A stretch of DNA of 39,032 nt from Candidatus Heimdallarchaeota archaeon (lineage in GTDB: Archaea; Asgardarchaeota; Heimdallarchaeia; Hodarchaeales; Hodarchaeaceae): the NCBI GenBank assembly GCA_020353515.1, contig CP070695.1:3888008-3927039 (forward strand). The letters are read 5' to 3'. Shown here piece by piece: positions 1 through 39,032 of the stretch; position 1 is the first letter of the stretch, and each line of letters begins with the position of its first letter. The translations under genes were made by a program, and so were the position numbers. The notes under the pieces are model-generated. The model saw only the letters and a list, made by a program, of their open reading frames with translations, was not told the origin of the DNA and ran no database searches.

Positions 1-494
1 CAGTATTCATCAAGCTTATTAGTAGCAATAGGTTGCGAAAAAAGAGTAACTGTCAGGGCATCCGGTGAAATTGTAGAAATTATATCTTTCAGAGAAACAT
101 CTTCCCACAATGCTTCCACTAAATAATCAGATAAAACAAGATTTGGAATTTCTTTTTGTAGATATTTCAGGAAATGATATGATTCTATTTGATAATTTTT
201 CCTAATTAGTCCTTTCTTCGAAAATTCACACTCAAGTCCTTTTAATCGTTGAAATACTGGGATTAGACTACACGAAAAATCTTCTTTGTCAACTATTACG
301 ACCGATGCTATAAATTGCCACGTCATATCAACTGAAAATGATAATCGTCGTTGCCTAAACAAGATTGAATTAAAATGAGATCCTTCATTTGGAATAAGGA
401 TGCTTGCTCCAAGGTTAGATAGCTCCCATTTCCCATATTTTGATAAATATTTGGCAAATGGGACAAGTAATCCATCAGAATATGAGTTGACCAT
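1..494 (-). CDS. Hypothetical protein, partial (runs off window start)
   Basis: Manually translated: open frame of 164 codons from ATG at 494 (MVNSYSDGLLVPFAKYLSKYGKWELSNLG...NKLDEY) with no stop before base 1; absent from ORF track; no family motif recognised. Confidence 0.65.
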   Translation of the reverse strand, partial: MVNSYSDGLLVPFAKYLSKYGKWELSNLGASILIPNEGSHFNSILFRQRRLSFSVDMTWQFIASVVIVDKEDFSCSLIPVFQRLKGLECEFSKKGLIRKNYQIESYHFLKYLQKEIPNLVLSDYLVEALWEDVSLKDIISTISPDALTVTLFSQPIATNKLDEY

Positions 495-638
495 GCATTT
501 TTCCCAAGAAACACGATTTAAACAACTTAATCTTTCTATTATATCAAACTAAGATTAAATTTTTAAACACTTGGTTGTTAAAGGTTCAAATATTGAGATT
601 TCTGAACATTGCATTAGTAGAAAAAACCAAGATTACCA

Positions 639-665
639 TTTGTTTCGGAAATAAATTTTTAAATA
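639..665 (+). promoter_or_regulatory. Imperfect palindrome TTTGTTTCGGAAATAAA abutting TATA-like TTTTTAAATA
   Basis: Inverted repeat 639-655 directly upstream of a TATA-like box ~50-60 nt before ATG 716. Confidence 0.35.
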
Positions 666-715
666 TTAATGTGTTATATTCACAAACAATCCTAAATGTC
701 GGAGAATGAACTATC

Positions 716-2929
716 ATGAAAAATATACGCTTCTGGATCATGTTTTTGCTCTTTTTTAGTATTATATCTATTCAATCCAGCAATGGATGGATGAACGTAT
801 TTTTAGATTATTCTAATAATTCCGGTGTTTCTTTAAAAACTACTCAAGCAGCTATTTATAAAATTGATCTTCAGGTTACAGCGCCAACAGGATCCACATT
901 ATCTGGTAATACTCCGATTGTTATTAAATTAGCAACACTTGCTGATGAATTTCCTGTTTCTACAGATCCATTCGGTCTAGATACTCCAGATATTTCAGAT
1001 GATCTCAAATGGTCAGCAGTTTATATCACTCATAATGATGAATTAATTCCTAGTCAAGTAGATGATATAGACAACCAAATTGGATTTTCTGAAGATGATG
1101 AATTATTATTTCAATTACCAGAGTCACTAGAACTTGGAAGCGGGGAACATGCCTCCTTCTCGATCTTTTTAGGAACTCAGGAAACAAATTTACCTGATCC
1201 AATCTTTCCTGAGGCGTGCACAGTTTATGAATATACTAAATATGCACAAGTGAAGGAATATTTCGGTGCTGATATGTTGAAAGAGGCGTACTACATTGAA
1301 AATAGCAAGATACAAGCTGCAGCCTTGGCAGATGCTGCTTGGAGTTCTGGAGGTATATACGAATTATCTGTACTTGATGATGAGGGAAATTCTAGGTGGG
1401 ATGCTATTAAACAACGATTCGATCCCAGTTGGGAATCGTGGAAATGGGCTCGTTTTGCCACAGTAGAACAATTTATCGAATTAAATGATAAAGCAGGGAC
1501 AAATAACTTTTTCATACCCAATCCTGAAAGATCTATTATACAGGGGCCAGTTCGGGCTAGAATTCAAATGCAATCAATTCCACCTTATGGAAAACCCGCT
1601 TCAGTTTGGGGGACAATACCTGGAGTTTACGGTTTAGTAACATACGAGGTTTATGCCAACCTACCTTATCTTGATTATACTTTAGCAACAACTGGACCCA
1701 ACGCTGCTGCAAATCCGAACTTGATCATTGAGTTACAAAATAGAGAAAAAGCTCCTGGAGGACAATATAGTCCTTATAAAAGTATTTATGTCCCTGGAGC
1801 AGGATGGAGGCCAAGAAATCCCGACGATCTTTTTCTACATAAAATCTTACCTTCCGAGTTTTCTGAATCATGGTACCTAGAAAAACTAGCACCTGGGGAA
1901 ACTATGTCCCCTTATGAAGAACATTCTGATAAATTAGGATTTGGATTTATTTTTGATATGAATGGATTAACTAACATTACATACAAAAGACCTTCTGAAG
2001 ACATGAAACTGATATATGATCCGTGTGAATTACCTTTACATGCACGCTACTTCCCCTTTGATGTAAGTATCACCCAAGACGCTATAAGCTATATGGAAGA
2101 TAATTTTCAAGAATGGAGTCGTCCCGAGCCTGAATTGGATATATCTGTTTCATTAGTAACTGAACTTCCCTTCGAATATGTCGGTGTAAGTCGTCCTCAT
2201 GTTTCTTTCAATAATGATACTGCCTTGTTACAAATTGAGAACATTACAGCAATGTCAACAGAATATGGATTGATTAATGATACAATTGAATCCACTCATA
2301 CATATAAAGTATTAATCGCAAAATCGAAGGAGGAAACCGGAATTGAAGGAGAGCTTTCTTGGAACTCATCAACATTAACATGGGAAGCTCATGATGTCAG
2401 TCTTGCCTCTCAAACTCGTGATGTTGCTTACGTTGTGGTAGCATATTTCCAAGTGGGTGAAGTTTTAGGGATTAGTCCTTATTCAAAATCCTTCCCTGAG
2501 ATTCCCGACAATACACCTCCTCTCATTAGTAATATTATTCAAACCCCTCCCGCTGATGCAATCATTCTTTCTGCTGATTCAGTGAATGTTTCTGCTATGA
2601 TAACTGATGATACAAAAGTAGAATCAGTTATTCTGAGTTATAACAATGGTACATGGAATAATATTACCATGACATATGGATTCGGTGTTTATACCGCTAC
2701 AATCCCCCCACAGGCTGAAGGGTCAACCATTCAATACCAAATCTTTGCTTATGATAGTGCTGGAAATTTTAATGTTTCAGAAATATTCTCTTATGAAGTA
2801 TCAATTGAGTACCATCTAGGTCAAGGTATAATTCCATTTTTAGGAGCATCTGCTATTCTTGTTGGTGCTGTTATCATTGCTTTGAAAACAACTGGCTTGC
2901 ATAGGCAGAAATACGACGAAGTGGAGTAA
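716..2929 (+). CDS. Secreted, C-terminally anchored DUF4861-like protein with Ig-like C-terminal module
   Basis: N-terminal signal peptide; IPSQVDDIDN..DDELLFQLP and GPVRARI motifs reminiscent of DUF4861; DNTPP..IQYQIFAYDSAGN Ig-like module; C-terminal TM helix plus charged tail; GGAG upstream. Confidence 0.65.
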   Translation: MKNIRFWIMFLLFFSIISIQSSNGWMNVFLDYSNNSGVSLKTTQAAIYKIDLQVTAPTGSTLSGNTPIVIKLATLADEFPVSTDPFGLDTPDISDDLKWSAVYITHNDELIPSQVDDIDNQIGFSEDDELLFQLPESLELGSGEHASFSIFLGTQETNLPDPIFPEACTVYEYTKYAQVKEYFGADMLKEAYYIENSKIQAAALADAAWSSGGIYELSVLDDEGNSRWDAIKQRFDPSWESWKWARFATVEQFIELNDKAGTNNFFIPNPERSIIQGPVRARIQMQSIPPYGKPASVWGTIPGVYGLVTYEVYANLPYLDYTLATTGPNAAANPNLIIELQNREKAPGGQYSPYKSIYVPGAGWRPRNPDDLFLHKILPSEFSESWYLEKLAPGETMSPYEEHSDKLGFGFIFDMNGLTNITYKRPSEDMKLIYDPCELPLHARYFPFDVSITQDAISYMEDNFQEWSRPEPELDISVSLVTELPFEYVGVSRPHVSFNNDTALLQIENITAMSTEYGLINDTIESTHTYKVLIAKSKEETGIEGELSWNSSTLTWEAHDVSLASQTRDVAYVVVAYFQVGEVLGISPYSKSFPEIPDNTPPLISNIIQTPPADAIILSADSVNVSAMITDDTKVESVILSYNNGTWNNITMTYGFGVYTATIPPQAEGSTIQYQIFAYDSAGNFNVSEIFSYEVSIEYHLGQGIIPFLGASAILVGAVIIALKTTGLHRQKYDEVE

Positions 2930-3061
2930 TAGACGCTTCAAACAAAATTATTAAAACTCAAATTGTTTTCCAGACGTTTTTAAGAGAATGGATACCCATA
3001 TTGGAAACATGGGTTGTAATTTTCATTAACTTTAAAAATCAATTCTGATGATGTTAATTTG

Positions 3062-3085
3062 TTGTTAGAAAAACTAATCTAACAA
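3062..3085. promoter_or_regulatory. Perfect inverted repeat TTGTTAGA-N8-TCTAACAA (putative operator or hairpin)
   Basis: Seen directly, ~26 nt upstream of ATG 3112. Confidence 0.35.
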
Positions 3086-3111
3086 TCACAAACACTTTAG
3101 TGGAGAGTAAA

Positions 3112-4590
3112 ATGAAAAGAAAAAAGCTTACTATCTATACTTTTGCTCTATTTCTTCCATTGTTTCTCTCAGTACTGATCGTACCGACTGTTGTGCGTGC
3201 TGCTGAAGGGACTAAATCTGCGGTAATTACAATTACTGCAGGAGAAGACGGGATAATTGCAAATACTCCGATTATCATAGAACCAGGAGCGTTACCCGAA
3301 GGAATAGAGAACTTGCAGACTGCGATTGTGTATGATGGTGATACAGCATTACCTACACAAGTAGATGACTTGGACGGTGATGATGAGATAGATGAGATTG
3401 TGTTCCAACTCCCTGAAGATCTTGATGCCGATGAAGAAAAGGACTTTTCTCTATATGTCTTAGATGAAGGGGATGATAATGGTCAAGATCCAAGTTCCTC
3501 TATTTCAGCTGAATTTGATGAATACAATGCATCTTACGAAGATTGGCTCCCATCAACCTTGACCGCTAGTTATTCCAATGCCTCAGGAAATGCTCCATCT
3601 GTAGATGAAGTTGGTAATGTCACCTGGATTGAGACTGATTGGGCAGTTATGTGTGTTTACATTTCTGCTGGATGGCGTAAAAGCGCATTCAAACATATTT
3701 ACATGAAAGATGGCGAATGGGATGTAGGTATGGCCCAATGGGATCCATGGGCCAATTGGCGATATCAATGGACTCGAGTGTTTTGGGAAGCTGACAATGG
3801 TTGGCATGACGGTAATGATCATAAGAATACCTCTGATACAGTTGAAATTCTAAAAGTTGGACCAGTTCGATGTGTACTTCAAACTAAATCCGGGATTGGT
3901 TATAAAGGTGATTTTGGAGTTCATGATGATCTCCGTGCACTTAGAACGTTCACTTTTTACAGTGGATTCCCTGGTGTTCACCAGAATATCCGATTAACTG
4001 GTGGCGATGAAGTTGAAGCTTCTAAAGGGATGACAGAGCTATATGGTGGACCCTTACAATTTACTACCAAATTTCTTGATTTTAGTACGGATACCTCCAC
4101 ATCACCATGGTCATATTTCTCAGATGGTAATGGTTTCGATATGGTCTACGCTCTAGGCACACCAAACGAGTCTGGAAACTCTAATCGTGAAAATCCTGAT
4201 GAGCAATTCCTAAATTTAACTAAAATGACAACGACCTACTTTGGGATGTATAGTAGTGATACAAAGAATGGATATATGATTAACTTCGCCCTCGGTGAGA
4301 ATGCAACCGAATTCATTGCAGACCACGTTACATCTATCGATTGGTCTGATGGTGAGATTGTGATTAAACAATCATACGAAAAATTCCCATTAGAAGGAAT
4401 TGACCGTGTTTATGTTCCATTCAGTAGCGCTACCAATCCTAAAACAGAGATTGACACTTTAAACGGGTATTGGACTGTCGACTATGACATGGAAGCTTCT
4501 GAACCAGCTGCTGCTCCAGGTTTTGAGCTTGTAATAACGCTCGTATCTGCTGCCGCTATCGTAATCATCATCCGAAGAAAAAGAGCATAA
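3112..4590 (+). CDS. Secreted DUF4861-like protein with PGF-CTERM archaeosortase signal; paralog of 716..2929
   Basis: Signal peptide; LPTQVDDLDGDDEIDEIVFQLP and GPVRCVL match the upstream gene's motifs; C-terminus PGFELVITLVSAAAIVIIIRRKRA = PGF + TM + basic tail; ATG 3112 follows GGAG (ORF track starts at GTG 3100). Confidence 0.75.
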   Translation: MKRKKLTIYTFALFLPLFLSVLIVPTVVRAAEGTKSAVITITAGEDGIIANTPIIIEPGALPEGIENLQTAIVYDGDTALPTQVDDLDGDDEIDEIVFQLPEDLDADEEKDFSLYVLDEGDDNGQDPSSSISAEFDEYNASYEDWLPSTLTASYSNASGNAPSVDEVGNVTWIETDWAVMCVYISAGWRKSAFKHIYMKDGEWDVGMAQWDPWANWRYQWTRVFWEADNGWHDGNDHKNTSDTVEILKVGPVRCVLQTKSGIGYKGDFGVHDDLRALRTFTFYSGFPGVHQNIRLTGGDEVEASKGMTELYGGPLQFTTKFLDFSTDTSTSPWSYFSDGNGFDMVYALGTPNESGNSNRENPDEQFLNLTKMTTTYFGMYSSDTKNGYMINFALGENATEFIADHVTSIDWSDGEIVIKQSYEKFPLEGIDRVYVPFSSATNPKTEIDTLNGYWTVDYDMEASEPAAAPGFELVITLVSAAAIVIIIRRKRA

Positions 4591-4604
4591 ATAGATCTCC
4601 TCCC

Positions 4605-4635
4605 CCTCTTTTTTTCTCTATACTATTTTTCTTTG
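4605..4635 (+). terminator. Oligo-T archaeal-type terminator
   Basis: T7 and further T-runs right after stop 4590, between convergent genes. Confidence 0.45.
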
Positions 4636-4676
4636 TTTATTCTGTTAAAAACTTTTCATTTTTCAGATTTATCTTG

Positions 4677-4892
4677 CTAATCACTTAAAGAAATGTATGT
4701 TTTTCCCTCTATGATGATTTTTTGAATGAGTTGTTTTTGTTCTAGTGCTTTTAATCCTTCGAAAAAGAAGAGGTTGGCTAAAGCAGTCCTTTTTTTTAGT
4801 TCAAGCAGTTGTAAGGGGGAATCGTTACTTTGTAGCGTGTTAAGAATGACTTCTTGGTTTTTTTGGCTAAAATCTTTAGATATTGACATCAT
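4677..4892 (-). CDS. Small winged helix-turn-helix protein
   Basis: ILNTL..LQLLELKKRTAL..GLKALEQKQLIQK..GKTYISL pattern typical of wHTH; follows GH130 on the same strand. Confidence 0.55.
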   Translation of the reverse strand: MMSISKDFSQKNQEVILNTLQSNDSPLQLLELKKRTALANLFFFEGLKALEQKQLIQKIIIEGKTYISLSD

Positions 4893-4915
4893 TCGAACAA
4901 CAAATGAGACTTGAT

Positions 4916-5812
4916 TTATAATGCTTGAAGTAGAGTTTTCCTGTCTATCGTTGCTACTGCAATGACTTTATCAGCCCCACCATAGTAAACAAAGAATTTC
5001 TCATCTTTCTCGACCACTCCACAGGTGAACGTTACATTTGGAACGTCCCCTACTCGTTCATAATCTTCCTCGGGAATGAGAATAGGATCATCAATGATAC
5101 TAACGATTTTACTCGGATCCTTCAAATCTAATAGCATTACTCCGAGACTATAATGTAGTTCCTTGTCCACACCGTGATAAAATTCTAACCAACCTTCATC
5201 TGTCTTAATAGGTGGAGCTCCAGCACCAACCTTGAAATCCTGCCATGTATTTGGTAAAGGACCAAAGAGTTTTTGATGATCAGTCCACGTTTTTAGATCT
5301 TTAGAGTAGGCAATCCACATATCAGGTTCAGGAGCCCGATGAATGATTACGTAATTGTCATTGATTTTTTCAGGGAAAAGAACACCATCTTTATTCCGAT
5401 ATTCATTAATGATGGTTCCATGACGTATAAATTCTTTAAAGTCATTCGTCGACGCAATCCCGATATGATAGTCTACATCTCCCGCTGGTACGGGCGTACG
5501 AACAGCTGTGTAAGTGATATAATATTTATCTTTTAGAAAAGTAATCCTAGGGTCTTCCACACCGTATCTCTCAAAATCAAATTCCGGTCTCATGACTGGT
5601 TCATCAAATCTTTCAAAAATATAACCATCTTCGCTTAACGCTAGCCCCAAAGTCGAAATATAGGTATCATAATCTCCTATTGCTCTATAAAGGAGAAGAA
5701 CTTTATCTTGGAAAAGGGTAGCAGCACAATTAAATACCCCCCCCTTTTCCCATTCATGAGCGAGATTTGGTTCAATAATTGGATTTTTATTATAGCGTGT
5801 AAGATAAACCAT
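4916..5812 (-). CDS. GH130 beta-mannoside phosphorylase/glycosidase
   Basis: GVFNCAA, GVEDPRIT, NKDGVLFPEKI, KVGAGAPPIKTDEGWL.YHGV, GDVPNVTF, YYGGAD motifs. Confidence 0.92.
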   Translation of the reverse strand: MVYLTRYNKNPIIEPNLAHEWEKGGVFNCAATLFQDKVLLLYRAIGDYDTYISTLGLALSEDGYIFERFDEPVMRPEFDFERYGVEDPRITFLKDKYYITYTAVRTPVPAGDVDYHIGIASTNDFKEFIRHGTIINEYRNKDGVLFPEKINDNYVIIHRAPEPDMWIAYSKDLKTWTDHQKLFGPLPNTWQDFKVGAGAPPIKTDEGWLEFYHGVDKELHYSLGVMLLDLKDPSKIVSIIDDPILIPEEDYERVGDVPNVTFTCGVVEKDEKFFVYYGGADKVIAVATIDRKTLLQAL

Positions 5813-5970
5813 TTGTCATCCTTCTTTCAAAGGTTTTCACTTCTCTTCTATTAATTTTTCTTTAATCTTACAAATAATTATTAAGACCTTTGGAAGAATG
5901 AGGTTAAATAGAGTTAACTATTTCTGGAAAAGAAATAATATATCTTTAAATAAAAAAAATCAAAAAGATT

Positions 5971-7332
5971 TCATTTATCATTGAATTGTGGGAGAGACTT
6001 CTTAAATTTCTCTAGATACTCATAAAAAAGGGTTTCTGCTAAATTTAGATCGTTAATCATCGGAAATAAAGCAAAAGCCTGAATACCAGCCTCTATGTCT
6101 CCATTCACAGATGCTTTAGTTATCAATTTTGAAATTGAGATTTCTCTATGACATAAAGCAGCGATTGATTCTGGTAGTCTTCCAACGGATACACCCAGAC
6201 CTCCTCTTTTATTCACTACACAAGGAACTTCAACAACCGAATCCATTGGTAAATTTCTAATTGCTCCATTATTCTCAATATTTAGTGCTGGTTCATAAAA
6301 AGAAGAATCAGTATAAATCTCTGTTATGAGATGTGCAATTCTTTCAGCTGGATCCAATTGCAGGACATCAACGCCAATTTTTCCATTAATTATATTTTTT
6401 ATAGTTTGCCAATTCTTTGCTTTATTTCTGAGATTTTCGTTAAAATCAAAGTGGTATAGATTATACTTATCCCAGTGCTCTTTTTGCGCTGTATAGGGAA
6501 GATATTCAGATAGATGTGTTTCGCCTGGGACAGGCAGTAACTTAAATATTCGGAAAATATGTCTTGTTAAAGCCTCATAACTTGGAGGTACGTTGTCGAT
6601 ATTCAGATGGATTAATGGATAAAGATTTTCTCCATTCGATCTTCTTCGAACTTCCAACATCCATGTAAAATGATTTAATCCAGCTGCCAAGATGTTATAT
6701 TCACTTAAGGCTAGATTTCGGTATTCATGATATCCTAAATTCTGATCTTTTTTAATCCCCAGGTCATTTGCTAGAATGCGTCCTAAAATGTAAAAACCAT
6801 TCCAATATTGATGACAAAAACTAATACAATTAATATTAGCATAATCTTTTGCTGCGTAGTGTATCCTGGATAATGGGTTTGTAAAATTTAATAGCCACGA
6901 GTCTGGTGAAAAATCATGAATATCATTCAATATTGGCATAATGACAGCAAGATTTCTAGCAGTATGACCAAAGGATCCTGGACCACCGTTTTCAGCATAA
7001 TGCCAGATACCAAATTTCTTCGCAATCTTGAAATCCATTTGCCAAGTCTGTTCTCGCTCTACTCCTATTGATAGTATGACAAAATCAGAATTCTCTAACA
7101 CTTTTCTACGATCTGTTTCTGCAAAGAGTTCAATTTTTGATTTATACTGCTCTTTAATCACTTTAGCTAAAGACGCAACTAAATTTAGGGTCTCTTCATT
7201 AATATCGACCATGTAAAGCGAGGCGTTTTGGAGTTTTGGGTCAGATAATATGTCATTTAACGTGACGAAGCAAAAATTAGTGCTTCCTGCTCCTATTACT
7301 ACAATTTTTGGTTCATTTGTCAAAGAAATCAC
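5971..7332 (-). CDS. GH4 NAD+-dependent alpha-galactosidase/alpha-glucosidase
   Basis: IGAGS Rossmann motif, ENGGPG, LNFTNP, CH metal Cys, AGLNHFTW, GETHLSEY, NNGAIRNLP.D.VVEVP. Confidence 0.92.
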   Translation of the reverse strand: MISLTNEPKIVVIGAGSTNFCFVTLNDILSDPKLQNASLYMVDINEETLNLVASLAKVIKEQYKSKIELFAETDRRKVLENSDFVILSIGVEREQTWQMDFKIAKKFGIWHYAENGGPGSFGHTARNLAVIMPILNDIHDFSPDSWLLNFTNPLSRIHYAAKDYANINCISFCHQYWNGFYILGRILANDLGIKKDQNLGYHEYRNLALSEYNILAAGLNHFTWMLEVRRRSNGENLYPLIHLNIDNVPPSYEALTRHIFRIFKLLPVPGETHLSEYLPYTAQKEHWDKYNLYHFDFNENLRNKAKNWQTIKNIINGKIGVDVLQLDPAERIAHLITEIYTDSSFYEPALNIENNGAIRNLPMDSVVEVPCVVNKRGGLGVSVGRLPESIAALCHREISISKLITKASVNGDIEAGIQAFALFPMINDLNLAETLFYEYLEKFKKSLPQFNDK

Positions 7333-7497
7333 AATTATTAGCTATTCATTTAATTATCTACAATTCAAAGAATTTGATGACTGAATTTCTTGTAAAATAA
7401 CTTAAAAATACAAATATCAATGACATTTAAAATATTTGAATGTTCTTTTAATAGTAGTAATTTGCTATAGTAAAAAGAAGAAAATCATTGATTAGGG

Positions 7498-9402
7498 ATG
7501 AAAATGCAGGTTTTGCGAATCCAAACTATAACACAGGGACGATTGGCGCGTAGTACGGTTGTTTTTTTTGTGATAGTGCTTATTGCAATTTCAGGACTCT
7601 TTATCAGGTCAGTATTGATTAATTACAATAGACAATCGGGTGAATCAGAGGAACCAGGTCAAATTAAAAGGGTTGAGCTTATGCCAAATCTCCCTGAACC
7701 GTTTCAAATGAGAGATTGGAGGCAGGTGGCTCGAGATTATGATGCATTCGTTTTTAACTTTAGTAAGACTGGTGAGTATCTTCCATTAATCAGCTGGGAT
7801 ACCAATCACCAGAATTTTGATCGAGATACTTTTAGTATTCCTTCTCACGTCGGCAGATCTCCAGCAGATGAAGCCATCAACTGCATGGCTGCAGTACTGA
7901 GTGCAACGCTTGTTGGAATAGATAAAAGTAATCAAAGTGGTTATAACTGGGTTGAAATGTGTGAGAACTGGTATAATATTGATACTGAACAATTTATTTA
8001 CTTGAATAATCGTCATGCAGTTGCAAGTTCCAGTTTTTGGTATGTACTTTTCCCTAATTTGATATTTTATCAGCTAGCATATTATTATCCAGAGGTTGGT
8101 GATTTCCAAAATGAAATTCGTGTTGTTGCTAATCGATGGTATGATGCTTGTGTCGCTTTAGGTGGTAGCGCTAATCCATGGAGTTTACCTAATTTCGCTC
8201 ATACAGCTTTAGATTTTAATACAATGCAACCTGTTTACCGTGGGTGGAGGGAACCTGATGCAGCGGCAGCTGTTGCGTGGCTCGAGTACATCGCTTATTT
8301 GAAAGAGAATGACCCTAAATATTTACTTGCTGCAGATTGGTGTTTAAAATTCTTGAATAAACTAACTTACAATCCTCTTTATGAAGTTTTACTACCATAT
8401 GGTGCCTATATCGCAGCACGAATGAACGCAGAACTGGGTAAAACTTATAATACACATAAGCTCATCAATTGGTGTTTTGGACCCGGTGATCATCAAGCAC
8501 GATTCGGTTGGGGTGTAATTACACAGAAGTGGGGTGATTACGATTGTCATGGTTTGCATGGTAGTATTACTGATGGTGGGGGTTATGCTTTTGCTATGGG
8601 TACTTATGAGAATGTAGGGTGTTTAGTACCTATAGTTAGGTATGATGATCGATATGCACGAGCTATAGGAAAATATGTGTTAAATGCAGCCAATGCAGCA
8701 CGATTGTTCTTTGGAAATGGATTAGATGCCGATCATCAAGACGGTTATGACTGGATAGAGGTAAATGATCCAGATTATTGTATTGGTTATGAAGCTCTCC
8801 GAAAAACATGGAACGACAAAAGTCCTTTTGCAACTGGTGATGCAATCAAAGGAGGATGGGGCCCAACTAATCTTGGTCTCTATGGAAGTTCTCATGTAGG
8901 TATTTTTGGAGGTATTATCTCCCCCACAAACGATGAAAAAATCTTACAGTTGGACTGTTTAATAACAGATTATTACCATGATGAAGCTTATCCTACTTAC
9001 CTTTATTACAATCCATATGATGTAACCAAAATGGTGGAAATCAATGTAGGATTAGAAGCGATGAGTCTATATGACACTATAACTGAAGAATTCTTAGCAA
9101 CAAATGTTTCAGGTTTAGCTTCATTTCAACTTCCAGCAGATTCCGCTGCCGTGATTGTTGTGGTTCCTGTTGATGGAATTATGACTTATGAAGGAACTAA
9201 AACACTTATTAATAACATAACAGTCGATTATGAACCAGTTGTGGTAGAAACAAGTACAACAACGTCAAGTTCGATTACTTTAATAAGTCCAACAACATCT
9301 CAATCTACTAAAGCAGAAACAAGTCCGTTCTCTAATTTTCTAATGACCTTATGTTTTCTTATTACACTCTGTTATTTTTCTCTTAGAAAAAGGAACACCT
9401 AG
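7498..9402 (+). CDS. Membrane-anchored extracellular protein, putative uncharacterised glycoside-hydrolase-like family
   Basis: N-terminal TM; RVELMPNLPEPFQMRDW..ARDYD motif recalled from uncharacterised bacterial secreted proteins; aromatic/acid-rich core; Ser/Thr linker, C-terminal TM and basic tail; GH context. Confidence 0.55.
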   Translation: MKMQVLRIQTITQGRLARSTVVFFVIVLIAISGLFIRSVLINYNRQSGESEEPGQIKRVELMPNLPEPFQMRDWRQVARDYDAFVFNFSKTGEYLPLISWDTNHQNFDRDTFSIPSHVGRSPADEAINCMAAVLSATLVGIDKSNQSGYNWVEMCENWYNIDTEQFIYLNNRHAVASSSFWYVLFPNLIFYQLAYYYPEVGDFQNEIRVVANRWYDACVALGGSANPWSLPNFAHTALDFNTMQPVYRGWREPDAAAAVAWLEYIAYLKENDPKYLLAADWCLKFLNKLTYNPLYEVLLPYGAYIAARMNAELGKTYNTHKLINWCFGPGDHQARFGWGVITQKWGDYDCHGLHGSITDGGGYAFAMGTYENVGCLVPIVRYDDRYARAIGKYVLNAANAARLFFGNGLDADHQDGYDWIEVNDPDYCIGYEALRKTWNDKSPFATGDAIKGGWGPTNLGLYGSSHVGIFGGIISPTNDEKILQLDCLITDYYHDEAYPTYLYYNPYDVTKMVEINVGLEAMSLYDTITEEFLATNVSGLASFQLPADSAAVIVVVPVDGIMTYEGTKTLINNITVDYEPVVVETSTTTSSSITLISPTTSQSTKAETSPFSNFLMTLCFLITLCYFSLRKRNT

Positions 9403-9906
9403 TTGCTCATATTGGAAGAAGGAGAATATAATTTCACCATTTTCATTCAAAATGAGGGTCTGACCCTAACCACTTTACACGATGTCGGTCACTTATTTGG
9501 ATTAAACCATCCCCACGATTACTGGAATCCGTTCTTAGAGAAAGTTGAATATTCTTGGATTTGGGGGTACGCAGGAACACCAATGACCTATTTATCAACT
9601 GGTTATGACTGGGACTTTTTTGATAAGCAAGCTACCGCTCGTGTGCAGATTCATTCAATAAATGGGTATATGAATGGATATAATTATATGAATGAACAGA
9701 TTCATGAATTCATTTCAGATATCGAGATAGGGACGGATACGTTAAGGGAGATACTACCAAAAGCTCAGAGAATTCACAAAGATTATCATATTAGAGTAAA
9801 ATTCATTGAAGTTGTTAATAATATATTATTATTGGTTGGTACAATTATACTAGGGATCATAATATCAGCAGGAGTGATAATTTATCGAAAAGAGAAGACT
9901 CAGTAA
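9403..9906 (+). pseudogene. C-terminal fragment of a membrane-anchored metzincin-like Zn metalloprotease
   Basis: TTLHDVGHLFGLNHPHD (HExxHxxGxxH with E>D), PMTY Met-turn, C-terminal TM; no signal peptide or SD; starts in frame immediately after the upstream TAG. Confidence 0.55.
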
Positions 9907-10088
9907 TTAATTCAAATATCTGAGACAATGCACATTTTTATATAAGTCTACGAAATTTTTTCAGATGGTACCAAAAATAGGGAAAAAAAGTCCCCAAATT
10001 TATCCCCTGTAAATTCAACTATTATTATATTTGTCATTAATATCAATAGAGGCTATGGTAACTCTTATAATTTCAACCTAGACAAAAA

Positions 10089-10310
10089 ATGGGATTTAAG
10101 GTTATTGTGAACGATATATGTAAAACAGAAAATCGAACTTGGTATACTGAAAGCAGAGGAGTATGTCATGGATGTGGCAGCCACTGTCAGTATATCGGTA
10201 CACCTCATAATGAATTTAATGGCTTAACGCATGAATGTTGTATTTGTCATGATTACTATAATGGAGACATGTGTTATGCATGTAAAGAGCGGTTAAGTAG
10301 ACAGCGATAA
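10089..10310 (+). CDS. Small Cys/His-rich putative zinc-finger protein
   Basis: CHGC..HC, HECCICH and CYAC in 73 aa. Confidence 0.6.
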   Translation: MGFKVIVNDICKTENRTWYTESRGVCHGCGSHCQYIGTPHNEFNGLTHECCICHDYYNGDMCYACKERLSRQR

Positions 10311-10454
10311 GATACGATACAGTGAGTTTAATGACAGGTGAATCCTCAGGTGAATGAATAGCATAATGAAGTCCATAATAACAATATTCTTCAATTTCTA
10401 TGATTCTATGTTTCATATGGTAGATTGAACCGAGTTTTGAGATTGAGATGGGAA

Positions 10455-10748
10455 ATGACTGGCAAAATCAAGATTATGTTCCATGCAACCTTCAGGGAAG
10501 TTACTGGGAATAAAGAAATTGAAGAAAAGCTTGATAAAGATCGGACGGTACAATTTTTTTTGAATAAATTGCAAAAAACTTATGGAAAAGATTTCAATGG
10601 TGTAATTGATGCAAGTACAGGCAAAATTTCTACTGAAGTTCTTGTTCTGATTAATGGAAGAGCTATTAGAAAGACAGATATAGTATTAAAAGATAATGAT
10701 GTACTCCTAATTACGTTACCACTTGGAGGTGGATGGGGGGAGAATTAA
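10455..10748 (+). CDS. moaD: MoaD/ThiS/SAMP ubiquitin-like sulfur carrier with C-terminal extension (GGG-WGEN)
   Basis: Beta-grasp pattern IKIMFHATFREVTG..VLINGR..LKDNDVL..PLGGG; near AOR; likely start ATG 10455. Confidence 0.82.
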   Translation: MTGKIKIMFHATFREVTGNKEIEEKLDKDRTVQFFLNKLQKTYGKDFNGVIDASTGKISTEVLVLINGRAIRKTDIVLKDNDVLLITLPLGGGWGEN

Positions 10749-10791
10749 TAAAAATAAGTGAGAAATCTTTAGATCTTAATGGTGATAGGAT

Positions 10792-13700
10792 TTGGAGCAC
10801 AAAAAAATATTCACTGTTTTATTGCTAGAATTATTGTTATTAGTAAGCTTTCTCTCAATCTGTCCAACATATTACCAAGCTCCAGTTAATCATAACTATG
10901 AACTATCGGAGGTCGAAATTAATACAAATGAGTTTTCTGTAGCTGGAGTAGATAATTCAAGCAATTTAGTAAGTAATATTAGTGTTATAATCCAATTTTC
11001 GGGGGAATTCCTTTCTTCTGGAATGATAAATACTGATTTCTCCTCCAGATTCCTTTATAATAAACTTTCTCAACTTTACAATGAAATGGAAGAGTCTGGT
11101 CTTCCAATTAGTCTGAGAATTGTGAGAACATTTCCAAATCTCTTGGGAGGGGTTTCTGCTATAGTCAATCCCACAACATATTCATGGTTACAAAACAGAA
11201 AAGACATATCTGTTTGGGAAGATGGACCAGTTCAAGTATTAGAAATAGGAGGAGATATTTATCAGCAATCAAATCAACCGTCAACTGCTGTTTGTTCTTT
11301 ATGGAATTTAAAGGATTTAAGAGGTCAAAATATTACAGGAAAAGGATTAACAATCGCAATTATAGATACTGGGGTTGATTATTCACATCCAGACCTAGGT
11401 GGTGGTCTTGGTCCAATTTTTCGTGTGAAAGGAGGGTATGATTTTGTAAATGACGACCCAGATCCAAGGGATGACAATGGCCATGGAACTCACGTTGCTG
11501 GGATTGTAGGGGCGAATGGTTCAATCATGGGAGTCGCCCCAGAGGTGAGTTTTCTCGCGTATAAAGCCTTTGATGAGTTTGGTTGTGGAAATATTAGTAA
11601 TATTATTAGTGCAGTTGAACAAGCAGTCCTTGATATGGCTGACATTCTAGTTCTTAGCTTCGGAAAAAGAGCTGATTTAAATTCCCCAGTTTCCCAGGTC
11701 TGTGAGCGGGCGTTTAAAAAAGGCTTACTTATCATCGCAGCTGCGGGAAATGATGGGCCCGAGACAATGACTTTATACAGACCTGGGGTGGCTAAAAACG
11801 TCATATCAGTCGGGGCAGCAAACTCAAATGGACAGGTAGCAGATTTCAGTTCACGGGGCCCACACCAATATTCATGGTTTGATTGGTATGGCCCTCAACA
11901 TTCTCAAGTTTCCTCAGATATTAAACCAGATATCTTGGGATTAGGAATCGACGTCAATAGTACGGATCTTAGGAGTGGTTATACTGTTCGTAGTGGTACT
12001 TCAATGGCCTGTCCGTATGTTGCTGGTATTGCTGCGCTCATAATGCAATATCAAAACACCTCCGCTGAGGAGACTCGTACTCGTCTTTTGACAACAGCAG
12101 ATGATAAGGATTATGAAGTTTTCACACAAGGATCTGGATATGTTAATGCGACTCGTGCAGTGATTGAAACAACTAGCCTTTCCTCGGGGAGAATTGATCT
12201 TACAGTTTTATCGAATTCATCAATGGGTACATTTGATGTAATAGGATTAACAAATGAATGTATAAACGTCACATTAAATTTGGAAGCATTTATAACCCAC
12301 GATCTTAACGGTATTCCTTTAGGGTCAGCAACCAATATTACTAACTATTTTATTTTAAGTTTATCAGATTTTATATTGAATAAAAATGAAAGCCAGCAAG
12401 TACAATTGACTACAATGATTCCTTCGTCATTCACTTCAGGTATTGTGACTGGACGGGTTTCTCTCCACTCTAATAGATCAAATTGGTTAAATATTTTATT
12501 CTCTGGGAAGTTAATCCATATTACTCTTAGAGAGGGAGGAGATCAAAATCTTGAGAGCAATCAACCTGTTTCCGATACCATAACTTCTGGAGCCGTACGC
12601 TACTATTACTTTCAACGGTTAGCAAGAAGCTATTCTACATTTAGTGTTCGAATTAATGAGGGAAACCTTCCAGTAGTTGAAATTTATAGAAATTCGACTC
12701 AAAGCGCAGTTAAAACCATTCACTCACCTTCTAAAGGTTACTGTGTCTACTTTCTTTCTTATTCCCAAGTTCCTCCTCCTTTTGATCAAATTGAAATAAT
12801 ACAAATTCAAGTTACAACTTCAGAACAAACCCAAGATATCATAGTAGAAGCAGCATACACTCAGGAGCTTGAATTTTGGGAACGTGAACTTAATCGATGG
12901 AGTATAACTGCTTTCGACTTTATACCATATCAGATGATTTACACAAAGCAGATAGGCGATGAAGGACCGAAATCCCCTTTGAACATCACGCTCACTTGGT
13001 CAGGAGATGCTGATTTAGACATAATACTTTGTGATGGAGATTTTCGATCTGAATCATTCTGGAGTAATCAATCATTGTTAAATCGAGAAATCTTAGTTAT
13101 GTCAGAAGATCTTGATCAAGAATATATCATCATTGTTAATGCTAACGGGAAAGCAGCAGAAGCAATACTTACAATCACAGGAACCCATGCTGACATGTCG
13201 TGGCATGTCCATTGCCGTCTTCGGCCTTATGATTTCGCTGCGGGTGATTCATTAATCTTTTATATGGAATTTACCGCGAGGTGGGGTTACACCTCGGCAA
13301 CATTACACTATCGGGTAAATAATGGAGAGGAAAAGACTAAATCAAAAGGATTTTTCTTAACTACTGCACCTGGTGGAGAAATACAGATTTTCGATTCAAT
13401 CATAGGTCCTTTTGAAAAAGGAGATCAAATTAGGTATTGGTTTAGTGTTTTGGATGCGAATGGAAATCTCGCAAATTCTCCGACTGAAACAATTCATATG
13501 GAGTGGAGTACAAGAGATTATGCCCTGACATTAAAACAACAAGTAAATTTAACAGGAAGCCCTTATGCTCTTGAACTTGGGGATTTACAGGAGGATGGAA
13601 TTACAGATATGGTGATTGGTAATGGAAATGAATTATTAGTGTATTCATTCACTCAGAATTCACCTGTTTTAGTTGAAAACATTAGCGGAAATAATTTGAT

Positions 13701-15039
13701 CTATGATATTTTAATCGATGATTTATTAGGGAGTAGTAGCCCTGAAGTGATTGTTTGGGAAAAAGGCTATTCTATCTCGATTTGGACTTGGAATTATGGT
13801 ACAAATTCTCTTGATATTGTAGAAGAAGTCAATAGACTGAGTACGACTGATTCTTTTGTAACTAATATTGCCATTGGGGATGTGGATAACGATCAGGCTA
13901 AAGAAATTATCGTAGGCGGTGGTTCTCAAACAATGGGTCAAATTCATATAATTGGGTATAATCAGGGTAACTGGGGGGTCGAAACGAATTTAACCGTCCC
14001 CTATACAACATTTGATGTCGAAACTGAAGACACAAATAGAAATAGTAACCTTGAAATAATTGCTGCGGTTCGATATCATGGTACTTATGTATTTGAGTGG
14101 TCTGGGGATGATTATGCCTTGTATTCCGTAATCAATCAGACTCATATGCCGTCAGCTATTCTTTTTGATGATTTTGACCAAGATGGAACAGATGAGTTGA
14201 TTGTTGGACAAAGCTCTTTTCCTAGAGGCCTTTACTCAATTATTTTTGATGAAGAAACCTATGTTACTGAAAGTAATTACGATGGAGCTAATCCACATCA
14301 TTCAGTTAGCGGTTTAACCTCAGGCGACATTGATAATGATGGATGGATTGAGTTAATTACCCATGTATGGGATGATCAGTTAATCTCATTTATTGGATAT
14401 CATGATAATCGATTCATCATTGAGTCCACATTAGTTATTCCAGAGTGTTTCGCACTTTGGGATGCTTCTGTGGTGGATATCGATTATGATGGGCGAAACG
14501 AGTTACTTTTAGCTGTGGATTCACGGGCAGGGATTGCTAGTAAAATCATGATCATGGAAATTAAGGACATTTTCCCCCCATCAATTACTTCTCCATCTGA
14601 TATAATAAGGGAGGAGGAGCGTCCCTGGGAAATAGAATGGAATATAGATGAAGCCTTTCCCTTAAATTATATAATCTTTCGAAATGGATCAGTTCAAGCT
14701 TCAGGAGACTTGAACGGGTCAATTTTAAAGTGTTCCGAGCCTGGATTGCCAATTGGGACCTATAATTTCACTATTGTAGTATCAGATCAATCAAATAATT
14801 CAGCGTCAGATTCAGTACTAGTAACAATAACTGAAGCGTCCCCTTCTCCCACAACAAGTTTTACTTCCACTACTTCTCCTTTTAGTACGTCTCCTTTCAG
14901 TACTTCTAGAACAAAACTTAGTTCCCAATTGAGTTCACCAACAATACGAATTACAACAGCGACGGGAGTACCTGGAGTTATTCTAATCTTATCAGTAGTA
15001 ATAACAATGAATCACAGAAAAAAGAATCATAGAAAATGA
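10792..15039 (+). CDS. Large membrane-anchored S8 subtilase with PPC-like, FG-GAP repeat and Ig-like domains
   Basis: Triad IAIIDTGVD / HGTHVAG / SGTSMACP; AAAGN oxyanion Asn; LTWSGDADLDI (PPC-like); repeated GDVDND/DFDQDG/GDIDNDG; Ser/Thr linker, TM, basic tail; GGTGAT SD before TTG. Confidence 0.92.
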   Translation: MEHKKIFTVLLLELLLLVSFLSICPTYYQAPVNHNYELSEVEINTNEFSVAGVDNSSNLVSNISVIIQFSGEFLSSGMINTDFSSRFLYNKLSQLYNEMEESGLPISLRIVRTFPNLLGGVSAIVNPTTYSWLQNRKDISVWEDGPVQVLEIGGDIYQQSNQPSTAVCSLWNLKDLRGQNITGKGLTIAIIDTGVDYSHPDLGGGLGPIFRVKGGYDFVNDDPDPRDDNGHGTHVAGIVGANGSIMGVAPEVSFLAYKAFDEFGCGNISNIISAVEQAVLDMADILVLSFGKRADLNSPVSQVCERAFKKGLLIIAAAGNDGPETMTLYRPGVAKNVISVGAANSNGQVADFSSRGPHQYSWFDWYGPQHSQVSSDIKPDILGLGIDVNSTDLRSGYTVRSGTSMACPYVAGIAALIMQYQNTSAEETRTRLLTTADDKDYEVFTQGSGYVNATRAVIETTSLSSGRIDLTVLSNSSMGTFDVIGLTNECINVTLNLEAFITHDLNGIPLGSATNITNYFILSLSDFILNKNESQQVQLTTMIPSSFTSGIVTGRVSLHSNRSNWLNILFSGKLIHITLREGGDQNLESNQPVSDTITSGAVRYYYFQRLARSYSTFSVRINEGNLPVVEIYRNSTQSAVKTIHSPSKGYCVYFLSYSQVPPPFDQIEIIQIQVTTSEQTQDIIVEAAYTQELEFWERELNRWSITAFDFIPYQMIYTKQIGDEGPKSPLNITLTWSGDADLDIILCDGDFRSESFWSNQSLLNREILVMSEDLDQEYIIIVNANGKAAEAILTITGTHADMSWHVHCRLRPYDFAAGDSLIFYMEFTARWGYTSATLHYRVNNGEEKTKSKGFFLTTAPGGEIQIFDSIIGPFEKGDQIRYWFSVLDANGNLANSPTETIHMEWSTRDYALTLKQQVNLTGSPYALELGDLQEDGITDMVIGNGNELLVYSFTQNSPVLVENISGNNLIYDILIDDLLGSSSPEVIVWEKGYSISIWTWNYGTNSLDIVEEVNRLSTTDSFVTNIAIGDVDNDQAKEIIVGGGSQTMGQIHIIGYNQGNWGVETNLTVPYTTFDVETEDTNRNSNLEIIAAVRYHGTYVFEWSGDDYALYSVINQTHMPSAILFDDFDQDGTDELIVGQSSFPRGLYSIIFDEETYVTESNYDGANPHHSVSGLTSGDIDNDGWIELITHVWDDQLISFIGYHDNRFIIESTLVIPECFALWDASVVDIDYDGRNELLLAVDSRAGIASKIMIMEIKDIFPPSITSPSDIIREEERPWEIEWNIDEAFPLNYIIFRNGSVQASGDLNGSILKCSEPGLPIGTYNFTIVVSDQSNNSASDSVLVTITEASPSPTTSFTSTTSPFSTSPFSTSRTKLSSQLSSPTIRITTATGVPGVILILSVVITMNHRKKNHRK

Positions 15040-15060
15040 TTGGATCAGGTTTGAATTGAA

Positions 15061-15204
15061 ATGAATGAAGTCAGATGTTTAAACTGTTTGAAACGATTTG
15101 AAGTCCAACCAAAGGCTGAAGAAGCAGCTTGTCCAAATTGTGAAACCCAGTATAGAATCTCTTGGCCAAGACCAGACCAACCTAAGATTCGCGGATCAAT
15201 TTAG
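15061..15204 (+). CDS. 47-aa zinc-ribbon protein (not in ORF track)
   Basis: Manual translation MNEVRCLNCLKRFEVQPKAEEAACPNCETQYRISWPRPDQPKIRGSI*; two CxxC pairs; ends just before the AOR SD. Confidence 0.75.
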   Translation: MNEVRCLNCLKRFEVQPKAEEAACPNCETQYRISWPRPDQPKIRGSI

Positions 15205-15223
15205 AGAACTCGAGGTGATATTT

Positions 15224-17110
15224 ATGGTTTGGAAAAGAAATATTGCCTACATTGATTTATCTAAAAGGAAAATAACTAAGAAAATAGTTCCAAAGTCACT
15301 TCGGCAACAGTACCTTGGGGGTCGTGGAATCAATGCCTATCACTTATATAATCATATTGCACCTCAAATTAACCCACTAGGCCCTGATAATGCGCTACTC
15401 ATAGGGACAGGATTGCTTACTGGAATTCCAGCTCTTGGTGCTGGCAGATGTGACATTGCAGCAAAATCACCCTTGACGGGGGCGGTGGGGGATTCCAATA
15501 TAGGGGGTTTTTTCGCTCCTGAGATGAGGTTGGCTGGATTTGACCATTTAGTTATAACAGGAGTAGCTGATAATCCTGTTTACTTATGGATACATGATGG
15601 GGAGGTAGAAATCGTTGACGCGACCCATTATTGGGGGAATGATACTTTTGAGACCCAAACCCAGATTCGAGCTGATCATAATGATGAAGAAATCAAGAGT
15701 TTGGTTATCGGAGTCGCCGGTGAAAAGCTCGTCCGCTATGCTAATATAAGAACCGGAATGAAAAATGCAGCAGGCAGGACAGGGATGGGGTGTGTAATGG
15801 GTTCTAAGAACTTGAAAGCAATTGCTACCCGTGGAACAATGGATATAGAGTTTGTATATCCAGAAGAGCTGTTGGAATATTGTTCAGAAATGAATAATAT
15901 GATTACTAGTTCACGATGGGCAAGAGCACAATCAAAATGGGGAACTCTTATTATTTACAGCAACACAAACACTACAGGATTAATCCGTACTAGAAACTTC
16001 CAGAAGAACCTGTTAGAAGGAGGGGAAGACTTGGAACCTGAGAACATGGATCGCTACAGTTTTGGAATGTCTGGCTGTTACGGATGTAGTGTTCATTGTC
16101 GTCACCGTTATGTGCTGGAAGAAGGGCCTCATGCTCATTTTGGTGAAGGACCTGAATATACTTCCTTGGGTGCATTTGGAACAATGGTTGACTGTAAAAA
16201 AATGGATACAGTTTTGGCAGCTAATCACCTAGTAAATAAGTATGGAATAGACACGCTTGAGGTTGGAGGGATCATAGCTTGGGCAATGGAACTTTGGGAG
16301 AAAGGAATACTGAATGAAGGGATGACCGATGGATTACAACTCGAATGGGGAAATGAGGAAGTTCTATTCGAGCTTATACGCAAAATATCTTATCGTGAAG
16401 GCTTCGGTGATATACTTGCTGATGGATTCAACCCCGCAATAGCAAAAATAGGTAAAGGATCAGAATATTATGCGATGCAAATTAAAGGGATGAGTAATCT
16501 TCACTCTGACGAACGCCCAACCCCTAGTTTGGCATTGAACATTGCCACAGCCACAAGAGGAGCCGATCACCTTAGAAGTCGACCAGCTATAGACCTTTAT
16601 GGATTACCTGAAGAGCTATTAGAGGAGATCTATGGTGGTCCTGTTTCATCAGATTATACTTCTTATAAGGGGAAAAGCCGGGAAGTTTGGTGGCAAGAAC
16701 TTCTTTATGCAGTCACAGATTCAATTGGGATATGCAAATTTCAAACGGTATTTTGTGCTGTACATGCTCCAAAATGGGACGAATTCTCTAAACTAATTTA
16801 TCTCACCTCAGGAATGGATCTAAAAAAACCTCAACTCATGGAGATTGGGGAGCGAATAGCTACTATCGAACGACTCTTCAACATTAGAGAGGGTTTTTCA
16901 AGAAAAGATGACAACCTACCAGAACGTTTCTTTAAAGAACCTACTCCCCTTGGATTTCCAATTGTTAGAGGAAAACAAATTGACAGAGGGAAATTCCAAG
17001 ACATGTTGGAGGAGTATTATAGTCTTCATAAATGGGATAACAACGGGGTTCCCACCACTCAAACTTTACAAAAACTCGGATTGGAGAAACAACGATCACA
17101 GAACACTTGA
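15224..17110 (+). CDS. aor: Tungsten-containing aldehyde:ferredoxin oxidoreductase family protein
   Basis: YLGGRG, AKSPLTG, AAGRTGMGCVMGSKNLKAI, CYGCSVHC, GPEY, DSIGICKF, ERLFNIREG; GAGGTGA SD places start at 15224 rather than 15098. Confidence 0.93.
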   Translation: MVWKRNIAYIDLSKRKITKKIVPKSLRQQYLGGRGINAYHLYNHIAPQINPLGPDNALLIGTGLLTGIPALGAGRCDIAAKSPLTGAVGDSNIGGFFAPEMRLAGFDHLVITGVADNPVYLWIHDGEVEIVDATHYWGNDTFETQTQIRADHNDEEIKSLVIGVAGEKLVRYANIRTGMKNAAGRTGMGCVMGSKNLKAIATRGTMDIEFVYPEELLEYCSEMNNMITSSRWARAQSKWGTLIIYSNTNTTGLIRTRNFQKNLLEGGEDLEPENMDRYSFGMSGCYGCSVHCRHRYVLEEGPHAHFGEGPEYTSLGAFGTMVDCKKMDTVLAANHLVNKYGIDTLEVGGIIAWAMELWEKGILNEGMTDGLQLEWGNEEVLFELIRKISYREGFGDILADGFNPAIAKIGKGSEYYAMQIKGMSNLHSDERPTPSLALNIATATRGADHLRSRPAIDLYGLPEELLEEIYGGPVSSDYTSYKGKSREVWWQELLYAVTDSIGICKFQTVFCAVHAPKWDEFSKLIYLTSGMDLKKPQLMEIGERIATIERLFNIREGFSRKDDNLPERFFKEPTPLGFPIVRGKQIDRGKFQDMLEEYYSLHKWDNNGVPTTQTLQKLGLEKQRSQNT

Positions 17111-17126
17111 AATGGAGAAATATGTT

Positions 17127-17600
17127 ATGCAAAAAATTCTATTCGTTGAATCTGAAAATTGTACGGGATGTCGGATCTGTGAAACAGTTTGCTCTCTCTA
17201 TCAAGAAAAGGTCGTCAATCCAACACGAGCAAGAATCCAGATTATTAAGTGGGATCATAAAGGAATATATGTCCCAATGATTTGCCTTCAATGTGAGACT
17301 GCTCCTTGTGTAACAGTTTGTCCCATGAATGCTATTTATGAAGACAAAAATACTGGAGCAAAGGTTATTGATTATGATTTATGTGTAGGATGCAAATTAT
17401 GTGTCACTTTTTGTCCTTTTGGAGGAGCAGGAATAGATATTGAAGGAAAAGTCATCAAATGTGATTTGTGTAAAGGAGATCCTCAATGTTCAAAGAATTG
17501 CGAACCAAAAGCTTTACAATTCATTGAGGCAACAGCAATCAACTTAAAAAAACGAAGACTGGCAGCGGAAAATTTATCTGAGTTAATGAAGAAGATATAA
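17127..17600 (+). CDS. 4x[4Fe-4S] electron-transfer subunit (DmsB/HydN-like) of AOR
   Basis: CTGCRICETVC, CLQCETAPCVTVCP, CVGCKLCVTFCP, KCDLC..PQCSKNC; GGAG upstream of ATG 17127 (alternative 17112). Confidence 0.9.
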   Translation: MQKILFVESENCTGCRICETVCSLYQEKVVNPTRARIQIIKWDHKGIYVPMICLQCETAPCVTVCPMNAIYEDKNTGAKVIDYDLCVGCKLCVTFCPFGGAGIDIEGKVIKCDLCKGDPQCSKNCEPKALQFIEATAINLKKRRLAAENLSELMKKI

Positions 17601-17608
17601 TCAGTCAC

Positions 17609-19636
17609 TTAGGCATACACCAACAAAATTTTGCCAGAAATAAGAAAAACCATAAGTATGCTGTTAAAAACTGTTGAACTCAAGAAATTACCTGTTTTAT
17701 TAAAGATTACTGCTGAAAAGACCCCTAAAACGCAAAATATACCAATACATATGCTGTATAAAATGAGGATAATAATTGGTTGATAAAAAAGAAGCTCAGA
17801 TAAGGTAATGCAAAGACTAGTTCCATAACCTATTCCTATGCAACTTCCACTAAATAAAGCTGATTTTCCAATCGACATCCACTTCTCATTATGTTTCTGG
17901 ATTTTTGTCTGATAGAGGCCCCGAAATAACAATTCTATCTCGAAATTAAAGAATAATAAGATTCCGAGTACTAGAATAAAGTCAAGATAAATGTCAAGTT
18001 CTATTGGTCGTGGGAATAGAAGAGGAACCTGGAAAATCAAAGCAGCTGTGTTAAACAATAGTATCCATAAACTAATCGTTATTAAAGGAGTAGTAATACA
18101 CCTCAGATTATTTTTAAATGATGAACTGAGGCCAATATCATCATAATGATATTTATAGCGTTTTCTTTCAAAAAAAATCACAAGAGATACTGGAATCAGT
18201 AGGAATAAGGCAGAAGTGAGGAGTTTTGGAATTATGAGTAGGTCAAACATCCAAAAATGAGTTAGAGAATTAATCGAGATCAATCCTGAAAACGATACAA
18301 ATAATGTAGAAATGGTGATATAAACAGCATACAGGCGCTTTTTATCTTTATAATTGAGATCTGGAGCTATTTCTGCAAGTGGAGACCTTGCTCCTATTCT
18401 AGAATCAGAAATGTTTGTGAAAGTTGGAAGTAACGCAGAAAGAGATCCAACTAATGTTAATAACCATCCCCCCATCTTTAGAAAATATGGCAATTGAAAA
18501 AATTTAGGGATTTCGGGGGATATACTCCTACAATTCATCGAATAATTAAACCAATGAGTAGTATTTTGCACAACGTCTAAGCTAATAGCTTCTTCAAAAT
18601 GACTCGTATCGGGGATTAAAACTAATCTCCTGGCACTATTATTATCGATATTTCCGAAGTTCCAAGTATGGTTACTCGATGTATGAATCGTATCACTAAT
18701 TACGTTCCACGGTACTTGTGGAAGGCCAGTGATGTCTATTGTTGCATTTGCCATAATATGACACTCTGCGTCAATTGTTGCTGGATGTTCATCACCCCCA
18801 ATAATCAAACAATAGTTCTTTATATTTGAAACATTAATATAATTTGAAACTGAACGGATCCTGAACTCCTCCTCAATGATAGTAGGATCATGGTTGGATA
18901 ACCATCTCCATTGAGTTAACATCTTTTCAATAGTAGGATGAGTCCATACCTGTGAAATTCCAAAGCTCTCCATGACTCCTTCAGCCATTCTACTAGCATC
19001 ATCCCAGCAGAAAATAGCACAACAAGCTTTAATACGACCAGTTCCAATCTTATTACCACTCTTCGGATTGATCCAGTCATCAAAAATCCCTGCTCGTGTT
19101 GCTGCGATGCCTCCCATACTATGACCAGAAACACCGATTCTAGTGACATCTATCAGGTTTTTGTAAGCAGAATCATTGATGAGCCACTCAATGGTTGAAT
19201 ATACACCCAATAGAGTTTCTAATCCCATATCAAAATAACCACCAGACCACCCGTGCCCAGGTTGATCAATAGCGATTGTAAAGAATCCTGCTTTCGCAAA
19301 TTGACGAGGATAATTCATTTGTATATCGGAACTAACACCAAATCCATGCATCCAAATTATAACAGGGTATCCTTCTACTGGTTGCTCTTTTTTCGGTTTA
19401 ATTGCATATCCAGCTACCCGATAATTCTCTATAAGTTTATTCTTAGCATCTTCTTGAGGAGTGACATCTGTTCTGTTAAAAAAACTGTTTAACTCATTCG
19501 AATATCTATGATAAGTATTGAATGAAATACGGGTTGGTAAATTTTCATCAGGAGTGAATGTTCCTATAACCATCAATGTGAGGCCTAAACAAAAAACAAT
19601 TGTCGAAGCTACGAGCACCTTGCGTATTGTTCTCAC
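17609..19636 (-). CDS. Alpha/beta hydrolase fused to a multi-TM C-terminal domain (degenerate CPBP/Abi-like)
   Basis: N-terminal TM, HGFG, DQPGHGWSGG, GHSMGG nucleophile elbow, likely catalytic His (TSHFEE); ~8 C-terminal TMs with EIELLFRG. Confidence 0.8.
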   Translation of the reverse strand: MRTIRKVLVASTIVFCLGLTLMVIGTFTPDENLPTRISFNTYHRYSNELNSFFNRTDVTPQEDAKNKLIENYRVAGYAIKPKKEQPVEGYPVIIWMHGFGVSSDIQMNYPRQFAKAGFFTIAIDQPGHGWSGGYFDMGLETLLGVYSTIEWLINDSAYKNLIDVTRIGVSGHSMGGIAATRAGIFDDWINPKSGNKIGTGRIKACCAIFCWDDASRMAEGVMESFGISQVWTHPTIEKMLTQWRWLSNHDPTIIEEEFRIRSVSNYINVSNIKNYCLIIGGDEHPATIDAECHIMANATIDITGLPQVPWNVISDTIHTSSNHTWNFGNIDNNSARRLVLIPDTSHFEEAISLDVVQNTTHWFNYSMNCRSISPEIPKFFQLPYFLKMGGWLLTLVGSLSALLPTFTNISDSRIGARSPLAEIAPDLNYKDKKRLYAVYITISTLFVSFSGLISINSLTHFWMFDLLIIPKLLTSALFLLIPVSLVIFFERKRYKYHYDDIGLSSSFKNNLRCITTPLITISLWILLFNTAALIFQVPLLFPRPIELDIYLDFILVLGILLFFNFEIELLFRGLYQTKIQKHNEKWMSIGKSALFSGSCIGIGYGTSLCITLSELLFYQPIIILILYSICIGIFCVLGVFSAVIFNKTGNFLSSTVFNSILMVFLISGKILLVYA

Positions 19637-19762
19637 CGTAATTTCATTTATCTAATATCAATAATGCCAGACTTTTCTTCATCATTTAAGAAAGGTGTTT
19701 TTAAAATATTATTTCAATTTTCCTTGCTAATATTAAACTTAATGGAAAATGATGGAATAATA

Positions 19763-20920
19763 ATGAATAATGAAAACAAAAAGAAAGTATCAGTCATAGG
19801 AGCAGGCCACATGGGTCATGGTATTGCGGAAGTAGCTCTTTTAGCTGATTACTTTGTTTCTCTTCATGATATTGATGACGAAATAATTAACAGAGGAAAA
19901 TCGTTGATTGATTGGTCTTTAAAAAAATTCGTTGAAAAATCACAGATAACTGAAAAAAAGTATGAAGAACTAATTAACAACCTTGAAATTACCACTGATC
20001 TAGAAAAAGCAGCTGAAAACGCTATTCTTTGTATTGAAGCGGTACCTGAAAAATTAGAACTGAAAAAAGATATTTTTAGAAAACTAGATGAAATTACTCC
20101 CAAATACACTATCTTGGCATCAAATACATCGACAATGAGTATAACTGAAATTGGAAATGTAACACAAAGACCTGATAAAGTCGTTGGATTACATTTTCCT
20201 CCTCCTCCAGTCCTGGCGAGAGTTATCGAAATAGTTAGAGGAGACAAGACATCAGATCATACATTGAATTTTGTGGTTAATTTTGCTAAAAGAGCCGAAA
20301 AAGAGGTAATCATTTCCAAAGACAGCCCAGGTTTTATTTGTAATCGTATCATGGCGCCATCAATGCTTTTAATTCAACTGATGCTTGATAGGAACGAATA
20401 TACTCCCGAAAAAATAGATGCTGCAGCTTTGAATATAGGAATGATTATGGGTCCGTACGAGCTTCTTGATTATATTGGACTTGATATTCTACATGATAGT
20501 TCGAAATATTTTGCAGAACGCCTCTCGACAGATTACTCTCCAAGTCAAACGATATCAAAATTAGTTCAAGATAACAAATTAGGTCGAAAAACTGGGGAAG
20601 GAATTTATAAATGGTGTTCAGAAGGAAAAAGACCGATTATCGATCGGTCAGATCCAGCAGATTTTGATGTAATGGATTTAATGCGTGTTCAGATTAATGA
20701 AGCAGCCAAAGTTTTGGAAGAAGGGGTTGCAACTGTACGTGATATTGATCTAGGGATGAAACTCCATTATCATAATCCATGGGGACCTTTTGAATTAATA
20801 GAACATATGGATTTGGATGAATTGACAAATTTCCTTGACAATTTAGCTGATAAATATGGAAAAGAAGTCTTTCGAGCCCATGATTGGATACGCAACAAAA
20901 GTCTTCTTGAACGCCTTTAA
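19763..20920 (+). CDS. 3-hydroxyacyl-CoA dehydrogenase (duplicated C-terminal domain)
   Basis: IGAGHMGHGIA, EAVPEKLELKK, LASNTS, DSPGFICNR, GPYELLDYIGLD, LGRKTGEG; likely start ATG 19763. Confidence 0.9.
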   Translation: MNNENKKKVSVIGAGHMGHGIAEVALLADYFVSLHDIDDEIINRGKSLIDWSLKKFVEKSQITEKKYEELINNLEITTDLEKAAENAILCIEAVPEKLELKKDIFRKLDEITPKYTILASNTSTMSITEIGNVTQRPDKVVGLHFPPPPVLARVIEIVRGDKTSDHTLNFVVNFAKRAEKEVIISKDSPGFICNRIMAPSMLLIQLMLDRNEYTPEKIDAAALNIGMIMGPYELLDYIGLDILHDSSKYFAERLSTDYSPSQTISKLVQDNKLGRKTGEGIYKWCSEGKRPIIDRSDPADFDVMDLMRVQINEAAKVLEEGVATVRDIDLGMKLHYHNPWGPFELIEHMDLDELTNFLDNLADKYGKEVFRAHDWIRNKSLLERL

Positions 20921-20945
20921 TAAGACTTATTCTTCTAAAAAGAAA

Positions 20946-21758
20946 TTAAAAAACATCTAAGTCTTTTCCCGATATAACTTCTCCTGAATAAACTTCACGA
21001 ACCTCATTCAACAGATCCATCTCTTTTCTCCCCATAAAGAGTTGATGATATAGAATTAATAGCTTAGGTTTGATTTTTGTCGCGATATCTCCCAATTCAT
21101 AAGATGAGGTATGGTAAGCAGAATGATAACGTATCCATTCTGGTTCTCTTTCAGTTAAACCGTCAGTAGAATAAACTTCATGCAATAGTACATCACAATT
21201 CCGCGCAAATTGTATAAATTTAGGTGTTGGAGCTGTATCCCCTGAAATAACAATTGATTTATCTAGAGTAATAAATTTAAATCCAAATGCTGGCCATGAA
21301 CCATGTTTTACGTAAATTGCTTCAACTTTAAGACGTTCATCTGTATAAACTACTCCAGATTTAACTTCATGTACATTGACTTCGTAACCATCCATTGAAG
21401 TGGGTTCTAATCCCTTATCTCTCTCTTCTATATCCATTTTATATGCTGCAAGGATGTGATTCGTCATAGATTCAAGTCCTTGAGGGCCATATACTTCTAA
21501 TGGTTGTTTACGGCCCTCAACCGCAGGGGTAAAAATCAAATCAGGATATCCTGTTGTGTGATCAGAGTGCATATGGGTCAAGAACGCTTTTGTCATTTGC
21601 GATGGCTTTATTCCCGCTGCGACCGCTCTCCTGACTACACCGGGACCAAAATCTATAATGTATACTTTTTGATTACTTTTTATTGCTAAGGAAGAACCAA
21701 ACCGTTCTGGATCAGGAATAGGAGTTCCTGTTCCTAATAAAATTATTTCCGTTTCCAA
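20946..21758 (-). CDS. MBL-fold hydrolase, RNase Z/arylsulfatase-like
   Basis: LLGTGTP, DFGPG, THMHSDH, SGDT, HEV, YH motifs. Confidence 0.88.
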   Translation of the reverse strand: METEIILLGTGTPIPDPERFGSSLAIKSNQKVYIIDFGPGVVRRAVAAGIKPSQMTKAFLTHMHSDHTTGYPDLIFTPAVEGRKQPLEVYGPQGLESMTNHILAAYKMDIEERDKGLEPTSMDGYEVNVHEVKSGVVYTDERLKVEAIYVKHGSWPAFGFKFITLDKSIVISGDTAPTPKFIQFARNCDVLLHEVYSTDGLTEREPEWIRYHSAYHTSSYELGDIATKIKPKLLILYHQLFMGRKEMDLLNEVREVYSGEVISGKDLDVF

Positions 21759-21796
21759 AGTGATTTCCTCGAATCGATTTTAACTGTACTTATAGG

Positions 21797-22918
21797 TTAT
21801 TCGCAATATTTTTCTATTCCACTAGCCCAAACAAGGGCAATGCAACTTATTGTCGATCCCATAAATGCAGTTAGTGGGGGAACATATGGATCACCTGTTA
21901 CAAAATTGAGTGCTAAAATGAATGCAACCTCAAGTATTGAAGGGATAAGCCATTGATATCGATAATTAAATCTCCAGCAGATAATCCCAAGAAAAATCGT
22001 ATATCCTAGATGAACCACGACATTTCCTAATAAACCAAGCGGAAGATAGAACCAAATATCAATCATTTCAATAATAATTGTAAAAAAACCAGCAGTGATC
22101 AACATTATAATTTCATTTCTCTCTTCTAATCCCCGAGTGAATTGAGTTAAGAAAGGGTTCACCCATGTTCTACTCATCAAAGTAAATGCAGAAATTATTG
22201 CGATTATACCGAGTAAAGAAGCTATCATAATTCCCGTTATTCGGTTTCGTGACATAGGAAAGTTGGTGTATTTTAATGTGAGTTCTGTAGGGGATTGAAA
22301 GCCTTCCCAAATCTCAATGATTCCACAGGTAATATCGAAAGTGATTTTTGCACTTAACTGGTTATTAGATCTGTTATAGAGTTCTGCGTCAAAACTACTT
22401 TGAGCTCCTAATAATCCTGAGAGTTCTTGATCACTAGGCCAGTAAGTTCGTTTTCGGGTAACGAATAAGTCATAAGGTTGGTTTTCCCTTCCAGTGAAGC
22501 CAGTTGGATCAATTACGGAATAAATTTCCCCTCCTTTCACACCAAACATCATCAGTACATTTGGAACATGCACCCACCAGATGGAATAGTTGCCCTGTAA
22601 CGCCCCATTCTGATAAACGGTTCCATTTGGATGAGCGAGGAAGTATTCGATCCTATTATCATACTCAAGGGTCACATTGGTATGGGTGTCGTTCAGGGCA
22701 TTACTCCTTAAAATGAACTCTGATTGTTCCCCTTTCACACCCCTTTCATATTGGTAATTGCTAGTATAATTTTTTTGGAATAGGTAAATATCTTTAGGAT
22801 TGATATCTCCTATCATTCCTTCAATTTCAATTGTTAGTTGATTAATAACAAATGAACCCGCTGCAATACCTACAACTAAGAGAATGATTGTTCTCCGAGT
22901 CTTCGTATCAAGAACCAT
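21797..22918 (-). CDS. Hypothetical membrane protein (N-terminal TM, external domain, ~5 C-terminal TMs)
   Basis: 373-aa ORF; hydrophobicity pattern; N-x-S/T sequons in the soluble part. Confidence 0.7.
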   Translation of the reverse strand: MVLDTKTRRTIILLVVGIAAGSFVINQLTIEIEGMIGDINPKDIYLFQKNYTSNYQYERGVKGEQSEFILRSNALNDTHTNVTLEYDNRIEYFLAHPNGTVYQNGALQGNYSIWWVHVPNVLMMFGVKGGEIYSVIDPTGFTGRENQPYDLFVTRKRTYWPSDQELSGLLGAQSSFDAELYNRSNNQLSAKITFDITCGIIEIWEGFQSPTELTLKYTNFPMSRNRITGIMIASLLGIIAIISAFTLMSRTWVNPFLTQFTRGLEERNEIIMLITAGFFTIIIEMIDIWFYLPLGLLGNVVVHLGYTIFLGIICWRFNYRYQWLIPSILEVAFILALNFVTGDPYVPPLTAFMGSTISCIALVWASGIEKYCE

Positions 22919-22982
22919 TTTGGTGACCGGCTTAAAGATTCAATATGGCTTTAGAAATCATCAAAAATTAAATACATTTCTA

Positions 22983-22998
22983 GTAAAACGTTTATATC
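22983..22998 (+). promoter_or_regulatory. Putative BRE/TATA promoter (AAAACG-TTTATAT)
   Basis: TTTATAT at 22991-22997 preceded by an A-rich BRE-like run, ~35 nt before ATG 23033. Confidence 0.4.
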
Positions 22999-23032
22999 AT
23001 GCTGAATATTGAATTAACAAGAGATGATTTAA

Positions 23033-23425
23033 ATGAATGATCAATCAACACCCCAAATTCGAATGAAAATTAATTCACATCACTGGGACATCATCCTTAA
23101 CGGTTCTAGTCCAAAAACTGGATCTCAAATTCTACATCTTTTGCCAATTGAGAGTGAAGTGAGAACATGGGGAGAAGAAATTTATTTTTCCATTCCCTTA
23201 AGCATGCCAGAGGAAAATGCAAAGAGTACTGTGACATTAGGGGATGTAGCTTATTGGCCAGAAGGTCAGTGCTTTTGTGTGTTTTTTGGTAAGACTCCTC
23301 TCACAACAACATTAGATGAAATAAAACCTGCCTCACCAGTTAATGTGTTTGGTAAAGTCTTAGGGGATTTAGGCAAATTGAAAACGATTAGTTCTGGTGT
23401 GAAAGTTCTTTTAGAAAAGATCTAG
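23033..23425 (+). CDS. Cyclophilin-like fold protein (TM1367/DUF369 type)
   Basis: LPIES..TWGEEIYF, GDVAYWPEGQCFCVFFGKTP, PASPVNVFGKV. Confidence 0.88.
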   Translation: MNDQSTPQIRMKINSHHWDIILNGSSPKTGSQILHLLPIESEVRTWGEEIYFSIPLSMPEENAKSTVTLGDVAYWPEGQCFCVFFGKTPLTTTLDEIKPASPVNVFGKVLGDLGKLKTISSGVKVLLEKI

Positions 23426-23431
23426 CAAATT

Positions 23432-23818
23432 TTATTCTAGATAGCTCAGAAGCTGCTCAGTGTTGGAAATATCTGAAAGAGTTTCGCCATTTACAACAAA
23501 CAGAGGGGTTCGGAACCCCTTAACGGTAAATTTTATTTGATTCCACAGGCTTTTTCTAACGTCGACAATCTTAATACCGATTCCAGTGTTTTCTTGTACA
23601 TATTTAGCTATATTTATTGCATTCCAATCCTTATCGGAATAGAAGTGTCCAACACGATCACCTACTCCATCAAGATTGACAGTTGGGTTTTTAAAGCTTA
23701 TAAATCCCGTACCACGAAATCCCTTGGCATGTTTTCCAGCACCTTGTTGATTTGTAATTGATCGTGTATCGATATTTATTGACTTAACATATAATATAAT
23801 CTTACTTTGATCAGTCAA
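23432..23818 (-). CDS. Atypical thioredoxin/glutaredoxin-fold protein, copy 1 (no Cys)
   Basis: TTG 23818 after GATGAGGGG SD, equivalent to copy 2 start; IILYVK..IKIVDV..RTPLFVVNGETL Trx-like pattern. Confidence 0.7.
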   Translation of the reverse strand: MTDQSKIILYVKSINIDTRSITNQQGAGKHAKGFRGTGFISFKNPTVNLDGVGDRVGHFYSDKDWNAINIAKYVQENTGIGIKIVDVRKSLWNQIKFTVKGFRTPLFVVNGETLSDISNTEQLLSYLE

Positions 23819-24161
23819 ATATTGCCCCTCATCATGTTCTAGAAAGATCAACCGGAATTTTTCACAGTTTGGATATCTGTAAATTTTGCAGGTATTTTCA
23901 TGAAATTAAAAGGGTAACCAGTTCTGATGAAAACATTAACCAGAATATAAATCAATTAAAAATGCCAATAATAGCCTTTAAATTAAAATTACGAATTATT
24001 AGAGGGATCTAAAGGTATAAGACTGATTCTTGTAATTCAGTGAAATCTTAAATCATCAAAGGCATTTTGTCAATGTGTTTGGTAAAGTCTTAGGGGATTT
24101 AGGAAAATTAAAAACTATTATTTCTGGTGTGAAAGTTCTTTTAGAAAAGATCTAGCAAATT

Positions 24162-24545
24162 TTATTCTAGATAGCTCAGAAGCTGCTCAGTGTTGGAAAT
24201 ATCTGAAAGGGTTTCACCATTTACGATAAATAGAGGGGTTCGGAACCTCTTAACTGTAAATTTTATTTGATTCCACAGACTTTTTCCTATATCGATAACC
24301 TCAATTTTGATTCCAGTGTTCTCTTGTACATATTTAGCAATATTTATTGCATTCCAATCCTTATCGGAATAGAAGTGGCCAGTACGATCACCTACTCCAT
24401 CAAGGTTGACTGTTGGGTTTTTAAAGCTCATAAATCCCATACCACGATCACAGGGATGTTTTCCACCGCCTTGTTGACTCGCAATTGATCGTGTATCGAT
24501 ATTTATCGACTTGACATATAATATAATCTTACTTTGTTCAGTCAA
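24162..24545 (-). CDS. Atypical thioredoxin/glutaredoxin-fold protein, copy 2 (single Cys, HPC)
   Basis: Near-identical to copy 1; GATGAGGGG SD before TTG. Confidence 0.7.
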   Translation of the reverse strand: MTEQSKIILYVKSINIDTRSIASQQGGGKHPCDRGMGFMSFKNPTVNLDGVGDRTGHFYSDKDWNAINIAKYVQENTGIKIEVIDIGKSLWNQIKFTVKRFRTPLFIVNGETLSDISNTEQLLSYLE

Positions 24546-24577
24546 AAATTGCCCCTCATCATTTTCTTGACATTTAT

Positions 24578-24591
24578 TATTGTTAACAATA
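24578..24591. promoter_or_regulatory. Perfect 14-bp palindrome TATTGTTAACAATA upstream of copy 2 only
   Basis: Seen directly; lies within an indel absent upstream of copy 1. Confidence 0.45.
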
Positions 24592-24814
24592 TATGCTTTA
24601 GAAAGAGAAACCTTAATTTTTCACAGTTTGGATATCTGTAAATTCTGCAGGTATTTTCAAGAAAATAAGAGGGTAATAAGTTCTAATGGAAATATAAACC
24701 AGAAATATAAACTAATTGAAAATTACATATAATTAAAATTAGGAATTATTAGAGGGATCTAAAGGTACAAGACTGATTCTTGTAATTCAGTGAAATCTTA
24801 AATCGCCAAAGGCA

Positions 24815-25879
24815 TTAGATCTTGGACACATGATAGTAATATCTTTTCTGGAGTTGATTATCGATTCTGTGAACACAATTCTCTCCGTCAGCAATTCGAT
24901 CTTCACAAAGATCGAGATTTCCTTCCTTTTCAAACATTTCTTGTAATTCATTTCCTATTTTAATTTCTCGTTCCCAAATATCCCTTGCATTTTGGGTAAA
25001 ATCTATTACTGTGAATGTAAGATTGTTTTTTTTCAAAACTTGAGCCATTTTGGTTTGGTTGGGTTCTAAAATATGTTGTTGTTCTTTGGAGTCTATAATT
25101 TGGGCGAAAAATATTCCCATTTGACCATTTGGTTTTAAAAATTCTTTTAGTTTAGCTATGGTTACTTCTAAATTATCTACATTGATTGGATAAAGAGTAT
25201 CTATAGCATAAATTGCAGTAAAAGATGAAGGTAAAAAAGAAAGGTTATTTATATTACCTACGTGAAATTCTAGAACATTGTCATTTGATTTTGTATTGGT
25301 TTTCGCCCATTGAATGAGTTGTTCTGCGAAATCGATTCCAGTGATTTTAGCTCCCGTTTTCTGTTGAATGTATTCAGTTACTTTTCCTAGTCCACATCCT
25401 AAGTCTAAGACTAAATCATTCGAATTCAGATTCAATGTTGATATGAGCGATTCTAATTGGTCCATATCAAGAACATTAAACTGAAAAAGGTTCTTTCCAA
25501 ACACTCTTTCACAGAACACGGCATATGCCTTACTTTTGGCACATCTAATGAGATTATCATTATACCAATCACTCATCTGCTTAGAACGAATTACTTTTCC
25601 TATTTCTCTCCCACTTTTAGTAAGTTTAAGTTCGGTTCCATCATCAATAATTAGGTTTCTTATAATTAATGATTTAATTGCAGAATCGGAATCTACATTC
25701 TTCTCAGATACCATTCTAAGTTTTTTAATTCCTTTAGCTGTAAGAGTAATCCTTAGATTTTCAGAAATTGTTATTTCTTTAGTCTTAGGATCCTTATCTC
25801 TCGTATGGAGTTCAATGATAATCCCTAATACTGTTTTCTCATCTTCTGTCAGATTTGTATTTTTATTTGTGGTTACCAT
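24815..25879 (-). CDS. Class I SAM-dependent methyltransferase with N-terminal wHTH-like domain
   Basis: VLDLGCGLG, ITGIDFA, LKPNG; N-terminal ..LKLTKSGREIG wing-helix pattern. Confidence 0.85.
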   Translation of the reverse strand: MVTTNKNTNLTEDEKTVLGIIIELHTRDKDPKTKEITISENLRITLTAKGIKKLRMVSEKNVDSDSAIKSLIIRNLIIDDGTELKLTKSGREIGKVIRSKQMSDWYNDNLIRCAKSKAYAVFCERVFGKNLFQFNVLDMDQLESLISTLNLNSNDLVLDLGCGLGKVTEYIQQKTGAKITGIDFAEQLIQWAKTNTKSNDNVLEFHVGNINNLSFLPSSFTAIYAIDTLYPINVDNLEVTIAKLKEFLKPNGQMGIFFAQIIDSKEQQHILEPNQTKMAQVLKKNNLTFTVIDFTQNARDIWEREIKIGNELQEMFEKEGNLDLCEDRIADGENCVHRIDNQLQKRYYYHVSKI

Positions 25880-26018
25880 ATTTTTTTCACTCTGTTTAAA
25901 AAGAGATAAAGAAGAATCAGTTCAAATTTCATTATAAACCAATTGAATGGGGCAAAAAATCAAATAAAGTTCACGAACCGAGGAGAAATTATAATATCAT
26001 CAATTATAGATAAAATTA

Positions 26019-26873
26019 CTATAGAAATTTGATCCAGTTCCACAATTCATGGTTTAGATCAAAATTAAATCGTTTATACAATTTTATTGCCTCAGGGAAG
26101 ATGTATCCAGAATCAGCTAAAGCCATGGATTTCCCTTTATTTTGCATACTTTCTAGTAATTTATATTATAAAGCGGAACCAATTCCTTGCCTACGATAAC
26201 TTGGTAGTACTCCAGGTATTTCTATTACGCCCAAGGATGTGAACTCCATACATCCTATGATGGTATCATTCAGTTCTGCGACTATTGTTTCTTCAGCCCA
26301 GTCTGAATTATACCACATCAATATATCTTCTCTAGTCGGATGTTCCCCAAACACGTCAGGTCTACACAATCGAAATATTTCGATTAAATCTGTTATGTCA
26401 TTCTTTTTTATTGGTCCAATGACAATTTTTTTGTCTATCACAATGTTTGGAAGGGGTTTATTGAGATCTAAAGTTGCTAAAACACTATCACATTGAAAAA
26501 CCTTAGTTGTTGAAAAAATTTTGTCATAAAACAAAGGTTTATGTAGAAAACCAAGTTTTGGGAGAAGATTAATTGATTCAATATTATTGTAGTAGCTGAA
26601 AACAGAAGCATTCCTAACTTTTTGCCGTTGATAATACTTTAATACTGTTTTAAGAAGAAGTGTTCCTATTCCTACAGGTTTATCTTTGTGATACGATAAC
26701 CAAATATCATTCTTTGGTGACTCCAACCATGATTTTACTTCATTTGATATGATATTTTTGTATCCATATAGAATTCCATAATTTTTGATCCACTTAGAAA
26801 ATGATTTATTGTAGATATGGGAAACAGATTGGATATGATCTATATCTGCTTGAATGATATTTATGGATGACAA
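26019..26873 (-). pseudogene. Tandem GNAT acetyltransferase, disrupted
   Basis: VLPSYRRQGIGSAL then TAA (26166-26168); frame continues YKLLESMQNKG..EAIKLYKRFNF..KFL* to 26019, completing the GNAT; first domain appears internally deleted (KPVG/IGTLLL). Confidence 0.75.
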
Positions 26874-26891
26874 TTCAATTCCAGGGAGCGG

Positions 26892-28433
26892 TCAAAGATA
26901 TATTGCTGATCCTACAACTTCAGCCACATCTTTAATCTGCAGTGGGATAGATTTCCTCCGAGATGTGATATGGAAATTCATTTGACATTGTGGACACGCT
27001 GTAGTTAAGCAATCCACATTGATTGGAACCACATCTTCTTTCAATCTTGTATGAGTAGAATCCATACTCACCTGATGATTAAATGTCCAAAGACCACCTC
27101 CTCCGCCACAACATCGTGATTTATCCCTGATAAAAGACATTTCAACAAGTTTTAAGTCAGGTATGGCTTTTAAAACATTCCGAGGAGCGTCAAAAACATT
27201 ACTATGTCTTCCTAGGGAACATGGGTCATGATAAGTCACTTTCAAGTCTAGTGCTCTTAGTTCTATTTCTCCCTTCTTTATTATTTTTTCAAGAAATTGA
27301 GTTGAATGAAATACCTTACAAGGTAATGAAACATCAAGAATCTCAGGATATAGCTTTATGAAGGTATTATAACATCCTGCACATGGTGTAATGACTGATT
27401 CAGCTTTCGTCGTTTCAATCCTTTTAATGAGCTCTTGTGCCACTTTTTTTGCCTCATCCCATAACCCTGAAGCAAGTAAAACGTACCCACAACATCCTTC
27501 GTTTTTCCCCAACGTTGTAAAATTTATTTTAGTATGGTTTAAGATGTTATAGAAAGTTTTGGCTGTATTTGGGGTTCTATTTGCCACTACACAACCAACA
27601 AAGTAGAGATGATCACTAGATAGTGGTAGTTTTATTGGTAAATCCTTCATCCATGCTAGTCGTCGCTTTACTGATACAGCACTAGGATCTCCATGATCCA
27701 AGATATTTTTAGCCGTTGTTTGGAAGACTTGTGGAATCATATTATTCTCAACGATATGTCGTCTCATTCGAACAATTGCCTCATGAAGATCCACTTTCTG
27801 AAAACATTCTCCAAAACAGCGCCCACACTTACTGCAAGTATATAAGACATCAATTACCTTTTTTGTCAGATTCAGTTCTCCTTTCATTACCCCCTTGATT
27901 AATAATCCTCTACCCCTCGCAGAATATGTTTCAATTCCCCTAAAGGAAGGTGTTACAGTGCAATAATCACTGCATATGAAGGATTGGAGACAAGTGTTTC
28001 CAAATTTTTGTTGAAACAGTGTTTGGATAGCTACTGCGAAATTTCGATACCCTCCATGACCAATGTGCCGAAGTTCAGACAGATATTCATCTAAATCTGA
28101 TTTTTCTTCCTTCTTGGTTACATTTCTATTGGGTACAGGAATTTTTATATCATCTAATAAAATTAAGGTATTGGGGCTTGCGAAATTTGAAGGAAGTTGC
28201 TCTCCTCTTCGAATTACTGTTACATTCTTTTTCATGACTGTTTCTAAAATTTTTTCTTTTTGACCTGATGAATATACTTTGACCACAATATCAGGCATTG
28301 GATAAGCCTGTTTCATGAAAATTTTTTCAAAGGAATAAACATAACGGTCTTCTAAGTCAGTTAGGACATGAATTTTTGGTGAAATCTGTTTTAACTGTTC
28401 AACAAGTGTATTCTCTGATACCATGTTAGACAA
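26892..28433 (-). CDS. Fe-S oxidoreductase with two CCG domains (GlpC/HdrD-like)
   Basis: CSKCGRCFGEC, YFVGC, EGCCG, TPCAGC, TYHDPCSLGR, CCGGGGG, TACPQC; N-terminus resembles start of a GlcD-like FAD domain; alternative start ATG 28424. Confidence 0.88.
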   Translation of the reverse strand: MSNMVSENTLVEQLKQISPKIHVLTDLEDRYVYSFEKIFMKQAYPMPDIVVKVYSSGQKEKILETVMKKNVTVIRRGEQLPSNFASPNTLILLDDIKIPVPNRNVTKKEEKSDLDEYLSELRHIGHGGYRNFAVAIQTLFQQKFGNTCLQSFICSDYCTVTPSFRGIETYSARGRGLLIKGVMKGELNLTKKVIDVLYTCSKCGRCFGECFQKVDLHEAIVRMRRHIVENNMIPQVFQTTAKNILDHGDPSAVSVKRRLAWMKDLPIKLPLSSDHLYFVGCVVANRTPNTAKTFYNILNHTKINFTTLGKNEGCCGYVLLASGLWDEAKKVAQELIKRIETTKAESVITPCAGCYNTFIKLYPEILDVSLPCKVFHSTQFLEKIIKKGEIELRALDLKVTYHDPCSLGRHSNVFDAPRNVLKAIPDLKLVEMSFIRDKSRCCGGGGGLWTFNHQVSMDSTHTRLKEDVVPINVDCLTTACPQCQMNFHITSRRKSIPLQIKDVAEVVGSAIYL

Positions 28434-28603
28434 GCTTGAGAGTAGAAGGTTTTTATTAATTTCCTGAATTCATAGTGAAAACCAGTGGATAACCATTGAT
28501 TTGTGAGTTGGATTGAAATTCTCATTGAATGTAAATTCTGAAGGGATTTCATCCTTTTTTACATCTGTGAAAGAATGGTACATAGAATAATGGTGATGAT
28601 ATA

Positions 28604-29371
28604 TTGGCAGATGAGTTAATTCAAGTTGAGAAAAAAAATGATATTGGAACAATACTATTTAATAACGGTGATTGGAATATTTTAAACATCGCAATGATGA
28701 AACAGATTAATGAAGCACTTGAAAGTTTTTTAACAGATCAATCTCTTAAAGCAGTCGTGATTGGCCATTCTGGAAGGTCATTTTCTGCAGGAGTCGATGT
28801 GGGTGAACATATGGGTGATATAGCTCCAAAAATGTTGAGGGAATTTCATGATATGTTCAAAAAGCTTAATCGATTCAACTGTCCAACAATTGCTAGTGTT
28901 AAGGGAGCTGCTCTCGGTGGGGGATGTGAAGTGGCAGTTTTCTGTGATATCGTCATTGCATCAGAGAAAGCTAAATTTGGACAACCTGAAATTAAAGTTG
29001 GAGTTTTTCCCCCTGTATCCGCATTAATATTCCCCTATCTCACGGGCCACAAGAAAGCATATGAACTTCTACTCCAAGGTGAAACAATCAATGCCAGCGA
29101 GGCTCATCGCATTGGTTTAGTCAATCATGTATTTCCAGTTGACTCGTACGAACAGGAATTTGATCAATTTCTTGAACGATTCAAAAAACTAAGTACAGTG
29201 GTGTTACAACATACTAAGAAGGCGATTCGTTTAGGATTTGCTGACGATTTCGATTCTCAGATTGATAAAATGGAAGATTACTACCTGAATGAACTCATGA
29301 AAACACATGATGCGAATGAGGGATTAAAGGCGTTCGTGGAAAAACGAGCTCCTGAATGGAAAAACCACTAG
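28604..29371 (+). CDS. dch: Crotonase-family hydratase, cyclohexa-1,5-diene-1-carbonyl-CoA hydratase-like
   Basis: NILN..MM, FSAGVDVGEH, ALGGGCE, FGQPEIKVGVFPP, YLNELMKTHDANEGL; adjacent to had. Confidence 0.78.
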   Translation: MADELIQVEKKNDIGTILFNNGDWNILNIAMMKQINEALESFLTDQSLKAVVIGHSGRSFSAGVDVGEHMGDIAPKMLREFHDMFKKLNRFNCPTIASVKGAALGGGCEVAVFCDIVIASEKAKFGQPEIKVGVFPPVSALIFPYLTGHKKAYELLLQGETINASEAHRIGLVNHVFPVDSYEQEFDQFLERFKKLSTVVLQHTKKAIRLGFADDFDSQIDKMEDYYLNELMKTHDANEGLKAFVEKRAPEWKNH

Positions 29372-29404
29372 GAATATACAAAAATTTTGAGACATGAGAG
29401 ATAT

Positions 29405-29510
29405 TAGTGCGCATGGAGGAGTCTAAAAATCGATTCTAGTTAAAAATCTTTGTGTTTTTAAAGAAGCTTATTCTTGTCGCAAGAATTAAAAATCAGACTC
29501 AAATGCACAA
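29405..29510 (+). other. Predicted three-way-junction structure in dch-had spacer
   Basis: GAGTCT(29419-24)/AGACTC(29495-500) and GCAT/ATGC closing stems; TTAAAAA/TTTTTAA hairpin; ATTCTTG-TCG-CAAGAAT hairpin. Confidence 0.35.
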
Positions 29511-29527
29511 CAAATTAAGGGATAAAC

Positions 29528-30574
29528 ATGAAAGCGGCTGTTTTTGAAAAAGTTAAAACCCCGATGAAAATTGATGAAAATTATCCTACTCCTGAAATTT
29601 CTGGGAAATCAGGAAAAGTGATATTGAATATTGAAGCATGTGGTGTTTGTCATACAGATTTAGGCTTTCTGGACCATGGTGTTCCAACAGGAAAAGCTCC
29701 ACCATTGATTTTAGGACATGAAATGTCTGGAAAAGTAGCAGAAATGAGTGATGATGTTACTCAATTCAAAAAGGGTGACCATGTTCTTGTTCCTGCAGTG
29801 ATATCCTGTGGGAACTGTTATTATTGCAGAATTGGACGTGAGAATATTTGTTCAAATCAGACGTTCTTTGGGAGTAATGTAGATGGAGGTTTTGCAGAAC
29901 AGATAATGGTTCCAGCCAAAGATATTTTTCATCTTCCTTCGGAAATTCCGATAGAAGAAGGGTGCATCATTTCAGATGCAGTTTCAACCCCTTATCATGC
30001 TGTCAAGAATCGTGGACAGGTACGACCAGGAGATTGGGCTGTTGTGATTGGATGTGGAGGAATCGGGTTAAATGTTGTACAAAATATTAAAGCAGCTGGT
30101 GGATTACCCATTGCTCTTGATATCATTCCCAAGAAATTAGAAGTTGCGAAACAACTTGGAGCTGTCGAAACAATCTTAACAAAAGACTTAGACAAAAAAG
30201 CTATTGTCGGCGCAATAAGAAAAATTACAGGAGGAGGAGCAGATGTTGCTTTTGAAGCAATAGGACACCCTGTAACTTTTGCTCAAGCTTTTGACAGTCT
30301 TAGAAAGGGAGGAAGATTGGTTGCAGTTGGATATTCTCCTAAACGTTGGGATGGTTTTAATGTTGGTCGTGTCATGTTTTACGAAATGGAATTAATCGGG
30401 AGTTTAGGATGTCGGACGGTAGATTATCCACGGATAATTGAATTAGTTAAGAATAAGACATTAGTTGTCGAACCTCTAGTGACAGGAAAATATCCGCTTT
30501 CTGAAATCAATGAAGCATTTGATGTAATGCGACTAGGAGAAGGGATTCGTACGATTATATTATGCCAAAAGTAG
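29528..30574 (+). CDS. had: Zn-dependent MDR dehydrogenase, 6-hydroxycyclohex-1-ene-1-carbonyl-CoA dehydrogenase-like
   Basis: CGVCHTDLGF..GV.T..PLILGHE.SG, VPAVISCGNCYYC..GRENIC, DAVSTPYHAV, GC..VDYP features of Had. Confidence 0.78.
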   Translation: MKAAVFEKVKTPMKIDENYPTPEISGKSGKVILNIEACGVCHTDLGFLDHGVPTGKAPPLILGHEMSGKVAEMSDDVTQFKKGDHVLVPAVISCGNCYYCRIGRENICSNQTFFGSNVDGGFAEQIMVPAKDIFHLPSEIPIEEGCIISDAVSTPYHAVKNRGQVRPGDWAVVIGCGGIGLNVVQNIKAAGGLPIALDIIPKKLEVAKQLGAVETILTKDLDKKAIVGAIRKITGGGADVAFEAIGHPVTFAQAFDSLRKGGRLVAVGYSPKRWDGFNVGRVMFYEMELIGSLGCRTVDYPRIIELVKNKTLVVEPLVTGKYPLSEINEAFDVMRLGEGIRTIILCQK

Positions 30575-30588
30575 GGATTGAACTAAAA

Positions 30589-31731
30589 ATGAAAGTTGGT
30601 ATTGTAGGTATAGGTCACAGTAGATTCGGTCGTCGTGACGATGTGACTGTTCAAGAGCTAGCGTTTGAGCCCTTTGTAGAAGCATTAAATGATGCTGGGA
30701 TCGCTCGCAAAGATATTGGAGCTACAATCATCGGAGCAAGTCCTGTATATATGACACAAAGAAGCATTGCTGGACCTATTACAGAATATCTCGGATTAAA
30801 TCCCCAACCAGTTTGGCTTACTGAAGCAGCTTGTAGCAGTTCTGCAGTAGCTTTACGAACAGCATATGCCTTAATTTCCGCAGGTATGCATGAAATCGTT
30901 TTGGTGTTGGGTGTTCAGAAGATGTTAGAAAATCCTACATCAGAAGTCCTGAAAATAATGGGACGGAGTGGAGACGTACAGTGGGAAGCTCCCTACGGGA
31001 CCACTTTTGCGAATTATTACGCTATGTATGCAAACTCTCATATGGCGAAGTATGGCACAACATCAGAACAGATGGCGGCTGTGGCTGTAAAAAACCATTA
31101 TTATGGGGCAATGAACCCGTTAGCAATGTTTCAAAAGGAGATTACAATCGAAAGAGCATTAGAATCAAGAATCATTGCCTCTCCGTTACGTCTTTTTGAT
31201 TGCTGTGCAAATGCTGATGGTTCTGCTGCACTTATTGTAACAAACGAAGAAAAAGCCAAACAACTCTCGGATACACCAATTTGGATTTCTGGTCTTGGTG
31301 CCGCTACTGCTCCTTTTTCATTGTTGACTCGTCCAGAACTAGCTACTTTATCTAGTGCGGTGGAAGCCTCAAATATAGCATATAATCAAGCTAAAATTCA
31401 GGCTCAGGATATAGATGTTGCTGAAGTCCATGATTGCTTTACAATTGCAGAAATCATGGCTTATGAGGATTTGGGATTTGCAGAGCGAGGAAAAGGAGGA
31501 GAATTTGTTGAAGAAGCCTATATAGGTGGGAAAGTTCCTATAAATGTCGATGGTGGACTGAAAGCAAAAGGACATCCTGTTGGAGCCACTGGGTGCTCAC
31601 AGGTTGTTGGGATTGTCAAGCAACTTCGTGAAGAAGCAGGAAAGAGTCAGGTCGATGGCGCAGAGATTGGATTGACACATAATGTCGGTGGACACGGGCA
31701 ATATTGTGTGGTTCATATTTTTTCACGGTGA
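30589..31731 (+). CDS. Archaeal-type (SCP-x-like, DUF35-associated) thiolase
   Basis: EAACSSS catalytic Cys, AVKNH, DCC..ADG, EVHDCFT, GGLKAKGHPVGATG, HNVGG; likely start ATG 30589. Confidence 0.92.
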   Translation: MKVGIVGIGHSRFGRRDDVTVQELAFEPFVEALNDAGIARKDIGATIIGASPVYMTQRSIAGPITEYLGLNPQPVWLTEAACSSSAVALRTAYALISAGMHEIVLVLGVQKMLENPTSEVLKIMGRSGDVQWEAPYGTTFANYYAMYANSHMAKYGTTSEQMAAVAVKNHYYGAMNPLAMFQKEITIERALESRIIASPLRLFDCCANADGSAALIVTNEEKAKQLSDTPIWISGLGAATAPFSLLTRPELATLSSAVEASNIAYNQAKIQAQDIDVAEVHDCFTIAEIMAYEDLGFAERGKGGEFVEEAYIGGKVPINVDGGLKAKGHPVGATGCSQVVGIVKQLREEAGKSQVDGAEIGLTHNVGGHGQYCVVHIFSR

Positions 31732-31742
31732 GGTGAATAACG

Positions 31743-32954
31743 ATGAAACAATTTGGGTATAAAGACTATATTTCTCAATCAAAGATTGGTGCGCGCTTTT
31801 TGGAAGCTTTAAGAGAAGGAAAGTTGGAAGGAACCAAATGTACCCAATGTTCAACAATGTATTATCCTCCTAGAGCCAATTGCAAAGAATGTCTTACCGA
31901 TGAATTTATTGAACCTGCAGAATTCTCTGGAGAAGGGAAAATCTTATCATTTTCTGAAGTTCATGTTCCTCCCGCTGGTTTTGAGCGTTTTGCTCCATAT
32001 ACCGTTGCTGTAGTTGACCTAAAAGAAGGTGGGAGAGCAGTAGCTTGGGTAGATGACGTTACAGAGCCACTTGAGATTGGTGAAGATGTAATAATCAAAC
32101 CAGAGGTTGTTGAGGGTGACAGGGTGACTTATCGTGTTCTAAGAGGGAAAGAAATTACAGTTTCTGCTCAGGAGATTGTTGTGTCGAAAGAATTTAGAAA
32201 AAAATCACAAAGACTGCTGGACAAAGTTGCTATTGTTACAGGAGCAGGAAAGGGAATAGGTAGAGAAATTGCTTTAGAGTATGCAAGAGAAGGAGCCAAG
32301 GTAGTTGTTGCTGCGAGGACACAATCAGATATTGATTCACTTGTAGAAGAGATTTCAGAATTAGGAGGTGAAGCACTTGCGATCTCCTGCGATGTTTCTA
32401 ATCCTGATGATGTACATCGTTTAGTAGAGGGAGCCATAAACAAGTTTCAAAGTATAGATATACTAGTAAACAATGCAGGTATCTCTCGAAGTGCTCTAAT
32501 ATCAAAAATGTCCGATGACCTCTGGAATTCAGTTATTAACATCAATTTAACGGGTACATTCAACTGTGTTCGTGCTATATCTTCTCATTTTATGGAAAAA
32601 AGGCCTCTTGGTGGAAAAATCATCAATTTTACTTCGACTGCTGCAAAATATGGCAACATAGGCCAAGCTGCATATGCTGCATCTAAATGGGGGATTATTG
32701 CTTTCTCAAAAACTGCAGCACGAGAATTAGCTCGTTATAAAGTTAACGTAAATTGTATTATGCCAGGATACATTGAAACAGCAATGACCGCAGATACTCC
32801 TTCTGTTTATAAGGAACAAACAATTGCTCAAATCCCACAAATGCGGATTGGATATCCAGACGATGTTGCAAAAGTGGCAGTCTTCCTAGCATCGGAAGAT
32901 TCTGATTACATGACTGGGGGAGTTGTTCAAGTCGATGGTGGCCTACGAATGTGA
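31743..32954 (+). CDS. Fusion of DUF35 (Zn-ribbon/OB-fold) and FabG-like SDR (3-oxoacyl-CoA reductase)
   Basis: aa ~1-135: CTQC..YPPRANCKEC, PYTVAVVDLKEG; aa ~157-403: TGAGKGIG, NNAG, YAASK, VDGG; no stop in linker; GAGGTGA SD overlaps thiolase stop. Confidence 0.9.
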   Translation: MKQFGYKDYISQSKIGARFLEALREGKLEGTKCTQCSTMYYPPRANCKECLTDEFIEPAEFSGEGKILSFSEVHVPPAGFERFAPYTVAVVDLKEGGRAVAWVDDVTEPLEIGEDVIIKPEVVEGDRVTYRVLRGKEITVSAQEIVVSKEFRKKSQRLLDKVAIVTGAGKGIGREIALEYAREGAKVVVAARTQSDIDSLVEEISELGGEALAISCDVSNPDDVHRLVEGAINKFQSIDILVNNAGISRSALISKMSDDLWNSVININLTGTFNCVRAISSHFMEKRPLGGKIINFTSTAAKYGNIGQAAYAASKWGIIAFSKTAARELARYKVNVNCIMPGYIETAMTADTPSVYKEQTIAQIPQMRIGYPDDVAKVAVFLASEDSDYMTGGVVQVDGGLRM

Positions 32955-33034
32955 GTGTTCCCTGCCCTAAGAATCCATATTTATTTTATATCTCTGTTTA
33001 TCGTGTCAGTCAACTATTCAGAAGAAAAAGGCGA

Positions 33035-33169
33035 CTATCCCCGCATAGTGAGGATTGGACACTTCTGTGGATCATCCAAGTCTAAACACGGCTTTTGCAT
33101 GCCTTTATAAAACTTCTGACCAAGTTCTTTGCACATCTGGTTTTTATCATCAAAGTGTGGGCAAACCAT
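33035..33169 (-). CDS. 44-aa four-Cys small protein (not in ORF track)
   Basis: MVCPHFDDKNQMCKELGQKFYKGMQKPCLDLDDPQKCPILTMRG*; GGAGATGA SD-like site upstream; T-rich tract downstream. Confidence 0.65.
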   Translation of the reverse strand: MVCPHFDDKNQMCKELGQKFYKGMQKPCLDLDDPQKCPILTMRG

Positions 33170-33321
33170 GGCATCATCTCCAATAATTTTAGTTTTTTAC
33201 TTTTGTATTATAGTAATAAACACTTCTTTACTTTATATTTATTAACCATTGCTAATGTTTGGTAGTATATTGAGAAATTGATAAAAAAAATGCTGTTTTG
33301 AAAAGTGAAAGGTGTTCTCAC

Positions 33322-33770
33322 TTGTGTAAGTGGTGTCTTAAACATGGTGCTGGTGGGAAATGGTATCTAAATGCCTAGAACTATTTAACAGAGACATCTA
33401 AGGGTTATAATGATTCTCGTGAATATTAAGAAGTTCTTTGGGGAAATCTTGAACGAATTTATTTAGGGAAAACCTTCGGGATGTCTATAAACAACGTGAT
33501 TTCGTATCGACTTAAGATCCCGATAATTGGACGTATTATCAAAAGGATAATGAACAAAAAAATCGAAAAAGAAAAGAATCCCAACCCTCAAATTGCAGAA
33601 GGACATTTTGGTCAGGTTATTCCCTTAGAAGAAGCCAAGATTATTGTCTCCGATCTGGCTGATGTTAACGCCAAAGTAATTGTCCTTGTCGATATATGCA
33701 CCGTGGGATTAAAGTTGATACTTGTTTGGGGTTCAACGCTCTTGCAGAAGTGTTTCCCAAGCTTCCTCTT
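33322..33770 (+). pseudogene. Decayed 4Fe-4S ferredoxin-domain protein
   Basis: TTG-CKWCLKHGAGGKWYLNA*NY..EY*..HFGQVIPLEEA; stops at 33376 (TAG) and 33427 (TAA); frameshift near 33675 into NCPCRY..TCLGF; 3' end truncated (end approximate). Confidence 0.7.
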
Positions 33771-33802
33771 CTCAGTTTCACCATTTCGTGGATTCATTTT
33801 TC

Positions 33803-34984
33803 TCACAATTCTTTATGTATTATCTTGGCTAATCTCTTCATTCCTACAACGATTTTCTCTTCCGGCATATTGGAAAAATTTAGTCGTATAGAGTTCTCAT
33901 GACCTCCATTAGGATAGAAACAGCCACCTGGGACAAATGCAACTTTTTCTTGTAGAGTTTTTTCGAGTAATTCCCGTCCATTAATATGTTTCGGAAATTC
34001 AATCCACAAAAATAAACCTCCTTCTGGAACTGAGTATTTTGCTTCTGGAGGAAATTCCTCTTTAATGATTTGAATCATCAGATCACGTCGTCGCTTGTAC
34101 ACTTGCCTAATCTTATTGATATTGATAGTAATATCATATTCACTTAGGTATAGTGCAACTTCTCTTTGAGCCATTGTATTACATTGCAAATCAGCTACTT
34201 CTTTCAACATGGTATATTTCTTAACTAATTCTCTACTTGCACATATCCAACCGATTCTAAAACCTGGGCAAAGAATTTTCGAAAATGTTCCTAGGAATAC
34301 TACATTACCCTCTGTATCAAAAGCTTTAATTGGAGGTATATTTTTCCCCTCGAATCTTATCTCTCCATAAGGATTATCTTCTATCACAGGTAAATGAAAT
34401 TTGTTCACTACTTCAATGAATTCTTTGCGTCTTGTTACTGACCAACTGATTCCTGTAGGATTTTGAAAATCGGGGGTGACATAAATCAATTTGGCTTTTG
34501 GAGTTTGAGATAATGTTTTCTCAAGTTCTCCTACCTTTATCCCATCATTATCGATGGGTATGTCTACAAATTTTGCTTGATATGACCTAAATGCGCCTAT
34601 AGCTCCTAAGTAACAAGGTTTTTCACTTATAACTACATCTCCAGGATTCAAGAACAATTTCCCACTGAAATCTATTCCTTGTTGAGATCCATTTATGATC
34701 AAAATATTCTCTGCTGATGTTTTGACCCCAGTTTTCTGCATACGTTCCGCTATCATTTCTCTTAGTGGTAGATAACCATCTGTAGGAACGTATTGAAGCG
34801 CATCTGATCCACATTCCTCCAAAACTTTTGCTGAAATTTCTTTCAATTCCTCTAGAGGAAATAATTCAGGAGCTGGTAATCCCCCAGCAAAAGAGATTAT
34901 GTCTGATTTTCCAATGAATTTGATGATTTCCCGTGTTTCTAACCCTTTTACCTGATCCATGCGATTTGCATATTTTAATGTCAT
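33803..34984 (-). CDS. PLP-dependent class I/II aminotransferase (LysN/aromatic type)
   Basis: ISFAGGLPAP, GSQQG, PDFQNPTG, EDNPY, TFSKILCPGFRIGW, RLNFS. Confidence 0.92.
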   Translation of the reverse strand: MTLKYANRMDQVKGLETREIIKFIGKSDIISFAGGLPAPELFPLEELKEISAKVLEECGSDALQYVPTDGYLPLREMIAERMQKTGVKTSAENILIINGSQQGIDFSGKLFLNPGDVVISEKPCYLGAIGAFRSYQAKFVDIPIDNDGIKVGELEKTLSQTPKAKLIYVTPDFQNPTGISWSVTRRKEFIEVVNKFHLPVIEDNPYGEIRFEGKNIPPIKAFDTEGNVVFLGTFSKILCPGFRIGWICASRELVKKYTMLKEVADLQCNTMAQREVALYLSEYDITININKIRQVYKRRRDLMIQIIKEEFPPEAKYSVPEGGLFLWIEFPKHINGRELLEKTLQEKVAFVPGGCFYPNGGHENSIRLNFSNMPEEKIVVGMKRLAKIIHKEL

Positions 34985-35271
34985 TAAAAAGTCACCATAT
35001 TATATTAAGGCTGAATTTCCATGAAAATAAATGAATTTGATAAAACATGGAGAATATTTATTGATTTGTTGGAAAATCTTCTCTATAACGATCTGTATTG
35101 ATCTCTTTGATATGTTTTTTTAGATTAATGTTTTGTAAGTAGTTCTAAAAGCTCTTTAATGATTGAATTTCTTCGCTCTTTACGTAATCATGTTGGATAA
35201 AAACCAACTATAATCATAAAACGATTCATATTAGGCTTTTTAATAAAAAACTTCAATAATTGGTGTGTCTT

Positions 35272-36465
35272 ATGGCTTTTGAGTTTACAGAAGAGCAAGA
35301 AATGTTCAGAGAAAGTGTAAGAGAATTTTGTGAAAGGAGAATAGTACCCCTTGGTCTCACATTGGAAGAAACCAAGGAGATACCACAGGAAATAAAGAAA
35401 GGTATGGCTGAACTCGGCCTTCTTGCATGTACAGCTTCCCCTGATTATGGTGGTTCAGGCCTGAATGCTGTTAGCGCAGGTGTAATAGCAGAAGAACTGG
35501 GGAGAGCAGATCCAACAGGGTCAATACCAGTTTTTTATCTCGTTCAGGCGTCCTGGGGTTTTTTATTGAACAAATATGGCACTGAAGAAGCGAAAAAAGA
35601 AATATTTCCAAAAGTAATAAGCGGGGACTGGTTTCTTGGAATAGCAACAACTGAAGCAGATGCCGGTTCAGATGTCGTTGGTACTTCAATGACAATAAAA
35701 AAAGCATCTGATGGATTTATTGTTAACGGCGAAAAGATGTATATTAGTGGGGTACGGGAAGCGGCAACTGGTGGTGGAGGCCATGTCACGATTGCGCACC
35801 AGACACCAAAGCAGGGTAGTAGAGGTATGACGGTATTTTATTTCCCTTTAACTGCTGAAGGTGTCACACCCACATATATCTCAGACCTAGGTAGAGAGGG
35901 TATATCCTGTGGGGGTTTTACAGCTGATGATGTAAAAATTCCCAGTCATTATATCATTGGAGAAGAAAATAGAGGATTTCACATTATTCATGAAGGATAT
36001 GAATTCGCAAGAGCCCTAATTGCAGTAATATGCGCATCATCGGGCTTGAAATCTTTAGAGAATGGTATGAACTACATAAAAGAAAGAAAAGTCTTTGGAA
36101 CAGCTATTGGAAAATTTGAAGAAATAAATTTCAGATTAGCTGAGCACTACACAAGGCTTTGTGCGTTACGAGATATGGGATATAAGGCGTTGTGGCTTAT
36201 CGATAAGGAACAGGAAGGAAAAGCTAGCAGATTTGAGGTAAGTAAAGCTGTTGCCATGGCAAAAATGTTTGCATCCGACTGGGCCTGTAATGCTATAAAC
36301 GATGTGATGCAGTGGCAGGGAGCATTTGGTTATTCAAAAGAATGTGTTGATCAAGCTGCATGGAGAGCTGTGAGATCATTTGCTCTTGCAGAAGGATCAA
36401 GAGAAATTATGAAGATGATTGTTGCCAGAGAGCTACTTGGAAAAGACTTCATTGCATATAAATGA
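35272..36465 (+). CDS. Acyl-CoA dehydrogenase, cyclohexanecarboxyl-CoA dehydrogenase (AliB)-like
   Basis: TEADAGSD, NGEKMYIS, DLG, GEENRGF..GYEFARALI, EGSREIMK; family certain, substrate inferred. Confidence 0.85.
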   Translation: MAFEFTEEQEMFRESVREFCERRIVPLGLTLEETKEIPQEIKKGMAELGLLACTASPDYGGSGLNAVSAGVIAEELGRADPTGSIPVFYLVQASWGFLLNKYGTEEAKKEIFPKVISGDWFLGIATTEADAGSDVVGTSMTIKKASDGFIVNGEKMYISGVREAATGGGGHVTIAHQTPKQGSRGMTVFYFPLTAEGVTPTYISDLGREGISCGGFTADDVKIPSHYIIGEENRGFHIIHEGYEFARALIAVICASSGLKSLENGMNYIKERKVFGTAIGKFEEINFRLAEHYTRLCALRDMGYKALWLIDKEQEGKASRFEVSKAVAMAKMFASDWACNAINDVMQWQGAFGYSKECVDQAAWRAVRSFALAEGSREIMKMIVARELLGKDFIAYK

Positions 36466-36529
36466 AGTTCATTTTCTCCTTCTTTTTTATGAAAGGTAGA
36501 TTAAGAAAAAAAATCACAACGTGATAATT

Positions 36530-37315
36530 GTGAGATTCATAGTTTGTGTGAAACAGGTTCCCGATACTACAGAGGTTAAAGTCGATCCCAAAACAAACAC
36601 CTTGATTAGAGAAGGGGTTCCGTGTATATTAAATCCTTTTGATCAATTTGCGCTTGAAGAGGCGGTCAGATTGAAGAAAGAGGGAGATGAAATCGTTGTT
36701 ATTTCTATGGGTCCTCCTCAGGCAAAAAAAGAACTTATGAAATGTCTTGCACTAGGCGCTGACGAAGCAATATTACTTAGTGATAGAGTTCTTGCAGGCG
36801 CAGATACATGGGCTACATCTTATACCCTTGCTCAAGCTATCAGAAAGATTGGTGACTTTGACATCATATTTTGCGGGTATCAAGCAATAGACGGGGACAC
36901 TGCTCAAGTTGGTCCTGAGCTTGCAGCTCAACTTGGTATCCCTCAAATCACCTATATAGAAAGTGTTGAAGAACTTAGTGCAAGAAAATTAATAGCAAAA
37001 TCTCAAACAGATGAGGGTTACAAAATTGTAGAAGTAAGACTACCAGTTCTGTTAACAGGGATAACTCCATCAGGTTTTGTGCCTAGAAGCCCCCCATTAC
37101 CTAATATAATTAAAGCAAAGCAGAAACCATTCACCACATGGAATGCAGAGGATCTTGGTGGTGAAAAAGATAAATATGGTTTGGCTGGTTCGTTAACACA
37201 GGTTATAAGAGTTTATGCTCCTCCTACTCGTGAGAAAGGAGCCATGATCACTGATGAACCTAGTATTGCAGTTGAGAAATTAATAGAAATGTTAACTAAA
37301 GATAAGGTGTTCTGA
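36530..37315 (+). CDS. etfB: Electron transfer flavoprotein beta subunit
   Basis: VCVKQVPDT, NPFDQFALEEA, GADTWATS, QAIDGDTAQVGP; start GTG 36530 or 36521. Confidence 0.93.
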   Translation: MRFIVCVKQVPDTTEVKVDPKTNTLIREGVPCILNPFDQFALEEAVRLKKEGDEIVVISMGPPQAKKELMKCLALGADEAILLSDRVLAGADTWATSYTLAQAIRKIGDFDIIFCGYQAIDGDTAQVGPELAAQLGIPQITYIESVEELSARKLIAKSQTDEGYKIVEVRLPVLLTGITPSGFVPRSPPLPNIIKAKQKPFTTWNAEDLGGEKDKYGLAGSLTQVIRVYAPPTREKGAMITDEPSIAVEKLIEMLTKDKVF

Positions 37316-38499
37316 TGATAGACGTCAAGGAAGAGCTCTGTAACCACTGTGGAAGCTGTGTTAAAGCGTGCCCTTTCGGTGCTATACAGATCATTAATCA
37401 AATTGCTGTAATTGGAGAAGAATGTACACTTTGTGGCGCCTGTATTCAAGTGTGCAAAGCTTGTGCAATAGAAATTGAAAGAAAAGAGATAGACATTGAT
37501 TATTCCCGTTATAAAAATGTTTGGGTTTTTGCCGAGATTAAAGACGGTAAAATACGAAATGTTACATATGAATTACTTGGGAAAGCAAGACAACTTGCAG
37601 TTGAATTAGGACAGAAAGTTTGCGCTGTTCTTCTAGGAAGGGATGTGAAAAAATTATGTAAAGATCTCTCTGCTTATGGTGCAGACAAAATATTCGTTGC
37701 AGAAGATGATAGTCTTGAGCAATATTATACAGATCCTTTCACATCAGTACTTGTTGGATTAATATCAAAACATGAACCAAATATTGTTATCTACCCTGCT
37801 ACAAAAATTGGTAGAGATTTAGCCCCAAGAGTTGCTGCTACTTTAGAAGTGGGTCTTACCGCGGATTGTACTGGACTATCAATACAAAATGGTAGACTAT
37901 TACAAACAAGACCAGCATTTGGTGGTAACATAATGGCAGATATAATATCTGTAACTAGACCACAAATGGCAACAGTTAGACCTAATGTAATGAAAAAAGG
38001 CTCACCTTATAAAGATAGAACTGCTGAAATCGTCGAAATACCTGTGAGAATAGACCGAAAGGGAATTAGAACCATAATAAAAGAAATAATAGGCATGAAA
38101 TCCTCTGATGCAGTACCACTAGATGAAGCAGATATTATAGTTTCAGGTGGGAGAGGAATCGGTAGTAAAGAGAATTTCAAGATCATTGAGGATTTAGCAG
38201 GAGTTCTTGAAGCTGCAGTCGGAGCAAGTAGATCTGCGGTCGATTTAGGCTGGAAACCAAAATCTTTTCAGGTTGGTCAAAGTGGTACAACTGTTTCCCC
38301 CAAAATTTACATTGCTTGTGGAATATCAGGAAAAATACAACATCTTGTCGGGATGTCTGGATCAGATATTATTATTGCTATAAATAAAGATCCTGAAGCT
38401 CCTATATTCAATGTGGCTGATTATGGAATTGTTGGTGACCTGAATAAAGTTGTACCCGCACTGACTGAGGCATTAAGGAAGGAGCTTGCATCACGTTGA
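37315..38499 (+). CDS. etfA: Electron transfer flavoprotein alpha subunit with N-terminal 2x[4Fe-4S] ferredoxin
   Basis: CNHCGSCVKACP, CTLCGACIQVC; GLTADCT, TRPAFGGN, SGGRG, QVGQSG, GISGKIQH, AINKD; TGATG coupling with etfB. Confidence 0.93.
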   Translation: MIDVKEELCNHCGSCVKACPFGAIQIINQIAVIGEECTLCGACIQVCKACAIEIERKEIDIDYSRYKNVWVFAEIKDGKIRNVTYELLGKARQLAVELGQKVCAVLLGRDVKKLCKDLSAYGADKIFVAEDDSLEQYYTDPFTSVLVGLISKHEPNIVIYPATKIGRDLAPRVAATLEVGLTADCTGLSIQNGRLLQTRPAFGGNIMADIISVTRPQMATVRPNVMKKGSPYKDRTAEIVEIPVRIDRKGIRTIIKEIIGMKSSDAVPLDEADIIVSGGRGIGSKENFKIIEDLAGVLEAAVGASRSAVDLGWKPKSFQVGQSGTTVSPKIYIACGISGKIQHLVGMSGSDIIIAINKDPEAPIFNVADYGIVGDLNKVVPALTEALRKELASR

Positions 38500-38562
38500 A
38501 GTCTTTAGAAAACACGAATTTTTAGAATTTAATCTAATGAAATCAAATTGAGGTGGATTATT

Positions 38563-39032
38563 ATGGATTTTGAATTATCTGATGAACATGAAATGTTAAG
38601 ATCGTCAGTTAGGGAATTTGTCGATCGTGAAATAACACCAAAGATTAAAGAATATGATAGAAATGAGGAATTTCTCCCTCCACTTGATACAATGGGTAAA
38701 ATGGGATTGCTAGGTATTTGCTTCCCCGAAAAATATGGAGGAGCAGGAATGGATTATCTAGCATTAGCGATAGCATGTGAAGAGCTTGAAAGAGGGGATA
38801 TTTCGCTCAGAACTGTCCTCTCTGTACACGTTGCTCTGACTTCATGCACAATTTATCAATGGGGAGATGATAAGCATAAAAAAAAGTATTTTGTTCCTCA
38901 AAATCATGGAAAAATGATTGGAACGACTGCAATGACTGAACCATCCTGTGGATCAGATGTAGCAAATGTAACAACACGCGCGGAGAAACAAGGTAGCCGA
39001 TATATTGTTTCGGGTCAAAAAACTTGGATTTC
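38563..39032 (+). CDS. Acyl-CoA dehydrogenase, partial (glutaryl-CoA dehydrogenase-like)
   Basis: Manual translation MDFELSDEHEMLRSSVREF..PEKYGGAGMDYLALAIACEELERGD..MTEPSCGSDVA..GQKTWI; GAGGTGG SD; runs off window. Confidence 0.85.
   Translation, partial: MDFELSDEHEMLRSSVREFVDREITPKIKEYDRNEEFLPPLDTMGKMGLLGICFPEKYGGAGMDYLALAIACEELERGDISLRTVLSVHVALTSCTIYQWGDDKHKKKYFVPQNHGKMIGTTAMTEPSCGSDVANVTTRAEKQGSRYIVSGQKTWI

Follow-up and report, generated by a model that had tools for sequence, protein, structure and literature searches.

The window, a stretch of 39,032 nt from Candidatus Heimdallarchaeota archaeon of the Hodarchaeaceae (GCA_020353515.1, contig CP070695.1, 3,888,008–3,927,039, forward strand), contains a gene that encodes a DUF35 module and an SDR in a single chain, directly downstream of a thiolase gene (Table 1). 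The fusion starts 11 nt past the end of the thiolase gene on the same strand: the thiolase stop TGA (31729–31731) is followed at once by GGTGA, and then by the fusion ATG at 31743. The Shine-Dalgarno sequence described in the initial annotation is thus present.

Table 1. Features of the fusion locus, numbered from the first base of the window.
Feature	Position	Strand	Basis and remarks
Fe-S/CCG (HdrD/GlpC-like) oxidoreductase	26892–28433	−	Divergently transcribed; co-conserved with the operon (synteny)
Crotonase-fold hydratase (ECH)	28604–29371	+	Both catalytic Glu (GGGCE, QPE); best Dch match of the genome
Zn-containing MDR dehydrogenase	29528–30574	+	Asp after beta-2 (NAD type); best Had match of the genome
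SCP2/archaeal-type thiolase, 380 aa	30589–31731 (alternative ATG 30562)	+	Pfam Thiolase_C_1/Thiolase_N, NF004720
GGTGA Shine-Dalgarno-like motif	31732–31736	+	Read from sequence; 6 nt before the fusion ATG
DUF35-SDR fusion gene	31743–32954	+	403 aa plus stop; ORF list, Pfam, homologue alignment
DUF35 module, Zn ribbon and OB fold	31803–32090	+	Pfam; predicted thiolase-docking part (complex model)
Inter-domain linker, ~aa 131–158	32133–32216	+	Low conservation; pLDDT <50 for residues 137–153
FabG-like classical SDR domain	32217–32951	+	NADP(H)-type signature K170/R192; N-S-Y-K tetrad
ACAD, ETF beta, ETF alpha (ferredoxin domain), second ACAD truncated at the window end	35260–39030	+	Annotated from sequence

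Pfam places zf-ChsH2 at residues 21–54, OB_ChsH2_C at 60–116, adh_short at 161–352 and adh_short_C2 up to residue 401, in agreement with the initial reading of this ORF as a DUF35 Zn-ribbon/OB module joined to a FabG-like SDR. The DUF35 part scores above the Pfam cut-offs (PF12172, 35.4 bits; PF01796, 58.1 bits), and an alignment of 20 family members has the Zn-ribbon residues C33, C36 and C47 invariant and C50 in 17 of the 20. Across the same proteins the linker is variable in sequence, yet always in frame. It is probably flexible, judging from the AF2 monomer model of the fusion, which is of low confidence (mean pLDDT 64.6). In the SDR domain the TGAGKGIG, NNAG (243–246) and VVVAART motifs are all present, and the N268-S298-Y311-K315 tetrad is invariant in the 20 aligned sequences. 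The NADP(H) signature originally read from the Lys of TGAGKGIG and the Arg of AART extends to all 20 aligned family members, with a basic residue (K/R) at 170 throughout and an invariant R192, whereas in NAD-dependent relatives these two positions are occupied by N/D (4nbu) or D (2et6). By these residue criteria, the fused SDR would belong to the NADP(H)-preferring subclass. The domain falls below the FabG equivalog cut-offs (NF004198, 282.6 vs. 296; TIGR01830, 274.8 vs. 297.75), and the sole ACP-like ORF of the genome adjoins FkbH-like and PPTase genes, so that neither the scores nor the search of the genome for ACPs identifies an ACP-dependent FabG of type II fatty-acid synthesis.

A check of domain architecture found the fusion in frame over residues 1–403 in 14 other species genomes and at full length in about 70 metagenomic protein clusters (52–92% identity), all carriers being Asgard. 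Because the same in-frame architecture recurs across independent assemblies, and because the catalytic residues are invariant, as are the Zn-binding ones, we regard the chance of an assembly or frameshift artefact, or of a decaying gene, as negligible. The fusions form one clade in the tree (support 99/96) and, when the 150 best matches in 1.84 billion proteins are considered, account for a single 50%-identity representative. No further DUF35-SDR fusion was found among these best 150 matches or among longer proteins that have sequence words in common with the DUF35 part, and the fused form is absent from the 80 metagenomic Oah loci examined. A literature search for the DUF35-SDR fusion itself returned no report; fusions of DUF35 to Rossmann-fold domains have been listed (Krishna et al., 2010), and distant, independent DUF35-SDR fusions may exist elsewhere. 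Split THL-DUF35-SDR forms occur in two other Asgard genomes. Two seemingly free Asgard SDRs (P0072, P0073) were rejected as further split forms, as in the tree they are near-identical to the SDR parts of the fused proteins P0066 and P0063; they are probably truncated gene calls.

The thiolase upstream of the fusion scores 481.6 bits against NF004720 (cut-off 420). Cys82, HDCF (281–284) and GHP (328–330) give it a full catalytic set, which no other DUF35-type thiolase of the genome has. Its best PDB matches are 7yvy and 6esq (234 bits), and BbsB (7pxp) reaches 171.6 bits. Modelling of the thiolase together with the fusion gave an ipSAE of 0.78 (runs 0.80, 0.78 and 0.78) against 0.00 for the best control. 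Structures of such thiolase/DUF35 complexes have been solved, and the score may stem from resemblance to them. In calibration, 58 of 80 solved complexes attained the ipSAE mark, as did 2 of 110 mismatched pairs. At least 96% of contacts are common to the runs, with a partner pLDDT of at least 85, and the confident thiolase contacts are confined to fusion residues 1–129, i.e. the DUF35 part. We consider it very likely that the thiolase and the DUF35-SDR protein operate as a coupled unit, and a physical complex of the two would be expected in vivo. The idea of a Rosetta-stone fusion that ties the thiolase to the reductase, raised in the initial annotation, is supported by the docking model, the split forms and the unfused sets linked to oah that are described below.

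Two genes upstream of the thiolase resemble enzymes of the benzoyl-CoA pathway. The hydratase matches TIGR03189 (Dch) with 184.8 bits, the next match in the genome having 93.1, and the MDR matches TIGR03201 (Had) with 219.5 bits, the next having 132.8; both remain below the respective cut-offs of 292.5 and 338.65. Assignment of the MDR as an NADPH enoyl-CoA reductase was considered and rejected, as the protein has both Zn sites, an Asp after beta-2 and Had as its best family match. No MaoC dehydratase gene is linked to the operon; three copies lie elsewhere in the genome. Downstream, the ACAD/ETF genes are candidates for the dehydrogenation of glutaryl-CoA or alicyclic acyl-CoA, with the CCG oxidoreductase as a probable outlet for the ETF electrons. 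The same ACAD/ETF set adjoins an unfused SDR-THL-DUF35-Oah cluster in one metagenomic locus (L098). An aminotransferase and an AOR are also encoded near the fusion operon.

The genome encodes a bona fide Oah/BamA (TIGR03200, 569.8 bits; cut-off 464) and BzdO (TIGR03191, 686 bits; cut-off 449); the BcrB model, which tests for a Bcr-type reductase of class I, scored under its cut-off here. A survey of 301 Asgard genomes has the fusion in 15 and Oah in 16, and each of the 15 fusion genomes also encodes Oah, the sole one outside the genus included. Here, Oah lies 128 kb from the fusion, beside a classical thiolase and a 3HCDH-type dehydrogenase, in a module that also holds an acyl-CoA ligase. In five relatives the fusion operon and Oah share one cluster (CCG / ECH-MDR-THL-DUF35/SDR-(ACAD)-Oah-thiolase II-HCDH-ligase). 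One further genome of the genus (G244, single contig) has the Oah module without the fusion cluster. An unfused oah-SDR-THL-DUF35 set is present in 14 of 80 unrelated metagenomic Oah loci (62–73% identity), and 6 more have THL and DUF35; the sets follow oah directly in the same orientation, mostly with no HCDH or thiolase II beside them. Fusion-linked thiolases nest within the clade of these Oah-adjacent thiolases (SH-aLRT 95) and are separate from the paralogues that the genome itself encodes. Orthology of the fused SDR with the Oah-triad SDRs was not supported, since the two fall into separate clades (support 99 and 100), and its role is therefore argued by position. The SDRs of the unfused Oah-linked sets have basic residues after beta-2 too, so that an NADP(H) signature alone is no sign of a biosynthetic “reductase” role.

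Taken with the gene neighbourhood, this makes it likely that the thiolase and the fusion belong to the lower benzoyl-CoA pathway. We hold it somewhat more probable than not that the fused unit is the 3-hydroxypimeloyl-CoA dehydrogenase/3-oxopimeloyl-CoA thiolase of that pathway; the choice of C7 over C4 as substrate, the cofactor and the flux direction are what we infer. The Dch-like hydratase, the Had-like dehydrogenase and the Oah ring hydrolase would act in this order ahead of the fused unit, which would take 3-hydroxypimeloyl-CoA through 3-oxopimeloyl-CoA to glutaryl-CoA and acetyl-CoA. In the proposed mechanism, the DUF35 Zn-ribbon/OB part would clamp the neighbouring thiolase and the flexible linker (~25 residues) would keep the dehydrogenase beside it; with the SDR tethered in this way, the 3-oxoacyl-CoA would therefore move from one active site to the other and would not equilibrate with the pool. 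Exergonic thiolysis would serve to pull the NADP+-linked oxidation, itself unfavourable. Glutaryl-CoA would be carried onward by the ACAD/ETF/Fe-S proteins encoded nearby.

Several observations count against this assignment. Oah lies at a distance of 128 kb in this genome, and its neighbours, the HCDH and the classical thiolase, would themselves be able to carry out the C7 steps. G244 has the Oah module with these two enzymes and no fusion cluster, the Dch-like and Had-like proteins miss their equivalog cut-offs, and the fused SDR stands outside the clade of the Oah-triad SDRs. Catabolic oxidations of hydroxyacyl-CoA do not usually employ NADP+ as acceptor, and the closest solved thiolases (7yvy, 6esq) are biosynthetic acetoacetyl-CoA thiolases. 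The HCDH/thiolase II pair, which flanks Oah in this genome and its relatives, might accordingly handle 3-hydroxypimeloyl-CoA, leaving to the fused unit the C4 end of the same pathway (3-hydroxybutyryl-CoA/acetoacetyl-CoA) or another 3-hydroxyacyl-CoA from amino-acid or fatty-acid fermentation, a division of labour with which the nearby ACAD/ETF, aminotransferase and AOR genes would also be compatible. We consider this unlikely, though deserving of some weight, as at least 14 unrelated metagenomic loci have SDR-THL-DUF35 directly after oah and mostly lack HCDH and thiolase II there. Furthermore, DUF35-dependent thiolases are of the type known for carboxylated substrates, such as BbsAB, itself among the PDB matches, and (S)-3-hydroxybutyryl-CoA and acetoacetyl-CoA are usually handled by the 3HCDH family and classical thiolases.

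The other function suggested in the initial annotation, besides the ring-degradation step favoured here, was ACP-independent acyl-CoA elongation, in which acetyl-CoA and an acyl-CoA would be condensed and the tethered NADPH reductase would draw the product onward to an (R)-3-hydroxyacyl-CoA destined for fatty acids. The precedent is the KT/DUF35/ACR system of S. acidocaldarius, where the SDR ketoacyl-CoA reductase Saci_1104 associates physically with KT/DUF35 (Saci_1121/1120) (bioRxiv 10.1101/2024.07.05.601840). Both systems place a thiolase, a DUF35 protein and an NADPH-type SDR on consecutive steps. The Sulfolobus system, however, is biosynthetic and consists of three separate proteins working with a MaoC dehydratase and an NADPH-dependent MDR enoyl reductase, whereas here DUF35 and SDR share one chain, the MDR is Had-like and of NAD type, and the context is that of Dch, Had and Oah; with MaoC unlinked and the MDR not of the NADPH enoyl reductase type, the Sulfolobus-type archaeal fatty-acid synthase set is incomplete at this locus. 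The conserved NADP(H) signature, the ~50% identity of the SDR part to bacterial FabG and the lack of a second DUF35-type thiolase with a full catalytic set would suit elongation, and the four operon genes could formally cover all four activities of one cycle. We nevertheless judge it improbable: no other proteins of the genome match Dch and Had as well as the operon partners do, both phyletic pattern and linkage track Oah, and the orthologous thiolases adjoin oah where they are unfused. A crotonase and a FabG-like SDR are also expected to have opposite stereospecificity.

The enzymes of the C7 step might instead run in reverse, condensing glutaryl-CoA with acetyl-CoA and reducing 3-oxopimeloyl-CoA with NADPH toward alicyclic or aromatic acids as an electron sink, as reported for Syntrophus aciditrophicus. 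An NADP(H)-type site common to the fused and the Oah-linked SDRs is consistent with this, as is an organism that is apparently a fermenter with ETF/Fe-S modules, and channelling brings the greatest benefit where a condensation is endergonic (cf. the HMGCS complex). With BzdO-type ATP-dependent reductase genes pointing to degradative ring reduction, and an acyl-CoA ligase in the Oah module, we find reversal very improbable. In either form, acting on acetyl-CoA with an acyl-CoA or with glutaryl-CoA, an NADPH-driven condensing and reducing machine seems to us quite unlikely; if true, it would give archaea close to eukaryotes a carrier-protein-free thiolase route to fatty acids, or to alicyclic acids via a reversed benzoyl-CoA pathway.

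The enzymes that convert 3-hydroxypimeloyl-CoA, formed by ring opening in anaerobic benzoate degradation, to glutaryl-CoA are usually assigned generically. The fusion, taken with the unfused oah-linked sets and with thiolase orthology, points to a specific enzyme set for this step. In Asgard genomes, the presence of thiolase/DUF35 pairs has been taken as a hint of fatty-acid synthesis that bears on the lipid divide; the pair in the window more probably belongs to aromatic catabolism, which advises caution in such readings. A covalently fused SDR also widens the view of DUF35 as a general docking adaptor, known so far with HMGCS, the Sulfolobus SDR and MaoC hydratases, and could serve directly as a construct for structural studies of dehydrogenase-thiolase channelling.

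Comparison with other DUF35 systems revealed both shared and distinct features. In the thiolase/DUF35/HMGCS complex (2018 work, cited in PMC12960953), the DUF35 protein sits on a thiolase of the SCP2/archaeal type and recruits the enzyme of the following step. The thiolase in the window resembles that of 6esq, and the modelled interface likewise involves the DUF35 part only; HMGCS, however, is an unfused partner in mevalonate synthesis, in contrast to the aromatic catabolism context here. No support was obtained for a hidden DUF35 in the C-terminal extension of the solitary HMGCS candidate (hhalign probability 2.5%, nothing in Pfam). ChsH2 and Shy are MaoC-DUF35 fusions that work with the thiolase-like aldolases Ltp2 and Sal in steroid side-chain degradation (PMC11321319, PMC12329534). 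They share with the present fusion a catabolic setting and a DUF35 covalently joined to an adjacent-step enzyme that recruits a thiolase-fold partner, but in these bacterial systems DUF35 is joined to a hydratase, not to an SDR, and its thiolase-fold partner is an aldolase. In the anaerobic toluene pathway, the benzoylsuccinyl-CoA thiolase BbsAB pairs a DUF35 subunit with an SCP2-type thiolase and is preceded by the SDR dehydrogenase BbsCD (7pcs), both being among the PDB matches; these components are unfused, have another substrate, and show the lower thiolase likeness given above. The oah-linked sets of uncultured anaerobes have the same parts beside the ring hydrolase, with orthologous thiolases and NADP-type SDRs, but as separate proteins in the order SDR-THL-DUF35 and with an SDR of another lineage. 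The same enzymatic parts, again as separate proteins, are encoded by Gmet_2057-2059 of Geobacter metallireducens, an ech/thiolase/SDR trio that is induced 15–32-fold on benzoate (PMC1924859).

The operon comprises four genes running in one direction with gaps of 156, 14 and 11 nt in the window sequence, and ends with a 403-aa ORF in which Pfam places every domain anticipated by the initial annotation, a DUF35 zinc ribbon and OB fold joined to a FabG-like short-chain dehydrogenase (SDR). The ribosome-binding site proposed at the thiolase stop was also found: GGTGA lies directly 3' of the TGA, with the fusion ATG six bases on. The NADP(H) signature claimed for the SDR is borne out by the motifs TGAGKGIG and VVVAART, whose Lys and Arg positions hold Asn/Asp in 4nbu and Asp in 2et6, the closest solved NAD-dependent relatives. 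Aligning 20 members of the family shows that the Gly motif keeps its basic residue, that R192, the N-S-Y-K tetrad and three ribbon cysteines (of four) never vary, and that the stretch at approximately residues 131-158 is variable. Probably a truncated remnant, a 136-aa ORF (window 33481-33891, +) overlaps the 3' end of an opposite-strand aminotransferase gene, and only ~95-99 of its residues align with the 289-aa homologues of related genomes.

Coordinates of the operon genes, the fusion domains and two further DUF35-paired genes of the same genome (G000)
Feature	Location	Strand	Source
Crotonase	28604-29371	+	
Zn-type MDR dehydrogenase	29528-30574	+	
Thiolase	30589-31731	+	
403-aa ORF, DUF35-SDR fusion	31743-32954	+	
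DUF35 zinc ribbon of fusion	aa 21-54		Pfam
DUF35 OB fold of fusion	aa 60-116		Pfam
Complete short-chain dehydrogenase of fusion	aa 161-401		Pfam
DUF35-paired thiolase-like gene	L028:5824-7005, ~966 kb of G000	-	
DUF35-paired thiolase-like gene	L029:6341-7609, ~1707 kb of G000	-	

The full-length protein (residues 1-403) recurs in ~70 protein clusters, all of them Asgard MAG sequences with 52-92% identity; this recurrence, also in other Asgard genomes, rules out an assembly artefact. Among 301 Asgard genomes sampled, the fusion occurs in 13 of the 20 species genomes of the window's GTDB genus and in one genome of another family. When 1.84 billion representatives clustered at 50% identity were searched, it accounted for only one of the best 150 matches, other long matches having unrelated N-terminal domains; the longer proteins that share words with its DUF35 portion all belong to the same fusion family. 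Since the SDR parts of the fusion form one clade (support 99/96) and the full-length form is restricted in its spread, we conclude that the fusion arose once and has been maintained by selection. DUF35 fusions to Rossmann-fold domains in general were on record in 2010 (PMC2954200); our literature search for an Asgard DUF35-SDR protein found no paper.

The fusion is linked with ring degradation. Its genome encodes a bona fide Oah/BamA ring hydrolase (569.8 bits against a cut-off of 464) and a Bzd-type benzoyl-CoA reductase subunit (686 against 449), and the window MDR and crotonase, both below equivalog cut-offs, are by wide margins the genome's top matches to the Had dehydrogenase (219.5 against 132.8 bits) and the Dch hydratase (184.8 against 93.1) of the lower benzoyl-CoA pathway. 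Here the operon and Oah clusters are two loci 128 kb apart; five relatives possess one contiguous cluster of Fe-S/CCG oxidoreductase beside crotonase (ECH)-MDR-thiolase (THL)-DUF35/SDR-(acyl-CoA dehydrogenase, ACAD)-Oah-thiolase II-3HCDH-type dehydrogenase-acyl-CoA ligase. All 15 fusion-bearing genomes among the 301 have Oah, a pattern rather than a statistic because related genomes are non-independent; only one further genome has Oah without the fusion, and outside the genus fusion and Oah occur together in a single genome and neither occurs in any other. Of the 301 genomes, 45 have BzdO-like genes scoring over the TIGR03191 cut-off; most of these lack Oah, and several matches in one family carry a single in-frame TAG.

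Among 80 Oah loci in metagenomes, which represent other lineages and have 62-73% identity, 14 have an unfused oah-SDR-THL-DUF35 set and six more have THL with DUF35; one locus (L098) also has homologues of the window ECH, MDR, ETF and ACAD genes at 50-57% identity. Fusion-linked thiolases nest among Oah-adjacent thiolases (SH-aLRT 95), apart from the genome's own paralogues. The SDRs of the unfused sets too have Arg/Lys after beta-2, so the NADP-type site would be, judging from these residues, a trait common to the catabolic context and no mark of biosynthesis. The pathway reading is weakened by the tree, in which the fused and unfused SDRs are different lineages, and by the solved thiolases closest to the window thiolase, which are biosynthetic. 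An ech/thiolase/SDR trio of Geobacter metallireducens is 15-32-fold up on benzoate (PMC1924859). The benzoate-induced cluster of Geobacter also has a '4Fe-4S binding' oxr gene; the window Fe-S/CCG oxidoreductase (26892-28433, -) and the operon are transcribed divergently in the majority of relatives inspected, and four metagenomic loci have distant homologues of the oxidoreductase (26-32% identity) close to Oah.

The initial annotation had left the function between two alternatives, of which the pimeloyl-CoA step of ring degradation is favoured by Oah pattern, linkage and orthology. The other, ACP-independent elongation, has a precedent in the known Sulfolobus complex, whose ketothiolase/DUF35 associates with an NADPH-specific SDR for fatty-acid synthesis (bioRxiv 10.1101/2024.07.05.601840), but is disfavoured here, as the MDR, of the Zn/NAD type, resembles Had, the operon has no linked MaoC dehydratase and the fusion tracks Oah.

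The proposed tie between thiolase and SDR agrees with two split forms: a genome from the same order has THL-DUF35-SDR as three genes, with a 4-nt overlap between the last two, and another Asgard genome has THL-DUF35-hydrolase-SDR. The multimer model envisaged for thiolase and fusion gave an ipSAE of 0.78 (runs 0.80, 0.78, 0.78) against 0.00 for the best control; of the reference sets, 58 of 80 solved complexes attain the mark applied, as do 2 of 110 mismatched pairs. Contacts agree between runs to at least 96%, partner pLDDT is at least 85, and all confident contacts with the thiolase fall within fusion residues 1-129, the DUF35 part. Because thiolase/DUF35 complexes have already been solved, the docking may reflect likeness to these, perhaps memory, and is no proof of binding. 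The fusion monomer model is weak (pLDDT 64.6), with confidence lowest in the linker. The thiolase retains Cys82, HDCF and GHP.

Our analysis documents parts, motifs, context and thiolase orthology, whereas binding in vivo, substrate, cofactor and direction are inferred. In the proposed route, 3-hydroxypimeloyl-CoA would arise from dienoyl-CoA through Dch, Had and Oah and be oxidised to 3-oxopimeloyl-CoA by the tethered SDR, and the thiolase, anchoring the SDR via DUF35, would cleave this to glutaryl-CoA and acetyl-CoA; electrons of the next dehydrogenation would pass to neighbouring ACAD/ETF/Fe-S proteins. NADP+ oxidation of a 3-hydroxyacyl-CoA is thermodynamically unfavourable, and its pull by immediate thiolysis would provide a rationale for joining SDR and thiolase. 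That the unit runs in reverse, driven by NADPH, is an unlikely alternative. The C7 and C4 steps could be divided oppositely between the two dehydrogenase/thiolase pairs, because a 3HCDH-type dehydrogenase and a classical thiolase already belong to the Oah module, which occurs without the fusion cluster in one single-contig genome of the genus.

The benzoyl-CoA pathway had been predicted in Asgard MAGs, with steps past 3-hydroxypimelyl-CoA assigned generically (PMC8163825). DUF35 was known beforehand as a thiolase adaptor, and ChsH2/Shy as DUF35 fused to an adjacent-step enzyme; the novelty lies in the covalent joining of DUF35 to an SDR and in the assignment of this protein to the aromatic pathway.

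Elsewhere in the order, contig G265:C54 (L033, 207-7236, -) has split THL-DUF35-SDR, then BcrC-, BcrB- and BcrA/D-like genes (214.6, 323.9 and 215 bits, all under equivalog cut-offs), with AOR, ferredoxin and GNAT genes upstream; Oah was not found in this genome (85% complete). In the window's own genome, L031:4222-6783 (+, ~2.728 Mb) has 4'-phosphopantetheinyl transferase and FkbH-like genes followed by a carrier-protein-like ORF of 82 aa (PP-binding, 25 bits), an ACP-type system unconnected with FAS II. The only HMG-CoA synthase candidate (L032:3706-5436, -, ~483 kb; TIGR00748, 184.5 bits, below cut-off) stands apart from all thiolase/DUF35 pairs and has a ~170-aa C-terminal extension with CPKCG..YF, whose kinship with DUF35 is not supported by profile comparison (probability 2.5%). 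The thiolase-like genes at L028 and L029 lack the nucleophile Cys (NGPASGG and NGGNTGG against AACSSSA in the window thiolase) and the second Cys of HDCF (HNAF and HDAF), and their products may be inactive scaffolds or enzymes of other chemistry.
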